From Alphaproteobacteria bacterium (lineage in GTDB: Bacteria > Pseudomonadota > Alphaproteobacteria > GCA-2731375): a stretch of DNA of 64,000 bases. Location of the stretch: positions 1,568,001 to 1,632,000 of the forward strand of contig CBDDPY010000002.1 of NCBI GenBank assembly GCA_965232515.1. Reading direction: 5' to 3'. Below, one piece after another: positions 1 through 64,000 of this stretch (position 1 is its first letter; every line of letters begins with the position of its first letter). Both the position numbers and the translations under genes were made by a program. The notes under the pieces were generated by a model. It searched no databases. It had not been told where the DNA came from and saw only the letters and a program-made list of their open reading frames with translations.

Positions 1-526
1 GGCCCGCGCGGCGCAGATGCGCGTTCAACTGGATGATGAAGTTGAAGATGTTGAGGTCGTGGCGCAGGAAGACGTCGTCGGCGAGATCGTCGATGCGGCA
101 CGGGCGCAGCGGCACGGTCTCGGCCGTGAAGCCGGGCACGTTGTCGGCGATAAAGGCCAGGATCTCCGTGCCGATATGGAAGTGGCGCAGGATCAGGTAG
201 TTGGCTTCCGCGCAGACGAAGTTGCGCAGGCCCCAGCAGATCAGCCGGTGCAGCCGGCGCGAGGAATGCAGGCGGTCTGGGACGCAGATCCGGATCACCG
301 TGTTGAGCACGATGAAGGTCCGCGCGGCCGGCCGCATGAACGGCAGCAGCGCCGCGCGCGACCGCCGCCGCATGCCGCGCAGCAACGCGGCCTTGGCGGA
401 ATCGTGGATCGCGACGCTGCCGTCGAGATAGAAGGCGAGCCAGGGATCGGGATCGTCGCGGTCGACATTCGTCGGGTCGAAATCGGCCGGAAACGCGCCG
501 ACGTTGTCGCGCCGGTCGGGTGTCAT
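1..526 (-). CDS. Uncharacterised protein, 3'-truncated by the window edge (resembles DUF6999-type proteins, from memory)
   Basis: Not in the ORF track because it runs off the edge. Manual translation from ATG at 526: MTPDRRDNVGAFPADFDPTNVDRDDPDPWLAFYLD...ANYLILRHFHIGTEILAFIADN...FLRHDLNIFNFII. Open to position 1, high GC3, 14 bp after the stop of the upstream gene. Confidence 0.8.
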   Translation of the reverse strand, partial: MTPDRRDNVGAFPADFDPTNVDRDDPDPWLAFYLDGSVAIHDSAKAALLRGMRRRSRAALLPFMRPAARTFIVLNTVIRICVPDRLHSSRRLHRLICWGLRNFVCAEANYLILRHFHIGTEILAFIADNVPGFTAETVPLRPCRIDDLADDVFLRHDLNIFNFIIQLNAHLRRAG

Positions 527-540
527 GGTCTTGAGCTCGC

Positions 541-2385
541 TCATATGTTGCCGATCTCCTCGAGCTGCAGGCGGTAGAGCCGCGCCGTGACCTTGGCGGT
601 CTTGACGATGTCCTTGACGACTTGCGGTGTCAGCATGTCGCTGTCGAAGGCGTCCCACATCTTGGCGAGATGGTCCTCGTCGTTCTCGCCGTGATAGAGC
701 ATGAAGCTGACCTGATCCGACGTGAGGCCGAGCTGTTGCTGGCAGGCGCGGCCCCATCTGAGTGCCATGCGGTTGCCGAGGCCTTCGATCACGAACATCG
801 CGCCGAGCAGATCGATGGGGTTCTCGCGGCTCGCCCGGTGGAACATCCAGGCGGACAGCGCTTCCGAGCCGATGTTCTTGTCGGCGCACTGGATGTCCTC
901 AAGCCGGCCGCCGACCGCCACGTAGTTCCGCTCCAGCATCTGGAAGTCGCGGTGTTCTTCGTGGGCGTGGCCGAGGAAGGTTGAGCGCAGGTCGAAGGCG
1001 TCGACGGTGATGCTGGAGGCGGCCCGCGCGATCCAGCGCGCGCCCTCCATGACCTGCTGGCGCAGGTTGAGCAGGATCAGGCGGTAATCCTCGAGGCGCA
1101 GCTTGCCGCGGTTCAGCTTGTCGATGATCGGCACGGTGTTGAGGTCGGCCTCGAACTCGGCCCAGACCTGCGTCAGTTGCCGATAGAGCGACGTCTTGAG
1201 ATCGTCGGTCACGGGTACGGCCAGGGTTGGCGGCGGCTGGTCGGCCTCGACCGGGTGGCTCTTCGTCCGCTCACCGACCACGGTAAGCAACATCATCGAG
1301 ACGATGAAGCGGCCGCTTTCGGGCACGACGCAGAGGACCTGCTGACCCGGCGCGAGCGGACCCTCGTTGAACAGCTCCTCCAGCATGATGAAGATCGACG
1401 CCGAACCGGTGTTGCCCTTGCGCGCCAGGTTCGTGAACAGGCGGTTCTCGTCGATGGGACAGCCGGCGCGTTCGGCGGCTTCGAGCATTTTTCCGCGGAA
1501 GACGTTGGACGAGAAATGATAGAGCGCCCAGTCGACCGCCCGCGGGTCGATGCGCCCGGCCTCGACATGGTCGAAGTAGCGCTCGATGCCGAGCAGCACG
1601 ATGTTGTCCAGGAGCTTCAGGTCCTGGCGCAGGTGGAAGGCGCCGTCGGCGACCGCTTCCGACAGCGTCGGATAGTTGCTCCACGGCAGCGCCATGCCGC
1701 CGTCGTCGCATTTGCGCGCGCCGCCATACATGCAGGTGTCGAGCCGGTCGGCGTAGGAAATGAGATCCACGAACTCGACCTTCAGCGACAGGCCGCGTTC
1801 GTTCGGGCGGTCCTCCATGACCAGCGCGCCGGCGCCGTCCGACAGCATCCAACGCAGGAACTCGGCGTCCATGCTGGTCTTGCGGTCCTCGAAATAGCCG
1901 GCGCGCAGGAAGCGGCTGGCGAATTCCGAGGCGCAGACGATGCCGTTCTGCTTGTCGCCCGAGACGATGTTCGACCAGGCCGATTTCATGGCCATCATGC
2001 CGCTGGCGCAGAAGCTGCCGAAGCTGGCGACTTCGGTCGCCGGCAGGCCGAGCTCGCCATGCACCATGCTGGCGAAGCCGGGCGCCATCAGGTCGCCCTG
2101 CGAGGCGGCGGCGGCGAGGAAGCCGACGCGGTCGGGCGACAGCTCGCTGCGAGCGAGCGCGTCGCGGACGGCTGATGCGGCCATCTCGGCGTTGGTATGG
2201 CGGGGGCGCCCGTCCCGTCCCAGCGCGTAATGGCGCGTCTCGATGCCGTTCAGCTTCAGCGCCTCGTCCTTGAAGCGCCGCTGCCGGCGGTCGAGGGGGC
2301 CGAGATAGGCTTCCATCTCGTCGTTGCCAACGGGATCGCCGGGCAGGAACTTGCCGACCGCGTTGATGTAAGCCGTGCGTGCCAT
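541..2385 (-). CDS. KAS III (FabH/DarB/StlD-like) ketosynthase fused to a C-terminal heme-oxygenase-like diiron (iron-containing redox enzyme) domain
   Basis: Cys-His-Asn triad in SFCASG, YHFSS and GNTGSAS, plus LSDGAGA and PESGRF. The C-terminal ~220 aa helical domain has HAHEEHRD, MFVIEG and HGENDEDH. Confidence 0.85.
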   Translation of the reverse strand: MARTAYINAVGKFLPGDPVGNDEMEAYLGPLDRRQRRFKDEALKLNGIETRHYALGRDGRPRHTNAEMAASAVRDALARSELSPDRVGFLAAAASQGDLMAPGFASMVHGELGLPATEVASFGSFCASGMMAMKSAWSNIVSGDKQNGIVCASEFASRFLRAGYFEDRKTSMDAEFLRWMLSDGAGALVMEDRPNERGLSLKVEFVDLISYADRLDTCMYGGARKCDDGGMALPWSNYPTLSEAVADGAFHLRQDLKLLDNIVLLGIERYFDHVEAGRIDPRAVDWALYHFSSNVFRGKMLEAAERAGCPIDENRLFTNLARKGNTGSASIFIMLEELFNEGPLAPGQQVLCVVPESGRFIVSMMLLTVVGERTKSHPVEADQPPPTLAVPVTDDLKTSLYRQLTQVWAEFEADLNTVPIIDKLNRGKLRLEDYRLILLNLRQQVMEGARWIARAASSITVDAFDLRSTFLGHAHEEHRDFQMLERNYVAVGGRLEDIQCADKNIGSEALSAWMFHRASRENPIDLLGAMFVIEGLGNRMALRWGRACQQQLGLTSDQVSFMLYHGENDEDHLAKMWDAFDSDMLTPQVVKDIVKTAKVTARLYRLQLEEIGNI

Positions 2386-2460
2386 GTTCGGATCCTTTGC
2401 TGCCCAACGGCGCGCCGTCGCCGGCGATCGCCAAGGTTGCAGAGCGGTGTTGCGTGGGCG

Positions 2461-3348
2461 TTAACGGAAGCGGCCGGTCTCGAGAAACGAGAGGGTCGCG
2501 GCAATGGTCTCGGGCGCATCGGCGATGAAGGTGTGGATCGCCGGCACCACCAGGAAATCGCGCGCCGCGTCGAGGCGGGTCTCGTCGACGGTGACGATGC
2601 CGTCGTTGTCGCCCTCGAGCGCCGGGTTGAAACCGGTGCGGTCGCCGCGGCCGCCGGCGATGACGCCAATCTCGAAATCGGCCGGCGGCGCGGCGAAGCG
2701 GCTGCCGTCGGCGAGCTGGCCCGCGGTCGGACCGCCGATGGCGTTGAACAGGGCCCAGTCCTCGAGCGCGGCGGCCAGCGCCGAGCCGCGGTTCGGTGGG
2801 GCCAGCATGACCGCGCGGCCGAGCGCGATCCGGTCCCGCCAGTCGGCGTCGCCGGCGACCGCCTGGCGTAGAACGATGCCGCCCAGGCTGTGGGTAACGA
2901 AGGAGACCCGCTCGACATCCTCCAGGCCGTCGAGGACGGCGGTCAGGTGGCGGGCATGGCCGGCGATATCCCGGGTCAGGCTGGGATAGGCGAGCGCGAT
3001 TGTCTCGTAGCCGGCTTCGCGCAGCGCCGGCTCCATGGTGGCGAAGAGGCGCGGCGACCGGCCCATGCCATGCAGCAGGACGACGACGTGGCCGCTCTCG
3101 GGCCGGAGCCCCTCGTCCGCGCGAAGCCGCTGGAGCTCAGCGGCGCATTCGGCGCCGTCGCCGAAGTGTCGGACCGCGCCCGCCGGATCGACCAGCTGGC
3201 ACCAGCCGCCGATCACATGCGCCCGCACCTGCCAGCCGGCATAAGCCGTGCGGCCTTCCCAGAGCTGGGTCCGGTCGAGCTGCACGGCGAGGGCGGCGAG
3301 CGCGATCAGGACGATGGGGAGCACGATCGAGAGGTGGCGGCGGGCCAT
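2461..3348 (-). CDS. Alpha/beta hydrolase (lipase/esterase-like) with N-terminal membrane anchor
   Basis: LLHGMGR oxyanion loop, THSLGG nucleophile elbow, APPNRGS, NDGIV and HTFI. Start placed at MARRHLSIVL. Confidence 0.85.
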   Translation of the reverse strand: MARRHLSIVLPIVLIALAALAVQLDRTQLWEGRTAYAGWQVRAHVIGGWCQLVDPAGAVRHFGDGAECAAELQRLRADEGLRPESGHVVVLLHGMGRSPRLFATMEPALREAGYETIALAYPSLTRDIAGHARHLTAVLDGLEDVERVSFVTHSLGGIVLRQAVAGDADWRDRIALGRAVMLAPPNRGSALAAALEDWALFNAIGGPTAGQLADGSRFAAPPADFEIGVIAGGRGDRTGFNPALEGDNDGIVTVDETRLDAARDFLVVPAIHTFIADAPETIAATLSFLETGRFR

Positions 3349-3468
3349 GGGGTTGTTTCCGTTCGGATGAGGCGGGCGATTGCCGTTGGATCTATATGTG
3401 GGCGTTAATGAATGTTGTTCAAGAATGAATTTCGACACGGCCGGCCAGTCTTCAAATGCGCCAGGGTC

Positions 3469-3597
3469 TGGATTGCCGGGTCAAGCCCGGCAACGACGAA
3501 TTGGTTGCGATTTCAATATCTTATACGTCATGCCGGCGAAGGCCGGCAGCCAGGACACCGGCCGTGCCAATGGACCCTGGCCTGCGCCAGGCTGACG
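3469..3597. repeat. Cluster of three CGTC-type REP palindromes
   Basis: TGGATTGCCGGGTCAAGCCCGGCAACGACG (3469-3498), CGTCATGCCGGCGAAGGCCGGCAGCCA (3526-3552) and TGGACCCTGGCCTGCGCCAGGCTGACG (3571-3597): short hairpins tagged with CGTC/GACG. Confidence 0.75.
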
Positions 3598-3621
3598 GAA
3601 AAGCGGTTCGGCTCCCCTGCC

Positions 3622-4650
3622 CTAGTCGCCCTGGGCGATGCGTTTGGCGAGGTCGAAGAAGGCGCGTTTGCGGGGAGAGCCGATGGTCCAGTCGACGGGC
3701 ACGCTCTGAAACCCGCACTCCGGGCCCTCGCCCTCCAGGCGGTAGTCGAAGAGACCCCAGGAGGCGTATTCGCCGACGGCGGCGAGGAAGTTGTTGTCGG
3801 GCCGGTCGAAGCCGAAATGGTCGTCCTCGTTGAACAGGATCGGCATGGGCCGATAGCCCTCGACCTGCCGCGTCTGCCGCACGATGTCGCGGATGCGGTC
3901 GGGATCGTCGATATGGTTGCCGTGCAGCAGGATGAAGTCGCTGGCCGCGACCACCTTGGCGCCGGGCACGGTGCCGCCGCCGTAACTGGTGCCGACGAGC
4001 AGGCGCGCGCCGTCCTTCGTGCGGGCCTTGGCCTGTTCGATCAGCGCATGCACGCCGTCCGGCATCAGCAGCGGCTGCTGGTAGCGGACGTCGCACTCGT
4101 TGTTGATCTCCATGAGCACGTTGCCGTAGCCGCCGGCCAGCACCCAGTCGACGGCGTTGTCGACCCCGCGCCGGATCGCCGCCTCGTCGCGCAAGTTCTG
4201 TTCCTGTCCGAAATAGAACAGGCCCAGGATCACCACGATGCCGATCTCGTCGGCGGCGTCGAGGATGCGCGCGAGGCGCGCCATGTAATCGTCCCGTAGC
4301 CCGCCGTCGGGATCGATGGCGGAATTGATCCAGGGCTGCGCCTTGGAATAGCCGTAGGGGCTGCCGCCCTGCAGGTTGACGGTGACCGCGAGAATGCCGT
4401 GGTCGCGCCAGGACGGCATCGCGGCGATGAATTCCGATGTGTTGCGCTCGGCATCCCATTGGCCTGTATCCGGATAGGCCCAGCGGTCGCGCGTCTCGGG
4501 GTTCAGGTCGTCGAAGATGCCCTGCACCATGCGCGTGTTGAGCAGCAGTCCCTCGACCCGCCCGCCTCGCCAGGTGGCGCCTTCATAGGTGACCCGACCG
4601 TTGATGAAGAACTGATCGCCGCGGATCTCGACACGCGTCTTCGCCGCCAT
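3622..4650 (-). CDS. Uncharacterised TIM-barrel protein, glycoside hydrolase clan GH-A-like
   Basis: 342 aa with MEINNECD (Asn-Glu acid/base-like motif) and PILFNED (nucleophile-like); no signal peptide. Confidence 0.6.
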   Translation of the reverse strand: MAAKTRVEIRGDQFFINGRVTYEGATWRGGRVEGLLLNTRMVQGIFDDLNPETRDRWAYPDTGQWDAERNTSEFIAAMPSWRDHGILAVTVNLQGGSPYGYSKAQPWINSAIDPDGGLRDDYMARLARILDAADEIGIVVILGLFYFGQEQNLRDEAAIRRGVDNAVDWVLAGGYGNVLMEINNECDVRYQQPLLMPDGVHALIEQAKARTKDGARLLVGTSYGGGTVPGAKVVAASDFILLHGNHIDDPDRIRDIVRQTRQVEGYRPMPILFNEDDHFGFDRPDNNFLAAVGEYASWGLFDYRLEGEGPECGFQSVPVDWTIGSPRKRAFFDLAKRIAQGD

Positions 4651-4709
4651 GGGTTCGACCCCCTTACGTCGCCCGGTGGACCTCGCGTGCAGTATAGACG
4701 CTTCCCGCT

Positions 4710-4732
4710 CCGTCGGCGCGCGTCGCCGACGG
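4710..4732 (-). terminator. GC hairpin downstream of the btu operon
   Basis: CCGTCGGCG-cgcgt-CGCCGACGG; no clear U tract. Confidence 0.35.
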
Positions 4733-4764
4733 CGGGCGTCAGGCCAAAGCCACCCGCATCGACA

Positions 4765-5565
4765 TCACGTGGGCGCGGGACGCGTGTCCGGGTCACTACG
4801 CGCCAGCGGCACGACGATTGCGCTGCCGTCTGCTCGCCCATGGTAGGCGCGGATGCCGTAGCAGCGGGCCAGGATGTCGGGGACGAGCACGGTCTCGGGC
4901 GGTCCCTCGATCTCGATCCGCCCGTCGTGCAACAGCGCCAGGCGGTCGCAATAGCGGGCGGCCAACGTCAGGTCATGCATGACCGCGACCACGCACGTGC
5001 CGGCGGCGGCGCGTGCGCGCAGTGTCGCCATGACGTCGAGTTGGTGCGCCGGATCGAGCCCCGCGACCGGCTCGTCCGCAAGCAGGAGTTTCGGCTCGCC
5101 GGCGAGCGCGCGGGCCAGCAGGACGCGCGAGCGTTCGCCGCCCGAGAGCCGGTTCATGGGCCGATGCCGAAACCGCGCGACATCGCAGACGTCGAGCGCC
5201 CGCGCCACCGCCCCGCGATCCGCCGCCGACGGCGCGTCCCAAAGACCGCGATGCGGCAACCGACCGAGCATGACGAGCGTCTCGACGGTCACCGCCCAAT
5301 GGTGCTCGCCGCCCTGCGGCAGATAGGCGACGGTGCGCGCGCGTTCCCGCCGACCTGTGCGGGACAAAGGCCGGCCGGCGATACGGATCTCGCCGCCGTC
5401 CAACGGCAGCAGGCCCGCCAGGGCGCGCAACAGCGTCGTCTTGCCGGCGCCGTTGGGGCCGATCAGTCCGACGACCTCGCCCGACCCGACTTGCAGATCG
5501 ACGCCGGCGAGGATGAGGGTGTCGCCGAGCGAGACGGACACGGCCTTCGTCATCAACAGCGTCAT
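4765..5565 (-). CDS. btuD: Cobalamin/Fe-chelate ABC transporter ATP-binding subunit
   Basis: GPNGAGKT, LSGGE, LLADEP, MHDL. Start ATG overlaps the permease stop (ATGA). Confidence 0.88.
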   Translation of the reverse strand: MTLLMTKAVSVSLGDTLILAGVDLQVGSGEVVGLIGPNGAGKTTLLRALAGLLPLDGGEIRIAGRPLSRTGRRERARTVAYLPQGGEHHWAVTVETLVMLGRLPHRGLWDAPSAADRGAVARALDVCDVARFRHRPMNRLSGGERSRVLLARALAGEPKLLLADEPVAGLDPAHQLDVMATLRARAAAGTCVVAVMHDLTLAARYCDRLALLHDGRIEIEGPPETVLVPDILARCYGIRAYHGRADGSAIVVPLARSDPDTRPAPT

Positions 5566-6584
5566 GACAGCGTCCGCCGGTAGCGCAGGACGAGCAACAG
5601 GAAGAACGGCGCGCCGACAAGCGCGGTCAGCACGCCGAGCTGGAGCTCGCGGCCGGGCGACAGCAACCGCACGGCGATGTCTGCGGCGAGCGTCAGCACG
5701 GCGCCGCCGAGCGCGCTCGCCGGCAGCAGGGCGCCCGGCCGATGGCCGACCAGCGGGCGCAGCAGATGGGGCACGACCAGACCGACAAAGCCGATGGCGC
5801 CGGCGACGGAGGTCGCGGCACCGACGGCGAGCGCGGTGCCGAGCACGATCCGGCGCCGGACGGCGCGCAGTCCGACGCCAAGCGTGCGGGCGGCGTCCTC
5901 GCCGAGGGTCAGCGCATCCAGCGCCCGGCCCGACGTCGCCAGCAGCAGCCAGCCCAGCAGCATGAACGGCAACGACAGCCACACATGCTCGAAGCTACGG
6001 TCGGCGAGCGAGCCCATCAGCCAGAACATGATCTCAAGCGCGGCGAACGGATTGGGCGCGAGGTTGAGCGTCAGCGACGTGAGTGCGGCGGCGAAGCTGG
6101 TGACGGCGATACCGGCGAGGATCAGCGTCAAGGCGCCGCCGCCCCGCCCGGCCAGCATCTGAACGACGAGCACGCCGAGACCGGCGCCGGCCATGCCGCC
6201 GAGCGGCAGCGCCAGCGCGAACAGACCGGCAAGCCCGGTGTGGAAGGCCAGAACGGCGCCGAGGGAGGCCGAGGCCGACACGCCGATCAGGCCCGGCTCG
6301 GCCAACGGATTACGCAAGAACCCCTGCAAGGCGGCGCCGGCGAGACCGAGCGTGGCGCCGATCGTCAGCGCCAGCAGGGCGCGCGGCAAGCGGATTTCCC
6401 AGAGGATCAGCGCGGCGGTCCCGGCGTCGCCCGTCAGCAGAGACGCCGGAATCTCCGACAGACCGATTGCCGCCGGGCCGATCAGCAGCGAGGCCAGGAA
6501 CGTGAGCAGCGCAGCCAGGATCAGCAGTGGCAACAGCAGACGCTCGATCATGGACGTCCGCGATGGCGCCGCGGCGACCGTCAT
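5562..6584 (-). CDS. btuC: FecCD/BtuC-family ABC permease
   Basis: EIRLPR, RNPLAEPG and GAIGFVGLVVPH motifs; B12 riboswitch context. Confidence 0.9.
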   Translation of the reverse strand: MTVAAAPSRTSMIERLLLPLLILAALLTFLASLLIGPAAIGLSEIPASLLTGDAGTAALILWEIRLPRALLALTIGATLGLAGAALQGFLRNPLAEPGLIGVSASASLGAVLAFHTGLAGLFALALPLGGMAGAGLGVLVVQMLAGRGGGALTLILAGIAVTSFAAALTSLTLNLAPNPFAALEIMFWLMGSLADRSFEHVWLSLPFMLLGWLLLATSGRALDALTLGEDAARTLGVGLRAVRRRIVLGTALAVGAATSVAGAIGFVGLVVPHLLRPLVGHRPGALLPASALGGAVLTLAADIAVRLLSPGRELQLGVLTALVGAPFFLLLVLRYRRTLS

Positions 6585-7393
6585 CGGCTTGCCGCCTCGG
6601 ACAGACGCGCGATGGCTTCGGCGACGAAGGGCGTGCCGCAGACCCAGAACCGGTCGGGCACCCGCACGACCGGCTTCTCGGCGAACGCGCGGCGCAGGGC
6701 GGGATGGCGAAACGCTTCGTTAGCACGGGCCGGGCTGTCATAGACCCGCCCCATGATCAGAATCTCGGGTGCGGCCGCCAGCAGGGTTTCGAGCGGCAGC
6801 TGGCCGGTGCCGGCGATCCCGAGCGCGTCGGCGAGATTGCGAAACCCCGCCGCGGCGACAATGGCGCTGGCAAGCGTGCCCCGCCCCGAGGTCCAGCCGT
6901 TCGCCCAATAGAGCGCGGCGAGCGGGCGGCGGTGCGTCACCGACGCATGGCGGTCGAGACGTGCGTCGAAATCGGCGATCAACTGGTCGCCCCGCGCGGC
7001 CTCGCCAACCGCCGACGCGACACGACGGACGTTCGTGCGGATGTCGTCGAGCCCGTTGGCGACCGGCACGTCGAGAACCGGATAGCCGAGCTTGCGCAGC
7101 AGGAACACGGTCGGTCGGGTCGTGAAGGCCCCGGCGACGACGAGGTCGGGTCGCAGCGGCAGGACCTCCTCGGCCAGGCCATGGTTCAGATGCAGACCGT
7201 TCGCTTTCTCGGCCAAAACCGACGACCGCGGATCGGCGGCGAGATAGCTGACCGAGGCAATGCGTTCACGGTCCGCCAGCAGCATCACAAGCTGGTCGGT
7301 GCACAGGTTCATCGAGACGATGCGCGCCGGCCGATCCGCCGCCGCCGTCGCCGGCAGCAGCAGCAACAGCGTCAGAAGCCTAATGACTGCCAC
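6581..7393 (-). CDS. btuF: Cobalamin-type periplasmic binding protein
   Basis: Signal peptide, then RIVSMNLCTDQL and a C-terminal WVCGTP. GTG start at 7393 overlaps the upstream stop. Confidence 0.85.
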   Translation of the reverse strand: MAVIRLLTLLLLLPATAAADRPARIVSMNLCTDQLVMLLADRERIASVSYLAADPRSSVLAEKANGLHLNHGLAEEVLPLRPDLVVAGAFTTRPTVFLLRKLGYPVLDVPVANGLDDIRTNVRRVASAVGEAARGDQLIADFDARLDRHASVTHRRPLAALYWANGWTSGRGTLASAIVAAAGFRNLADALGIAGTGQLPLETLLAAAPEILIMGRVYDSPARANEAFRHPALRRAFAEKPVVRVPDRFWVCGTPFVAEAIARLSEAASR

Positions 7394-7979
7394 CGAAGCC
7401 CTTGCCCTCTTCGTCGAGCGCCTCCGGTTCGCGGCCGAGCCAGGTCCGGGCGACGGCACGCCAGACCGAGAGACGGCTGAAGTCCGGGACGTCGGCGATA
7501 AGGTCGTCGTCGGTCAGGAACGGATTGGGGAAGAACACCGAGATCATCGGCTCGTCCTTGCCGTTCCACATCTCGAAGCCCCAGCTCAACGGCTTGCCGT
7601 CGCGGCCGAAGCCGCGAAAGATCTGGGCCTTCGACGGTTTGCGGTGCGCCCGCAGCACCGGCGGCGTCGGGTTCGATTTCGAGCCCATGTTCTCGCCGAT
7701 GCAGAGATGGAAATGCCCGCCGCCGCCGAAATGCACCGTCAGATAACCGTCGAACAGCGTGATCTTGCGCGGCGCGGACGGGCAGCGGAACTCGTAGGCC
7801 GCGCCCTGGATCAGCGGACCGAACACCAGCCCCCGCCAATGCTTCTCGAACAGCTCGCGCAGGAACGGTTCGAGAAACGCTTCTTCGGCCGGCAGCGGCC
7901 AGACCTCGCGGGTTCGACGCCCCTCGGCGTCACGGACGGTTTCAGGTTCACTGTCGATCCGCCAGTTGGCCGCTGTCAT
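7380..7979 (-). CDS. Uncharacterised cytoplasmic protein inside the btu operon (possible HutX/ChuX/HemS-like fold)
   Basis: 199 aa from ATG at 7979 with a GAGGGAAGG RBS. Motifs FGPLIQGAAYE, DGYLT, HFHLCIG, SWGFEMWNG and FPNPFL. Confidence 0.8.
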   Translation of the reverse strand: MTAANWRIDSEPETVRDAEGRRTREVWPLPAEEAFLEPFLRELFEKHWRGLVFGPLIQGAAYEFRCPSAPRKITLFDGYLTVHFGGGGHFHLCIGENMGSKSNPTPPVLRAHRKPSKAQIFRGFGRDGKPLSWGFEMWNGKDEPMISVFFPNPFLTDDDLIADVPDFSRLSVWRAVARTWLGREPEALDEEGKGFGGSH

Positions 7980-7996
7980 GTCCGAGACCTTCCCTC

Positions 7997-9961
7997 TTAG
8001 TTGTCGGCCGGATACGGGCCGAGCTTGATGCGGATGCCGACGTAACCGGCGATGCCGGGCGTGCCGAAGCCGAAAACTTCCTGGTAATCGTCGTCGAGCA
8101 GGTTCTCGCCACGGGCAAAGATTTCGACGCCATCGGCGACGGCATAGCTGGCGTTCAGGTTCACCAGCGTGAAGCTGCTCAGCGTCACGTTCCGTCTGGT
8201 GAGCGGAGAGAAGCTGTCGAAGACGATGTCGTCCTGTCGGCCGTTGAAGCGGAAACCCAGATTCACGTCGCCCGGCTTGCCGAACAGCGCGAAGGCGTGA
8301 CCGGCGTTGATGCTGGCGATATGCCGGGCGCGGCGCACGAGTTCCGTGCCGTCGGCATCCTCGCCGTCGGTGAAGGTATAGGCGGCGTCGAGACGCAGGC
8401 CCGGCCATGGTTCGGCCGACGCCGTGACCTCGATGCCCTGGATCTTGCTGGTGCCGGGCAGATTGACGGCCGTGTTGCCGCCGCCCTGGATCAGATCTTC
8501 GATGCGGTTGTTGAAGTAGGTGACGTCGACGATCAACCGGTCGCCGAGCAACGCCTGCTCGACGCCGACATCCCAGCCGAGGCTTTCCTCGGCCGTGAGG
8601 TTCGGATTGCCGGTGAAGGTCGGCGTCGACCCGAACAGCTCGAACAGCGTCGGGTTCTTGACGCCGCGGCCGACGCTCGCGTGCAGCCGGGTGCCGGTCG
8701 GGTCGTGCAGATAGGCCGCTGTACCGCGATAGGTGCTCTCGTTGTCGAACAGATCGTCGTTGTCGTCGTAGCGGAGGCTGCCGGAGAGGAACAGCCGATC
8801 CCAGAGGCCGATGCGATATTCGCCGACATAGCCATAATTGACGATATCGACGCCATTGGGTCCGGCGAAGCCGCTTTCGGTGAACTGCTCTTCCCGCTCG
8901 CGCTCGGCCGCCAGCGTCACCGTGTGCTCGGCACGGGCGATGTCGGACGTCGTGAACAGGACGTTGATCTGGTAGTCGAGCTTGGACTTCTCGCCCTCGG
9001 ATGTGAATGTCTGCGCGCCGGTGCGGTCGAAGAAATCGCGTTCGTTCTCGACGTGGCTGGCGTTGGCGATGTGCTGCCACGCGCCGTCGAAGAGATCGAG
9101 CCGGGCGCCGATCCGGCCGTAGCGCTCGAGTGTGTCGGACTCATCGTCGGAATCGATCGCGTTGACGACGGCCGCGTCGGCATCGCCTTCCCGCTCGCTC
9201 TCGACCAGCATGCCGACGGCGTCGATCTCGAGGTTGTCGAACGGCCGAAATCCGAGCTTCAGCCGCGCCGTCGTGTTGTCGTAGCCGTCGTCCTCGGCAT
9301 TGCCGTTGGCGGCATCCGCGACGGAAACGCCGTTGGTCGCGAGCCGGTTGACGGTGGCGCTGACAAAGAACCGCTCACCACCATAGCCGAGACCGAGCAG
9401 GCCATCGCGGGTCGTGAACGACCCGGCCTCGCCACGCGCGGTCAGCGTCAGTCCCGGTTGCGGCCGCCTGGTGACGATGTTGACGACGCCGCCGATAGCA
9501 TCGCTGCCGTAGAGCGCGCTCTGCGGTCCACGCAGCACCTCGATGCGGTCGACCTCGGCATTCAGGAGGTTGGCGAAATCGAACTCGGATCCGCCGGCCG
9601 GATTGTTGACCTCGATACCGTCGATCAGCACCAGCGTCTGGTTGCCTTCCGCGCCGCGGATGCGCAATTGCGTCAGCGCCCCGACCGGCCCCGCCCGATT
9701 GACGGCAACGCCCGGAACGTCGCGCAGCACGTCGGAGACGACGCGAACCTGACGTCGTTCGAGCTGCTCGCCGGTGATCACCGTGACGGCGCTGCCGATT
9801 TCGTCGGCCGGCAGCGGCATACGGCTGGCCGAAACGACGATTTCGGGCAGCCGGAGCGCCGAATCGTCGGCCATTGCCGCAAGGTTAGATACGCCGACTG
9901 TCACGGCGATCAGGCACGCCAACAGGCGATTTAAGACATATCGATGTGAAGAAACGAACAT
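7997..9961 (-). CDS. btuB: TonB-dependent cobalamin receptor
   Basis: TonB box EIVVSASR, plug motif IEVLRGPQSALYGSDAIGGVVNI, NPNL and ENLLD; lies downstream of a cobalamin riboswitch. Confidence 0.9.
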   Translation of the reverse strand: MFVSSHRYVLNRLLACLIAVTVGVSNLAAMADDSALRLPEIVVSASRMPLPADEIGSAVTVITGEQLERRQVRVVSDVLRDVPGVAVNRAGPVGALTQLRIRGAEGNQTLVLIDGIEVNNPAGGSEFDFANLLNAEVDRIEVLRGPQSALYGSDAIGGVVNIVTRRPQPGLTLTARGEAGSFTTRDGLLGLGYGGERFFVSATVNRLATNGVSVADAANGNAEDDGYDNTTARLKLGFRPFDNLEIDAVGMLVESEREGDADAAVVNAIDSDDESDTLERYGRIGARLDLFDGAWQHIANASHVENERDFFDRTGAQTFTSEGEKSKLDYQINVLFTTSDIARAEHTVTLAAEREREEQFTESGFAGPNGVDIVNYGYVGEYRIGLWDRLFLSGSLRYDDNDDLFDNESTYRGTAAYLHDPTGTRLHASVGRGVKNPTLFELFGSTPTFTGNPNLTAEESLGWDVGVEQALLGDRLIVDVTYFNNRIEDLIQGGGNTAVNLPGTSKIQGIEVTASAEPWPGLRLDAAYTFTDGEDADGTELVRRARHIASINAGHAFALFGKPGDVNLGFRFNGRQDDIVFDSFSPLTRRNVTLSSFTLVNLNASYAVADGVEIFARGENLLDDDYQEVFGFGTPGIAGYVGIRIKLGPYPADN

Positions 9962-10221
9962 TGACGGCCCCCTTCGGTCTTGCCGGTTCAAGATCTGAGT
10001 GGAGGCGCATGACGGCCCGTGCCGCCGGCGCCCGACGACGGAAACCGACGTCGCGGCCGAGCGGAACGGCCAGCCCGATTCGATCGAGCCTTGAACGTTT
10101 CAACGGTCCGGGAGGAATTTCACCCACGACCAAAACCCCCAGCAGCCACGCGTTTCCGCGCGCCACCGCAAACGGGTTTCCGTCCCACCGACACACCCCG
10201 GACCGTGGTTGGGTGACGCTG

Positions 10222-10412
10222 GCGACGGCAGGTCTCCTGGCTCACGGGTCGTCGCCAGCGCCCGGCCTTCCCAGTTTCCCAGTGGCCAGATTTGGGCGCT
10301 CGCTCGCCGCCTACAGTTGCGGGGGCAGCCGGGGCATCGGTTTGACCGCCCGATATCGGCGATCGCGTCTTACCCCGTTCCCTTTCACGTCCCTTGCGGG
10401 AACCGTCACTGC
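10222..10412 (-). ncRNA. Cobalamin (B12) riboswitch
   Basis: Minus strand reads GGTTCCC..AAAGGGAA..GCCCCCGCAACTGT..GCCACTGGGAAACTGGGAAGG..GAGCCAGGAGACCTGCC (B12 box), upstream of btuB. Ends are approximate. Confidence 0.93.
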
Positions 10413-10571
10413 GCCGATCCTAGCTTCGCCAATATTGAGGGCGCAACCGATTTGGCGCACGCGCATGCGATTCTGATTGGAAATACCGATCATAAGTCGC
10501 TGATATATCGATTTTCCAAATCAAACCAACCCTGTCATCTTCGGACCACCACGAGATCAGGAGACCCGAGG

Positions 10572-12071
10572 ATGAACATGGCGCTGAAAACGCACGATAC
10601 GGAGGACATGCTGGTGGCGGCGGATACGGCCGAGTCCGTGCCGGTCACCGTTGCCTATGGCGACGGCATCGGACCGGAAATCATGAATGCGAGCCTGAAG
10701 GTGCTGTTGGCGGCGGGCGCGAAACTGTCCATCGAGCCGATCGATATCGGCGAGCAGGTCTATCTCGCCGGACATTCGGCAGGGATCTCGTCGGAGGCCT
10801 GGAACAGCCTGCGCCGCACCAAGCTGTTCTACAAGGCGCCGATCACGACGCCGCAGGGCGGCGGCTACAAGAGCCTGAACGTGACCGTGCGCAAGACGCT
10901 GGGGCTGTTCGCCAACGTCCGGCCGAGCGTCGCTTATTCGCCGTTCGTCGCGACCAAACATCCCGGCATGGACGTGGTCGTGGTGCGCGAGAACGAGGAA
11001 GACCTTTATGCCGGCATCGAGCACCGGCAGACCGACGACGTGGTGCAGTGCCTGAAGCTGATCTCGCGGCCGGGCTGCGAGAAGATCGCGCGCTATGCCT
11101 TCGAATACGCGAAGGCGCACGGCCGCCAAAAGGTTACCTGCTTCACCAAAGACAACATCATGAAGCTGAGCGACGGCCTGTTCCACCAGGTCTTCGACGA
11201 GGTCGCGGCCGAGTATCCGGAGATCGAGAACGAGCACTGGATCATCGACATTGGCGCGGCGAAGCTGGCCGACACGCCCGAGGCGTTCGACGTCGTCGTC
11301 ATGCCCAACCTCTATGGCGATGTCCTGAGCGACGTCTCGGCGCAGATCGCCGGCTCGGTCGGCCTGGCGCCATCGGCCAATATCGGCGCCGAATGCGCCA
11401 TGTTCGAGGCGATCCACGGCTCGGCGCCGCGCCGCGCCGGCCAGGACATCGCTAACCCGTCCGGCCTGTTGCTGGCGGGCGTGATGATGATGGTGCATGC
11501 GGGCCAACCCGCCGTCGCCGAGCGCGTCCACAACGCCTGGCTGAAGACCATCGAGGACGGCATCCACACCTACGACATCTTCAAGGAAGGCGTGTCGACC
11601 AAGAAAGTCGGGACCTCGGCCTTTGCGAACGCCGTGATCGCCAACCTGGGCCAAAAGCCGACGCAGCTGCAGCCGGTCACCTATGCCGCCAACGCCAAGC
11701 CGTTCGCGGTGCCGACCGCCAGTCCGCGCACGCCGGCCAACAAGGAGCTCGTCGGCATCGACGTCTTCGTACAGTCGACGGCGCCGGTCTCGCAGCTCGC
11801 CGGCGACATGCAGCGGGCGGACAACGGCGCGGTGAAGCTGGCCATGATCACCAACCGGGGCGTCAAGGTCTGGCCGGACGGTTTGCCCGAGACCTTCTGC
11901 ACCGACCACTGGCGCTGCCGCTTCCTGGCAAATCCGGGCGAGACCTTCGACCACGCGTCGATTGTCAAGCTGCTGACAAGCCTGACGACGGCCGGCATCG
12001 ACTTTATCAAGACCGAGCATCTCTACATGTTCGACGGCGAGCCGGGCTATTCCCTAGGCCAAGGCCAATAG
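10572..12071 (+). CDS. icd: NADP-dependent isocitrate dehydrogenase (type with extra C-terminal domain)
   Basis: GDGIGPEI, KAPITTPQGGGYKSLNV, RENEEDLY, NLYGD, FEAIHGSAP; C-terminal MITNRGVKVWP...YSLGQGQ. Confidence 0.95.
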   Translation: MNMALKTHDTEDMLVAADTAESVPVTVAYGDGIGPEIMNASLKVLLAAGAKLSIEPIDIGEQVYLAGHSAGISSEAWNSLRRTKLFYKAPITTPQGGGYKSLNVTVRKTLGLFANVRPSVAYSPFVATKHPGMDVVVVRENEEDLYAGIEHRQTDDVVQCLKLISRPGCEKIARYAFEYAKAHGRQKVTCFTKDNIMKLSDGLFHQVFDEVAAEYPEIENEHWIIDIGAAKLADTPEAFDVVVMPNLYGDVLSDVSAQIAGSVGLAPSANIGAECAMFEAIHGSAPRRAGQDIANPSGLLLAGVMMMVHAGQPAVAERVHNAWLKTIEDGIHTYDIFKEGVSTKKVGTSAFANAVIANLGQKPTQLQPVTYAANAKPFAVPTASPRTPANKELVGIDVFVQSTAPVSQLAGDMQRADNGAVKLAMITNRGVKVWPDGLPETFCTDHWRCRFLANPGETFDHASIVKLLTSLTTAGIDFIKTEHLYMFDGEPGYSLGQGQ

Positions 12072-12075
12072 GACA

Positions 12076-12107
12076 ACGGCGCGCCCTCTCCGCCGAGGGC
12101 GCGCCGT
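12076..12107 (+). terminator. Hairpin after icd
   Basis: ACGGCGCGCCCTC-tccgcc-GAGGGCGCGCCGT, a 13-bp stem between convergent genes. Confidence 0.55.
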
Positions 12108-12198
12108 CATTGCCGATGCGGCGCATCTCAAAGTCTGCATATGGCCTATACGTGCATCTTTAGACCGTGAACAAACGTCGGACGCGGCGTTTTCTTGG

Positions 12199-13140
12199 TT
12201 AGTGCCGGGCGGCACGACGGAAGGCGCCGGGGCCGGTGCCGAAGGCGGCTTTGAAACGGCGGGTGAAGGACGGCAGGCTGGCGTAGCCGCAACGTAGCGC
12301 GATCTCGTCGGTGCCGAGACTGGTATCCCGCAGCAGCCGGCGCGCCTGCATCAAGCGCCAGTTGGTGAGATAGGCGATGGGCGTTTCGCCGACCATCGTC
12401 GTAAAACGCTCGGCGAACACGCTGCGCGACATGCCGGCGGCGCGCGCGAGGCTGGTCAGCGTCCAGGGCGTTTCCGGCTGGTCATGCATGCCGCGCAGCG
12501 CGGCGCCAAGTTTCGGATCGGACAAGGCCTGCAGATAACCGGAGGACGCCGCGGCCTCGCCGCCGATCCGCGCCCGCACGGTCTGGATGAACACCACCTC
12601 GAGCAGCCGGCTGAGGATGCCGTTCATTCCCTCGCCGGCGAAATCGGCCTCCATGGCCATGAGCCGCAGGACGGCGGCCAGCCACGGCTCGCCGCCGAGC
12701 TTCGACGGAACGACCTCGATGAACTCGGGCAACAGCGACAGAACGGGGTGATCGACCGCCTCGTCGAAGCTGCAGAAACCGCAGAGCAGGCGCACGCGCC
12801 CCTCGCCATCATGGCGAATGGTCAGCACGCCGGCTTCGTCGGGCGCTACCCGGGCCAGCACGGCGTCCAACCGCTTGGGCTTGCGTCCCGCGCGGTCGGC
12901 CAGAATATGCGCCCGGCCGTGCGGCACGACCGCCAGGTCGCCGGCTTCCAACACGACGGCCTCGCCATCACCGCTGAGCGCCACGGCGCAGCGGCCCTGC
13001 AGCACCAGATGGAAACGGATCTTGCGTCGGTCGGCCGGGATCTCGATGGCCCAGGCGCCGGTTATGTCGGTCCGGAAATAGAGCTCGCTACGCAGATGCA
13101 GAGCCTGAAAAACGTCGGAAAGGACATCCGTTTTGTTCAT
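12199..13140 (-). CDS. AraC-family regulator with N-terminal cupin (RclR-like)
   Basis: N-terminal FHLVLQG; C-terminal WTLTSLA..AGMSRSVFAERF and GYASLPSFTRRFK helix-turn-helix. Confidence 0.92.
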   Translation of the reverse strand: MNKTDVLSDVFQALHLRSELYFRTDITGAWAIEIPADRRKIRFHLVLQGRCAVALSGDGEAVVLEAGDLAVVPHGRAHILADRAGRKPKRLDAVLARVAPDEAGVLTIRHDGEGRVRLLCGFCSFDEAVDHPVLSLLPEFIEVVPSKLGGEPWLAAVLRLMAMEADFAGEGMNGILSRLLEVVFIQTVRARIGGEAAASSGYLQALSDPKLGAALRGMHDQPETPWTLTSLARAAGMSRSVFAERFTTMVGETPIAYLTNWRLMQARRLLRDTSLGTDEIALRCGYASLPSFTRRFKAAFGTGPGAFRRAARH

Positions 13141-13246
13141 ACCGGCAACACTGACAGACGATCGGATAAAAACAAAGCACTAGTGGGCAAATACTTTCCG
13201 CCGTCTACCGACTACATCCGGGGCGACCAATGACGGAGGCCTCGAT

Positions 13247-14113
13247 ATGAGCAAGACGTTTCTGATCACCGGCGCGACCGGCAAGGTCGGCTCCGCCGTC
13301 GCACGGGCGCTCGCCGCGCAAGGCATTCGCGCCCGCCTCGCCCAACATGCGGCGACGGTCGACATTGACGGCCACGACGCGGTGCCGTTCGACTATGACG
13401 ATCCGGCGACGATCCGGTCCGCACTCGACGGCGTCGACGGGCTGGTTCTGCTGACCCCGCCCGCGAACCGGCAGACGGATTGGGCGGCGCTGACGATCGA
13501 CTTCGCCCTGAGCGCAGGCGTCGACCGCATCGTGCGGCTGTCCGTCGCCGCCGCGCCGCTGGTGCCGGGCATTCAGCTCGGCCGCTGGCACCGCATGACC
13601 GAGCGCTATCTGCAGGCCTCGGGCGCGCGCTGGACCATCGTCCGGCCGGTGCCCTACATGCAGAACTTTCTCGGCATGTATTCGGCCGCGGACGACGGCG
13701 CGTTGACGGCGCCGCTGGGCGAAGCCGCGATCTCGTATGTCGACGCCGAGGATGTGGGCAGGTTCTGCGCCTGGGCGCTGCAGAACGACGACGCGATCGG
13801 CGAGACCTATACCGTCACCGGCGACGATGTGCTGACCACAAGCGCCGCCGTGGCGGCTCTGGAAACGACGCTCGGGACCGCTGTCGCCTACCGGCCGGCC
13901 GGGATCGGCGATTGGCGGCGACAGATGGCGGCCGGCGGCGCCCCGGGCTGGTTCGTCGATGCGCTGGCAGAACTGCTCACGGCGCTAAGCGCCGGCGCCG
14001 TCTCGGCGACGACGCAAACGCTTGCCAACACGCTGCCGTCGCCGCCAACATCCTTCGCCGATTTCGCCGCCCGGCACCGGGATCAGCTGCGGGCGCGGTT
14101 TTCATCTCAATAA
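13247..14113 (+). CDS. NmrA-like/atypical SDR NAD(P)H-binding protein
   Basis: ITGATGKVG, WTIVRP..YMQN, ISYVDAEDVG. Confidence 0.88.
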   Translation: MSKTFLITGATGKVGSAVARALAAQGIRARLAQHAATVDIDGHDAVPFDYDDPATIRSALDGVDGLVLLTPPANRQTDWAALTIDFALSAGVDRIVRLSVAAAPLVPGIQLGRWHRMTERYLQASGARWTIVRPVPYMQNFLGMYSAADDGALTAPLGEAAISYVDAEDVGRFCAWALQNDDAIGETYTVTGDDVLTTSAAVAALETTLGTAVAYRPAGIGDWRRQMAAGGAPGWFVDALAELLTALSAGAVSATTQTLANTLPSPPTSFADFAARHRDQLRARFSSQ

Positions 14114-14136
14114 GACCTGCCGACCAGGAGCCAGCC

Positions 14137-14565
14137 ATGAAGATCGACGTGCCGCAGAGCCTTGCGGCCTGGAACGAACGCGGGACGGCGTATCTGCCCG
14201 GCCTGCTGGGCATGGAATTCGTGAAGGTCGAGCCGGACGAGGTCGTCGGCCGTTTCACGGTGAGCCGCGCGCACAGCGCCTGGAACGGCTTCCTGCACGC
14301 CGGCGCCGTCGTCAGCCTGGCCGATACCTGCTGCGGCTACGGCACGCTCAAGGCCCTGCCGGACGGCGCCGACGGCTTCACGACGGTCGATCTCGCGTCG
14401 AACTTCGTCGGCACCGCGCGCAACGACACCGTGACCTGCACCGCCCGGCCGCTACATCAGGGCCGGACGACGCAGGTCTGGGACGCGACGGTAACATCGG
14501 AGGCCTCAGGCAAGGCTATCGCGCACTTCCGCTGCACGCAGATGATCCTCTGGCCGAAATCCTGA
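14137..14565 (+). CDS. PaaI-family hotdog thioesterase
   Basis: NGFLHAGAVVSLADT and HQGRTTQVWDA; AGGAG RBS. Confidence 0.9.
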   Translation: MKIDVPQSLAAWNERGTAYLPGLLGMEFVKVEPDEVVGRFTVSRAHSAWNGFLHAGAVVSLADTCCGYGTLKALPDGADGFTTVDLASNFVGTARNDTVTCTARPLHQGRTTQVWDATVTSEASGKAIAHFRCTQMILWPKS

Positions 14566-14581
14566 GCGCGTCACCCGTGCG

Positions 14582-15052
14582 TCACTCGGCGAACTGGACG
14601 TAAACGCCACCGGGGCCGGGCGGCGAGAGCTGCAGCCCCTCGCCGCTGGCCTTGGCCTTGATCACCACGCATTTGCTGTTGTTGGCGAGCACTTCGCCCT
14701 TGCCAACCGCGACCGTGGCGGCGGCACTGCCGCCGTAATAGACGCCGATGAAATCCTTGAGGTCGCTGAGATTGTAGACGTCGCCCTCGACCTTGCGCAC
14801 CGTCGCCCCGGTTTCGATCAGCTTCAGGCCCTGGAAGCTGAAATTGTGACTCTCGCCATTGTTCAGCGTCAGCGTGCCCTTGCCCCAGCGGATGCCGGCG
14901 ATAAAGGCGACACTGGTTAGGTCGGCCGTTATCGTCCCGGACTTGACCATGCCCTGCTCTTCGCAGGGCGTCTGCTCCTGGGCCTGGGCCGGCATGACCG
15001 CAACGAGACCGCCGAGCGCGCAGCACAACGCGAACAGAATGCTGGTTTTCAT
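14582..15052 (-). CDS. Secreted EipA/DUF1134-like small beta protein
   Basis: Signal peptide MKTSILFALCC..AQA; SVAFIAGIRWGKGTLT and GDVYNL..L.DF.G.Y. Confidence 0.6.
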   Translation of the reverse strand: MKTSILFALCCALGGLVAVMPAQAQEQTPCEEQGMVKSGTITADLTSVAFIAGIRWGKGTLTLNNGESHNFSFQGLKLIETGATVRKVEGDVYNLSDLKDFIGVYYGGSAAATVAVGKGEVLANNSKCVVIKAKASGEGLQLSPPGPGGVYVQFAE

Positions 15053-15245
15053 GATGATGCCCCTGTTTCGGTTGGTGGACCCCTGCCCGAACCCACTTTC
15101 CGCAATACTTGCAAAAGTATGCCGCCGTACACCGAGGTCAAACCGACGGCGCGAAGAATGCGTCAAAAGCCGCGATGCGCTTCATGACCTTATCCCCCGA
15201 ATCGGCCGATGATGGCGGGCGCTGGAAAAATCGGGGCGGATCGTC

Positions 15246-15863
15246 GTGGCGGAAGATGTTGCAGGAACCGCGGGTTATGTCGAAGAGGCCGCGCGGCTGA
15301 TCGCACCCTATGAGGAGATCGCGTTCGAGGACGTGCATGCGGCCGTGCTGCACCTGGTGCCGCCGAACGCCGGACGGGTGCTCGATGTCGGCGCCGGCAC
15401 GGGGCGCGACGCCGCGCGGTTCGCCGAGATGGGCCATCGGGTGGTGGCGGTTGAGCCGACCGACGCGCTGCGCGAAGCCGCGATCCGGCTGCATCCGTCG
15501 CCGGCGATCGACTGGGTCGATGACGGGCTGCCCGAGCTGATGCACGTCGTCGCGCGCAACGAACAGTTCGATGTCGTCATGCTGACCGCCGTCTGGATGC
15601 ATCTCGACGCCGCCGAGCGCCGAACGGGGATGCCGGTCCTTGCTGGCCTGCTACGGCGCGGCGGCGTCATGATCATGTCGCTGCGCCACGGACCGGTGCC
15701 GGACGGTCGCCGGATGTTCGAGGTGACGGCCGAAGAGACAATCGACCTTGCGGCAGCCGATGGCTTGCGGCCGACGCTGCAACGGCAAAGCGAGTCCCTG
15801 CAAGCGGCGAACCGGCGCGCCGGCGTCACCTGGACGCACCTGGCCTTCGAACGGCCGCGCTAG
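15246..15863 (+). CDS. Class I SAM-dependent methyltransferase
   Basis: VLDVGAGTGRDA, FDVVMLTAVWMHL, SLRHGP. Confidence 0.9.
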   Translation: MAEDVAGTAGYVEEAARLIAPYEEIAFEDVHAAVLHLVPPNAGRVLDVGAGTGRDAARFAEMGHRVVAVEPTDALREAAIRLHPSPAIDWVDDGLPELMHVVARNEQFDVVMLTAVWMHLDAAERRTGMPVLAGLLRRGGVMIMSLRHGPVPDGRRMFEVTAEETIDLAAADGLRPTLQRQSESLQAANRRAGVTWTHLAFERPR

Positions 15864-17107
15864 TTCAGACCGAGTTGCTTGCCGGCGTTTTCGTGGACGA
15901 TCCAGTCCTGGGCCTCGAGTGCCGCCCGCGCGGCCGGACTGATCGAGCCCTCGAACCACATCTCGCCGCCGCTGACGCCCTCGATATTGGCGAGGTCCTG
16001 CATGTTCGTCGCGTGCCGTTGGGCGATCGCGCCGGTCCAGGCGAGGTGGTCGATGGGGAACACGCCGACGAGCACGCCGTCCGCGCGCTGGCCGAACGGC
16101 GCATTGCCGATCCGGACGAAGCGCGCGAGCGGGGTCACCTCACGGTGATAGCCCATCAGCGCCTCGGCCCAGCGCCGCATGAAATAGGCCTCGTCCTCGT
16201 TCTGCACCAGAAGCGTCCGCTCGACAAAAGCCTGGCGCTGGCCGGCGCCGGTGCGGGCCATGGCCTCGACCAGGACGGTCTTCTGTGTCGGTGAGAATTT
16301 CGGGTGCTCCAGAAACAGCCGCGCGATGTCGTCGTTGACATACATCGCCGACAGTTTGTCGGCGTTGATGCGCTTGAGTTCCGCCGGGGTGTTCTCGGCG
16401 ATCAGCTTAGCCATGCCGCCGGCAAGCTTGGTGCCGGAGAGCGCGCGGCCGGCCGGCGCGTCGATAGCGCCGAATGCTGCCGAGACCGTCATGGTGCCGC
16501 CGGTCGCGGCCCAGCTGATCTCATCCAGCCGTTCGCGGACCGGCGGAAAGTTGGTGTAGGGGTCGATGCCGAAGCCGAAGGCGAACTGACGCTTCGCCTC
16601 GTCGAAACCGAGCGCGGTCTTAAGGGCGCCGGCCTCCTGGTCGCTCGGGCTGCCGAACATGGAATGGCCGAGGCTTTGGAAGAAGGTACCGACTCCAGAG
16701 CCAATTCTTTTCGTCGTCTCGACCGGACTAGTGACCAGATTGCCGACCGTGCGGAACGGCATCTTGGCGCCTTCCTTGACGGCGTCCTTGAACACATCGG
16801 TGCGCTTGATGTCGTCCATGCTGTCGAGCGCCGCCAGTTCAGCCAACCGCTCGCGCATCAGCGCATTACCCTGTACCTGATAGGTCTCGCCATCGACGGT
16901 GACGGCGAACCGGTTCAGATAGCCATTGTTCCTGGCCGCCGGATCGATGTCGTAGTTCGCACCGGACAGTGAAAATCCACCCAGCATCTCACTGGCATCG
17001 AAGGTCGGTGGAACGTCCGCTTCGTTGTCGGCAGGTGCCGTCTGAGTTAACGCCAACACGGTGGCCGTTCCGAAACCGAGTGCGGCAAGCCAGGCGATAC
17101 GGTTCAT
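15860..17107 (-). CDS. Uncharacterised exported protein
   Basis: 415 aa, signal peptide, GGGAGG RBS, coding-like codon bias; no family recognised. Confidence 0.75.
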   Translation of the reverse strand: MNRIAWLAALGFGTATVLALTQTAPADNEADVPPTFDASEMLGGFSLSGANYDIDPAARNNGYLNRFAVTVDGETYQVQGNALMRERLAELAALDSMDDIKRTDVFKDAVKEGAKMPFRTVGNLVTSPVETTKRIGSGVGTFFQSLGHSMFGSPSDQEAGALKTALGFDEAKRQFAFGFGIDPYTNFPPVRERLDEISWAATGGTMTVSAAFGAIDAPAGRALSGTKLAGGMAKLIAENTPAELKRINADKLSAMYVNDDIARLFLEHPKFSPTQKTVLVEAMARTGAGQRQAFVERTLLVQNEDEAYFMRRWAEALMGYHREVTPLARFVRIGNAPFGQRADGVLVGVFPIDHLAWTGAIAQRHATNMQDLANIEGVSGGEMWFEGSISPAARAALEAQDWIVHENAGKQLGLN

Positions 17108-17291
17108 GAAACCCTCCCAAACGCGGCCGGCGGCGTCCTTCAGGTTTGAACTTATTCGTGGCCGCTAATACATCGCGTTGAAAGTCTTCCCAGTATGGGC
17201 ACATGTAAATTACAGCAACAATACTTCGTCGACCGGGTAACCTGCTGTAACAATGCCGGACTGTTTGCGGTCGTGGATGGGAGATCTGACA

Positions 17292-18389
17292 ATGCACCGG
17301 CGGCATAGATCGCGCGCGGTCCTGATCGCCGTGGCCGCAGCCCTGCTGACGGCGGCCTGCGACGATGCGCCGCCCGAGCAAGCGGAACGCGTCCGCGCGA
17401 TCAAACCCTACTTCGTCGCCGAGCCGGCCGGCGGCGACGTGCGGCGCTATTCCGGCACGATCAGCGCGGCGAATACGTCCGCGCTGAGCTTCGCTGTTGC
17501 CGGCACCGTACAGACCGTCGCCGTCAACCAGGGCGACCGCGTGACGCAAGGCCAGGTGCTGGCGACGCTCGATGCGAAACCGTTCGAGCTGGACGTACAG
17601 GCGCAGCAATCCCAGGAGGCGACGGCACAGGCCGAATTCGACAACCGGCGGGTCGAGCTCGACCGGCAGCGCCAGCTGTTCGAACGCGGCTGGGTGGCGC
17701 GCGCCGCCTACGATCAGGCCGTGGCCGCGTTCGAGGCGGCGGAGGGCAACCTCAACCTCGCGCGCTCGCGCCTGGGCCTGGCCGAGCGCGACCTGACGAA
17801 TACGCGACTGGCGGCGCCCTTCGATGGCGTGATCTCGACCCGCAGCGTCGAACCGTTCATCGAGGTCCAGCGCGGCCAGACGGTGCTGCAGCTGGACTCG
17901 GCGGGCGCCTTCGAGGTCGACCTGTCCATTCCCGATACCGTGGTCGGTCGGTTGTCGCTGGGCGCGCCCGTGAGCATCGATGCGGCGACGGTGCCGGGCT
18001 GCGGCTGCAGCGGCCGGATCACCGAGATCGGCGCTGAGGCGGGCGCGGCGAACGCGGTGCCGGTGACCGCGGCAATCGCCGAAGCGCCGAACGGCCTGTT
18101 GCCGGGCATGGCGGTCGAGGCGAGCGTCATTCTGACCGACGATGGCGGACCGCGCGGTTTCCTGGTGCCGTTGGTGGCGATCGCCGAGGGCGACGAAAAC
18201 GCGCGCGGCTATGTCTTCAAATTCGACCCGCAAGCCGGCGTGGTCCGCCGCACCGCCGTGCGCGGCGACGGCAGCGTCAGCGGCAATCTGGTCAGCATCG
18301 ACGAAGGTGTCGCGGCCGGCGACATCATCGCCGCGGCCGGCGTGAGCTTCCTGCGCGACGGCCAGCGGGTGACGTTGATGGGCCAATAG
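17292..18389 (+). CDS. RND efflux periplasmic adaptor (MFP), lipoprotein
   Basis: Lipobox LTAAC, LSFAVAGTV..V.V.QGDRV and LAAPFDG. Confidence 0.9.
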   Translation: MHRRHRSRAVLIAVAAALLTAACDDAPPEQAERVRAIKPYFVAEPAGGDVRRYSGTISAANTSALSFAVAGTVQTVAVNQGDRVTQGQVLATLDAKPFELDVQAQQSQEATAQAEFDNRRVELDRQRQLFERGWVARAAYDQAVAAFEAAEGNLNLARSRLGLAERDLTNTRLAAPFDGVISTRSVEPFIEVQRGQTVLQLDSAGAFEVDLSIPDTVVGRLSLGAPVSIDAATVPGCGCSGRITEIGAEAGAANAVPVTAAIAEAPNGLLPGMAVEASVILTDDGGPRGFLVPLVAIAEGDENARGYVFKFDPQAGVVRRTAVRGDGSVSGNLVSIDEGVAAGDIIAAAGVSFLRDGQRVTLMGQ

Positions 18390-18425
18390 CGCCGCTTTCC
18401 GGCGCCGGCGGAGGCGACCGACATC

Positions 18426-21400
18426 ATGAACCTGACAAAGCTGGCGCTCGACAACTCCCGCATCACGATCAGCGGCATCCTGATCGTCATCCTGCTGGGC
18501 ATCACGACCTATCTCTCCTATCCACGGGCGGAAGATCCGTCCATCACCATCCGCAGCGCCAGCATCACGGCGAACTATCCGGGCATGTCGCCGGAACGTG
18601 TCGAGGACCTGATCACCGATCCGCTGGAAGCGGCCATGCGCGAGATCGCGGAAATCGACGAGATCGTGTCGACCTCGCGGATCGGCGCCGTGAAGCTGAC
18701 GGTGACGATCCATGACTGGGTCGACGATCTGGATCCGGTCTTCCAGGACATCCGCAACAAGGCGAACGACGTCAGCGCGCAACTACCCGACGGCACGTTG
18801 GGGCCGTTCGTCAATGACGAGGAAGGCCTGACGGCCGTCGCCACGATCGCCCTGTGGGCCGACGGCTTCTCGCTGGCCGAAATGCGCGACGTGGCGCGCG
18901 ACGCGCGCGACCGGATCTACACCCTGGAGGGGGTTCGGAAGGTCGATATCCTCGGCAATCAGGACGAACGGATCTACCTGGAGATGACGCCGGGCAAGCT
19001 GGCCCAACTCAACGTCTCGCCGGTGGAGATATTCGGCGCGCTGGCGCAGCAGAACATCATCGAGCCCGGCGGCGAGATCGTCGCCGACGGCCGCGCCGTC
19101 TTCCTGGAGCCGACGGGCAACCTGCGGTCCGTGGAGGAGATCCGGGACGTGGTGTTCCGCGTGCCCGACACCAACCGCGTGCTACGGCTCGACGAAATCG
19201 TCGACATTCGTCGGGATTTCGTCGATCCGCCCGAACGGCCGTCCTTCTTCAACAACCGTCCGGCCATCATCCTGGCGGTGTCGACCATCGAGGGCACGAA
19301 CAACGTCGAGTTCGGCGACCGCCTGACGGCGCTGGTGAACGATTTCCAGCAGGAGCTGCCGATCGGCTACGTGCTGGAATACGCCACCTTTCAGCCCGAA
19401 CTGATCGCCGCCGCCGTCGAGAGCGCGGTCTCGAACGTCTACCAGACACTCGCCATCGTGCTGGCCGTGGTCATGCTGTTCCTGGGCCTGCGCACCGGCC
19501 TGATCGTCGGTTCGTTCGTGCCCCTGACCATGCTGCTCGGCGTCATCGTCATGAACGGTTTCGGCGTCGAGCTGCAGCGCATGTCGATCGCGGCGACGAT
19601 CATCTCGCTGGGCCTGTTGGTCGACAACGGCATCGTCGTCGCCGAGGACATCCGCGTACGGCTGGCGCGCGGCGCCGATCGGGTGACGGCGGCCGTCGAG
19701 TCGGGCCGCATGCTGGCGATACCGCTGTTGACCTCGTCGCTGACCACGGTGTTCGCCTTCCTGCCGATGCTGCTGGTCGAGGGCAACTCGGGCGAATACG
19801 TGCGCTCGCTAGCCCAGGTCGTGGCGATCCTGCTGCTCGGCTCCTGGTTCCTGTCGATGACCGCGACGCCGGCCATGTGCGCCTGGTTCATGAGGGCGCC
19901 GACGGCCGAAAACGGGCCGTCAGAGCCGACCTACGATGGACCGCTCTACGCGGTCTACCGCCGGCTTCTGGGTGTGTTTCTGAAATGGCGGCTGCTGGCC
20001 ATCGCTGCGCTGATCGCGCTGCTGGTGCTGTCGGTGCAGGTGCTCGGCCTGGTCAAGACCGAGTTCTTTCCCCTTGGCGACCGAAACCAGCTGCTGGTCT
20101 ATCTCGATCTCGAGGCCGGCACGGATGTGCGCGAGACCGAGGCCGAGCTGCGCAAGCTGACAGCCTGGCTGTCGGACGGCACGGAAAACCCTGATGTCAC
20201 CGGTCATGTCGCCTATGTGGGCTATGGCGGGCCGCGCTTCTTTCTGGCGCTGTCGCCGGTCGATCCCGACCCGCATCGCGCCTTCGTCGTGGTGAATACG
20301 CGGTCGGTCGACGACGTCGGTCCGGCACTGACCCGCATCAACACATTTCTCGACGCGAACATCCCGGCGGCGCGCGCCGACGCCAAACGCATGTGGTTCG
20401 GCGGCACCGAGCCCGGCGTGGTGCAGATCCGCCTGATCGGCCCCGACGGCGACGTCCTGGCCGAACGGGCAAGCCGTCTGATCGAAGCGTTTCATACCGT
20501 TCCGGGCACGGTCGGCATCAAGCAGGACTGGGAAAACAAGATCCTGAAGCTGATCGTCGACGTCGACCAGACGCGCGCGCGGCGGGCCGGGGTCACGTCG
20601 CAGGATGTCGCCGGCGCCCTGAACGCGACCTTCACAGGCTATGCGATCAGCGACTATCGCGAGGGCGACAAGTCCATCCCCATCGTGCTGCGCGGTGATG
20701 ACAGCATGCGGTTCTCGCTCGCCGGCCTGCAGCGGGTGCAGGTCTATTCGACCGCGACGGATTCGTTCGTCGGGCTGGGACAGGTCGCCAGCATCGACGG
20801 CGAATGGCGTTTCAGCCGGATCAAGCGCCGTGACCAGCAGCGCACGCTGACCGTGGAAGCGCGCAATCCCGGCCTGCCGGCGCCGCGTTTGCTGGCGACC
20901 GTTATGCCGGCGATCGAGACGCTCGACCTGCCGGCCGGCTACCGCTACGAGATCGGCGGCGAGATCGAGGATCAGTCGGAGGCGAACGAACGGCTGTTCG
21001 GCCTGCTGCCGTTGGCGCTCGCCGGCATCGTCGTGCTGCTTGTCGGACAGTTCAACTCGTTCCGCAAGGGCGGCATCGTGCTGGCGACGATCCCGCTGAT
21101 CCTGATCGGCGGCACGCTCGGCCTGGTCGTGATGAACGCGCCCTACGGCTTCATGGTGCTGCTGGGATTCTTCAGTCTGGCCGGCATCGTCATCAACAAC
21201 GGCATCGTCCTGATCGACCGCATTCAGATCGAGGAGGCGGCCGGGCGCGAGCGCCTGGACGCCGTGATCACCGCCTGCCTGGCGCGGCTGCGGCCGATCC
21301 TGATGGCGACGCTGACCACCGTGCTGGGGCTGATCCCGCTGATCCTGTTCGGCGGCGCGCTGTTCTACGGCATGGCGAGCGTGATCGCGTTCGGCCTGAT

Positions 21401-21515
21401 CGTGGCGACGGTCTTCACGCTCGGCTTCGTGCCGGCGCTCTACACCCTGTTCTTCGGCATCTCGACGCGCGAGGCCACGACGGCCACGCACGCGGCTCCG
21501 GCAAACGCGGACTGA
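18426..21515 (+). CDS. RND efflux permease (AcrB/AcrD/AcrF family)
   Basis: 1029 aa; YPGMSPERVE, GLLVDNGIVV, NNGIVLID, RLRPILM. Confidence 0.95.
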   Translation: MNLTKLALDNSRITISGILIVILLGITTYLSYPRAEDPSITIRSASITANYPGMSPERVEDLITDPLEAAMREIAEIDEIVSTSRIGAVKLTVTIHDWVDDLDPVFQDIRNKANDVSAQLPDGTLGPFVNDEEGLTAVATIALWADGFSLAEMRDVARDARDRIYTLEGVRKVDILGNQDERIYLEMTPGKLAQLNVSPVEIFGALAQQNIIEPGGEIVADGRAVFLEPTGNLRSVEEIRDVVFRVPDTNRVLRLDEIVDIRRDFVDPPERPSFFNNRPAIILAVSTIEGTNNVEFGDRLTALVNDFQQELPIGYVLEYATFQPELIAAAVESAVSNVYQTLAIVLAVVMLFLGLRTGLIVGSFVPLTMLLGVIVMNGFGVELQRMSIAATIISLGLLVDNGIVVAEDIRVRLARGADRVTAAVESGRMLAIPLLTSSLTTVFAFLPMLLVEGNSGEYVRSLAQVVAILLLGSWFLSMTATPAMCAWFMRAPTAENGPSEPTYDGPLYAVYRRLLGVFLKWRLLAIAALIALLVLSVQVLGLVKTEFFPLGDRNQLLVYLDLEAGTDVRETEAELRKLTAWLSDGTENPDVTGHVAYVGYGGPRFFLALSPVDPDPHRAFVVVNTRSVDDVGPALTRINTFLDANIPAARADAKRMWFGGTEPGVVQIRLIGPDGDVLAERASRLIEAFHTVPGTVGIKQDWENKILKLIVDVDQTRARRAGVTSQDVAGALNATFTGYAISDYREGDKSIPIVLRGDDSMRFSLAGLQRVQVYSTATDSFVGLGQVASIDGEWRFSRIKRRDQQRTLTVEARNPGLPAPRLLATVMPAIETLDLPAGYRYEIGGEIEDQSEANERLFGLLPLALAGIVVLLVGQFNSFRKGGIVLATIPLILIGGTLGLVVMNAPYGFMVLLGFFSLAGIVINNGIVLIDRIQIEEAAGRERLDAVITACLARLRPILMATLTTVLGLIPLILFGGALFYGMASVIAFGLIVATVFTLGFVPALYTLFFGISTREATTATHAAPANAD

Positions 21516-21636
21516 CGCCGGAGTCAGTTGATTCAGCGGCGGTGCGCCGCGTCGATGGCGGCCCGGAGTTCTTTCGCCCAACGATCGAAGGTCGGTTCCG
21601 CCTCCCCCGCAAAGCCGTGAATGACTCCGGGAACGA

Positions 21637-23157
21637 CTACATCCCGGCCCTGCTGAAGCCGCGCAAACAGTTCGGCTGATCATCGGCGTCGAACGGATGG
21701 CAGGGTCGCGGGATGTTGGCCCAATGCAGGGCGCGCAGATCGCAGGATGTTGGACCCGGGCCATCGACGATGATCGTGGCCGGCGCCCAGGCATAGGCGT
21801 TCCTGAAGTTCATGTGGTTCTTGACCACGAGGAACTTCTGGCGCCGGACATCGATACCGGCGGCAGCGAAATGCTCGTCGTCATGTTCATAGCAAGACTG
21901 TGCGCTGACCAGGACGGAGGCCCGGCCGATCGTCAGCACCGCCGAGGGACCCATGCTGGCACGGACGCCGCCCATCAGGCCGCCGCGATAGCTGAAGCGG
22001 CCGTCGAACACATGCGCGACCTTGCCTGAGAAAGGAACCGGCATACCGAACCGCGTGTCGATCTTGTGGCCCAGCATTCCGTCGATGGCGGCGCCGACGC
22101 CGAGCCGGTGGGCCGCCTTGGCGATTTCCGGGTCGACGACCTGGATCGCCAGCGACTCGCCAAGACCTGCGTCGAGATACGCGCGCAGGACGGCGACGCT
22201 GTCACCGGCGGCGCCGCCGCCGGCCGTATCGGCGCAATCGGATATCACCACCGGCCCGTCGGGCGTGGCCCGTCCGATCCGCAAAGCGGTTTCGGCCGAA
22301 ACCGCTGCGACCGCGAGCTCGGCGCGCCGCGACCAGATGCGACGTACGATATCATCGGCCAAGCGCTCCGCCCGCGCGCGGTCGCCATCGACCAGAGCGA
22401 CGGCGGCCGTGCCCACATCCGGCAGATCGAGCCAAGCCTGTACGGGAAAATAGCTCAGGGCGACGGCGTCGCCTGCCGCCTCCAATGCCCGGCAATGGCG
22501 ATAGAGGTCCCGCATCAGCCCCGGCACCATGGTGCCGCAGGCAACCGGCGGGAACAGCGCGGCGATCTTTCGCATGGCCATCGCTGGTCTGATCTCGCCA
22601 GCCACGATCCGCAACAGAAGGCCCGTCGCCCTGACGCCGGTTTCAAACGTGTCGTCGTGGGGATAGTGCTGATAGCCGACCAAAGCATCGACGCGGTCCA
22701 GCATCTCGCACGTGACATGCGCGTGGAGATCGCAGCTTACGACCAGCGGCACCGAGCCGATCAGTTCACGGACGTCGCCCAGCAGATCGGCCTCTGCATC
22801 ATCGACACCGTCGCAGATCATGGCGCCGTGCAGCGCAAGGAAGAGACCGTCTAGCGGACCCGCCGCCCGTACGGCGCCCAACAGGCGCGCCTTCAGCGCC
22901 GCATAGGCTTCGGCGTCGATCCGGCCGCCCGCGCCGCCATGCGTGGCGATCAGCGGCACCGCGTCGGCGTTCGCCGCCGCCGCGACCGCCAGCGCGCCGG
23001 CAACTTCGAGGCGGCTGTCCGCCAGTTGGTCGATGATCTCCTGTCCCTGGCAGAAGTATTTGTTGGTGAAATCGGACAGGGTCGTTTGCACGGGCGAAAA
23101 GGTATTGCCTTCAAACAGCAAGGCGCCGATACCGATGCGCTTCCTGCGATGCGTCAT
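21637..23157 (-). CDS. M81-family metallopeptidase (MlrC-like)
   Basis: EGNTFSP, LALHGAM, DLHAH, YPHDD and DCADTAGGGAAGD. Confidence 0.9.
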   Translation of the reverse strand: MTHRRKRIGIGALLFEGNTFSPVQTTLSDFTNKYFCQGQEIIDQLADSRLEVAGALAVAAAANADAVPLIATHGGAGGRIDAEAYAALKARLLGAVRAAGPLDGLFLALHGAMICDGVDDAEADLLGDVRELIGSVPLVVSCDLHAHVTCEMLDRVDALVGYQHYPHDDTFETGVRATGLLLRIVAGEIRPAMAMRKIAALFPPVACGTMVPGLMRDLYRHCRALEAAGDAVALSYFPVQAWLDLPDVGTAAVALVDGDRARAERLADDIVRRIWSRRAELAVAAVSAETALRIGRATPDGPVVISDCADTAGGGAAGDSVAVLRAYLDAGLGESLAIQVVDPEIAKAAHRLGVGAAIDGMLGHKIDTRFGMPVPFSGKVAHVFDGRFSYRGGLMGGVRASMGPSAVLTIGRASVLVSAQSCYEHDDEHFAAAGIDVRRQKFLVVKNHMNFRNAYAWAPATIIVDGPGPTSCDLRALHWANIPRPCHPFDADDQPNCLRGFSRAGM

Positions 23158-23240
23158 ACCGAACTCTCCTGACCGCCCTGCCCGGCCGCCGAACCGGCGG
23201 CCTCCGCCGACGGTTGCCAAAAAGCGTTTGCCCGGCCGAT

Positions 23241-23256
23241 AAGTTACCGGTAACAT
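23241..23256. promoter_or_regulatory. LacI-family (E. coli GntR-type) operator
   Basis: AAGTTACCGGTAACAT, with a perfect GTTACCGGTAAC core, between the divergent mlrC-like and dctP genes. Confidence 0.75.
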
Positions 23257-23297
23257 TTTTGCGTTGTCAAAACATCTATCAGGCCAGGGAGAAGGAA

Positions 23298-24326
23298 ATG
23301 CTGGGATTATCAACGAGGCGGAAACCGCCAACTTCGATCCGGCGACTCGGCGCGGCGGTCGCGTTTGGCGCCGCCGTGGCGATCACCGCGGTCGCGGACG
23401 CCCGGGCAGAGGTCACCATGCGGCTGGCCTGGGCCGGCTCGGAGGACGCGCCCTACGCGGTAGGCGCAAACAAGTTCAAGGAGCTGATCGAGCAGTACAC
23501 CAACGGCGAGATCAAGGTGAAGCTCTTTTGCTGCTTCAAGATGGGCGGCGAGCAGGAGATGTTCAAAAAGCTGCAGCTCGGCACGCTCGACGGCACCATC
23601 ATCGCCCAGAACAATGCCGGCCCGTTCTTTCCGCTGATCGACCTGTTCGTGCTGCCCTACGTGTTCCAAAGCTACGAACACGCCATCAAGGTCGTCGATG
23701 GTCCGATCGGCAAGCGTATCGCCGACCAGATGCTGAACGACACCGGCGTGCACTTGATCTCGTTCGTCGAGGTTTCGTTCCGCAACATCTACAACTCGAA
23801 ACGGCCGATCAATTCGATCGCCGATGTCGGCGGCCTGCGTTACCGCGTGCCCAAGAACACGGTGATGATCGATACTTACAAGGCCTTCGGCGCCGAACCG
23901 ACGCCCATTGCCTGGTCGGAGACCTTCACGGCGACACAGACCGGCATCGTCGATGGCGGCGACTCCGGCGTCTACTGGCTGAAGGCGGCGAAGTTCTACG
24001 AGATCTGCAAGCACTACGCGATCACCGAACACTTCGCCCTGGCCTCGCCGTTCCTGGTCAGCGACAAGTTCATGCAGAAGCTGACGCCCGAACAGCAGGA
24101 CCTGGTGCGCAAGGCCGGCCACGAAGCGGCGCTGGTCGAACGGCAGAACGTGCGCGACAGCGAGAGCGCGATCGCGGACGAGATGAAGCAGGCCGGCGTC
24201 AAGTTCACCTATCCGGACAAGGCGCCGTTCATCGCCGCCGCGAAGGTCGTGCAGGACGCATTCGTCAAGGAACGCGGCGATGCCTATGGCGAGTTGCTGA
24301 CGGCCATCGAAAAGGCGGCGATGTAG
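23298..24326 (+). CDS. dctP: TRAP substrate-binding protein (DctP)
   Basis: Signal peptide, MGGEQEM..LQLGTLD, conserved Arg in LRYRVP, ETFTATQTGIVDG. Confidence 0.9.
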   Translation: MLGLSTRRKPPTSIRRLGAAVAFGAAVAITAVADARAEVTMRLAWAGSEDAPYAVGANKFKELIEQYTNGEIKVKLFCCFKMGGEQEMFKKLQLGTLDGTIIAQNNAGPFFPLIDLFVLPYVFQSYEHAIKVVDGPIGKRIADQMLNDTGVHLISFVEVSFRNIYNSKRPINSIADVGGLRYRVPKNTVMIDTYKAFGAEPTPIAWSETFTATQTGIVDGGDSGVYWLKAAKFYEICKHYAITEHFALASPFLVSDKFMQKLTPEQQDLVRKAGHEAALVERQNVRDSESAIADEMKQAGVKFTYPDKAPFIAAAKVVQDAFVKERGDAYGELLTAIEKAAM

Positions 24327-24346
24327 GTCGGGCCGTCCCTGGTGGC

Positions 24347-24372
24347 GCCGCCCGGCCGCGCGGCCGGGCGGC
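24347..24372. other. Intercistronic palindrome after the binding-protein gene
   Basis: GCCGCCCGGCCGCGCGGCCGGGCGGC, a perfect 26-bp palindrome. Confidence 0.6.
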
Positions 24373-24390
24373 CTGTCTGGAAACAGCATC

Positions 24391-24930
24391 GTGAAACGCC
24401 TGCTTAGCGAGTTCCTTGGCGTCCTCGACCGCCGGTTCGAGGAGACGGCCTGCGCCGTCCTGCTGTCCGTGATGGGCGCGATGATCTTCCTCCAGGTCAT
24501 CATGCGCTACGTGTTCTCGAACCCCCTGTCCTGGACCGATGAAATCGCCGTCTATTGCATGGTCTGGTCCGTCTATCTCGGCGGTGCGCTGGCGGTGCGC
24601 GAGCGCGCCCATATCCGCGTGCTGAACGGCATCCTGGCGTTCGGTGGACGCGTTTCGCTGGCCCTCGTCGTGTTCAGCGACGCCTTGTGGGCGGCGATCA
24701 ACGTGCTGCTGGTCTGGCAGGGGCTGATCCTGGAAGCGTCGTTCTGGTCGCAGCCCTATGTGTCGCCGGCGCTGGGGATCGATCAGAAGTGGCCTTATCT
24801 GATCGTGCCACTGGGTTTCGCCCTGATGACCCTGCGTCTGGGTCAGATCTACGTGCGCTGGATCAGCCATGGCGAACCGCCGACCCGCGGGCTCGTCGGG
24901 GGCGCGGCGACACCTGGCGGCGACACATGA
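24391..24930 (+). CDS. dctQ: TRAP small permease (DctQ)
   Basis: QVIMRY, WTDEIA, HIRV; four predicted TM segments. Confidence 0.9.
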   Translation: MKRLLSEFLGVLDRRFEETACAVLLSVMGAMIFLQVIMRYVFSNPLSWTDEIAVYCMVWSVYLGGALAVRERAHIRVLNGILAFGGRVSLALVVFSDALWAAINVLLVWQGLILEASFWSQPYVSPALGIDQKWPYLIVPLGFALMTLRLGQIYVRWISHGEPPTRGLVGGAATPGGDT

Positions 24931-26219
24931 CTGACAGCATCATCATGTTCGCGGCGCTGTTTGGCGCCATCGCGCTCGGCGTGCCGATCCCCGCCGCCGT
25001 CGCCATCGCTTGCGCCGTCGGCGTCCTGCTGGTCGATATCCCGCTCGTGTTCCTGGCCCAGAACATGTACGACGCGCTGGAAGGCATCCCGTTGATGACG
25101 ATCCCGCTGTTCGTGCTGGCGGGCGCCCTGATGGAAAAGGGCGGCATGGCGATGCGGCTGGTCAACGTGGCCCAGGCCATGGTCGGCCGGTTTCGCGGCA
25201 GCCTGGGCCTGGTGGCGATCGTCGGCTGCACCTTCTTCGCCGCCCTGTCGGGCTCGGGCCCCGCAACGACGGCCGCCGTCGGCGCCGTCACCCTGCCGGC
25301 GATGCTGAAGCAGAGATACGCGCCGGCCTTCGGCGGCGCGGTGGTGGCCTCGGGCGGGGCGCTCGGCAGCCTGATCCCGCCAAGCAATTTGATGATCATC
25401 TACGGCATCGTGTCGGACAACTCGATCCCGCGGCTGTTCCTGGCCGGCATCCTGCCCGGCATCGCGGCCAGCCTGCTGCTGATGGTCTGCGTCTGGCTGA
25501 TCGCCCGGCGCCGCGGCTATGGCGGCAGCGACGAGCCGTTCTCATGGCCGCGGCTGCGGCACGCGCTCTGGGACGGCAAGTGGGCGCTGGCGGCGCCGCT
25601 GGTAATCCTTGGCGGTATCTATTCCGGCATCTTCACAACGACGGAGGCGGCCGCCGTCGCCAACGTCTATGCCCTGCTGGTCGGCCTGTTCGTCTATCGC
25701 GGCCTGTCCGCCGGCGATCTGCTCGACTGTCTCAAGGTCACGGCCATCATCTCCGGCAGCGTCGTCATCATCCTCGGACCGGCAAAGGCCTTCGGCCAAC
25801 TGGTCAGCCTGATGGAGGTGCCGGAACTGATCGGCAGCCTGCTGACCGGCGCCACCGAAAGCGCTTTCCTGACGCTGATGATCATCGCCGTGGTCCTGAT
25901 CGTGACCGGCATGTTTCTCGAATCCATCGCGCAGATCATTCTGTTCACGCCGCTGCTGCTGCCGATCGTCGTGCCGTTGGGCATCGATCCCATCGCCTTC
26001 GGCATCATGATGGTGGTGGCCTGCGAGATCGGCTTCCTGACCCCGCCGGTCGGCGCCAATCTGTTTGTCGCCGCCCGCTTGACCGGCCTCGGGATCGAGC
26101 CCATCTCGGTCGCCGTGATTCCGTTCCTGTTCGTCTATGTCCTGATCATCATCGGACTAGCGCTGGCGCCCGATGCGGTGTTGCTGCTGCCGAACGCGGT
26201 GTATGGTCCGTCGGGCTGA
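24927..26219 (+). CDS. dctM: TRAP large permease (DctM)
   Basis: IPLFVLAG, SGSGPAT, LIPPS, TPPVG; ATGA overlap with dctQ. Confidence 0.92.
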   Translation: MTDSIIMFAALFGAIALGVPIPAAVAIACAVGVLLVDIPLVFLAQNMYDALEGIPLMTIPLFVLAGALMEKGGMAMRLVNVAQAMVGRFRGSLGLVAIVGCTFFAALSGSGPATTAAVGAVTLPAMLKQRYAPAFGGAVVASGGALGSLIPPSNLMIIYGIVSDNSIPRLFLAGILPGIAASLLLMVCVWLIARRRGYGGSDEPFSWPRLRHALWDGKWALAAPLVILGGIYSGIFTTTEAAAVANVYALLVGLFVYRGLSAGDLLDCLKVTAIISGSVVIILGPAKAFGQLVSLMEVPELIGSLLTGATESAFLTLMIIAVVLIVTGMFLESIAQIILFTPLLLPIVVPLGIDPIAFGIMMVVACEIGFLTPPVGANLFVAARLTGLGIEPISVAVIPFLFVYVLIIIGLALAPDAVLLLPNAVYGPSG

Positions 26220-26265
26220 ATCAGGCGGCCGGGCGGATCGACGACGTCGGGCCGACGGCGCGCAT

Positions 26266-27345
26266 ATGGCGGGCAAGACGTTGGGAACCGAGAAAAAGCC
26301 GGCACGGCGGCGGCGGCGATCCTATGCCGGACTGCAGATCCGCGATGTTTCGCGGCTGTCGGGCGTGTCGACGCAGACCGTGTCGCGCTACTTCAACACG
26401 CCGCACAAGGTGAGCGAGAAGACCCGGGCGAAGATCGCCGAAGCCGTGGAAGCGACCGGCTATATCCCCAACATGGTCGCCAAGGGCCTGTCGTCGAACC
26501 GGACCAATATCGTCGCTGCGATCGTGCCGACGATCACCCATTCGATCTTCGCCGACGTCCTGGCAGGCATCTCGCGCGTGCTGGAGGAACAGAACCATCG
26601 CCTGCTGATCTCGGAGAGCGGCTATTCCCTCAACCGGGAAGAGGCGCTGATCCGCGAACTGATGGCGCAGCGGCCCGGCGGCATCGTGTTGATCGGACAG
26701 ACCCGCACCGACGGCGCGCGGGCGTTGTTGAACCGACTCACCATACCGGTGGTCGAACTGTTGGAGATCGACGCGCCACCATGCGATCTGGGCGTGGGTT
26801 TTTCCAACTTCAATGCTTGCCTGGAGATGACCAACCGGCTGATCGAAGCGGGTTATCGGAAGATCGGCTTCATCTGCGCGCCGTTCGAGGCGAACGACCG
26901 CGCCACCCGCCGCTACCAGGGCTACCTGCAGGCGATGCGGGATGCGGGCATCGAGCCCGCGCCGGGCTGGCTGCGCACGGCGTCGTTTTCCTATCGGGAG
27001 GGCGCCCGCGTTTTCGGGCGACTGATCGACGACCATCCCGAGCTCGAGGTCGTGTTCAGCAACGACATCCTCGCCGTCGGCGGCGTGCTCGAATGCCAAC
27101 GCCGCGGCCTTGCCATCCCGGCCGATATCGGGATCTGCGGCTTCGACGACCTCGAATTGGCGTCACTCACCAACCCGCCGCTGACCACGGTGCAGATCCC
27201 CCGGTACGAGATCGGCCGCCGGGCCGCCACGCTGGTGCTTGCCGCCAATGCGGGCGAGCGCCCCGAAAACACGACGGTCGATGTCGGCTTCAAGATCGTG
27301 TCGCGCGGCAGCACCCGCCCGATCAGAGAGAACGGCGCGACGTAG
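26266..27345 (+). CDS. LacI-family regulator (GntR/IdnR-like)
   Basis: IRDVSRLSGVSTQTVSRYFN helix-turn-helix, GYIPN, GFDDL, PPLTTV. Confidence 0.92.
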   Translation: MAGKTLGTEKKPARRRRRSYAGLQIRDVSRLSGVSTQTVSRYFNTPHKVSEKTRAKIAEAVEATGYIPNMVAKGLSSNRTNIVAAIVPTITHSIFADVLAGISRVLEEQNHRLLISESGYSLNREEALIRELMAQRPGGIVLIGQTRTDGARALLNRLTIPVVELLEIDAPPCDLGVGFSNFNACLEMTNRLIEAGYRKIGFICAPFEANDRATRRYQGYLQAMRDAGIEPAPGWLRTASFSYREGARVFGRLIDDHPELEVVFSNDILAVGGVLECQRRGLAIPADIGICGFDDLELASLTNPPLTTVQIPRYEIGRRAATLVLAANAGERPENTTVDVGFKIVSRGSTRPIRENGAT

Positions 27346-27408
27346 CGCCGAAACACACAACGGTCACCGTCTGGGGCTGTTCGCCAATCATCGATATTTG
27401 CCGTTCCG

Positions 27409-27435
27409 TGTCGGGAACGTAGGCTGTCGGACGTC
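27409..27435 (+). promoter_or_regulatory. Putative ECF42-type promoter upstream of yciI
   Basis: TGTCGG-N17-CGTC; the same arrangement recurs at 29085-29111. Confidence 0.55.
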
Positions 27436-27470
27436 CTTGCGGTTGCGACAAGGCGTTTCGGGAGAAGCCC

Positions 27471-27842
27471 ATGCTCTATTCGATCCTGATCTACACCGCC
27501 GAGGGTGTGTTCGACCGGCTGCCGCCCGAGGAGCAGGAGGCCGTCCTGAAAAGGCATCGCGATCTGCAGGCGAAGCTCGCCGCGCGCGGCGATTTCGCGG
27601 TCGCCCAGCTGATGCCGGTCAGCAATGCGGTGACGTTGAAACCGACGGCCGATACGGCCGGGAAGCCGCTGGTGATCGACGGGCCGTTCGCGGAGACGAA
27701 GGAACGGTTCGCCGGCTTCTACATCGTCGACTGCGAGACCCTCGACGAGGCGGTCGCGCTGGCAAGTGAGCTGGGCGGCAGCCACGATTCGCTCGAGGTT
27801 CGGCCGGTCGCCTGGGCGGGTGGCGTGCTGGCCGCGCCGTGA
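27471..27842 (+). CDS. YciI/DGPF-family protein
   Basis: IDGPFAETKE..GFYIV and EVRPV. Confidence 0.92.
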   Translation: MLYSILIYTAEGVFDRLPPEEQEAVLKRHRDLQAKLAARGDFAVAQLMPVSNAVTLKPTADTAGKPLVIDGPFAETKERFAGFYIVDCETLDEAVALASELGGSHDSLEVRPVAWAGGVLAAP

Positions 27843-29080
27843 CGGTCACGCACGCCTGGCTGGAAGCGCGCTTCGCCGAGGTCCGGCCGAAGGCGATCGC
27901 CGCGCTGACGCGACAGTTCCGCGACCTGGAGCTGGCCGAGGAAGCCTTCGCGGCAAGCTGTCTGAAAGCGCTGCAGGTCTGGCCGCAACGCGGCCGACCC
28001 GACGATCCGTTCGCCTGGCTGCTGACCGTGGGACGGAATGCCGGCGTCGATATCATCCGCCGCGCATCGCGGACGCGAGACATTCCCGTGCCGGAGACCG
28101 TAAACGACACGCCCGAGGATGATCTGATCGCCGACCTCGATGCCGGCGGCCTGCGTGACGACGTGCTGCGGCTGCTGTTCATCTGTTGCCACCCGGACCT
28201 GACGCCGCGGGACCAGTCGGCGCTGGCGTTGAAGATCGTCGCGGGACTGAGCGTGGCGGAAATCGCCCGCGCCTTCCTGGTGAAGCCGAAAGCCATGGAG
28301 CAGCGCCTGACCCGGGCGAAGCGGATGGCGACCCACGCCAACGTGCCGTTCGAGACCCCGGACCTGGCCGAGCGGCACAATCGCCTCAAGACCGTGTCGC
28401 TGATGGTCTATCTGCTGTTCAACGAAGGCTGGTCGGCAAGCGCCGGCGAGATACAGATCAAAACAGCGCTTTGCGACGAGGCGATCCGGCTGGCGCGGTT
28501 GCTGCTGGCTCTGTTTCCCGGCGTCAGCGAGCTGATGGGCCAGCTGGCGCTGTTCCTGTTCCAGCATTCGCGCCGGCGGGCGCGGATCGACGCGGCCGGC
28601 GATCTGATGCCGCTCGACGATCAGGACCGCACGCTTTGGGACCGATCGATGACCGCAGAAGCGCAGGCGCTGCTGGAAAAGGCGCTGCGCCACGGGGCGC
28701 CAGGCCCCTACCAGATCCAGGCGGCGATCGCCGCTGTGCATGCCGGCGCGCCGGCGGCCGACGACACGGACTGGCACGAGATCGAGCGCCTCTACGCCGC
28801 GCTCTACCTGCTCGAACCGACGGCCGTCGTGAAGCTCAATCACGCCGTCGCCATTGCCAAGGTCGACGGTCCGACCGCCGCGCTCGATATGCTGGCGACG
28901 TTGGCCGACGACCTCGCCGGCTACAAATGGTTCCATACGGCACGGGCGGCGTTCCTGAGCGAGCTTGGCGATTTTCGGCGGGCGAAGGCCGCCTACGAAT
29001 GCGCCATGTCGCTCGAGACGACAACACCCGAGCGCCGGCATCTCTGCCGCAAGATCGCGGCGTGCGAAAAAATGCTCTGA
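27839..29080 (+). CDS. ECF sigma factor with long C-terminal extension (ECF42-type, DUF6596/TPR)
   Basis: LAEEA, WLLTVGRN, LRLLFICCHP, YLLFNEG and GPYQIQAAIAA; coupled to a DGPF gene. Confidence 0.9.
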   Translation: MTVTHAWLEARFAEVRPKAIAALTRQFRDLELAEEAFAASCLKALQVWPQRGRPDDPFAWLLTVGRNAGVDIIRRASRTRDIPVPETVNDTPEDDLIADLDAGGLRDDVLRLLFICCHPDLTPRDQSALALKIVAGLSVAEIARAFLVKPKAMEQRLTRAKRMATHANVPFETPDLAERHNRLKTVSLMVYLLFNEGWSASAGEIQIKTALCDEAIRLARLLLALFPGVSELMGQLALFLFQHSRRRARIDAAGDLMPLDDQDRTLWDRSMTAEAQALLEKALRHGAPGPYQIQAAIAAVHAGAPAADDTDWHEIERLYAALYLLEPTAVVKLNHAVAIAKVDGPTAALDMLATLADDLAGYKWFHTARAAFLSELGDFRRAKAAYECAMSLETTTPERRHLCRKIAACEKML

Positions 29081-29084
29081 TTGC

Positions 29085-29111
29085 TGTCGGATCTTCGTCC
29101 GCCCGCCCGTC
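29085..29111 (+). promoter_or_regulatory. Putative ECF42-type promoter upstream of the VOC gene
   Basis: TGTCGG-N17-CGTC. Confidence 0.55.
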
Positions 29112-29159
29112 CTTGACCTGTCAACACGCTCACGGCAGGACAATCAAACGGAGGACGAC

Positions 29160-29543
29160 ATGGCAAACGAATTGACCACGCCCGGCAACGCAGGCTGGAT
29201 CCAGTATTCGGGACCGGACGCCAACGCGGCGAAGAAGTTCTACAGCGAGGTGATCGGCTGGAACATCGCCGACATGCCGATGCAGGACGGCGGCAGTTTC
29301 GCCGGGATCATGGTCGGCGACGGCCCGATCGGCGGGTTCGCGCCGGTACCGGCGGAGACCGGCGCCTGGACCATCTACGTCACGGTACCCGACGTCGACG
29401 CCAGCTTGAAGAAGGCGACCGCCGCCGGTGCGCAGGTTCTCGATGGCCCGACGGACGCAAAAGGCGTCGGACGCATGGCCACCATCGCCGATCCGCACGG
29501 CGCGCGCATCGCGCTGATCACCTACGAAAGCATGCAAAAATAG
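29160..29543 (+). CDS. VOC/glyoxalase-family protein
   Basis: AAKKFYSEVIGW, WTIYVTVPDVD, GRMATIADPHGA; GGAGG RBS. Confidence 0.9.
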   Translation: MANELTTPGNAGWIQYSGPDANAAKKFYSEVIGWNIADMPMQDGGSFAGIMVGDGPIGGFAPVPAETGAWTIYVTVPDVDASLKKATAAGAQVLDGPTDAKGVGRMATIADPHGARIALITYESMQK

Positions 29544-29610
29544 CGCTCACGAGGACCGGCCGTCGCCGCCCGTGCGGCGGCGGTCGGCATTCGAATTCGA
29601 GGGCTGACGC

Positions 29611-29952
29611 ATGGCCTATGACGAGGAACTTGCCGGACGCTTCTACAGCGCCGCCGAGGGCATGGTCGACATCACGGAAAAGCGGATGATGGGCGGGATC
29701 TGCTTTTTTCTGAACGGCAACATGCTGGGCGGTTGCGACCGCGCGAAGACCGGCGAGCGGCGCTTCATGTTCAGGGTCGGCAAGGAGAACGAGACCGAAG
29801 CTCTCAGCCGCCCCGGCGCCGTGCCCATGAAATTCACGGGCCGCCGCATGGGCGGGCTGGTGTTCGTCGACGAAGCCGCCTGCGACAGGCAAGCGCTGCG
29901 GGATTGGATCGCGCTCGCCCTTCGCTTCGTCTCGACCCTGCCCGCGAAATAG
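29611..29952 (+). CDS. TfoX/Sxy N-terminal-domain protein
   Basis: MAYDEELA, EKRMMGGICF.LNGNM, FTGRRMGG. Confidence 0.85.
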   Translation: MAYDEELAGRFYSAAEGMVDITEKRMMGGICFFLNGNMLGGCDRAKTGERRFMFRVGKENETEALSRPGAVPMKFTGRRMGGLVFVDEAACDRQALRDWIALALRFVSTLPAK

Positions 29953-29965
29953 TGACGTCGCCGCT

Positions 29966-30874
29966 TCAGCCAACCGCGACGGCGGCCCCGTCGATTTCGT
30001 CCCAGATGCGGTCGAGGCCGGGGCGCGCGGGATTGCGCGGGGCGTAGACGGCGATGTGCATGTCGTAAGGCGGCGCCACTTCGGCGATGGGCGCGAGGCG
30101 GCCCTGCGCCAGATCGTCGGCGATGAGCGAGCGCGGCAGCCAGGCGGCCCCGAGGCCGCCGACCGCCATCTCCCGGATGCCGAAGGCGAAGGCCGAGACG
30201 CAGACCGTTTCGACGCGGTAACGCCGCATCATCTCGGGCATGCGGGTCTTCCAAAGCAGCTCGCCGAAAAAGCTGTCCTGCGGATAGCCGATCAGCGGCA
30301 GATGCGCGCCCTCGCCCGCGCCGAACGGTGGCGCCCCGCCGTGATCAGCCGCGCCGACCAGCATGAGCTGCTCGGCGCCCAGGAGCTTGCGCCGCGCCGT
30401 CGTCGGTGGGATTTCGGTCGGCGTATCGCCGGCCTCGTAGCACATCAGGAAATCCGCCTCGCCGCGCAGGAACATCACCACGCAATCGTTCTTGTTGGCC
30501 GAACGCACGCGATAGGTCTGTTCGAAACCGCGCTGTTCCAGTCCGTCGATCAGCGACGGCAGGTAGTAGGTGGCGAGGCTGTGCTGGACCGCGAGCGTCA
30601 CCCTGACCTCGCCGCTTTGCTCGGCCCTGAGGCGGCTGCGCAACTCGTAAAGCGAGGCGACGAGATGGCGAAACTCGGCTTCGTTTTCGACCGCCACGAC
30701 GGTCGGCCGGAGCGGCTTGTAGGCGCGGTCGACAAGCGTCGCGCCGAGCCAGTTTTCCAGCGCCTGAATACGGCGCGAAAATGCCGGCTGGCTGACATGG
30801 CGGCGGGCCGCAGCGGCGGAAAAGCTCCGGGTCTCCATCAGAACCAGGAAGTCCTCAAGCCATTTCAGTTCCAT
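29966..30874 (-). CDS. LysR-family regulator, divergent from cuyA
   Basis: MELKWLEDF..SFSAAA.RHVSQPAFSRRIQALE. Confidence 0.93.
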   Translation of the reverse strand: MELKWLEDFLVLMETRSFSAAAARRHVSQPAFSRRIQALENWLGATLVDRAYKPLRPTVVAVENEAEFRHLVASLYELRSRLRAEQSGEVRVTLAVQHSLATYYLPSLIDGLEQRGFEQTYRVRSANKNDCVVMFLRGEADFLMCYEAGDTPTEIPPTTARRKLLGAEQLMLVGAADHGGAPPFGAGEGAHLPLIGYPQDSFFGELLWKTRMPEMMRRYRVETVCVSAFAFGIREMAVGGLGAAWLPRSLIADDLAQGRLAPIAEVAPPYDMHIAVYAPRNPARPGLDRIWDEIDGAAVAVG

Positions 30875-31080
30875 CGTCGGTTTCCAGGTGCCGCCAAACT
30901 ATGCAAAAAAATTATAATATTGAATGGAATTGGCATTGGATAGAGATCGATTTCCGGGTTTTACTCCTGGTAAATCTCAAAAGAGATAGATGATTAGTGC
31001 TTTCTGATGGATCGGCTCCGGCAATTTCGGCCGAAGCGCCAAGGATCGTCGCAACATCATCATGCGCAGGGAGAATAATC

Positions 31081-32094
31081 ATGAACCTGGCCAGGTTTCC
31101 CCGGCTGCGCTTCGGGCACTTTCCGACACCGCTTGAGCCCATGCAGCGACTGACCGAACTGCTGGACGGTCCTCGGCTCTGGATCAAGCGCGACGACTGC
31201 ACCGGCCTGTCGACCGGCGGCAATAAGACCCGCAAGCTGGAATACCTGATGGCGGACGCCCTGGAGCAAGGCGCCGACACCATCGTGACCCAGGGCGCGA
31301 CGCAGTCGAACCACGCGCGGCAGACGGCGGCGATCGCGGCCAAGCTGGGCCTTGCCTGCCACATCCTGCTGGAGGACCGCACCGGCTACGACGACGCCGA
31401 GTACACGTTGAACGGCAATGTGCTGTTGGATCGACTGCACGGCGCCAGCGTGTCGAAGCGGCCCGGCGGCGCGGACATGAATGTCGAGATGGCGGCGCTG
31501 GCCGAGACGCTGAAGGCCGAGGGCCAAAAGCCCTATGTGATCCCCGGCGGCGGCTCCAACCCGATCGGCGCGCTGGGTTACGTGAACGCGGCGCTGGAAC
31601 TGACCTATCAGGCCGGCGAGAACGGCCTTAACATCGGCCATATCGTGCACGCGACGGGTAGCGCGGGCACCCAGGCCGGTCTGGTGACGGGTCTGAAGGC
31701 GATCAACGCGGGCGTCCCGGTGCTTGGCATCGGCGTCCGTGCGCCGAAAGAAAAGCAAGAAGAAAACGTATTTGCGCTGGCTCAGGCGACCGCCGAGCGG
31801 ATGGGCCTGGACGGAGTCGTCGAGCGGACCGATGTGGTGGCGAACTGCGACTATGTGGGTCAGGGCTACGGCATTCCGACAGAAGGCATGGTGGCGGCGG
31901 TGAAGCTGCTGGCCGAGACCGAGGGCATCCTGCTGGACCCCGTCTATTCCGGCAAAGGCATGGCCGGCCTGATCGACCAGATCAAACGCGGGTATTTCGA
32001 GAAGGACTCCGACGTCGTCTTCATTCACACCGGCGGCGCGGCGGCCTTGTTCGGCTATCCGAACGCCTTCGACCTGCCGGGCTACACGTCTTAA
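31081..32094 (+). CDS. cuyA: Cysteate sulfo-lyase (CuyA; D-cysteine desulfhydrase/ACC deaminase family, PLP)
   Basis: [42 protein letters not shown] and [14 protein letters not shown] match Roseobacter CuyA as I recall it. Confidence 0.82.
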
Positions 32095-32122
32095 GCGAGG
32101 TGATGCGAACGAGGACGGGACG

Positions 32123-33430
32123 ATGCAGTACGTCAAGAGAGCCGCGGCCGATCCCGCGACCGAGGACCGCAAGATCCGCGAGACGGTCGAGCAGATGCTG
32201 GCCGACATCGAGCGCCGCCGCGAGGATTCCGTCGTCGAGTACGCGGCCAAGTTCGACGGCTGGCACGGCGATTTCATCCTGTCCGAGACCAAGAAACGGG
32301 CCCTGATCGACAGCGTCGACGACGGGGTCAAAGACGACATTCAGTTCGCCCACCGACAGGTCACGCGCTTCGCCGAGGCGCAGCGCGACAGCCTGCAGGC
32401 GTTCGAAATCGAGACCGAACCCGGCGTGCGCCTGGGCCAGCGGGTGGCGCCGGTGGACGCCGCCGGCTGCTACGTGCCGGGCGGCCGCTACGCGCACGCG
32501 GCCTCGGCCATCATGAGCGTGGCCACGGCCAAGGTCGCCGGCGTGCCCGACATCACCGCCTGCACGCCGCCGCGGGGCGAAGCGATCAACGCGGCGGTGG
32601 CCTATGCCATGGCGCTGTCGGGCGCCGACACCATTCTGGAGATGGGCGGCGTGCACGCGGTCGCGACCATGGCGTTCGGTCTGTTCGGCTGCCGCGAGGC
32701 CGACATCCTGGTCGGGCCCGGCAACGCCTATGTCGCGGAGGCGAAGCGCATCCTGTTCGGACGGGTCGGCATCGACGTGTTCGCCGGCCCGACCGAGTCG
32801 GCCATCATCGCGGACGACAGCGCCGATCCGATGACCATCGCCGTCGATCTGGTATCGCAGGCGGAGCACGGACCGACCTCCCCGGTCTGGCTGTTTACGA
32901 CTTCGCGTGCGCTGGCGGAAAAGGTCGCGGAGGTCGTTCCGATGGTGGCCGACGATATGCCGAACGTCGACGTGGTGCGGACGGCCTGGCGCGACTACGG
33001 CGAGATCATCCTGTGCGACAGCCGCGAGGAGGTCGTCGCGGTGAGCGACCGATACGCCTCGGAACACCTGCAGGTGCTGGCCGACGACCTCGACTGGTGG
33101 CGCGACAATCTCGGCAATTACGGCTCGCTGTTCCTGGGCGAAGGCTCGACGGTGACGCACGGCGACAAATGCGCCGGCACCAACCACATCCTGCCGACGC
33201 GACGTGCCGGTCGCTATTCCGGCGGCCTGAACGTGCACAAGTTCATGAAGGTGCTGACCTACCAGCAGCTTGACGAAGAGGCGAACAAGACCTTCAGCGC
33301 CGTCGGCTCGCGGATCTCGCGGGTCGAGGGCATGGAGGGCCACGCGCGGGCCTGCGACTGGCGGTTGCGCAAGTTCTTCCCCGGCGAGAACTGGTCCTTC
33401 GATGTCTACGATCAGAAGCGCTACGACTGA
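32123..33430 (+). CDS. Histidinol dehydrogenase paralog (HpsN-like sulfonate alcohol dehydrogenase)
   Basis: GCYVPGGRY, GPGNAYV, SQAEH, SEHL, GDKCAGTNH, EGMEGHA. GDK (not GDY) and PGGRY are the HpsN-type pattern; no his genes nearby. Confidence 0.85.
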   Translation: MQYVKRAAADPATEDRKIRETVEQMLADIERRREDSVVEYAAKFDGWHGDFILSETKKRALIDSVDDGVKDDIQFAHRQVTRFAEAQRDSLQAFEIETEPGVRLGQRVAPVDAAGCYVPGGRYAHAASAIMSVATAKVAGVPDITACTPPRGEAINAAVAYAMALSGADTILEMGGVHAVATMAFGLFGCREADILVGPGNAYVAEAKRILFGRVGIDVFAGPTESAIIADDSADPMTIAVDLVSQAEHGPTSPVWLFTTSRALAEKVAEVVPMVADDMPNVDVVRTAWRDYGEIILCDSREEVVAVSDRYASEHLQVLADDLDWWRDNLGNYGSLFLGEGSTVTHGDKCAGTNHILPTRRAGRYSGGLNVHKFMKVLTYQQLDEEANKTFSAVGSRISRVEGMEGHARACDWRLRKFFPGENWSFDVYDQKRYD

Positions 33431-33439
33431 GACGGTCCG

Positions 33440-34627
33440 GTGAAGACCTTCACGAAATCCTTCACCCAGCAGGAGCCGATCCCGGAGGCCGCGATCGCCC
33501 GGGCCGTCGCGGTCATGCAGTCGGGCAAGCTGCACCGCTACAACACGGACCCGGGCGAAGAGTCGGAGGCCGCCGCGCTGGAACGGGAATACGCCGCCTA
33601 TCAGGGCAGCGACTATTGTCTCGCCTGCGCATCGGGGGGATACGCCCTGCATGTCGCCCTGCGCGCGGCGGGGCTGAAGGCGGGTGAACCGGTGCTGGCG
33701 AACGCCTATACGCTGGCGCCGGTGCCGGGCGCGATCCACAACGCCGGCGGCAAGCCGGTGTTCGTCGAGATCGACGAGAACTGGCATATCGACACCGATG
33801 ACCTCGCCGCCAAGGCCGCGGCCAGCGGCGCGCGCTTTCTGATGCTGTCGCACATGCGCGGCCATATCGGCGACATGGACGCCATCGTCCGAGTTTGCGA
33901 CGACTTCGGCCTGATCCTGATCGAGGACTGCGCGCATACCATGGGCGCGCGCTGGAACGGCGTGCGCTCGGGCAACTTCGGCCGCGTCGCCTGCTTCAGC
34001 ACGCAGACCTACAAGCACCTGAATTCGGGCGAAGGCGGGTTTCTGACCACCAACGACGCCGAGATCGCGGCGCGGGCAGTGGTGCATTCGGGCTCCTACA
34101 TGCTCTATGCCCGGCATGGCGCGGCGCCGGCGGAGGACGTCTTTCAAGGCGTCCGTCTGGAAACACCGAACTATAGCGGCCGCATGGACAACCTGCGGGC
34201 GGCGATCCTGCGGCCGCAACTGCAACAGCTCGACGAGAGCTGCGCGCGCTGGAACGCCCGCTACCGGGTGCTGGAACAGGGCCTGCGGCAGATCAACAGC
34301 ATTCACGTGCCCGAGCGCGCGCCGGCCGAGGACTATGTCGGCAGCTCGATCCAATTCCGCCCCGAGACGCTCGGCGCCGCGGGCATGCCGGTGTTCCTCG
34401 AGCGCTGCGCCGAACGCGGCGTCGAGATCAAATGGTTCGGCGACCCCGAACCGAAGGCCTTCACGAGCAGGTTCGACAGCTGGCGGTATCTGAGCCCGAC
34501 AGCGGAATTGCCGCGCACGCTCGCGGTGTTGTCGACGACCTGCGACATGAGGGTGCCGTTGACGTTCAGCGAGGACGACTGCCGCCTGATCGTCGACATC
34601 GTCGCGGAGGTCATGACCGACCTCTAA
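33440..34627 (+). CDS. DegT/DnrJ/EryC1/StrS-family PLP enzyme
   Basis: IEDCAH and FSTQTYKHLNSGEGG (PLP lysine); GTG start 9 bp after the upstream stop. Confidence 0.9.
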   Translation: MKTFTKSFTQQEPIPEAAIARAVAVMQSGKLHRYNTDPGEESEAAALEREYAAYQGSDYCLACASGGYALHVALRAAGLKAGEPVLANAYTLAPVPGAIHNAGGKPVFVEIDENWHIDTDDLAAKAAASGARFLMLSHMRGHIGDMDAIVRVCDDFGLILIEDCAHTMGARWNGVRSGNFGRVACFSTQTYKHLNSGEGGFLTTNDAEIAARAVVHSGSYMLYARHGAAPAEDVFQGVRLETPNYSGRMDNLRAAILRPQLQQLDESCARWNARYRVLEQGLRQINSIHVPERAPAEDYVGSSIQFRPETLGAAGMPVFLERCAERGVEIKWFGDPEPKAFTSRFDSWRYLSPTAELPRTLAVLSTTCDMRVPLTFSEDDCRLIVDIVAEVMTDL

Positions 34628-34666
34628 CCACCACCTACCCACGCATAGAAGCCAGGGAGGCAGACA

Positions 34667-35659
34667 ATGATGATGCGTAAACTGTTGATGACGGCCGCGA
34701 TCGTATCGCTGGCCATCACCGGGACCGGCGCGGTCGAGGCGAAGACGCTGAAGCTGGGTATGGGCGATCCGCTCGAGTCCGATCAGGGCGCGCTCGCCAA
34801 ACGCTTCAAGGAGCTGGTCGAGGGCTATTCCGGCGGCAAGATGGAAGTCCAGCTGTTCCCGGGCGGCGCGCTGGGCGCGGAAACCGAGATGCTGCAGAAC
34901 GCCCGCATGGGCTCGCTCGACTTCGCGCTGGTGGGCATCGGCAATGTGACGCCGTTCGCCAAGGAGCTGGGCGCCTTGACCATGCCTTACATGATCGAGA
35001 ACACCAGCGACGCGGTGAAGCTGACCACCGGCCATCTCGGCGACAAGTGGAACGAGATCGCCAACAAGGCTGGCCTGCATATCGTCAGCTGGACCTATTC
35101 CAACTTCCGTTTTCTCACGAACTCGGTGCGTCCGGTCACCAAGCTCGACGAGATCCGCGGCATGAAGGTACGCGTGCCGCAGAACAAGATCATGCTGGCG
35201 ACGTACGAGGCCTGGGGCGCCTCGCCGATCGCCATGGCCTGGCCGGAGGTGTTCACGGCGTTGCAGCAGGGCGTGATCGACGGCCAGGACAATCCCTACA
35301 TCGTCAACTACACGATGAAGTTCCATGAGGTGCAGAAGCACGTCACGGAAGTGCACTACAACTACTCACTGCAGCCGCTGGTCACCGGCGTTCGCAGCTT
35401 CGCCAAGTTCTCCGACGAAGAGCGGCAGATGATCGCGCGCGCCGGCCTGGAAGCACAGCTCTACTCGCTGATGTTCCAGCTGCAGGAAGCCGACAAGGCA
35501 AAGCAGGGCATGATCCGCGGCGGCGTCGAGGTGCATGCGCTGCAGGACGAGGATCAGTGGATCCAGATCGCCAAGTCCAAGGTCTGGCCGCAGTTCTATG
35601 ACGAGGTCGGCGGCAAGGACTTCGTCGACTCCGTGATGAAGGAGCTCGGCAAGCAGTAA
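34667..35659 (+). CDS. dctP: TRAP substrate-binding protein (DctP)
   Basis: Signal peptide, GALGAETEM, KVRVP, EVFTALQQGVIDGQDN. Confidence 0.92.
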   Translation: MMMRKLLMTAAIVSLAITGTGAVEAKTLKLGMGDPLESDQGALAKRFKELVEGYSGGKMEVQLFPGGALGAETEMLQNARMGSLDFALVGIGNVTPFAKELGALTMPYMIENTSDAVKLTTGHLGDKWNEIANKAGLHIVSWTYSNFRFLTNSVRPVTKLDEIRGMKVRVPQNKIMLATYEAWGASPIAMAWPEVFTALQQGVIDGQDNPYIVNYTMKFHEVQKHVTEVHYNYSLQPLVTGVRSFAKFSDEERQMIARAGLEAQLYSLMFQLQEADKAKQGMIRGGVEVHALQDEDQWIQIAKSKVWPQFYDEVGGKDFVDSVMKELGKQ

Positions 35660-35670
35660 GAGCCGGTTTA

Positions 35671-35700
35671 GGGAGGCACGGTGGCATCGCCGTGCCTCCC
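35671..35700. other. Intercistronic hairpin after the binding-protein gene
   Basis: GGGAGGCACGG-tggcatcg-CCGTGCCTCCC. Confidence 0.6.
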
Positions 35701-35723
35701 TGTCCTTGGGGGAGGCGATAACA

Positions 35724-36248
35724 ATGAAATATCTAAACAATATCGAAGATTACATTTGTCGATTTCTGCTCACGCTTTTTGTCACCCTGCTGTTCGTTCA
35801 GGTCGTGCTGCGGACCGTCTTCGGCTGGGGCCTGCCCTGGATCGAAGAACTTTCGCGGTTCGCTTTCGTCTGGTTCGCCTTCCTGGGCGCCGCGCACGCG
35901 GCCAAGCTGAACGCGCATAACCGCGTCGAGGTCCACCTCAAGCTGCTGCCCAAGCGGGTCTACCAGACGATCATCATGATCGCGGACCTGCTGTGGATCG
36001 CCTTCAATATCGCCATCGTCTGGAAGAGCTGGGAGGTCATCCAGGGCCTGCTCGAGTTCCCCTATATCTCGCCGGCGCTCGAATGGTCGATGGCCTACAT
36101 CTACATGATCTTTCCGATCGCGTTTGTGCTGCTGTCGTTCCGCACGCTGCAGGTCGACTATCACCGCTTCATCAAGGGCGAGGAGCTGGTCGACGCGGAT
36201 CAGGCCGAGATCGACGAGATCTCGAAAACCGCCGCCGAAACGCGCTGA
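35724..36248 (+). CDS. dctQ: TRAP small permease (DctQ)
   Basis: QVVLR, WIEELSRF, HNRV; GGAGG RBS. Confidence 0.9.
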   Translation: MKYLNNIEDYICRFLLTLFVTLLFVQVVLRTVFGWGLPWIEELSRFAFVWFAFLGAAHAAKLNAHNRVEVHLKLLPKRVYQTIIMIADLLWIAFNIAIVWKSWEVIQGLLEFPYISPALEWSMAYIYMIFPIAFVLLSFRTLQVDYHRFIKGEELVDADQAEIDEISKTAAETR

Positions 36249-36259
36249 GGAGCAGAGCC

Positions 36260-37543
36260 ATGAACGTCACGCTGCTGCTGTTCGGGTCGTTCGGCCTGAT
36301 GCTCTTCATGGGCACGCCGATCGTGGTCGCGCTGGGCGCCTCGGCGCTCGCCGTCTATGTGCTGACCGATCAGGACTTCTCGTCGCTGATCGTGCTGGCT
36401 TACAACGCCGTCGACTCCTTCCCGATCATGGCGCTGCCGGCCTTCATCCTGTCGGGCGCGCTGATGGGCGACGCCGGCATCTCGCGCCGGCTGATCCGCG
36501 TCGCCGAGGCGCTGGCCGGCAATGCCGCGGGCGGCCTCGCCGCCGCGGCGATCCTGTCCTGCATGTTCTTCGGCGCGGTCTCGGGCTCGGGCCCGGCGAC
36601 CACGGCCGCGATCAGCATGCTGCTGGTGCCGGCCATGGTGAACCGCGGCTACAAGGCGTCCTATGCCGCCGCCGTGACGGCGTCTGCCGGCGGCCTCGGC
36701 ATCATCATTCCGCCCAGCATCCCGATGGTGATCTACGGCGTCACCGCCAGCCAGTCGATCTCGAAGCTGTTCCTGGCCGGCGTCATTCCCGGCACGATCC
36801 TGGCCGTGTCGCTGCTGACCATCAACTATATCCGCGCCAAGCGGCTCGGCTACCGCTCAGACGACGACGGGACCGAGCGGGAGCCCGTGTGGAAGGTCCT
36901 GAAGGACGCGAGCTGGTCGCTGATGGCGCCGCTGGTAATCCTGGGCGGCATCTATTCGGGCTTCTTCACGCCGACCGAGGCGGCCGTCGTCGCGGTGTTC
37001 TATTCGCTGTTCGTCGGCGTGGTCATACATCGCGAGACGACCTGGGCTGGTGTGCGGCACGCGCTGGAGAGCACGACCTGGCTGACCGGCCGCGTGCTGA
37101 TCATCATGTTCGCGGCGACCGCCTTCGGGCGCGTGCTGGTCGAGAACCAGATCCCGACCGTGATCGCCGAATACATCATCGGGCTGACCGACAGCCTGTT
37201 CCTGATCTGGATCGTGGTCATCGCCTTCCTGCTGGTGCTCGGCATGTTCATGGAGACGCTGGCGATGATCCTGATCGTCACGCCGGTTCTGCTGCCGGTG
37301 ATGGTGGCGTTCGGCGTCGACCCGATCCACTTCGGCGTGGTGCTGGTCTGCTGCTGCCTGATCGGCTTCTCGACCCCGCCGCTGGGCGAGAACATGTTCA
37401 TCGCCTCCAGCATCGCCAAGGTGACGATCGAGGAAATCTCGGTGAAGGCGATCCCCTGCGTCGTGGCCATGATCATCGCCGTCATCGTGATTGCGATGGT
37501 CCCGGAACTGAGCCTATGGTTCCCCGCCCTCTTTGGCTTCTAG
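36260..37543 (+). CDS. dctM: TRAP large permease (DctM)
   Basis: SFPIMALP.FIL.G, SGSGPAT, IIPPSIPM, STPPLG. Confidence 0.92.
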   Translation: MNVTLLLFGSFGLMLFMGTPIVVALGASALAVYVLTDQDFSSLIVLAYNAVDSFPIMALPAFILSGALMGDAGISRRLIRVAEALAGNAAGGLAAAAILSCMFFGAVSGSGPATTAAISMLLVPAMVNRGYKASYAAAVTASAGGLGIIIPPSIPMVIYGVTASQSISKLFLAGVIPGTILAVSLLTINYIRAKRLGYRSDDDGTEREPVWKVLKDASWSLMAPLVILGGIYSGFFTPTEAAVVAVFYSLFVGVVIHRETTWAGVRHALESTTWLTGRVLIIMFAATAFGRVLVENQIPTVIAEYIIGLTDSLFLIWIVVIAFLLVLGMFMETLAMILIVTPVLLPVMVAFGVDPIHFGVVLVCCCLIGFSTPPLGENMFIASSIAKVTIEEISVKAIPCVVAMIIAVIVIAMVPELSLWFPALFGF

Positions 37544-37560
37544 ACGCGACGGACGAGCGG

Positions 37561-38316
37561 ATGGACGGCGAGAAGACGGTCGGCGTGATCGGCGGCATGG
37601 GGCCGGACGCGACGGTGGAGCTGATGCGGCGCGTCATCGCCGCGACGCCGGCCGCCGACGATGCCGACCATATCCACATGATCGTCGACAACAACCCCAA
37701 GGTGCCGTCGCGGATCAAGGCGCTGATCGACGGCGACGGCGAAAGTCCGGGCCCGTTCATCGCCGGCATGGCGCAAGGGCTGGCGGCGGCCGGCGCCGAC
37801 TTCCTGGTGATCCCCTGCAACACGGCGCACCACTATCACGCCGAGGTCGCCGCGGCCGTCTCGATCCCGGTGCTGAACGTGATCACGCTGACCGCGGCCA
37901 CGATATCGAACGCATCGTCGCGGCCGCGTCGCGTGGGCATGCTGGCCTCGCCGGCGGTGCGCATCGTCGGCCTGTTCGACGCCGCGCTACACGGGGTGGA
38001 TATCGCACCGGTCTATCCGGAATCGAACCACCGCCTGCTCGACGTCATCAAGGCGGTGAAGGCCGGGCAGGTTTCGGCCGAGACCCGTGAAACGTTGAAT
38101 GCGATCGCCGACGAGCTGGAAACCGCCGGCGCCGACTGCCTGTTGATCTCCTGCAGCGAGCTGTCGGTGATCTCAGACGCGATGCAGACTGCCCTGCCCG
38201 TCTTCGATACGATTCAAATTCTTGCCGACGCGGTCGTTGCGCAGGCCAAGGGCGAGCCCGGCGAAGCCGCGGTTACGGCGCCGCCAGTCGGTAACCGCGG
38301 CCACGGATCGTGGTGA
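37561..38316 (+). CDS. Asp/Glu racemase-family protein (cysteate racemase CuyB-like by context)
   Basis: GVIGGMGP.AT, IPCNTAH and ISCSE (two catalytic Cys). Confidence 0.88.
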   Translation: MDGEKTVGVIGGMGPDATVELMRRVIAATPAADDADHIHMIVDNNPKVPSRIKALIDGDGESPGPFIAGMAQGLAAAGADFLVIPCNTAHHYHAEVAAAVSIPVLNVITLTAATISNASSRPRRVGMLASPAVRIVGLFDAALHGVDIAPVYPESNHRLLDVIKAVKAGQVSAETRETLNAIADELETAGADCLLISCSELSVISDAMQTALPVFDTIQILADAVVAQAKGEPGEAAVTAPPVGNRGHGSW

Positions 38317-38956
38317 TCAGCCTGGCCCCGTCGCGGTCGTCGATCTTGGCGCGAAGCCGACGGATATAGACCTCGACCACGTTGGTCAGCGGGTCCTCGT
38401 GCGCACCCCAGACGTTCTGCAGGATGCGCGCCCGACTGACGACCTTGCCCTGCTCCAGCATCAGGAACTCAAGCAGCGCATATTCGAGCGAGGTGAGTTC
38501 GATCTCCTTGCCGTCGCGGATGACGACGAGCGCGTCGCGGTCGAACGTCAGATCGGCGACCTGCAGCATTCCGTCGGACTCCGCGCCGCCGTCACGGCCG
38601 GCCCGACGCCGGATCGTTTCGAGCCGCGCCAGCAGCTCGTCGAAGGCAAACGGCTTGGTCAGGTAGTCATCGGCCCCCATGCGCAGGCCGCGGACCACGT
38701 CCTCGGTGCTGTCGAGCGCGGTCAACATCAGGATCGGCGTCAGATTGCGCTCCATCCGCAGCGTCCGGCACACTTCCAGGCCGTCGACCTTGGGCAGCAT
38801 CAGATCGAGGATGATGGCGTCCCAGTCCACCAGGCGCGCTTCGGCCAGCCCGGCCTCACCGTCGTTCACGATCCGGACCGTATGCCCCTCGGCACGCAAG
38901 CCCCGGCCCAGCATTTCATAGATCCGGACATCGTCCTCAACCATCAGCAGATTCAC
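38273..38956 (-). CDS. OmpR-family response regulator
   Basis: VEDD, ILDLMLP, GADDYLTKPF, NVVEVYIRRLR.K, RGRGY. Confidence 0.95.
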   Translation of the reverse strand: MNLLMVEDDVRIYEMLGRGLRAEGHTVRIVNDGEAGLAEARLVDWDAIILDLMLPKVDGLEVCRTLRMERNLTPILMLTALDSTEDVVRGLRMGADDYLTKPFAFDELLARLETIRRRAGRDGGAESDGMLQVADLTFDRDALVVIRDGKEIELTSLEYALLEFLMLEQGKVVSRARILQNVWGAHEDPLTNVVEVYIRRLRAKIDDRDGARLITTIRGRGYRLAAP

Positions 38957-40590
38957 GCGGTCGCTCCACCCTTTTCAGGCATCGAGTCGTTAACTGGTGC
39001 CGACAGGCACGACTCGTCAAGAGCGGGAAACACAGCGCGCACCGCCGTGCCCTGGCGCCGGCCGCTATCGATCCAGATCCGGCCGCCATGGGCGTTGACC
39101 AGCGAGCGCGCGATCGGCAGGCCAAGACCGGTGCCGCCGGTCGACGACGGGTCCGGAACCGTGGCGGCGCGATAGAAGCGCTCGAATACGCGGTTGACCT
39201 CGCTGTCCGGGATGCCGGGGCCGTCGTCCTCCACGCAGAGCTCCCATCCGGCCTCGGTCCGATGCAGGCGGACATGGATGCGCACGCCGGCATGCGAGTG
39301 CTGGATCGCGTTCGACAGCAATATTCGGACGAGTTGGCCAAGGCGTTGCACGTCGCCCTCAATCAGCGCCTGGCTGTCCTCGAACGCCGTGGTGAGCGAC
39401 GCCTGTCCGCCATCAATCGCCGAATTCATCTGTTCGACGCCGGCGCAGACGGCTTTCTTCAGATCTGTCACCTCGCGGCGCAGGTCGAGCACGCCCGCCT
39501 GCTCTCGGGCGACCAGAAAGATGTCGTTCACGAACCGCGTCAGCTGATCGGCGATGCCGATGATCTGCGACAGCGCCGCCCGATAGGTTTCCTGATGATC
39601 CTGCCGGGTACGCAGCGCGATCTCGGCTTCGCCCCGCACCGCCGTGATCGGGGTGCGCAGCTCGTGTCCGATGTCGGCGAAAAACTGGCGGCGGTTGGCG
39701 TCGCGGCGCTGCAGCTCGTTGTTGGCGACGCGCAGCGCCACCGTGCGTTCGGCGACCCGCACCTCAAGTGAGGCGCGCGCCTCCTCGAGCGCTTCGTGCT
39801 GCTGCCGCAGCTCGCGCGCCATGGTGTTGAAACGCTGCGACAGCACGGCGAACTCGTCGTTGCCGGAGACCGGAATTTCATGCGTCAACTGTCCGGTGGC
39901 GAACAGCGCCGCGCCCTGCTCGAGGTTTACCAGGCCGGTCCTGAGCCGCAGGACCAGCGTAACGACGACCAAACCGGTCAGTGCCAACCCGGTCGCGGTG
40001 GCTGCCACGGCGGCCCACAATCCGACCTGGTTCACCCATTCGATCTCTGCCGACGCGGTCTGAAGCTCACTACGCTCGTCGGCAAGCGCCACCTCGATCA
40101 TGAAGTTCACCCGACCGTCGATCCGGTTCTCCAGACTAGCGTCGAGGAAGGCCCGTGCGTCCGCGAACCGCCCGTCGGCCAGCATCCGTTCGGTCTCTCG
40201 GATGTCGTCGAAGGCCCTGATGAGCTCCTGCCTCAGCGCCTGGGTCCGCGACACATCGCCCATGTCCTCGTTTTCACGGGCGCCGACGGCAACTTCCGCC
40301 GCTTCGTCAGCCGCGATCTCGGCGATGATCGTCTCAACCTCACTCTGGGCGTCGTCGAGGCTGAACGTCAGTTTCCCGCCGCCATGCATAAGATCGCGCC
40401 GGATCTGTTTGAAGGTCCGGAATACCTCGCCGGAAAGCTGCAGATAGCCGCCGAGCTCCTCGTAGGCGAGCCGCATGCGCAGATGATTGTAGGTGGACCG
40501 GTCCGCATTCCACAGCAGCATGGCGGCGCAAGCGACGATGACGCTCGCCAGAATGCCGACGCAGAGGAGGATCTTCGTGCGGACCAGCAT
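38953..40590 (-). CDS. Sensor histidine kinase (two TMs, periplasmic helical domain, HAMP)
   Basis: H-box GHELRTP, LLSNAI, DDGPGI, FERFYR, GTGLGL. Confidence 0.95.
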   Translation of the reverse strand: MLVRTKILLCVGILASVIVACAAMLLWNADRSTYNHLRMRLAYEELGGYLQLSGEVFRTFKQIRRDLMHGGGKLTFSLDDAQSEVETIIAEIAADEAAEVAVGARENEDMGDVSRTQALRQELIRAFDDIRETERMLADGRFADARAFLDASLENRIDGRVNFMIEVALADERSELQTASAEIEWVNQVGLWAAVAATATGLALTGLVVVTLVLRLRTGLVNLEQGAALFATGQLTHEIPVSGNDEFAVLSQRFNTMARELRQQHEALEEARASLEVRVAERTVALRVANNELQRRDANRRQFFADIGHELRTPITAVRGEAEIALRTRQDHQETYRAALSQIIGIADQLTRFVNDIFLVAREQAGVLDLRREVTDLKKAVCAGVEQMNSAIDGGQASLTTAFEDSQALIEGDVQRLGQLVRILLSNAIQHSHAGVRIHVRLHRTEAGWELCVEDDGPGIPDSEVNRVFERFYRAATVPDPSSTGGTGLGLPIARSLVNAHGGRIWIDSGRRQGTAVRAVFPALDESCLSAPVNDSMPEKGGATA

Positions 40591-40686
40591 ATCTCAGAAG
40601 CTAGGCGCTGGAGACGTCAATACCATCGGCCGCCGCCCTTTTTTTCCGGCATCCGGCTTTTTGCCGTCGCCAAAACCGGACGACCC

Positions 40687-40708
40687 GGACGGGGCAGTTG
40701 CCCCGTCC
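40687..40708 (-). terminator. Hairpin between the iota-CA gene and the kinase
   Basis: GGACGGGGCA-gt-TGCCCCGTCC. Confidence 0.45.
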
Positions 40709-40755
40709 CTCATCGCCTGGTCGCAGAACTGCGGCGCCATGACGCTGCGCTGCGG

Positions 40756-41298
40756 TCAGTTCACCGCGAACGGCAGCGACGAATGGTGCAGGTTGATGCG
40801 CAACCGGCCGTCGGCGCCGCGGATGTACCCAAACGAATACTCCACCTTGACCTCGTTGCCGTCGGTATCGGTGAAGTAGTAGTTGCCCATGGCGAGCGCG
40901 CTGTCGCTGTCGATGACGAGATCCTCGTTTTCGAAGCGCACTGCGGTCCAGGGAGTAATGGCGAAGCCCTGATCCTCGGCGATGCCGCCGCGCACGAAAT
41001 AGGACAGCGCCTCGTCGCTGGTGCCGCGGAACTGGTCGGCCGCGGCCTTGGTCGGCTTGAACAGCACCTTGCCCTCGCCATAGGCATAGAGGTCGGCGAT
41101 ATGCTGGCGGGCGGCCGCGGTGTAGTCGCCGCCCTCGACGCTGGCCTTGCCAATAGCGACGATGCCGGCGGCCCAGGCTTCCTGCGCGGCCAGGATCTCC
41201 GCCTCTGTGATCGCCGCCTTTTTTGCCATCGCCGGCGTGCCCAGCATCCCGACAATGCCCACGGCGGCCGCCATCACGCCGAATTTGCGAACCTTCAT
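40756..41298 (-). CDS. Secreted COG4337-domain protein, iota-class carbonic anhydrase-like
   Basis: Signal peptide, VLFKPTKA, ALSYFV, EDQGFA, AMGNYYF, VEYSFGY and the signature HHSSLP. Confidence 0.8.
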   Translation of the reverse strand: MKVRKFGVMAAAVGIVGMLGTPAMAKKAAITEAEILAAQEAWAAGIVAIGKASVEGGDYTAAARQHIADLYAYGEGKVLFKPTKAAADQFRGTSDEALSYFVRGGIAEDQGFAITPWTAVRFENEDLVIDSDSALAMGNYYFTDTDGNEVKVEYSFGYIRGADGRLRINLHHSSLPFAVN

Positions 41299-41394
41299 TT
41301 GCACATTCCTTTCCACGTTGGCTGTTACCTCAAGCCGGTCGTCCATCGCGGGCCGCACCTCGACGGGCCGCGACGCACCGGCCTTGCAGAAAGA

Positions 41395-41442
41395 CTTAGA
41401 CCACCCTGACAACGGCCGAAGCGGCTTAATCATCCGCTAATC
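41395..41442 (-). promoter_or_regulatory. 11-bp-period direct repeats, OmpR/PmrA-type boxes
   Basis: CTTAGA-N5-CTGACA (41395) and CTTAAT-N5-GCTAAT (41425), upstream of the iota-CA/kinase/regulator unit. Confidence 0.45.
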
Positions 41443-41481
41443 CGACACTCAGCTTCCGTTCATCCAGAATTCATCGGCTGT

Positions 41482-41706
41482 TCATGTTTGCCAGCAGCAC
41501 AAGCCGATACATGCCCGATCGTCGACCGGGCGGCCGGTCCGGTTCGTCAGGCGGGATTCGCCAACGTCCGTCGCGCCGAACAGGCCTTGCGGACGGAAGA
41601 TCAGAAAGAAGATCAGCGCGGCGAAGACGACGACGTCGCGGTCGTCGGCGGCGAAAACTGCCAGCCCACATCCGCGACGCCGGCTTCGATTTGCGCGGCT
41701 ATGATC
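41482..41706 (-). pseudogene. 3' remnant of a LivH-type ABC permease
   Basis: Minus strand encodes IIAAQIEAGVADVGWQF then, after a frame change, AADDRDVVVFAALIFFLIFRPQGLFG, the LivH C-terminal motif. No N-terminal part. Confidence 0.6.
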
Positions 41707-41711
41707 CGACG

Positions 41712-42302
41712 ATGGATTCGTTTCCGACCGTCATCACGCACAATTTCGATCCGGCGCGCGGCGCGTTCAGGAACATCTGCACGCTGCCCGAGACCGATGT
41801 GGAACGCGTACTCGACGAGATTCGGGCATCGGGAACACGACGTATCAAGGCGAACTACCAGCGGCGACGGCGGGCGACCGAGGACTGGTTGATGGCCGAA
41901 CGCCATCGGAAGCTGGGCAATCCTTGGCTCGCGCGGCCGATCTACTTCTTCCTCGGCGACTTCGCCGACGGCTTGGATCCGTCTCGGCCGCGATCGCTGA
42001 TCGTGCCGTTGTCGACCCTGCCCGCCGAGACGATGACGTTCACCTATCCGGACAGCATGGCGAGCCTGTCGCTCGCCACCAAGGACACCCATCTTGCCGA
42101 CCGGCGGCCCTATCACGGCAAGGTCTTCACCTTGCGGGAAATCACGGCAGCGGTCGCCGAATTCGGTCTGCCCGACAAGCATCGGGACGACATGCGATCG
42201 CGGCTTTACGATCGCTTCATCGAATGCCAGATCTGGGACGACCGGCCCGTTAAACGGTTCTTGGAATCAGTGCGGACAGCGCAGGTGCGAAGATCGCGGT
42301 AA
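41712..42302 (+). CDS. Hypothetical protein
   Basis: 196 aa; ITHNFDP, PIYFFLG, TFTYPDSMAS, GKVFTL.EI and FIECQIWDD look like conserved blocks. Confidence 0.7.
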   Translation: MDSFPTVITHNFDPARGAFRNICTLPETDVERVLDEIRASGTRRIKANYQRRRRATEDWLMAERHRKLGNPWLARPIYFFLGDFADGLDPSRPRSLIVPLSTLPAETMTFTYPDSMASLSLATKDTHLADRRPYHGKVFTLREITAAVAEFGLPDKHRDDMRSRLYDRFIECQIWDDRPVKRFLESVRTAQVRRSR

Positions 42303-42499
42303 ATGCCCGCATAAGGAAAACGCGATGATAGCGCTTGTGAAGACGCCGCCCGATCTGCAATCATTTTGGCCTGCATCGCATCTTTGTTGTGCGGTTTGAC
42401 TTTTTTGCGGGCGGATCTGCAGCGGTTCGTGGGGACCTTTCCGGGCCATTCACGTAGGCACATCGCGTAACCCTTCGCCGAAACCGGCTGTCCGAGAAT

Positions 42500-42514
42500 T
42501 GGCACAAGCCTTGC
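42500..42514 (+). promoter_or_regulatory. Sigma54 -24/-12 promoter
   Basis: TGGCAC-AAGCC-TTGC, 89 bp before the permease start; NtrC-like CGCAT-N7-GTGCG at 42377-42393. Confidence 0.75.
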
Positions 42515-42603
42515 GAAGCGAAGGACGTAGCAAAAACTGACGCCGGTCTTTGTTCAGGCCGGTCAGAGACAATAACAGGCGTAGGCAACAGGCGGCGGCG
42601 TGA

Positions 42604-43488
42604 ATGGAAGCAGCGGTAAAGCTGGTCTTCGATATCCTTGCGTTCTCTTCGATCATGGTTCTGGTGGTGGCGGGCCTCGCCGTTATCGCCAGCCTGATGG
42701 GGATCTTCAATCTCGGCCACGGCGAGTTCGTGCTGCTGGGCGCCTACACCGTCTATGTCTTCCGCGAAATGGGCCTGCCGGAATGGATGGGCATCCTGAT
42801 GGCGCCGTTCTTCCTGGCGGTGCTGGGCCTGATCATCGAGGCGTCGGTGATCCGACGATTATACGCGGCGCCGATCATCGCCATGCTGGCGACCTACGCC
42901 ATCGGTCTGATCATTCGCGAGATCGTGAGAGGCCTGATCGGCGGGCAGTATTACGCGATCGACGAGCCGATCCCAGGCGCCTTCGTGATCGGCGATATGA
43001 GCTTTCCGATCTGGCGCACGGTGATCATCGTCGTCACGCTGGCGGTGATGGCCGCCTGCTATCTGTTCCTGACGCGCACCACGTTCGGACTGCAGATCCG
43101 CGGGTCATTGGAGAACCCGGCGCTGGCGCGCGCCTCGGGCGTCTCGACGACCAAGCTCTACGCCTTCACCTTCGCCTTCGGCGCGGCCCTGGCGGGCCTC
43201 GCCGGCGCCATGATGGTGCCGCTGTTCTCGCTGTCGGCCGATCTCGGCGTGCGCTTTCTGGTGCAGGCGTTCCTGTCGGTGATGCTGGGCGGCGTCGGCA
43301 CCTTCGAAGGCCCCGTTGTCGGCAGCGCCATGTTGGGCGCCATGGTCCCCGGGTTCCAGTGGCTGCGCGAGATTCCCTTCGTCGTCGACTATGTAAGCCC
43401 CGTCTTCGCCGAAGTCCTGGTTTTCGTTACCGCACTGACGATCGTGAAACTTCGGCCGCAAGGCCTCATTAGCCAAGGGAGGATCTGA
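42604..43488 (+). CDS. Amide/urea-type (LivH/UrtB-like) ABC permease
   Basis: GIFNLGHGEF, FG..IRG..EN..LA..SG, LGGVG, RPQGL. Confidence 0.9.
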   Translation: MEAAVKLVFDILAFSSIMVLVVAGLAVIASLMGIFNLGHGEFVLLGAYTVYVFREMGLPEWMGILMAPFFLAVLGLIIEASVIRRLYAAPIIAMLATYAIGLIIREIVRGLIGGQYYAIDEPIPGAFVIGDMSFPIWRTVIIVVTLAVMAACYLFLTRTTFGLQIRGSLENPALARASGVSTTKLYAFTFAFGAALAGLAGAMMVPLFSLSADLGVRFLVQAFLSVMLGGVGTFEGPVVGSAMLGAMVPGFQWLREIPFVVDYVSPVFAEVLVFVTALTIVKLRPQGLISQGRI

Positions 43489-43491
43489 GAG

Positions 43492-44733
43492 ATGGCTACT
43501 GACAGGTATCAAGAAAGACGCGACCGGCGGGTCTCGCGCCGCTCGTTTCTGCTCGGCGCCAGCGCGCTGAGCGCCGCCGGCTGGGTCGCCGGTTTCTCGG
43601 GCGGCTGGGTGCTGCGGCCGAAATGGGCGCACGCGGCCGGTCCGATCAAGATGGGCATCGCCACCGACATCACCGGCGCCATCGCGCCGGGCGGCAACGC
43701 CAACTGGCAGACGGCGCAGTTCACGGTACAGAAGATCAACGACGCCGGCGGCATTCTGGGCCGGCCGATCGAACTGATCCTGGAAGACACGGCGTCCGAC
43801 CCCGGCATCGCCGTCGGCAACGTACGCCGGCTGATCCAGAAGCATCAGGTCGACGTCGTCTTTGGCGGCATCACCAGCGCCATGCGCGAAGCGATCAAGA
43901 ACCCGATCGTGCGCCGCGGCAAGACGCTCTACATCTATCCGCAGCTCTATGAAGGTCAGGAATGCACCGAGCATCTCTACTGCACCGGCCCGACGCCGGC
44001 GCAGCAATGCGCCGAGCTGCTGCCGTTCCTGATCAAGCAGGGCAACAAGCGCTTCGCCATGCCATCGGCCAACTACCGCTGGCCGCAACTGCTGAACAAG
44101 TGGGCCCGCGACGTGATCGAGGCGAATGGCGGCGAAGTGGTGTTCGAGGAATACTACCCGCTCGACCAGATCGAGTATTCGGCGACCGTCGCCAAGATCA
44201 TGAACGAGAACGTCGATCACGTGTTCAACACGGTGATCCCGCCCGGCCTGCAGGCCTTCACCAAACAGCTCTACGAGGCCGGCTTCCACGGCAAGGGCGG
44301 CACGCTGTCCTGCGTCTATTACGACGAGAACTCGGTCAACTATGTGGCGCCGCGCGAGCTGGAAGGCGTCTATAGCTGTCTCGACTTCTTCCACACGGTG
44401 CCGGACCCGTTCAGTCAGGAACTGGTCACCGACTACAACAAGATGTTCCCGGATACGAAGTTCCTGTTCACCGCCGGCAGCGCGGCGACGGGCATGTATC
44501 GCGGCATCAAGCTGTACGAAGCGTCCGTGATCGAGACCAACGGCGATCTCGACCGCGAGGCCGTCTCGGCGGCGATCGACAAGGCCGCGATCGACCAGGG
44601 TCCGGGCGGACCGGCCAAGATGGTGCCCGGCACCGGCCACGTCGCCATGAACATGTACGTGGCGCAGTCCAAGGGCGGCAAGTGGAACGTCATCTCCAAA
44701 GCCGACATGGTGGCGCCGGACGAGTGCGCCTGA
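43492..44733 (+). CDS. Amide/urea-binding protein (AmiC/UrtA-like), Tat-exported
   Basis: SRRSFL Tat motif, INDAGGILGRPIE, YPQLYEG.E, GPTPAQQ. Confidence 0.88.
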   Translation: MATDRYQERRDRRVSRRSFLLGASALSAAGWVAGFSGGWVLRPKWAHAAGPIKMGIATDITGAIAPGGNANWQTAQFTVQKINDAGGILGRPIELILEDTASDPGIAVGNVRRLIQKHQVDVVFGGITSAMREAIKNPIVRRGKTLYIYPQLYEGQECTEHLYCTGPTPAQQCAELLPFLIKQGNKRFAMPSANYRWPQLLNKWARDVIEANGGEVVFEEYYPLDQIEYSATVAKIMNENVDHVFNTVIPPGLQAFTKQLYEAGFHGKGGTLSCVYYDENSVNYVAPRELEGVYSCLDFFHTVPDPFSQELVTDYNKMFPDTKFLFTAGSAATGMYRGIKLYEASVIETNGDLDREAVSAAIDKAAIDQGPGGPAKMVPGTGHVAMNMYVAQSKGGKWNVISKADMVAPDECA

Positions 44734-44743
44734 CGCAACCGGA

Positions 44744-44775
44744 CGGCGGCCGCGCGGACATCCGCGCGGCCGCCG
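44744..44775. other. Intercistronic hairpin after the binding-protein gene
   Basis: CGGCGGCCGCGCGGA-ca-TCCGCGCGGCCGCCG. Confidence 0.6.
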
Positions 44776-44813
44776 GTTCGTCCGATCATGAACAGAACCG
44801 GTAACCGAGCGTC

Positions 44814-45872
44814 ATGGCAGAGGTAGCCCAGAGCAGGCCGAAAATCAGCCGCCGTCCGGTGCGGGTGATCCCGATTGTCGAAGTGGTGCTGCTGGTTCTG
44901 CTGATCGCCATGCCGCTGCTGGTCAGCGATTTCCTGACCGTGATCATCACCCGCATGGTGATCCTGGCCATGCTGGCGATCAGCTTCGACCTGTGCTGGG
45001 GCTATTCCGGCATCATGACCTTCGGCCAAGCGCTCTATTTCGGCATGGCCGGTTATGTCGTCGCGCTGTTGGCCAACAAGGCCGGCTTCGTGCAGTTCTG
45101 GGGCGTGATCCCGATCGGCATGCTGGTCGGGCTGGTCGTGGCCTTCCTGGTCGCCTGGTTCCTGCTGCTGGGTAAACGCACGCCCGAGATCATCTTCGTC
45201 GCGCTCGGCACCTTGACCGCATCCTACGCCGCCGAGCGCATGGTCGCCGGCTGGCAGTGGGTTGGCGCCGGCAACGGCATGTCGGTCTACGATTTCATGA
45301 TGATCGGCGACTACGAGCTGGAGCCGGGCATCGTGTTCTATTACATCGCCGCGGCGATCCTGGTGCTGGTCTATCTCGCCAGCCGCTACCTCGTGCGCTC
45401 GCAGTTCGGTCTGGTGCTGGCCGGCATGCGGCAGAACGAGGAACGGCTCGCCTATTTCGGCTACAAGGTACAGGTATTCAAGGCCCTGGTGTTCAGCTTC
45501 GCCGGCATGATCGCCGGCCTGTCGGGCGCGCTTTACGCCTATCACGAAGGCTTCATCGGACCCGGCAGCATGGGCATCGCGCTGTCGACCTATGCGGTGC
45601 TGTACGGGCTGTTCGGCGGCGCCGGCACCCTGCTCGGACCAATCATTGGCGTCATCGCCATCGAGAGCATCAGCTTCACGCTCTCGGACCTGGACGCGGT
45701 GAAGAGCTTCTGGCCGATCGTGCTCGGCGTGATCCTGCTGGTCGTGGTGGCCTACAAGCCGACCGGTCTGCTCGGCTTCGTGCTGTCGCAGCGCGAGCGG
45801 ATCGGCACCTTCGGCATCGGGACGTCGCGGCGTGGCGCCGACCAGCGGAAGAGCGACGATGGCGCTGCTTGA
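44814..45872 (+). CDS. LivM/UrtC-like ABC permease
   Basis: WGYSGIMTFGQ, RQNEERL..FGY, GGAGTLLGP. Confidence 0.9.
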   Translation: MAEVAQSRPKISRRPVRVIPIVEVVLLVLLIAMPLLVSDFLTVIITRMVILAMLAISFDLCWGYSGIMTFGQALYFGMAGYVVALLANKAGFVQFWGVIPIGMLVGLVVAFLVAWFLLLGKRTPEIIFVALGTLTASYAAERMVAGWQWVGAGNGMSVYDFMMIGDYELEPGIVFYYIAAAILVLVYLASRYLVRSQFGLVLAGMRQNEERLAYFGYKVQVFKALVFSFAGMIAGLSGALYAYHEGFIGPGSMGIALSTYAVLYGLFGGAGTLLGPIIGVIAIESISFTLSDLDAVKSFWPIVLGVILLVVVAYKPTGLLGFVLSQRERIGTFGIGTSRRGADQRKSDDGAA

Positions 45873-46593
45873 GGTCCAGGGCGTCGGCAAGACGTTCGGG
45901 GCGCTGCGCGCGCTCGACGGCGTCGACGTCAGCGTCCGGGCCAATACCTTTCACGGTCTGATCGGGCCCAACGGTTCCGGCAAGAGCACGCTGCTGAAGG
46001 CCATCGCCGGCGCGCATCTGGCGGACGACGGCAGCATCACCTTCGACGGCAACGACATCACCAAAATGCGCGCCGCCGACCGGGCCCGGCTGGGCCTCAG
46101 CCTGAAGTTCCAGATCACGGCCGTGCTGCCGGAGCTGTCGGTCTACGACAACCTGCTGCTGTCGATACAGGCGGACGAGCCGGTCTGGACGCTGGTGCGG
46201 TCGCGCAGCCGGGCCGAGTCGCATGACCGGGTGATGGACGCGCTGGAGCGCTTTCGCCTGGCCGAGCGCGCCGACGATCTGGCCGGCGAGTTGAGCCATG
46301 GCCTGCAGCAATGGCTGGAGATCGCCATGGCGCTGATGCGCCGGCCGAAGCTGCTGCTGCTGGACGAGCCGACCGGCGGCATGAGCCCGGAGGAACGGCG
46401 CGCCACCGGCGAGCTGCTGATGCCGATCCGCAGCGAATGCGCGCTGGTGATCGTCGAACACGATCTCGACTTCATCAAGGACATCTGCGACCACCTGACC
46501 GTGCTGGACCAGGGCCGCGTACTGGACGACGGCACGGTGGCCGAGATCGAGGCCTCGCCCAAGGTGCAGGAGGTCTACACCACCCGTGTCTGA
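45859..46593 (+). CDS. LivG/UrtD-like ABC ATPase
   Basis: GPNGSGKS, LSHG.QQWLEI, LLDEPTGG, EHD. Confidence 0.92.
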   Translation: MALLEVQGVGKTFGALRALDGVDVSVRANTFHGLIGPNGSGKSTLLKAIAGAHLADDGSITFDGNDITKMRAADRARLGLSLKFQITAVLPELSVYDNLLLSIQADEPVWTLVRSRSRAESHDRVMDALERFRLAERADDLAGELSHGLQQWLEIAMALMRRPKLLLLDEPTGGMSPEERRATGELLMPIRSECALVIVEHDLDFIKDICDHLTVLDQGRVLDDGTVAEIEASPKVQEVYTTRV

Positions 46594-46597
46594 CGCA

Positions 46598-46863
46598 AGC
46601 CTGCATTTCTCCTATCCTGCATGGCCTGCGCGGCGTCGTGCTGTCGACAGGGCAGGAGCGCTGCGCGGCGCGATGTGGGGCATCGGGCAAGCAGCGCGAC
46701 GCCCCCTGTCGGCAGCACGGCGCCGCCCGAAGGGTCGCGCGCAGGCGCCCGCCCGCGGCGTCGCGGCCCTCAACCGTAGTCCCGCTACGCTTTTCGGTCC
46801 GCTCCTGGCGGATCGGACGCCTGCGCGCGACGCAGACCGTGCAGGATAGGAGAAATGCAGGCT
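46598..46863. mobile_element. 266-bp MITE/palindromic-element-like insertion with 33-bp terminal inverted repeats and two internal arms
   Basis: 46598-46630 pairs with 46831-46863 (outer 24 bp perfect, 2 mismatches overall). Arms are 46631-46651/46705-46725 and 46735-46747/46818-46830. CTGAC occurs at both junctions. Confidence 0.75.
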
Positions 46864-47556
46864 GACCCGATCTTAAATGTGCAGGACCTGAACGCGGGCT
46901 ATGGCCATAGCCAGGTGTTGTTCGATGTCGGCCTGTTCGCGCAACGCACCGGCGCGGCCGCCCTGCTCGGCCGTAACGGCGCCGGCAAGACGACGTTGCT
47001 GAAAACGCTGATCGGCGAGATCCGGCCGACCGGCGGACTGATCCGGTTCGACGGCATCGAGGCGCAAAACGAAAACACCGAAAAGCGCGTCCGCCGCGGC
47101 ATGGGTTACGTGCCGCAGGAACATGCCGTGTTCGGCAAGCTGACGGTGCGCGAGAACCTGACCCTGGGCGCGGTCACGCAGAAGGACAAATCGGGCATCG
47201 ACATGGTGCTGGACTTCTTCCCCAAGCTGGGCGAGCGGCTGGGTCAGCAGGCCGGCACGCTGTCCGGCGGCGAACGCAAGATGCTGGCGATCGGCCGGGC
47301 GTTGCTGGGCCGGCCGAAGCTGCTGCTGCTGGATGAACCGACCGAGGGCGTCTGGGTCGGCGTGATCGAGGAGATCGCCGAACGGCTGGAACAGCTCTCG
47401 CGCGAGATCTCGATGATTATCGTCGAGCAGCATGTCGAGCTGGCGCTGCGCGTCGCCGACTATGCCTATGTGATGGACCGGGGTCAGATTGCCCTCGAAG
47501 GCCCGTCGGCGGAAGTCAAGGAAGACCCGCAATTGCTGCGCTATCTGGCACCTTAA
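46855..47556 (+). CDS. LivF/UrtE-like ABC ATPase
   Basis: GRNGAGKTT, YVPQ, LSGGE, LLDEPTEG, VEQ. The start ATG lies inside the element's right repeat. Confidence 0.92.
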   Translation: MQADPILNVQDLNAGYGHSQVLFDVGLFAQRTGAAALLGRNGAGKTTLLKTLIGEIRPTGGLIRFDGIEAQNENTEKRVRRGMGYVPQEHAVFGKLTVRENLTLGAVTQKDKSGIDMVLDFFPKLGERLGQQAGTLSGGERKMLAIGRALLGRPKLLLLDEPTEGVWVGVIEEIAERLEQLSREISMIIVEQHVELALRVADYAYVMDRGQIALEGPSAEVKEDPQLLRYLAP

Positions 47557-47582
47557 ATTCGAACCACAGTGGAGGACACGAC

Positions 47583-49103
47583 ATGGCCGTACAGCTACCG
47601 ACACCGGATCAGATTTTCGCGCTCGCCGACGAGATGGGTCTCGACCTGACCGAAGCCGACGTCGAGTCCTATATCGGTCTGTTCGGTCCCAACGTCGCGG
47701 CCTACAACGCCGTCGACGCCATGCCCGACAACCTGCCGCAGGTGACCTATCCGCGGACGCCGGGCTATCGACCCGGGCCGGCGGAGAACCCCTACAACGC
47801 CTGGTACGTGAAGACCGAAGTCAAGGGCGCCGCGCGCGGCAAACTGAAGGGCAAGACGGTGGTCCTGAAGGACAACGTCATGCTGGCCGGCGTGCCGATG
47901 ATGAACGGCGCGGCGACGCTGGAAGGCTATGTGCCTGATATCGACGCCACGGTGGCGACGCGCCTGTTGGACGCCGGCGCCACGATCGTCGGCAAGTCAC
48001 ATTGCGAGAACTTCTGCCTGTCCGGCGGCAGCCATACCAACGCCACCGGACCGGTGCACAATCCGCACAAGATGGGCTATTCGGCCGGCGGCTCGTCGTC
48101 GGGCAGCGCAGCCTTGGTCGCGGCCGGCGAGGTCGACATGGCGATCGGCGGCGACCAGGGCGGCTCGATCCGCATGCCGGCCTCGTTCTGCGGCATCTAC
48201 GGCATGAAGCCGACGCACGGCCTGGTGCCCTATACCGGCATCATGCCGATCGAGATCTATGTCGATCACACCGGGCCGATGACCGGCAATGTCTCCGACA
48301 ACGCGTTGATGCTGGAAGTAATCGCCGGCGAGGACGGCTACGACCCGCGCCAATATCACGTGAAGACCGAGCGCTACACAAAGGCCCTGCAAGGCCGCAA
48401 GGGCCTGAAGGGCATGAAGATCGCCGTCGTCAAGGAAGGTTACCAGCAGGAGAACGCCGAGAGCGACGTCAACACCAAGGTGCGGGCGGCGGCGAAGCAC
48501 CTGGCGAGCCTGGGCGCCAAGGTCAAGGAGGTATCGATCCCGATGCATCTCATGGGCCCGGCGCTGTGGATGCCGATCGGCGTCGAGGGCCTGACCCAAA
48601 CCATGATGTACGGCGACGGTTACGGCGTCAGCCGGCCGGACCTCTACGTCACCAGCCTGATGGACTTCCATCGCAACTGGCGGACGCGGGCGAACGAGAT
48701 GTCGGAGACGACCAAGCTGTTCACCATGTTCGGGACGTATATCCGCAAGTATTACGGCAGCCGCTATTACGGCAAGGCGATGAACGTGACGCGTCTGCTG
48801 ACCGCGGCCTACGACGCGGTGCTGGAGGAACACGACCTGCTGATGATGCCGACGACGCCGGTCAAATCGCAGCCCCTGCCCGCACCGGACGCGAGCCGCG
48901 AGGAATACGTGCAGCGGGCGCTGGAAATGATCTCGAACACGGCGCCGTTCGATATCACGCACCACCCGGCGATGGCGATACCGTGCGGCATGTCGAAGGG
49001 ACTGCCCGTCAGCATGATGCTGGTCGGCAAACATTTCGACGAGTCGACCATCTACCGCGCAGCGCACGGCTTCGAGCAGGGCGGCGACTGGAAGAAGATG
49101 TAG
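47583..49103 (+). CDS. Amidase (amidase-signature family)
   Basis: LKDN, GGSSSGS and GGDQGGSIRMPA (Lys-cisSer-Ser triad). Confidence 0.93.
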   Translation: MAVQLPTPDQIFALADEMGLDLTEADVESYIGLFGPNVAAYNAVDAMPDNLPQVTYPRTPGYRPGPAENPYNAWYVKTEVKGAARGKLKGKTVVLKDNVMLAGVPMMNGAATLEGYVPDIDATVATRLLDAGATIVGKSHCENFCLSGGSHTNATGPVHNPHKMGYSAGGSSSGSAALVAAGEVDMAIGGDQGGSIRMPASFCGIYGMKPTHGLVPYTGIMPIEIYVDHTGPMTGNVSDNALMLEVIAGEDGYDPRQYHVKTERYTKALQGRKGLKGMKIAVVKEGYQQENAESDVNTKVRAAAKHLASLGAKVKEVSIPMHLMGPALWMPIGVEGLTQTMMYGDGYGVSRPDLYVTSLMDFHRNWRTRANEMSETTKLFTMFGTYIRKYYGSRYYGKAMNVTRLLTAAYDAVLEEHDLLMMPTTPVKSQPLPAPDASREEYVQRALEMISNTAPFDITHHPAMAIPCGMSKGLPVSMMLVGKHFDESTIYRAAHGFEQGGDWKKM

Positions 49104-49116
49104 CGCCAGCCGCGCC

Positions 49117-49163
49117 TTGACTATACGGAGTAGTCCAGCATAGTAGACATATGTCTACTATGC
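49117..49163 (+). promoter_or_regulatory. Sigma70-like promoter plus a 26-bp palindromic operator over the XRE start codon
   Basis: TTGACT(49117)-N16-CATAGT; perfect palindrome GCATAGTAGACATATGTCTACTATGC at 49138-49163. Confidence 0.65.
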
Positions 49164-49720
49164 CGGATGTTCTGACGGACCGGATTGCCGCGCGCGTCCG
49201 GGCGGAGCGCGAGGACCGGCGCTGGCCGCTGGCCGATCTGGCCGACCGGTCCGGCGTGTCGAAAGCCATGATCAGCAAGATCGAGCGCGGCGAGTCGAGT
49301 CCGACCACCGCGGTGCTGGCACGGCTGTGCGCGGCCTTCGGCCTGACGCTGTCGACCTTTCTGACCCGCGCCGAGGGCCGCAGCGGTCGCCTGGTCCGCG
49401 CCGCCCAGCAGCCGAGCTGGACCGACCCCGAGACCGGCTGCGTCCGCACGCTGGTCTCGCCGAGCGCCGGCGGACCGATCGAGATGGTGGCCGTCGACCT
49501 GCCGGACGGCGCCGAGATGACCTATCCGGCGGCGATGTACGCCGTTTTTCATCAGGTCGTCTGGGTCCTGGCCGGCGAGCTGGTGCTGGTGGAAGGAGAA
49601 ACCACACATCACTTGGGTCCTGGCGACTGCCTGGAGCTGGGCTCGCCGGCGGATTGCCATTTCCGCAACGAGACGGACGCGCCCTGCCGCTATCTCGTCG
49701 CGGCCGGACGGCGGCCATAG
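49151..49720 (+). CDS. XRE-family regulator with C-terminal cupin
   Basis: LADRSGVSKAMISKIERGESSPT; WVLAGEL...LGPGDCL. Confidence 0.92.
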   Translation: MSTMPDVLTDRIAARVRAEREDRRWPLADLADRSGVSKAMISKIERGESSPTTAVLARLCAAFGLTLSTFLTRAEGRSGRLVRAAQQPSWTDPETGCVRTLVSPSAGGPIEMVAVDLPDGAEMTYPAAMYAVFHQVVWVLAGELVLVEGETTHHLGPGDCLELGSPADCHFRNETDAPCRYLVAAGRRP

Positions 49721-49722
49721 CC

Positions 49723-51033
49723 ATGCCCCAAACGGCGCCCGATACCCGGCATCTGCTGCACTATGGCCGCGACTTCGTGGACGAGCTGATTGCGCGTGCC
49801 GAGGGCAGCTACCTCTACACGCAGGATGGACGCGCGATCCTGGATTTCTCCTCCGGCCAGATGTGCGCCACCATCGGCCACAATCACCCTGAAATCGTCG
49901 CGGCCATGGCCGAGGCCGGCCGGACGGTGCTGCATCTCGACAGCACCATGCTGTCGCCCGAGGTCATCGCGCTGGCCGACCGTCTGTGTGACCTGCTGCC
50001 GGAACCCCTTCGGAAAGTACAGCTCCTGAATACCGGCGGCGAGGCGAACGAGGCCGCTCTTCGGCTTGCCAAAATCGCCACCGGCCGCTTCGAGGTCATC
50101 GGCATGGCGGGCTCCTGGCACGGCACGACGACAGGCGCGGCGTCGGCGACCTATGCCCATGGCCGCAAGCATTACGGGCCGGCCATGCCCGGCTCGCTGG
50201 CGATCCCGGCCCCGAACTGTTACCGCTGCCCGGTGCGGCATTGCGGCGACCGCTGCGACATGACCTGCCTGGAGGCCGGCTTCGACCTGATCGACGCGAC
50301 CTCTGTCGGCGCAGAAGCCGCCGTGATCGCGGAACCCGTCCAAAGCGCCGGCGGTGTCGTGGTGCCGCCGCCGGGCTATTTCGAACGCCTGAAGGCGCAT
50401 TGCGAGCGGCGCGGCATCCTACTGATCCTGGACGAAGCGCAAACCGGCCTGGGCCGGGTCGGCGCACTGTTCGCCTTTGAGAACGACGGCGTCGTGCCGG
50501 ATATCCTGACCCTGTCGAAAACGCTGGGCGGCGGTTTGCCGCTGTCCGCCGTCATCGCGTCCGATGGTCTGGCCGAGGCCGGCCGGGCACGCGGCTTCTC
50601 GCACTACACCTCGCACGCCTCCGATCCCCTGACGGCACGGGTTGGCCTCGCGGTCGTCGAGGTCATCGTCGCCGAGAAACTCGCCGAGCGCGCCGCCGTC
50701 ATGGGTCGGTATCTGAAAGACGGTCTGCTGGAGCTGCAGAACCGGCACGAGGCCATCGGCGACGTCCGCGGCCGCGGCCTGCTGCTCGGCGTCGAGCTGG
50801 TCGCGGACCGCGCGACGCGGGAACCCGGCCATGCGCTGATCGAGAAACTGACACGGGCCTGCTTCGCGCTTGGCCTCAACATCAACCGCGTCGGCGGCCC
50901 GCACAGCGTCTGGCGCATCGCCCCGCCGCTGACGGTCTCGCGCGACGAGATCGACCGGGCGATCGCGATCATGGACCAGGCCTTGACCGAGATTTCCGCT
51001 ACGACAGGACCGCCGACCGATGACGACCTATAA
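49723..51033 (+). CDS. Class III aminotransferase, 2,2-dialkylglycine decarboxylase-like
   Basis: HLLHYG, GRAILDFSSGQM..IGHNHPEI, SWHG, DEAQTG, LSKTLGGG, HASDP. Confidence 0.85.
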   Translation: MPQTAPDTRHLLHYGRDFVDELIARAEGSYLYTQDGRAILDFSSGQMCATIGHNHPEIVAAMAEAGRTVLHLDSTMLSPEVIALADRLCDLLPEPLRKVQLLNTGGEANEAALRLAKIATGRFEVIGMAGSWHGTTTGAASATYAHGRKHYGPAMPGSLAIPAPNCYRCPVRHCGDRCDMTCLEAGFDLIDATSVGAEAAVIAEPVQSAGGVVVPPPGYFERLKAHCERRGILLILDEAQTGLGRVGALFAFENDGVVPDILTLSKTLGGGLPLSAVIASDGLAEAGRARGFSHYTSHASDPLTARVGLAVVEVIVAEKLAERAAVMGRYLKDGLLELQNRHEAIGDVRGRGLLLGVELVADRATREPGHALIEKLTRACFALGLNINRVGGPHSVWRIAPPLTVSRDEIDRAIAIMDQALTEISATTGPPTDDDL

Positions 51034-51664
51034 GCTCCACTACTTCCCGGAGTCCGGAAACAGCTACAAGCTCGCGCTGATGCTGACGCTGTGCGGGCAG
51101 ACATTCGAGCCGATCTGGACCGACTTCGGCGGCGGCGTCACGCGGACGGCGGAGTGGCGGGCGCGCGTCAACGAGATGGGCGAGATCCCCGTCCTCGAGG
51201 AAGACGGCCAGCGGCTGACACAGACCGCGCCGATCCTGCTTCGTCTGGCGAAGCGGTACGACCGTTTCGGCGGTTCCAGCGAGGACGACGCGTATAAGAT
51301 CCTGCGCTGGCTGTTCTGGGACAATCACAAGCTGACCAGCTACATGGCGACCTATCGGTTCATGCGGGCCTTCACGCCGTCGCCGGATCCGGCCGTGCTC
51401 AAATTCATGCGCCGTCGGATCGACGACTGCCTCGACATCGCCGAACGACAGGTGCAGGAACGCGCGTTCGTGATCGGCGACCAGCCGTCCGTCGCCGATA
51501 TCTCGATGATCGGCTATCTCTGCTTTCCGCCGGACGAAAGCGGCTACGATCTCGCGGTCAGCCATCCGGGCGTGCACGCCTGGATCGGCCGCATTGCCGC
51601 CCTGCCCGGCTGGCGCGCGCCCTACGACCTTTTGCCGGGGAAGCGATTGCCCCGATACGGTTGA
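51020..51664 (+). CDS. Glutathione S-transferase-family protein
   Basis: SGNSYK, NEMGEIPVL, LTQT.PIL..LA, PSVADIS. Confidence 0.9.
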   Translation: MTTYKLHYFPESGNSYKLALMLTLCGQTFEPIWTDFGGGVTRTAEWRARVNEMGEIPVLEEDGQRLTQTAPILLRLAKRYDRFGGSSEDDAYKILRWLFWDNHKLTSYMATYRFMRAFTPSPDPAVLKFMRRRIDDCLDIAERQVQERAFVIGDQPSVADISMIGYLCFPPDESGYDLAVSHPGVHAWIGRIAALPGWRAPYDLLPGKRLPRYG

Positions 51665-51699
51665 TTGTTCGGAAGCCGGTAATTCCCTGAGATCTTCGC

Positions 51700-51903
51700 C
51701 TAGACCACCCGCCTCTTCTTCCAGTCATCAGTCAATAATCCGGCATAACCCCAGTCGTCTTCGGCGATTTCCTGGATCACGATATGGATATGCTCGGGTT
51801 TCTTACCGAGCGTATTGACGAGCGTGTCGGTCATCTCCCGCACGAGGGTCGACTTCTGCTCCCGCGTCGCGCCTTTGGTGATCTGGACATTGATGTACGG
51901 CAT
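51700..51903 (-). CDS. 4-oxalocrotonate tautomerase-family protein
   Basis: Starts M-P (catalytic Pro1); 67 aa, EQK..LV and WGYAG; GGAGG RBS. Confidence 0.9.
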   Translation of the reverse strand: MPYINVQITKGATREQKSTLVREMTDTLVNTLGKKPEHIHIVIQEIAEDDWGYAGLLTDDWKKRRVV

Positions 51904-51967
51904 CGCGCCCTCCATGGCTCCTCACCCCCTCTAGAGATAAGCAATCGCCGCGGCGATGAAACGGCGG

Positions 51968-52864
51968 TCAGGTCGGGACCGAGGCGGCGAGGTGGTCGCG
52001 GAACAGGCGCTCCGCGTCGGAAAATCTGCGGCCCCGCTTCCAGGCGAGGCCCATGTCCATGGTCGGGACGGGCACGTCGAGCTCGCGCGCCTCGACACGA
52101 CTGCCGTCGAGCGACCAGGGCCTGTAGACCATGTCGCTGAGGATGGTGACGGCGAGGCCGTTGGCGACCATGCTGCGCACCGCTTCCAGCGCGTCGGTCT
52201 CGAACACCACGTTCGGTTTCGATTTCGCCTTCGCCCAGTAGCGGCGGGCCGCCTCATCGGCCTCGTCGGCGCGGAACATCACGTAAGGCTCGCCGACGAC
52301 ATCGGCGAGCGTGACACTGTCGCGCGTCAGCAGCGGATGCGCGCTCGACAGCCAGAGCCGGCGCCGGGACTTGATCAGCACCTCGCGGGCGATGCGCCGA
52401 CGCTTCGACAGGTTCGATGTCAGCAGCAGCGCGAGGTCGACGCCGCCATCGACGACGAGCGTTTCCAGCGCGGCACGGTCGCGCTCGACGATCTCGACGT
52501 CGATCCCGGGATAGGCCCGCCGGAACCGGGACAGGATCGGGAACACGAAATAGCCGGAGAAGGTGAAGGTCAGGCCCAGGCGAATATGGCCCGTCACCTC
52601 GGCGACGCCGGCGCGCATCGACTGCAGCGCATCGGTCACCGCGCCTTCGATATTGCGCGCATGGTTCAGAAAGCGATGCCCGTCGCGGGTCAGCGTCAGA
52701 CCGGTCGCATGGCGGGTGAACAGGCCGACGCCGAGTTCGGCCTCGAGGTCCTTCAGCGCGAGCGTCACCGCCGACTGGGAAATGTTGAGCTGGCTTGCCG
52801 CGGCGGACACCTGCCCGGCCTCGGCGACGCCGATGAAATAGCGGACCTGGCGTAAGGACACCAT
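51968..52864 (-). CDS. LysR-family regulator
   Basis: LRQVRYF..VAE.G.VS.AA..LNISQSAVT..LK.LE.ELG. Confidence 0.93.
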   Translation of the reverse strand: MVSLRQVRYFIGVAEAGQVSAAASQLNISQSAVTLALKDLEAELGVGLFTRHATGLTLTRDGHRFLNHARNIEGAVTDALQSMRAGVAEVTGHIRLGLTFTFSGYFVFPILSRFRRAYPGIDVEIVERDRAALETLVVDGGVDLALLLTSNLSKRRRIAREVLIKSRRRLWLSSAHPLLTRDSVTLADVVGEPYVMFRADEADEAARRYWAKAKSKPNVVFETDALEAVRSMVANGLAVTILSDMVYRPWSLDGSRVEARELDVPVPTMDMGLAWKRGRRFSDAERLFRDHLAASVPT

Positions 52865-52991
52865 TATTGATTTCTCAAATATTCTATTTCTGATTTTTGA
52901 ATTTCAAATTTTGTCGCGCTTGCTGTCAAGTCGAAGGCATCGGCCACCCGAACAACGCCGTCGCGGCCCTCGACAAACCGGAGCCTGGACC

Positions 52992-53213
52992 ATGCGCCAA
53001 AAGGATCAGATCAGACGCCGCTCGGACGGTTCCATCGACACCGCCTACTATCTGGCGCTCGGCCGGACCTGCCGGTCACGCGCATGCCGACGGAATGGCC
53101 GGGTGCTGCTGTACCGGGCCGTCGCAGCGCTTGGACTCCGTATTCGCGGACCGGATGATTATCGTCGCGCGACGACCGCGCCGAGGCACCGGGTCGCCCG
53201 GCACCTTGGCTGA
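52992..53213 (+). CDS. Small hypothetical protein
   Basis: GGAG RBS; the N-terminal RSDGSIDTAYY..GR..RS motif is seen in small alphaproteobacterial proteins (from memory). Confidence 0.45.
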   Translation: MRQKDQIRRRSDGSIDTAYYLALGRTCRSRACRRNGRVLLYRAVAALGLRIRGPDDYRRATTAPRHRVARHLG

Positions 53214-53306
53214 CGCCGGCCGGCCGCGATCTTTTGACGGAGATCATGTCGCGTCACGCCCATTGCGCCAACATGCGCCGGCATTCGTCGACAAGGAGGC
53301 GAAGTC

Positions 53307-53792
53307 ATGCGCACGCTGGTCGTCTATTACTCGCGTACGGGCCACACGCGGGCCGTGGCCGAAGCCCTTGGCAACGCGCTAGACGCGGATCTGACCGAGA
53401 TCCACTGCGACCGCTACCGAGGCGGCATGTGGCGCTACCTGCGGGCCGGCTACGACAGCGTCAAGGGCAACCTGCCGCCGATCGAGGGACCGGCGATAGC
53501 GCCCGACACATATGATCTGGTGGTCATCGGCGGTCCGGTCTGGACGGCCCATCCGGCCCTGCCTATTCGGACCTTTCTTTCGGAACGCCCACCAATGCCG
53601 CGGCGGATCGCCTTGTTCTTGACACATGGCGGCCACTCATCGCCTGAACGCGCGTTCGCTGAAATGGAGGCACTGCTGCCGACGCCGGCCGTCGCGACCC
53701 TTGCGCTTCGCGACGGCGAGATCGACAAGGGCGGGCTCTCGACGGCCATCGGAGGATTTGCGACAGCGCTCGGCCATCGCGACGCCGCCTGA
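53307..53792 (+). CDS. Flavodoxin-like protein
   Basis: VYYSRTGHT, YDLVVIGGPVW, FLTHGG; AGGAGG RBS. Confidence 0.88.
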   Translation: MRTLVVYYSRTGHTRAVAEALGNALDADLTEIHCDRYRGGMWRYLRAGYDSVKGNLPPIEGPAIAPDTYDLVVIGGPVWTAHPALPIRTFLSERPPMPRRIALFLTHGGHSSPERAFAEMEALLPTPAVATLALRDGEIDKGGLSTAIGGFATALGHRDAA

Positions 53793-53802
53793 CGACGGCG
53801 GG

Positions 53803-54441
53803 CTAGGCAAAGGGCTCGAATTCTCCCGTCTCGGCATCGAGGGCCAGCAGCTCGCCGGTGGTAATGCCGAAGTAAGCCCCACGCACGCGCAGCCGGCCAT
53901 CGTCGACCCGTTCCTTGATGAACGGGAAGGTCAGGAGGTTCTTGAGCGAATGCCGGACGGAGGCGTGCTCCAGCGCCTGCTGCCGGGCTTCGATCGGCGC
54001 GCCGGCGGTGTCCCGCAGAGCCTCGGCCCGCGCCGGCCCCAGCAGCGCCATCCAGCGATCGATGAAGCCGCGCGGATGCTCGGCATCGAAGGCGCCATCG
54101 AGACAGGCGCGCACGCCCCCGCAGCCTTCGTGCCCCATGACGATGATGTTTTCGATGTTCAGGCTGGCGACGGCGTATTCCAGCGCGGCGCAGGTGCTGT
54201 GTGCGTCGCCGAGCGGGTCGAACGGCGGCACCAGGTTGGCGACGTTGCGCACGATGAACAATTCGCCCGGCCGGGCGCTGAAGATGGCCGTCGGGTCGAC
54301 CCGGCTGTCGCAGCAGGCGACGATCATGGTCTTCGGCGACTGGCCGGCCTCGGCGAGCCCGCTGTAGAGTTCGGCCTCGGCCGGATATCGGTTCTTCCGA
54401 AAGCGACGGTAGCCGTCGACCAGTTCAGGAATATTGCGCAT
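53803..54441 (-). CDS. Beta-class carbonic anhydrase
   Basis: CCDSRV, PGELFIVRNVAN, ALEYAV and GHEGCGG zinc ligands. Confidence 0.95.
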   Translation of the reverse strand: MRNIPELVDGYRRFRKNRYPAEAELYSGLAEAGQSPKTMIVACCDSRVDPTAIFSARPGELFIVRNVANLVPPFDPLGDAHSTCAALEYAVASLNIENIIVMGHEGCGGVRACLDGAFDAEHPRGFIDRWMALLGPARAEALRDTAGAPIEARQQALEHASVRHSLKNLLTFPFIKERVDDGRLRVRGAYFGITTGELLALDAETGEFEPFA

Positions 54442-54469
54442 ATCGCCCTCATCGATTTGCGCCGATGGT

Positions 54470-55165
54470 TTAATCGAAATCCGCGATCAGGTCGAGCACT
54501 TCGCCGAGATGGGCGACCTGGCGATAGCGCGAGGCGTCGGTCGGCGGTTCGGCATGCTCGACCGCCCAGGTCAGGTCGTGGGGCACATGCACGGCCCAGC
54601 AACCGGCTTCCAGCGCCGGCAGAACGTCGGAGCGCAGCGAATTGCCAACCATCATGGCCCGCGCCGGACCGTCGCCGTGCCGGTCGAAAACACGCTCGTA
54701 AACGGCCGCGGTCTTGTCGCTGACGATCTCGATGGCATCAAACAGGTCGCCGAGGCCCGACTGCGCCAGCTTGCGCTCCTGATCGAAGAGGTCGCCCTTG
54801 GTGATCAGAATGATTCGGTAGGCACCGGCCAGGCGTTCGAGGACTTGTCCGGCATGCGGCATGACCTCGATCGGATGCGCCAGCAGCTCGCGGCCGGCCG
54901 CTAGGACTTCGGCGATGACCGATGCGGGCACGCGATTCTCGGTGACCTCGATGGCGGTCTCGATCATCGAGAGCGTGAAGCCCTTGATGCCGAAGCCGTA
55001 ATGGCCAAGGTTGCGCTTCTCCGCCTCGAGCAGACGCTCGGACAGGTGGTCCGGTTCGGCATAGTCGGCCAGCAACGCCTGGAAGCGTTCTTCGGTCAGC
55101 CGGTAGAACTGCTCGTTCTGCCACAGCGTGTCGTCGGCGTCGAAGCCGATGGCCGTCAGCGACAT
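54470..55165 (-). CDS. HAD-family hydrolase
   Basis: FDADDTLW, ITKGDL, MVGNSLRSD. Confidence 0.92.
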   Translation of the reverse strand: MSLTAIGFDADDTLWQNEQFYRLTEERFQALLADYAEPDHLSERLLEAEKRNLGHYGFGIKGFTLSMIETAIEVTENRVPASVIAEVLAAGRELLAHPIEVMPHAGQVLERLAGAYRIILITKGDLFDQERKLAQSGLGDLFDAIEIVSDKTAAVYERVFDRHGDGPARAMMVGNSLRSDVLPALEAGCWAVHVPHDLTWAVEHAEPPTDASRYRQVAHLGEVLDLIADFD

Positions 55166-55169
55166 GGGT

Positions 55170-56579
55170 TCAGTCGACGACAACAGGCGCCAGCGTGTCG
55201 AGCAGCCCGCGGGCGTGCGCGGTGACGCGGGCGTCATCGCCCGGCCGGCCCATGATCTGCGCGCCGACCGGCAACCCGCCGACGCCCATCAGCGGCAGGC
55301 TGACCGAGGGCGCGAACAGCAGCGAAGCCGGGTAGTTGAAGATCGCGTCGCCGGTCGGCCGCGGCGCCAGCGGCTCGCCCGGCCGGTCGCCGGGCCAGAG
55401 CGGCGCCGGTCCCGGACAGGCGAGCGTCACGGCGCCGTCCGCAAGCGCCATGGCCTGGGCGTAGTGCCGCTGCGCAACCTCGCGCCTAAGCAACAGTGCG
55501 CGGTAGTCGTCGACGGCCATCGCCTCGGCCCGTTCCAGCGTCGCCTTGGCGCGGTCGCTAACGCCGTCAGGCGATTGATCCACAAGCGCGCGATAGGCCC
55601 AGCGGTTCTCCCAGGCGGTGATCGGGTTGCAGACATCGGCGGCCTCCGCGAGCACGACCTCCAGGGCTTCGATCAGCGGATCGTCGCCACGCCGCAACAA
55701 GGTGACACCGGTTTGCTGGAGCTGCTCCAGCAACGTTTCGAACGCCGTGCGGCTGGCGTCGTCGAGTCCGGGCCAGCCCGCCGTCTCCAGCACCATCAAA
55801 GTGCCCGGCCGGACAGCGGCGGGCGGCGTCGCTGGGCCGATCAGGCCGGGACCGCCGCGGTCGCCGCCAACGCGTCGCACGATCTCGATGGCGACCTGCC
55901 ACATGTCCTCGATCGAGCCGGCATGGACGCCGTGCGTGCTCATGCTGGTGATCTGCCGTTCGCCGCGATTGATGCCACCCTGGCTCGGCTTCAGCGCCAC
56001 ATTGCCGCAGAAGCCGGCCGGCCGGATGATCGAGCCGCCGACCTGCGAGCCGATCGCCGCCGGCATCATCTGGGCGGCGACGGCCGCGGCCGAGCCCGAA
56101 GACGAGCCGCCGGGCGTGCGCGTCGGATCGAACGGATTGGTGGTCGGGCCGGGATGCGTACCGCCAAGCTCGGCCGTCACGGTCTTACCGAAGATCACGG
56201 CGCCGGCCTGCCGCAAGGCCGCGACGGTGGCATTGTCGCGCTTCGGGAAGTTGCCGCGGCAGGCTTCGCAACCGAGCCCGGTGGGCATGTCCCTGGTCTC
56301 GAGCAGGTCCTTGATTCCGACCGGCATGCCGTCGATGCGCGACAGTTGCCGGCCATCCTTCCAGCGCGCCGTACTGGCGTCCGCCATCTCGCGCGCGCCG
56401 TCCTCGTTCAGGCTGGCGAAGGCGCGCACCACCGGCTCGCGCGCCGCGACGGCTTCGAGACAGCGCTCGAGATAGTCGCGCGGCGTATCGCTGCCGTCGT
56501 CGAAACTCGCGAGCGCGTCGTGGAAGGTGCGTGCGCGAAACGATTGCGGATCGTATCTCCGGCCTGCACTCGCCGTCAT
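55170..56579 (-). CDS. Amidase (amidase-signature family)
   Basis: GIKD, TPGGSSSGS, GSQVGGSIIRPA. Confidence 0.9.
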   Translation of the reverse strand: MTASAGRRYDPQSFRARTFHDALASFDDGSDTPRDYLERCLEAVAAREPVVRAFASLNEDGAREMADASTARWKDGRQLSRIDGMPVGIKDLLETRDMPTGLGCEACRGNFPKRDNATVAALRQAGAVIFGKTVTAELGGTHPGPTTNPFDPTRTPGGSSSGSAAAVAAQMMPAAIGSQVGGSIIRPAGFCGNVALKPSQGGINRGERQITSMSTHGVHAGSIEDMWQVAIEIVRRVGGDRGGPGLIGPATPPAAVRPGTLMVLETAGWPGLDDASRTAFETLLEQLQQTGVTLLRRGDDPLIEALEVVLAEAADVCNPITAWENRWAYRALVDQSPDGVSDRAKATLERAEAMAVDDYRALLLRREVAQRHYAQAMALADGAVTLACPGPAPLWPGDRPGEPLAPRPTGDAIFNYPASLLFAPSVSLPLMGVGGLPVGAQIMGRPGDDARVTAHARGLLDTLAPVVVD

Positions 56580-56968
56580 TCGTCAGCTCCCTGTCTTCGA
56601 CCCGGCGGGCCAGATGTCATCGCAACGTCCTGGCGACCATCGCGATTCTAACACTCCGCTGCTCAGTTGGGCGGCAAACGCCATCTCCTGCCAATGGGAC
56701 GTTGGTTGGTCAAACCGCTAACCGTCGGTTATCGTTGGTTTCTGTTGTTTCCCCTTTGGTGGTGGTTGAGGGCTCGGCATGGCGGCCATTCGGTCGACGC
56801 GCACGGACACGCGAAGGGCAGAAACGGATCGCGACTTTCCCGGCAAAAGGCCGACGATCGCGATGAATGCGGCTGCGGTTCTGCCGTTACGAATGCCGCC
56901 AAACACCGAAGAAAAGACGCCCGAACGTCCGGACCACTCATGTCGCCACCATCTGCATGGAGGCGCTC

Positions 56969-59962
56969 ATGACGGCATCGAAATACGCTGCGATGATCGA
57001 TCGCAAGCAGGAGGTTATCGGTCTCGACATCACCAGCCTGCCGATCAGTCACGGCCGAACCTCGGTCATTGCGTCGGCCGAGCCGGCCCGGATCGTCCTC
57101 CACTGGTATAGCCACCGTGCAATCGGCGCGACCGCCGCCGGCTGGCATCAACACACAATCGAGCACCGCAGATATAGCCCTGGTCGGACGATACCGGAAA
57201 TGAACGACGCGCTCAGCCTGCCGTGGTCGCAACGCGTCGCCATGGCGGCAACGGACCAGCATCTTGTCGTTGTGTACAAACGACGGCGGGGGTCGCTGAC
57301 CGGATTGTTCCTCAGCCGCTTCGATTGGGACAGAGATCAGGAAGACCTTACGCAACGCGGCGATCCGGTCCCGCTGCCGACGCAGCCGCACGGCATCTCG
57401 GAGATCGGCTTCAGCCTCTGGGCGGGGTTCGACGAAATATCGAACAATGTCGTTGTCCTGACCCAGTCCTGGCGCGACCCGGGTCCGACGCTGGGGCTAA
57501 GGCTGCTTCGCGCATCGATCGACCACGTGCTCGCCACGCCGGACGACCCGGCCATTTGGACAGTCGACGATGTCGCCTCGGGCGGCTTCGACCTCGATGC
57601 CCGGTTGGATGCGGGCCAGCTGACATTCGTCTTTCGGCAACAGCCTTACACGATGACGGTTGTCGATCCCCGCCTTCGCTTCGACGGGGATGTCCATGAG
57701 CTGCGCCTGGATCAGGCCGAAAACCTGCGCATCAATCCGGCCCTGACGGTACGCACTATCGATACGACCACGTTGGACGTCCTGCAGGAACACAACGGCG
57801 TGCCCGGCGGCGCTCATCCGCAAATTCAGCGGCTGGACCCACTGTTCCTGACCTGCGACCGCGTCGACAGCGGGATTATCCGCGTGGCCGCCGAGCCAGG
57901 GGCGGGTGAGGACGAACCGCCCGCGTTCGCCCGCTTCGCTCATCTTATCGGTCAGAAGCAACTGCTGCGGCTGGCCGGCGAAGACTGGTTCTCGATCGAC
58001 CTGATGCCGATCGACTTCCGGGTTCATCCCCGCCATGTCCTCTACCACACGGCGCGGCCTCGCTCGGTCCGCCGCGAATCCGGACAATTCATCATGGCCG
58101 CCGAGGACGGTCGCCTGTCGACCGCCCTGCTTCACCCGTTGCTGCCGACGCATCTGGTTCACTTCGAACTGAATCGGGACAAGGGCACCGAGATCCTGGA
58201 TCTGATCCATCACGAGACCGAGATGTCGGCGGTTCTGCAGACCCGGTTCGAGCTGCGGCCGGACGTGGAAGAGCAAAGCCTGCGGCTGATCGATCGCACC
58301 TTCCGGGTGCTGGACATCAATCACGAACCAATCCCGGCCACCCGCGAGATCGCCTCGCAGGGCTTCGAAAACGAACAGTTTCGCCCCTTTGCCACGGCGC
58401 GGTTCAGGCTGCCACCCGGACCCGACGCCGCCGTGTCGCTCCCCAGGGACGCCTATCGGTTGGACAATACGCTGGGGGGTCTGCTGGCCGTCGACCCGCG
58501 CACGCCAGGCCTCGACCTCTACGCCTATACCGATCTGGGCGATGCCGGCGTCAGGGTGATCCATCTCGACGAGCCGCTGACCGAACCACCCACCGTGCCC
58601 TGGAACGAGAAAGAACTGCCGCCCGACGCGGTCACCGGGTCCGGCGCGCCGGCCGATCAGTGGGTGACGCTGACGCACCCCGAGGGCGAATGGTTGCCGG
58701 CAGGACTGCCGGGCTTCCTCTCGCCGCCAATGCTGTCGGACGGCAGGTGGCCGGCCGTCGATTGGACGTTGGGATCCCAGCTTGAAGCGATCGTCGACGC
58801 ACTGTTCGCGCTCTATTACGAATTTGACACTGTCGGCCAGACTGCCCAGCTTCGTATCGAGGAAAGCCTGACGTCGAGATTTGAAGAAGAAACGCCCACG
58901 GATGAGCCACTATGGCAGCTGATCTGGTCGCCATTCGACGCGATCCCGCCAAATCGGTTCGTTGCCGGGCTCGGCGGCAGCTTGCGCGTCGCAAAGTATC
59001 TGATGACGTACAACAGCGTCGTCGATCCCGACAATCCGCCGGTCCTGAGCGACGGCGACGGCGACGGTGACGGCGCGGGACTGGCGCAATTTCGCGATTC
59101 AATCGAGGTGTCCAATGTCGCCGCCTACGAAACGGACTTGCGCTTCCTCCGTGAACCGGGTGGCCAAGGCCGCATTGAATGCCGGACGAGGCTTGATTTT
59201 ACGATTACGCAGACGGTCCTCGCCCCCTTCCTCGCATCCATCGCCATTCTCGATTTCATCAAGATCAGCATGTATCAGCGCCGCATGTTCACGCCGGCAA
59301 TCCTGATGTCGGAGCGACGGGCGAGAAACAGACTTACGAACCGCCTGGACGATACGCCCTTCGAGATGACAAGGCGGCCGATGCTTACAGAAAACGGCGA
59401 TGTCATCTTCGAGACAATGGCGCCGGCGGCGCTTTCGGCGCGGCCGGTTGGGAGTACGCAAGTCGATCTTGAGGAGGTGGACGTGTCCGTGCAAATGCGG
59501 CCGTTCAACTGGGCGATCGTCAGCCTGGTCATAAGCGCGCTGCTGACACTTGGGCTGTTCGGGCTGGCGGCAATTCTGATCGCCTTCATCACCGGTGGCA
59601 TCTCGATCATCGTTTCGGGGATCGCACTACCGATCGCAATCGGCGCCGCCATTGCCTTATTCCTGACGACATATTTTTTAGCGGCGCCTGCCATCGCCGG
59701 CATCCTGACCCGCATCATAGAATCCGAGTTCGACTCGAACCGGGAACGGGTCGTCGACGCCTTGAACCGGGTGAACCTGCTGGGCTATGCCGGCGAAGGG
59801 ATCGGCGAAGCGATCGCCCGCATGGTCCTGCGGCATCCGGACGTCGACGTTCCGCTCGACGAGGAGCATCCGGCGATGGAAGGCCGCAACCGCTTTCGCA
59901 TGGACTTCTGGCAGACGATTTTTGTCGGCGACGGTTTCTGCCGGGTGCTGATCCGCAAATAG
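56969..59962 (+). CDS. 997-aa hypothetical protein with C-terminal hydrophobic helices
   Basis: GGAGG RBS before ATG 56969; 3-kb open frame; long hydrophobic block FNWAIVSLVISALL...IAGILT; no family recognised. Confidence 0.75.
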   Translation: MTASKYAAMIDRKQEVIGLDITSLPISHGRTSVIASAEPARIVLHWYSHRAIGATAAGWHQHTIEHRRYSPGRTIPEMNDALSLPWSQRVAMAATDQHLVVVYKRRRGSLTGLFLSRFDWDRDQEDLTQRGDPVPLPTQPHGISEIGFSLWAGFDEISNNVVVLTQSWRDPGPTLGLRLLRASIDHVLATPDDPAIWTVDDVASGGFDLDARLDAGQLTFVFRQQPYTMTVVDPRLRFDGDVHELRLDQAENLRINPALTVRTIDTTTLDVLQEHNGVPGGAHPQIQRLDPLFLTCDRVDSGIIRVAAEPGAGEDEPPAFARFAHLIGQKQLLRLAGEDWFSIDLMPIDFRVHPRHVLYHTARPRSVRRESGQFIMAAEDGRLSTALLHPLLPTHLVHFELNRDKGTEILDLIHHETEMSAVLQTRFELRPDVEEQSLRLIDRTFRVLDINHEPIPATREIASQGFENEQFRPFATARFRLPPGPDAAVSLPRDAYRLDNTLGGLLAVDPRTPGLDLYAYTDLGDAGVRVIHLDEPLTEPPTVPWNEKELPPDAVTGSGAPADQWVTLTHPEGEWLPAGLPGFLSPPMLSDGRWPAVDWTLGSQLEAIVDALFALYYEFDTVGQTAQLRIEESLTSRFEEETPTDEPLWQLIWSPFDAIPPNRFVAGLGGSLRVAKYLMTYNSVVDPDNPPVLSDGDGDGDGAGLAQFRDSIEVSNVAAYETDLRFLREPGGQGRIECRTRLDFTITQTVLAPFLASIAILDFIKISMYQRRMFTPAILMSERRARNRLTNRLDDTPFEMTRRPMLTENGDVIFETMAPAALSARPVGSTQVDLEEVDVSVQMRPFNWAIVSLVISALLTLGLFGLAAILIAFITGGISIIVSGIALPIAIGAAIALFLTTYFLAAPAIAGILTRIIESEFDSNRERVVDALNRVNLLGYAGEGIGEAIARMVLRHPDVDVPLDEEHPAMEGRNRFRMDFWQTIFVGDGFCRVLIRK

Positions 59963-60115
59963 CCGAACGACCCGGTCGGAAGGAGCGCGCGCGATCACGG
60001 CGTTGAGGCAGTGCGCGAGATAATCCCGGTGCGCATCGCCGTCGCTATCGCTCGTGTTGCGGACGCCGTCAACCGCGCGTTCGTCTCTCTAATTCCGAAC
60101 CAAGGAGCATGACGA

Positions 60116-60682
60116 ATGTCCGATCGTTTCCGGAATTTCTTTGTTCTGACCGGCGGCCCGGGCGCCGGCAAGACCAGCATCATCGAGGCGCTGGCCCGGG
60201 CCGGCTTCGCCCACGCGGCGGAAGCCGGCCGACAGATCATCCAGGATCAGGTGCGGGTATCGGGCCAGGCCCTGCCCTGGCGCGACCGCGCGCTCTATGC
60301 CGAGTTGATGCTGTCGTTCGACCTGCGTGCGCACGATATTGCAATGGCTGGGTCAGGTCCCGTCCTCTTCGACCGTGGCGTTCCGGACGTGATCGGCTAT
60401 CTGCGTCTCGAAGGTCTGCCGGTTCCGGAACACATGACCGTGGCCGCCGCGCGGCTACGCTACAACCGTCATGTCTTCATCTGCCCGCCCTGGCCGGAAA
60501 TCTACCGGCAAGACAACGAGCGCCGGCAGACCGAGGACATCGCCGCGTCGACCTATCAAGCGATGGCGGACATCTACGCGGAGCTAGGCTACGACCTGAT
60601 CGACGTGCCGAAAGCGCCTGTGGACGCGCGCATGGCCTTCGTCCGAAACGAGATCGCCCGCCTGTCGGACGAAGAAAACTGA
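60116..60682 (+). CDS. AAA_28/NadR-like P-loop ATPase or kinase
   Basis: LTGGPGAGKT, LFDRG.PD, PPWPEIY.QD.ER. Confidence 0.88.
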   Translation: MSDRFRNFFVLTGGPGAGKTSIIEALARAGFAHAAEAGRQIIQDQVRVSGQALPWRDRALYAELMLSFDLRAHDIAMAGSGPVLFDRGVPDVIGYLRLEGLPVPEHMTVAAARLRYNRHVFICPPWPEIYRQDNERRQTEDIAASTYQAMADIYAELGYDLIDVPKAPVDARMAFVRNEIARLSDEEN

Positions 60683-60691
60683 TCGGTGGAA

Positions 60692-61894
60692 TTATCCTTG
60701 GGCGTCGCGCGCCTGAACGATCAGCTCGATCAGGCGTGAGAACTCGCGTCTGAGGATGAACCGGTCGTTCCTGCAGAATTCCGGGTCGGCCTCCGGTTGG
60801 CGAAGACATTGCAGCGCCACGCGTTCGACTGCCGCGTCCAGACCGATGTTCTCGGCTCTCGTCAGCCGCCTGGTGCGCTTCCAGAATTCGGTCGTGTCAG
60901 CCTGATGAACGATGACCGTTCGCCAAGCCGGAACGACAAACACGGCCTGGCGGCCAAAGCCGGCGGCCCAGAAAGTGCCTGGCGGCAGACCGGTATCGGC
61001 GTCGGGAATCCACCAGAGATAGCCGTGGCCGCTGCGCAGACCCTTATCGCCCGTCGGCGTGTGATCGGCGACGACGCGGTCAACCCAGCCGTCGGGAAGC
61101 ACCTGCTGTCCCTGAAAGCTGCCGTTCGACAGATAGAGATCGCCGAAGCGGGCGAGATCCCGCGCCGACATCTTGAACATGGCGGCGCGATGGCGGGAGA
61201 CCCTGGGTCGCCGGCTGTAGGAGACCGACCACGTCGAAAAATCCTGCATGCCGATCCGGTCGGCGATGCCGGCCTCAAAGGCTTCCGCGACCGACAGGCC
61301 GGTCCTGGCCTCGAAGATCGTGGTCAGAGCGTTGTAGTCCCAGTTGTTGTAGGCCCAGATCGTGCCCGGCCGGTTTTCGCCCTGGCCAAGCCGCCGGTTC
61401 TTTTCCACGGCCATCGCGGCCTCGGCCGCGGCCGGATGGTTGATGCCCGACACGCTCTTGATCAGATGCAGCACCGTGGCCTCGCGCTGCAACGGCGTCA
61501 GGGGCATCGGCGCGTCGTCGATGTCGAGATCGGCAAGCGTCGCGTCGAGATCGATCTGCCTGGCGCCCGGCCCGACATGCTGCCCGACGACCGCGCTGAG
61601 CAACGCCTTGCGAACCGAATGGACGCTGCGCCGTTTCGTCACATCGCCCATGCTGCGCACGATCTTGCCATCGGTGACGATGATCAGGGCATCGGTGCCA
61701 AGCGATCGCGCGTGCTCCGTGACCGTGTCGAGTCCGGCCGGATTCCAGCCGAAGTCGCGGGCCTGCGCGGCGCTCAACGTCGTCGGAGCCGGATCTTCGG
61801 CATTGACGCCTGCGCAGGCAGCACAGATCGTCGCCACAAATATGACGAACAGAAAATGCAGACCGCTTGCCAAAGCTGATGAGCGCGACGCCAT
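60692..61894 (-). CDS. Serine hydrolase, beta-lactamase class C-like
   Basis: SVRK (SxxK), WAYNN (YxN), MSARDLARFG, GYLWW; hydrophobic N-terminus. Start uncertain. Confidence 0.88.
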   Translation of the reverse strand: MASRSSALASGLHFLFVIFVATICAACAGVNAEDPAPTTLSAAQARDFGWNPAGLDTVTEHARSLGTDALIIVTDGKIVRSMGDVTKRRSVHSVRKALLSAVVGQHVGPGARQIDLDATLADLDIDDAPMPLTPLQREATVLHLIKSVSGINHPAAAEAAMAVEKNRRLGQGENRPGTIWAYNNWDYNALTTIFEARTGLSVAEAFEAGIADRIGMQDFSTWSVSYSRRPRVSRHRAAMFKMSARDLARFGDLYLSNGSFQGQQVLPDGWVDRVVADHTPTGDKGLRSGHGYLWWIPDADTGLPPGTFWAAGFGRQAVFVVPAWRTVIVHQADTTEFWKRTRRLTRAENIGLDAAVERVALQCLRQPEADPEFCRNDRFILRREFSRLIELIVQARDAQG

Positions 61895-61936
61895 CCCTGT
61901 GCTCGGTACCAAACAGCGACCCGATATCGCCGACCG

Positions 61937-62425
61937 TCAGGCGGCGGCGCTGTCGGCCTTGCGGATGGTGGGCAGGCAGCGCACGGGGAAGTTCATCGAG
62001 TTGGCGATAAAGCATTCGGCGTGCGCGCGCTCGTGCAGCTGTTCGGCGCGGGCGGCGTCGCTGTCGGCCGAGACGGTGACGACGGGGCGCAGCGTCACTT
62101 CGGTCATACGGCCATTGCGCGGTTCCTCCACCATCACGCCTTCGGCCGCGTCTTCATAGGCCTCGACGACCACGCCCTTCACCGTGCAGAGGTGCAGATA
62201 CCAGAGCATGTGGCAGCCGGAGAGCGCGGCGACCAGCATCTCCTCCGGGTTGTGCCGGCTGGCATCGCCCATGAAGTTCGGGTCCGACGAGCCGATAATG
62301 GCCGGCTTGCCCGGGATCTCGAACCGGTGCTCGCGCGAATAGCCCTCATAATCGCGGGTCGGGCCCTGCGCCGCGCCGGTCCATTGCGTCGTTACCGCGT
62401 ATCGATGTTCTTTCGCTTGCGCCAT
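61937..62425 (-). CDS. OsmC-family protein
   Basis: NPEEML.AAL.GCHMLWYL and AH.ECFIANS. Confidence 0.92.
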   Translation of the reverse strand: MAQAKEHRYAVTTQWTGAAQGPTRDYEGYSREHRFEIPGKPAIIGSSDPNFMGDASRHNPEEMLVAALSGCHMLWYLHLCTVKGVVVEAYEDAAEGVMVEEPRNGRMTEVTLRPVVTVSADSDAARAEQLHERAHAECFIANSMNFPVRCLPTIRKADSAAA

Positions 62426-62434
62426 CTCGATTCC

Positions 62435-63361
62435 TCAGTGTGTCGCCGCATCGCCGGCGTCGTGCCGCGCATCGACGGGCGTACCGTGCCAGCCCGCCTC
62501 GCGCTTGGTCCAGTAGAGCTTGTCGAGCCGCGTGGTCAGCGGTCCCGGCGCGCCGTCGCCGATGCGCTGGCCGTCGACGGTGGTAACCGGCATGACGCCG
62601 CCGGCCGAGCTCGACAGAAACACCTCGTCCGATCCGGCGAGCGAGTCCGCGGGCAGCGTCGTCAGCCGGCAATCGACGTTGGTTTCGGCGCAGAGCTCGA
62701 ACACTGTCTTGCGCGTCATGCCGTCGAGCACGCCGCCGGCCGGCGTCTCCAATCGGCCGTCCTTGACCCGGAAGATATTGAAGCCCGGTCCTTCGGTCAG
62801 ATTGCCGTCGCGGTCGACCAGCACCACGGTCTCGCCGCCGCGGTCGTAGGCCTGGAACAGCCCCATCTCGAAGTCGAGCCAGTGATAGTGCTTGACGGTC
62901 GGATCGACGCTTTCCGGCGGTACCCGGCAGATATCGCTGACCACCAGGTGCAGGCCGCGCGCCCGCGCCTCCGGCGTGGCGATCGACATGTAGGGAATGC
63001 AGAAGGCGTAGTAGCGGTTCTCGCAGGCGCGCGGGTCGCGCACGCCGACGGGTGGGCGGCCGCGCGTGCCGATCATCTGCACATAGGCGTCCGGGCGATC
63101 CAGGCGGCGGGCCATCTCCATCAGGATCGCACGCTGCTCATCGCGGCCGTAAGGGCAGGTCATGCGCAGCTTGTCGAGATTGCGCTGGAAGCGGTCGAGA
63201 TGATCTTCCAGACGGAAGAACATGCCCTTCCAGACCGTCACCGTGTCCTGGTTCGCGTCCGAGCGCAGAAAGCCCCAGTCCAGCAGGGGGATCCGCGCCT
63301 CCGCCACCGGGCAATAGTCATCGTCGATGAAGGCGACACCGTCGCCGAACGGATTCGTCAT
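62435..63361 (-). CDS. Class IV aminotransferase, (R)-amine transaminase-like
   Basis: IPLLDWGF, FRLEDHL.R, DPTVKHYHWLD, TEGPGFN, LDGMTR, SSAGG. Confidence 0.88.
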   Translation of the reverse strand: MTNPFGDGVAFIDDDYCPVAEARIPLLDWGFLRSDANQDTVTVWKGMFFRLEDHLDRFQRNLDKLRMTCPYGRDEQRAILMEMARRLDRPDAYVQMIGTRGRPPVGVRDPRACENRYYAFCIPYMSIATPEARARGLHLVVSDICRVPPESVDPTVKHYHWLDFEMGLFQAYDRGGETVVLVDRDGNLTEGPGFNIFRVKDGRLETPAGGVLDGMTRKTVFELCAETNVDCRLTTLPADSLAGSDEVFLSSSAGGVMPVTTVDGQRIGDGAPGPLTTRLDKLYWTKREAGWHGTPVDARHDAGDAATH

Positions 63362-63433
63362 GGCGCCTCTCCCGCAGGTCCGTCGACGACAGTAGACGCC
63401 CGGCCCCGTGACAGGCAACCTGGCCGTGGAGGC

Positions 63434-63664
63434 CTATTCGGCGGCTTCGCGCGCCTGCTTCTGACGCAGGTAATACTCCGTGTAGACGATGTCCCGCATG
63501 GAGTGGACGTCGCAGCAGCCCTCGTTCTCCATGTAGAGGATCTTGTTGCCGAGATAGGGGAACGGCGACTGGCCCTCGGCCGGGAAGCAGCGGTCGACCC
63601 GGATCGCCCGGCAGGCGCCGTCGAGGACGAAGGACGGTGTCAGCTGCTGACGGCCAGATATCAT
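63434..63664 (-). CDS. Short hypothetical ORF or 3' gene remnant
   Basis: The last ~65 codons have strong GC3 bias (..YLGNKILYMENEGCCDVHSMRDIVYTEYYL..); no convincing start or RBS. Confidence 0.35.
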   Translation of the reverse strand: MISGRQQLTPSFVLDGACRAIRVDRCFPAEGQSPFPYLGNKILYMENEGCCDVHSMRDIVYTEYYLRQKQAREAAE

Positions 63665-64000
63665 CCCGGTGAAAAGCGAAGCGACCCGTTCGGCTTTGCG
63701 GGCGACGGCGGTGTCGTGACCCTGCCGGCCGGCCTGGCGAGCGAGTTTTGTTCGCGCATCCGGCCTGCCGGCTGCACTACGTGGTCGGCGATCTGTCGAC
63801 GACCTTGCTGACCTGCCGTTGGCTGCGGCCGGAGACCGCAGCCATTCGCCATCGACGCCGATCCCGATCGCCGACATTGGCAGTAACGGCACGAACCAGG
63901 CTTTAACCCATACAACCTAGGCTGTATCCGGCCGTTCCAAGTCATCCACCACGACTGTCGAGATCTCCCGATGTCCCGAGCGAGCTTGCCACATCGCGGC

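Follow-up and report, generated by a model that had tools for sequence, protein, structure and literature searches.

The minus strand at the start of the 64,000-nucleotide window, by which we mean the whole stretch of DNA that was analysed, encodes a single protein in which a StlD/DarB-like KAS III ketosynthase is joined to a heme-oxygenase-like domain. Together with the DUF6999 gene that follows it, this protein makes up a three-part module of ketosynthase, oxidase and DUF6999, which probably serves an uncharacterised, lipid-type pathway. We regard it as an even chance that the gene represents the fused version of a conserved module for a variant of head-to-head acyl condensation that needs O2 but no DarA.

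The fusion gene and its two domains

The fusion protein is encoded by one open frame of 614 aa (window 541..2385, minus strand) with an ATG start, a TGA stop and a third-position GC of 0.89, typical for coding sequence here. It consists of an N-terminal StlD/DarB-like KAS III (residues 5-370), a variable linker and a C-terminal heme-oxygenase-like domain (Table 1). The preliminary description had read the frame as a complete KAS III connected through a Pro-rich linker to a helical domain at about window 541..1200, and this layout is borne out by our reading of the frame, which puts the domain at about 544..1200, and by HMM scans, in which NCBIfam StlD/DarB and Pfam Haem_oxygenas_2 both match. 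The motifs that it quoted are all present, namely SFCASG (Cys126), YHFSS (His290) and GNTGS (Asn325) in the ketosynthase and HAHEEHRD (residues 473-480), VIEG (Glu534) and HGENDEDH (residues 565-572) in the oxidase. The linker holds 5 Pro per 25 residues, differs in length and sequence among homologs and forms the low-confidence start of the AlphaFold2 model of the C-terminal domain; in split forms of the module, the gene boundary is located at this same position.

Table 1. Features at the start of the window (- is the minus strand)
Feature	Window position	Strand	Evidence or remark
DUF6999 partner, first 181 codons	1..544	-	Pfam PF22523; gene 939 bases in all, ends G000:C2:1567606, outside the window
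ATGA overlap of fusion stop and DUF6999 start	541..544	-	Read from sequence
Heme-oxygenase-like (HDO-type) domain, residues 396-614	544..1200	-	Pfam PF14518, AlphaFold2 model, Foldseek, VIA-align
Candidate metal-ligand codons, core helix 1 and E534	H473 967-969; E477 955-957; D480 946-948; E534 784-786	-	
Candidate metal-ligand codons, HxxxDxxH	H565 691-693; D569 679-681; H572 670-672	-	
Interdomain linker, residues 371-395	1201..1275	-	Moderately Pro-rich; variable among 21 aligned homologs
Ketosynthase domain (residues 1-370), StlD/DarB-like KAS III	1276..2385	-	NCBIfam NF005293, StlD 5gk0 match, triad
Ketosynthase catalytic codons	Cys126 2008-2010; His290 1516-1518; Asn325 1411-1413	-	
Alpha/beta-hydrolase gene, 325 aa, hydrophobic N-terminal segment	2461..3438	-	Pfam Abhydrolase_6 and DUF676; 75 bases upstream, same strand

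Since split forms exist, the loss of a stop codon might in theory give the false impression of a fusion, and the preliminary description had itself raised the possibility of an artefact absent from homologs. We found instead that the fusion recurs in homologs of many phyla. At least 120 proteins (query included) of 602-656 aa align with a query coverage of 99-100%, 119 of them with both ketosynthase and PF14518 marks, and of the 32 foreign loci, which stem from independent assemblies, 29 encode ketosynthase and oxidase in a single frame. The linker continues the reading frame and has a GC3 of the coding type, and ∼95% identical contigs from other runs span the junction region with no frame break there. 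The homolog, locus, GC3 and contig evidence already refutes an assembly or frameshift artefact of two neighbouring genes, to which we leave a vanishingly small probability.

The ketosynthase matches the NCBIfam StlD/DarB family NF005293 with an E-value of 1.1e-113 over residues 5-370, and solved StlD (5gk0) is its best solved relative by far (E 3.6e-75, residues 1-370). Its triad, C126/H290/N325, is invariant in all 21 aligned homologs and aligns with that of StlD and seven DarB-type sequences. R178, S292, N319 and E356 are likewise common to the ketosynthase and DarB-type sequences and are absent from the genome's own FabH; Glu154 was rejected as a DarB-specific marker because it is also found in that FabH. 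The ketosynthase does not reach the FabH cut-offs (PRK09352, 83.9 vs 249 bits; TIGR00747, 65.8 vs 292), and a separate FabH-like gene lies elsewhere in the genome. The scores also stay under the curated cut-offs of NF005293 (380.2 vs 450 bits) and of DarB NF053539 (334 vs 550 bits), for which a true DarB from locus L042 gives 647 and 575 bits, respectively. In a quick tree of 33 rows, rooted on the long FabH branch and built with solved StlD left out, all 11 DarB-type rows group in a single clade (SH-aLRT 100), from which every fused and split row is absent. Judged by sequence, the ketosynthase appears to be a sister of StlD/DarB, and since it falls outside the DarB clade in this tree, its reaction may differ from that of DarB.

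The C-terminal domain passes the gathering cut-off of Pfam PF14518, Haem_oxygenas_2 (36.4 vs 28.9 bits, residues 482-604), as do the oxidase homologs of the split forms. The HDO-type fold proposed in the preliminary description is recovered in the AlphaFold2 model, a heme-oxygenase-like helical bundle with a pLDDT of 94.0. Foldseek matched this model to 3dde (TM 0.82), CADD (TM 0.80) and UndA (TM 0.72), and VIA-align to 3dde (Z 26.2, rmsd 1.9 over 217 residues), CADD (Z 24.0, rmsd 2.0 over 209 residues), HrmI (Z 20.8), FlcD (Z 20.4) and UndA (Z 19.9), with TenA, HmuO and PqqC at Z 20-22; 3dde is also found by profile match (E 1.3e-18). Not all of the closest fold relatives, 3dde, CADD, TenA and HmuO, are dimetal oxidases.

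Seven His/Glu/Asp positions of the domain, the candidate ligands for its putative metal site, are conserved in at least 90% of 21 homologs, some of them without exception, and follow an i, i+4, i+7 spacing on two helices. On core helix 1, H473 is invariant and stands four residues ahead of E477, which is nearly invariant, as is Asp480 three residues on in place of the usual His. This agrees with the earlier claim that ExxH appears here as ExxD, and in the profile alignment the His of 3dde falls at D480. The Glu of core helix 2, E534, is invariant (21/21) and aligns with a Glu of 3dde by profile alignment, while H565-x3-D569-x2-H572 forms an HxxxDxxH motif in which H565 is invariant and D569 and H572 occur in at least 90% of the homologs. 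HxxxDxxH and the core Glu are listed among six conserved HDO ligands in the RohS paper (PMC13133933). E477, D569 and H572 are missing from two divergent fusion representatives among the 21 aligned, so the presumed metal chemistry would not be universal in the family.

The two closest solved structures to the oxidase domain, 3dde (Sden_3740) and CADD (Chlamydia CT610), are stand-alone proteins of ∼230 aa, unlike the fused domain. The profile match to 3dde includes a H-x-H-E-E stretch, the core Glu and HxxxDxxH, but 3dde has a His where the fusion family has Asp480. CADD functions in p-aminobenzoate synthesis, and nothing here points to such a role for the fusion. The substrate-triggered HDO enzymes UndA, BesC and AetD have the same helical fold, core Glu and HxxxDxxH, and UndA, which acts on fatty acids, resembles the fusion module in its lipid setting. 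However, they are too dissimilar for a sequence match to the fusion oxidase domain, they carry Glu then His on core helix 1 where the fusion family has H-x3-E-x2-D, and the oxidase studied here is fused or adjacent to a ketosynthase. In SznF, as described in the same paper, an HDO (diiron) domain is likewise joined to another catalytic domain (PMC13133933), whereas the partner here is a thiolase-fold ketosynthase and the setting is acyl/lipid chemistry rather than amino-acid N-oxygenation.

The DUF6999 partner and the conservation of the module

A partner gene does follow the fusion, as the preliminary description had stated, but the reported spacing of 14 bp has to be corrected: the ATG at window 526 is a second in-frame start, and the first ATG (window 544..542) overlaps the TGA stop of the fusion (543..541). 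Retrieval of the sequence left of the window, which had been called for, completed the partner as a 312-aa DUF6999 protein (GC3 0.91) that matches Pfam PF22523 over profile positions 2-275 of 275 (E 4.6e-115, 383.8 bits vs a cut-off of 27). The family comprises 3921 clusters at E ≤ 0.001. DUF6999 is helical and soluble, contains conserved His/Asp/Glu residues and lacks any transmembrane-grade hydrophobic stretch, its maximum 19-residue Kyte-Doolittle mean being 1.2. Fold relatives were found neither by Foldseek against the PDB (best E 0.64) nor by VIA-align against 48,161 chains (none at Z ≥ 5, best Z 4.1), and the best hit of a PDB profile search had an E-value of 1. The ESM Atlas returned unnamed clusters only, at 0.92. 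We observed no match to NCBIfam, a BLASTP E-value of 3.3 against DarA and an hhalign probability of 0.1 against the oxidase-domain alignment.

At least 119 full-length homologs of the fusion were listed, and the named fusion loci come from nine phyla. The fusion of ketosynthase and oxidase is facultative: 5 of 7 class relatives encode the two separately, in neighbouring genes, and in a rare form, seen in four metagenomic proteins, all three parts are fused. Of the 32 foreign loci, 28 have DUF6999 downstream of the fusion; a Bdellovibrio MAG locus (L024) has the fusion with no DUF6999 within 8 kb downstream. Among the class relatives, DUF6999 occurs only beside ketosynthase and oxidase genes (7/7 other genomes having DUF6999). 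The genome of Caulobacter vibrioides, included as a control, matches both PF22523 and PF14518.

When all ORFs of 33 loci were clustered all against all, the fusion and DUF6999 were the only widespread real gene families. Among 78 flanking ORFs, Pfam revealed no common carrier protein, ligase or transporter, and no OleBCD-type genes were present in the neighbourhoods scanned. In five loci, the gene for a membrane fatty-acid desaturase separates the fusion from DUF6999, and one protein unites this desaturase with DUF6999; a single locus has a fatty-acid hydroxylase upstream. A short similarity between desaturase and DUF6999 (31 residues, E 7e-5 against three sequences) was treated as chance. The alpha/beta-hydrolase next to the fusion is a lineage-specific neighbour outside the conserved core, with homologs among the fusion loci only in the Kiloniellales MAG loci L002 and L003, ∼3.5 kb upstream. 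One more hydrolase match lies on the reverse strand in the truncated locus L043. A scan for promoters and terminators gave no promoter-like site, and terminator-like sites were no commoner than in shuffles.

The module differs from canonical DarB systems in its partners. Each of the 11 ketosynthase-only (DarB-type) control loci has a DarA homolog as its immediate upstream neighbour, whereas none of the 32 fusion or split loci contains one, and one DarA query found none in the module's own genome, which is 96% complete. The fusion ketosynthase is like the DarB and StlD of dialkylresorcinol, cyclohexanedione and stilbene pathways in sequence, triad and clade-type residues, but where those pathways have the aromatase DarA/StlC, the module has a heme-oxygenase-like domain and DUF6999 in its place.

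A proposed reaction course and its alternatives

Among the products of DarB-type ketosynthases are bioactive resorcinols and signalling cyclohexanediones. Two papers describe the reaction of these enzymes as a head-to-head condensation of a 3-oxoacyl with a 2-enoyl thioester to a carboxy-cyclohexanedione (PMC6836626, PMC13748660), and the former, a review, names carboxy-cyclohexanediones as DarA substrates whose aromatisation is accompanied by decarboxylation. By analogy, the Cys-His-Asn triad of the fusion ketosynthase would join two fatty-acyl thioesters drawn from primary fatty-acid metabolism. The ketosynthase has neither a carrier protein nor an acyl ligase as a conserved neighbour; some dar/brt clusters also do without a dedicated carrier protein, as noted in the review (PMC6836626). 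The product of condensation would probably be a carboxylated cyclic or β-keto intermediate of the DarB kind (carboxy-cyclohexanedione). The oxidase would then bind two metal ions via H473/E477/D480, E534 and H565/D569/H572 and oxidise the intermediate with O2. As in UndA-type enzymes, the metal site may be completed by the carboxylate of the substrate; according to the RohS paper, UndA, BesC and AetD all depend on such a carboxylate for their seventh ligand (PMC13133933). The most likely task of the oxidase would be the oxidative decarboxylation/aromatisation performed by DarA in canonical pathways, an assignment that we put forward only tentatively. DUF6999 would supply a third, obligatory step. 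Intermediates may be channelled between ketosynthase and oxidase, as the preliminary description proposed.

The ketosynthase may instead give a non-cyclic head-to-head product (e.g. a 2-alkyl-3-keto acid), with an UndA-like oxidative decarboxylation then leading to a long-chain olefin or enone hydrocarbon rather than a resorcinol or cyclohexanedione. The position of the ketosynthase outside the DarB clade of the quick tree and under the DarB family cut-offs is consistent with such a course, as is the presence of UndA among the fold matches (TM 0.72, Z 19.9); the desaturase and hydroxylase neighbours would suit a plain lipid product, and the 2019 review states that the products of DarA-less DarB homologs "may not be carboxy-CHDs" (PMC6836626). 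We nevertheless consider this outcome unlikely, since the ketosynthase retains the DarB-type, non-FabH residues R178, S292, N319 and E356 and is by far most similar, among solved structures, to StlD, other folds match the oxidase more closely than UndA does, and the scanned neighbourhoods hold no OleBCD-type genes. Domain order and linkage are silent on the order of reactions, so the oxidase could also act ahead of the ketosynthase and prepare one of its substrates, for example by acyl-chain desaturation or hydroxylation. HDO enzymes are able to carry out both reactions, as stated in the RohS paper (PMC13133933), and the module encodes no dedicated supplier of an enoyl partner. Yet DarB-type enzymes draw on 3-oxoacyl and 2-enoyl intermediates with which fatty-acid synthesis already provides them, as described in the review (PMC6836626), and the strict swap of DarA for oxidase and DUF6999 better suits a downstream role, which makes an early oxidase step rather improbable.

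A non-redox function of the heme-oxygenase-like domain, whether structural, substrate-binding, regulatory or as a TenA-like hydrolase, would leave the ketosynthase to work alone. The non-dimetal proteins TenA, HmuO and PqqC have the same fold at Z 20-22, several candidate ligands are lost in the two divergent fusion representatives, and the pattern of core helix 1 is unusual. Against this stand the conservation and helical spacing of the seven His/Glu/Asp positions, the HxxxDxxH motif of HDOs (PMC13133933) and the fact that CADD, the nearest characterised fold relative, is a dimetal enzyme, and we judge a non-redox domain to be very improbable.

Implications of the module

Consistent with the preliminary description, which knew of no characterised enzyme with such a fusion, our search of the openly accessible literature gave no characterised pathway of this architecture. 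The range of unusual O2 chemistry known from HDO enzymes is growing fast, and the module couples this chemistry to that of a DarB-type ketosynthase and adds a partner without a recognisable fold. It is quite possible, though short of an even chance, that the module defines a previously unrecognised pathway that has spread by gene transfer over nine phyla or more, with streamlined marine alphaproteobacteria and probably Caulobacter vibrioides among its carriers. Such a pathway would yield a new O2-dependent class of condensed-acyl lipid or signal made without DarA, in which DUF6999 would be a metalloenzyme of new fold and H-x3-E-x2-D / H-x3-D-x2-H a new HDO cofactor variant. A question put by the 2019 review, namely which products "DarA-less" DarB homologs make (PMC6836626), now becomes testable, and C. 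vibrioides, in whose genome the module families were detected, offers a tractable test system. Lastly, the retention of the module in genomes of 1.5-2.2 Mb hints at a membrane, antioxidant or signalling role rather than at a luxury metabolite.

A ketosynthase-oxidase fusion and its recurrence

The fusion gene is a single open frame of 614 codons with a Shine-Dalgarno-like AAGGA upstream of its ATG, and its GC content at third codon positions (0.89) is typical of coding sequence in this genome of 65-70% GC. The preliminary description had reported a ketosynthase joined to a heme-oxygenase-like oxidase. This observation is confirmed by the uninterrupted frame, by matches to both domains, and by the recurrence of the fusion in foreign loci, and the interpretation then placed on the gene stands. 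The window spans G000:C2:1568001-1632000, and the DNA to its left was taken from the same genome.

In a protein search in which scoring was limited to the 8000 candidates with the most words in common, the best 120 proteins, the query among them, were 602-656 aa long, covered 99-100% of the query, and were 56-100% identical to it; among these listed matches, 119 of 120 carried the ketosynthase and PF14518 marks together. Scanning a single genome for each species yielded 46 loci, 32 of them with both domains. The two domains lay in one frame in 29 of the 32, as adjacent ORFs in different frames in two (L030 and L033), and broken over three frames in one (L034). Named records of the scanned loci come from Pseudomonadota, Acidobacteriota, Bacillota (Paenibacillus), Myxococcota, Bdellovibrionota, Cyanobacteriota, and Planctomycetota. 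The oxidase domain family is small: within 1.84 billion proteins, 366 representatives reach E ≤ 0.001, many being fragments of fusions. The fusion is real and common.

The ketosynthase domain and the candidate metal site

Against the NCBIfam StlD/DarB family model, residues 5-370 score 380 bits (E 1.1e-113), under the curated cut-off of 450, and against the DarB model 334 bits, where the cut-off is 550; scores for the FabH models are much lower. Among solved structures, the best match is the stilbene ketosynthase StlD (5gk0; E 3.6e-75, whole domain covered). All 21 aligned homologs keep Cys126, His290, and Asn325. When the fusion ketosynthases were aligned with seven DarB-type sequences and the FabH of the source genome, R178, S292, N319, and E356 were common to the fusion and DarB types and absent from FabH, and R158 set fusion-clade sequences apart from DarB-type ones. 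In a quick tree of 33 rows, the 11 ketosynthase-only sequences formed one clade (SH-aLRT 100) without any fused or split form. Taken together with the scores under the cut-offs, this clade suggests that the fusion ketosynthase is probably a sister lineage of DarB/StlD; by curated criteria it is not a member.

In the C-terminal part, residues 482-604 pass Pfam Haem_oxygenas_2 (36.4 bits versus a cut-off of 28.9). An AlphaFold2 model of residues 383-614, built from an alignment of 32 sequences, is all-helical with pLDDT 94.0 and pTM 0.89. Foldseek against the PDB ranked 3dde, a heme-oxygenase-like protein of unknown function, at the top (TM 0.82), followed by the dimetal enzyme CADD (TM 0.80), TenA, HmuO, and UndA (TM 0.72). 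VIA-align likewise gave a Z of 26.2 for 3dde (rmsd 1.9 over 217), with 24.0 for CADD, 20.8 for HrmI, 20.4 for FlcD, and 19.9 for UndA, and a search with a profile of the domain recovered 3dde (E 1.3e-18) and MboA (E 0.066).

H473, E534, and H565 are invariant in the 21-sequence alignment, and E477, D480, D569, and H572 are kept in at least 90% of it. Over three helices the candidate ligands read H-x3-E-x2-D, then Glu, then H-x3-D-x2-H, and from helix spacing and homology all seven would face one cavity. According to a paper on RohS (PMC13133933), HDO enzymes have six conserved ligands, of which core helix 1 supplies a Glu and a His, helix 2 a further Glu, and helix 3 the HxxxDxxH motif, and UndA, BesC, and AetD require the substrate carboxylate as a seventh. 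The Glu of helix 2 and the HxxxDxxH of helix 3 are present in the fusion domain, whereas helix 1 differs in having Asp480 where 3dde has His and an additional invariant His473 ahead of the Glu. The suspicion that ExxD takes the place of the usual ExxH is thereby borne out, as Asp480 aligns with the His of 3dde. In the divergent representatives P0137 and P0138 of the same alignment (A1), position 477 is Gly, 569 is Glu, and 572 is Gln or Asn, which indicates a branch that has lost several candidate metal ligands and kept the fusion.

DUF6999 and the neighborhood of the module

The DUF6999 partner is complete at 312 aa (Pfam match E 4.6e-115), and its ATG overlaps the stop codon of the fusion. 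In 28 of 32 foreign loci, tblastn places DUF6999 downstream of the fusion and on its strand; of the remaining four, L003, L008, and L021 are cut by contig ends, and in L024 it was not found within 8 kb downstream. Carriers make up 8 of 401 genomes of the same class, own genome counted, and a search of same-family genomes found none in 32. All seven other class carriers have the ketosynthase and oxidase directly upstream, fused in two and as separate adjacent genes in five; Pfam bears out the separate genes in four of these split loci and two of three genes in the fifth. Two split three-gene modules (L065 and L066) lie amid housekeeping genes (cytochrome bd oxidase, ribosomal protein L10, MscL) in small genomes of ∼2.2 Mb (G051) and ∼1.5 Mb (G378).

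Four metagenomic proteins (P0136, P0229, P0392, and P0394) link a ketosynthase region to DUF6999 within a single polypeptide, three of them with the oxidase domain at Pfam threshold, and P0393, also metagenomic, is a fatty-acid desaturase fused to DUF6999. Because each of these proteins is alone in its cluster, errors of gene calling are possible. Conserved DUF6999 residues are H99, R120, H121, H162, D163, D214, E220, D245, E246, H269, H286, E291, and H294. Its model is helical and confident (pLDDT 86.4), and structure, profile, and family searches, including Foldseek against the PDB, VIA-align, and NCBIfam, detected no relative of known fold or family.

Features in and left of the window (L001, the own locus including DNA left of the window)
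Feature	Coordinates	Strand	Remark
Fusion gene	window 541..2385	-	
ATGA overlap of fusion stop and DUF6999 start	window 544..541		
Alpha/beta hydrolase	75 bases upstream of fusion gene		own genome
342-aa ORF	window 3622..4650	-	between uptake operon and hydrolase
ABC ATPase	window 4765..5982	-	uptake operon
FecCD permease	window 5562..6584	-	uptake operon
Periplasmic binding protein	window 6581..7459	-	uptake operon
TonB-dependent receptor	window 7997..9991	-	uptake operon
7TMR-DISM sensor-AraC DNA-binding fusion (606 aa), then adenylate/guanylate cyclase (457 aa)	L001 10749..14079	-	left of window
Low-GC patch, two ORFs	L001 2312..3642 = G000:C2:1555312-1556642		left of window

ORF clustering over 33 loci found no further widespread gene family beside the module. 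Five loci (L006, L014, L015, L021, and L023) have a membrane fatty-acid desaturase between the fusion and DUF6999, of which tblastn (E ≤ 1e-5) found no homolog in the own genome. Upstream genes include a fatty-acid hydroxylase in L028 and TetR regulators in L004, L015, and L063, and three Blastocatellia loci have HAD hydrolases there; the remaining neighbors are unrelated housekeeping or defense-like genes. In the Blastocatellia MAG loci L007, L011, and L012, a TIR-domain protein and then a STAND NTPase come right after DUF6999, with TPR repeats in L011, and this looks like a defense-type gene pair.

In the own genome, the regulator and cyclase genes lie ∼500 bases downstream of DUF6999 and may regulate the module; they are not conserved at other module loci. 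The uptake operon (window 4765..9991), an importer of the iron, siderophore, heme, or B12 type, is directly upstream on the same strand, and it may lie beside a putative diiron enzyme gene by chance. The 342-aa ORF has no Pfam or NCBIfam match and no homolog in related loci. Third-position GC in the two ORFs of the low-GC patch, which have no Pfam match, is 0.34-0.42 versus 0.85-0.9 in their neighbors, and the patch is probably foreign DNA.

Contigs ∼95% identical to the module region occur in three RNA libraries, all from one study, and one contig piece spans window 356-1765, over the fusion/DUF6999 junction. Such libraries may contain DNA and a contig is not proof of a single transcript; the contigs give a weak hint that the module of a close relative is transcribed. 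RNA-seq runs X4, X7, and X11, with ∼95% identical contigs in the region of window 1..3500, are labeled with an organism other than the DNA holders, so a close relative of the source bacterium is present in those samples.

Exchange of DarA for the oxidase and DUF6999

According to PMC6836626, DarB joins 3-oxoacyl and 2-enoyl thioesters to carboxy-cyclohexanediones, which are the substrates of DarA, with decarboxylation accompanying aromatization; the same source mentions cyanobacterial "DarA-less" DarB homologs with unknown products. The division of labor between DarB and DarA is likewise shown in PMC13748660. As DarA query for tblastn we took a 311-aa gene situated ahead of a true DarB (647 bits). 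A homolog of it immediately precedes the ketosynthase in all 11 ketosynthase-only loci and, in the same database, was found in none of 32 fusion or split loci. The single query also found none in the own genome (completeness 96%). No publication on the ketosynthase-HDO-DUF6999 architecture was found in the openly accessible main texts searched.

Mainly because DarA is exchanged for the oxidase and DUF6999, we propose a variant route of DarB-type condensation, its chemistry inferred, in which the place of the DarA aromatase would be taken by a putative dimetal domain of heme-oxygenase-like fold together with DUF6999, a protein without a recognized fold.
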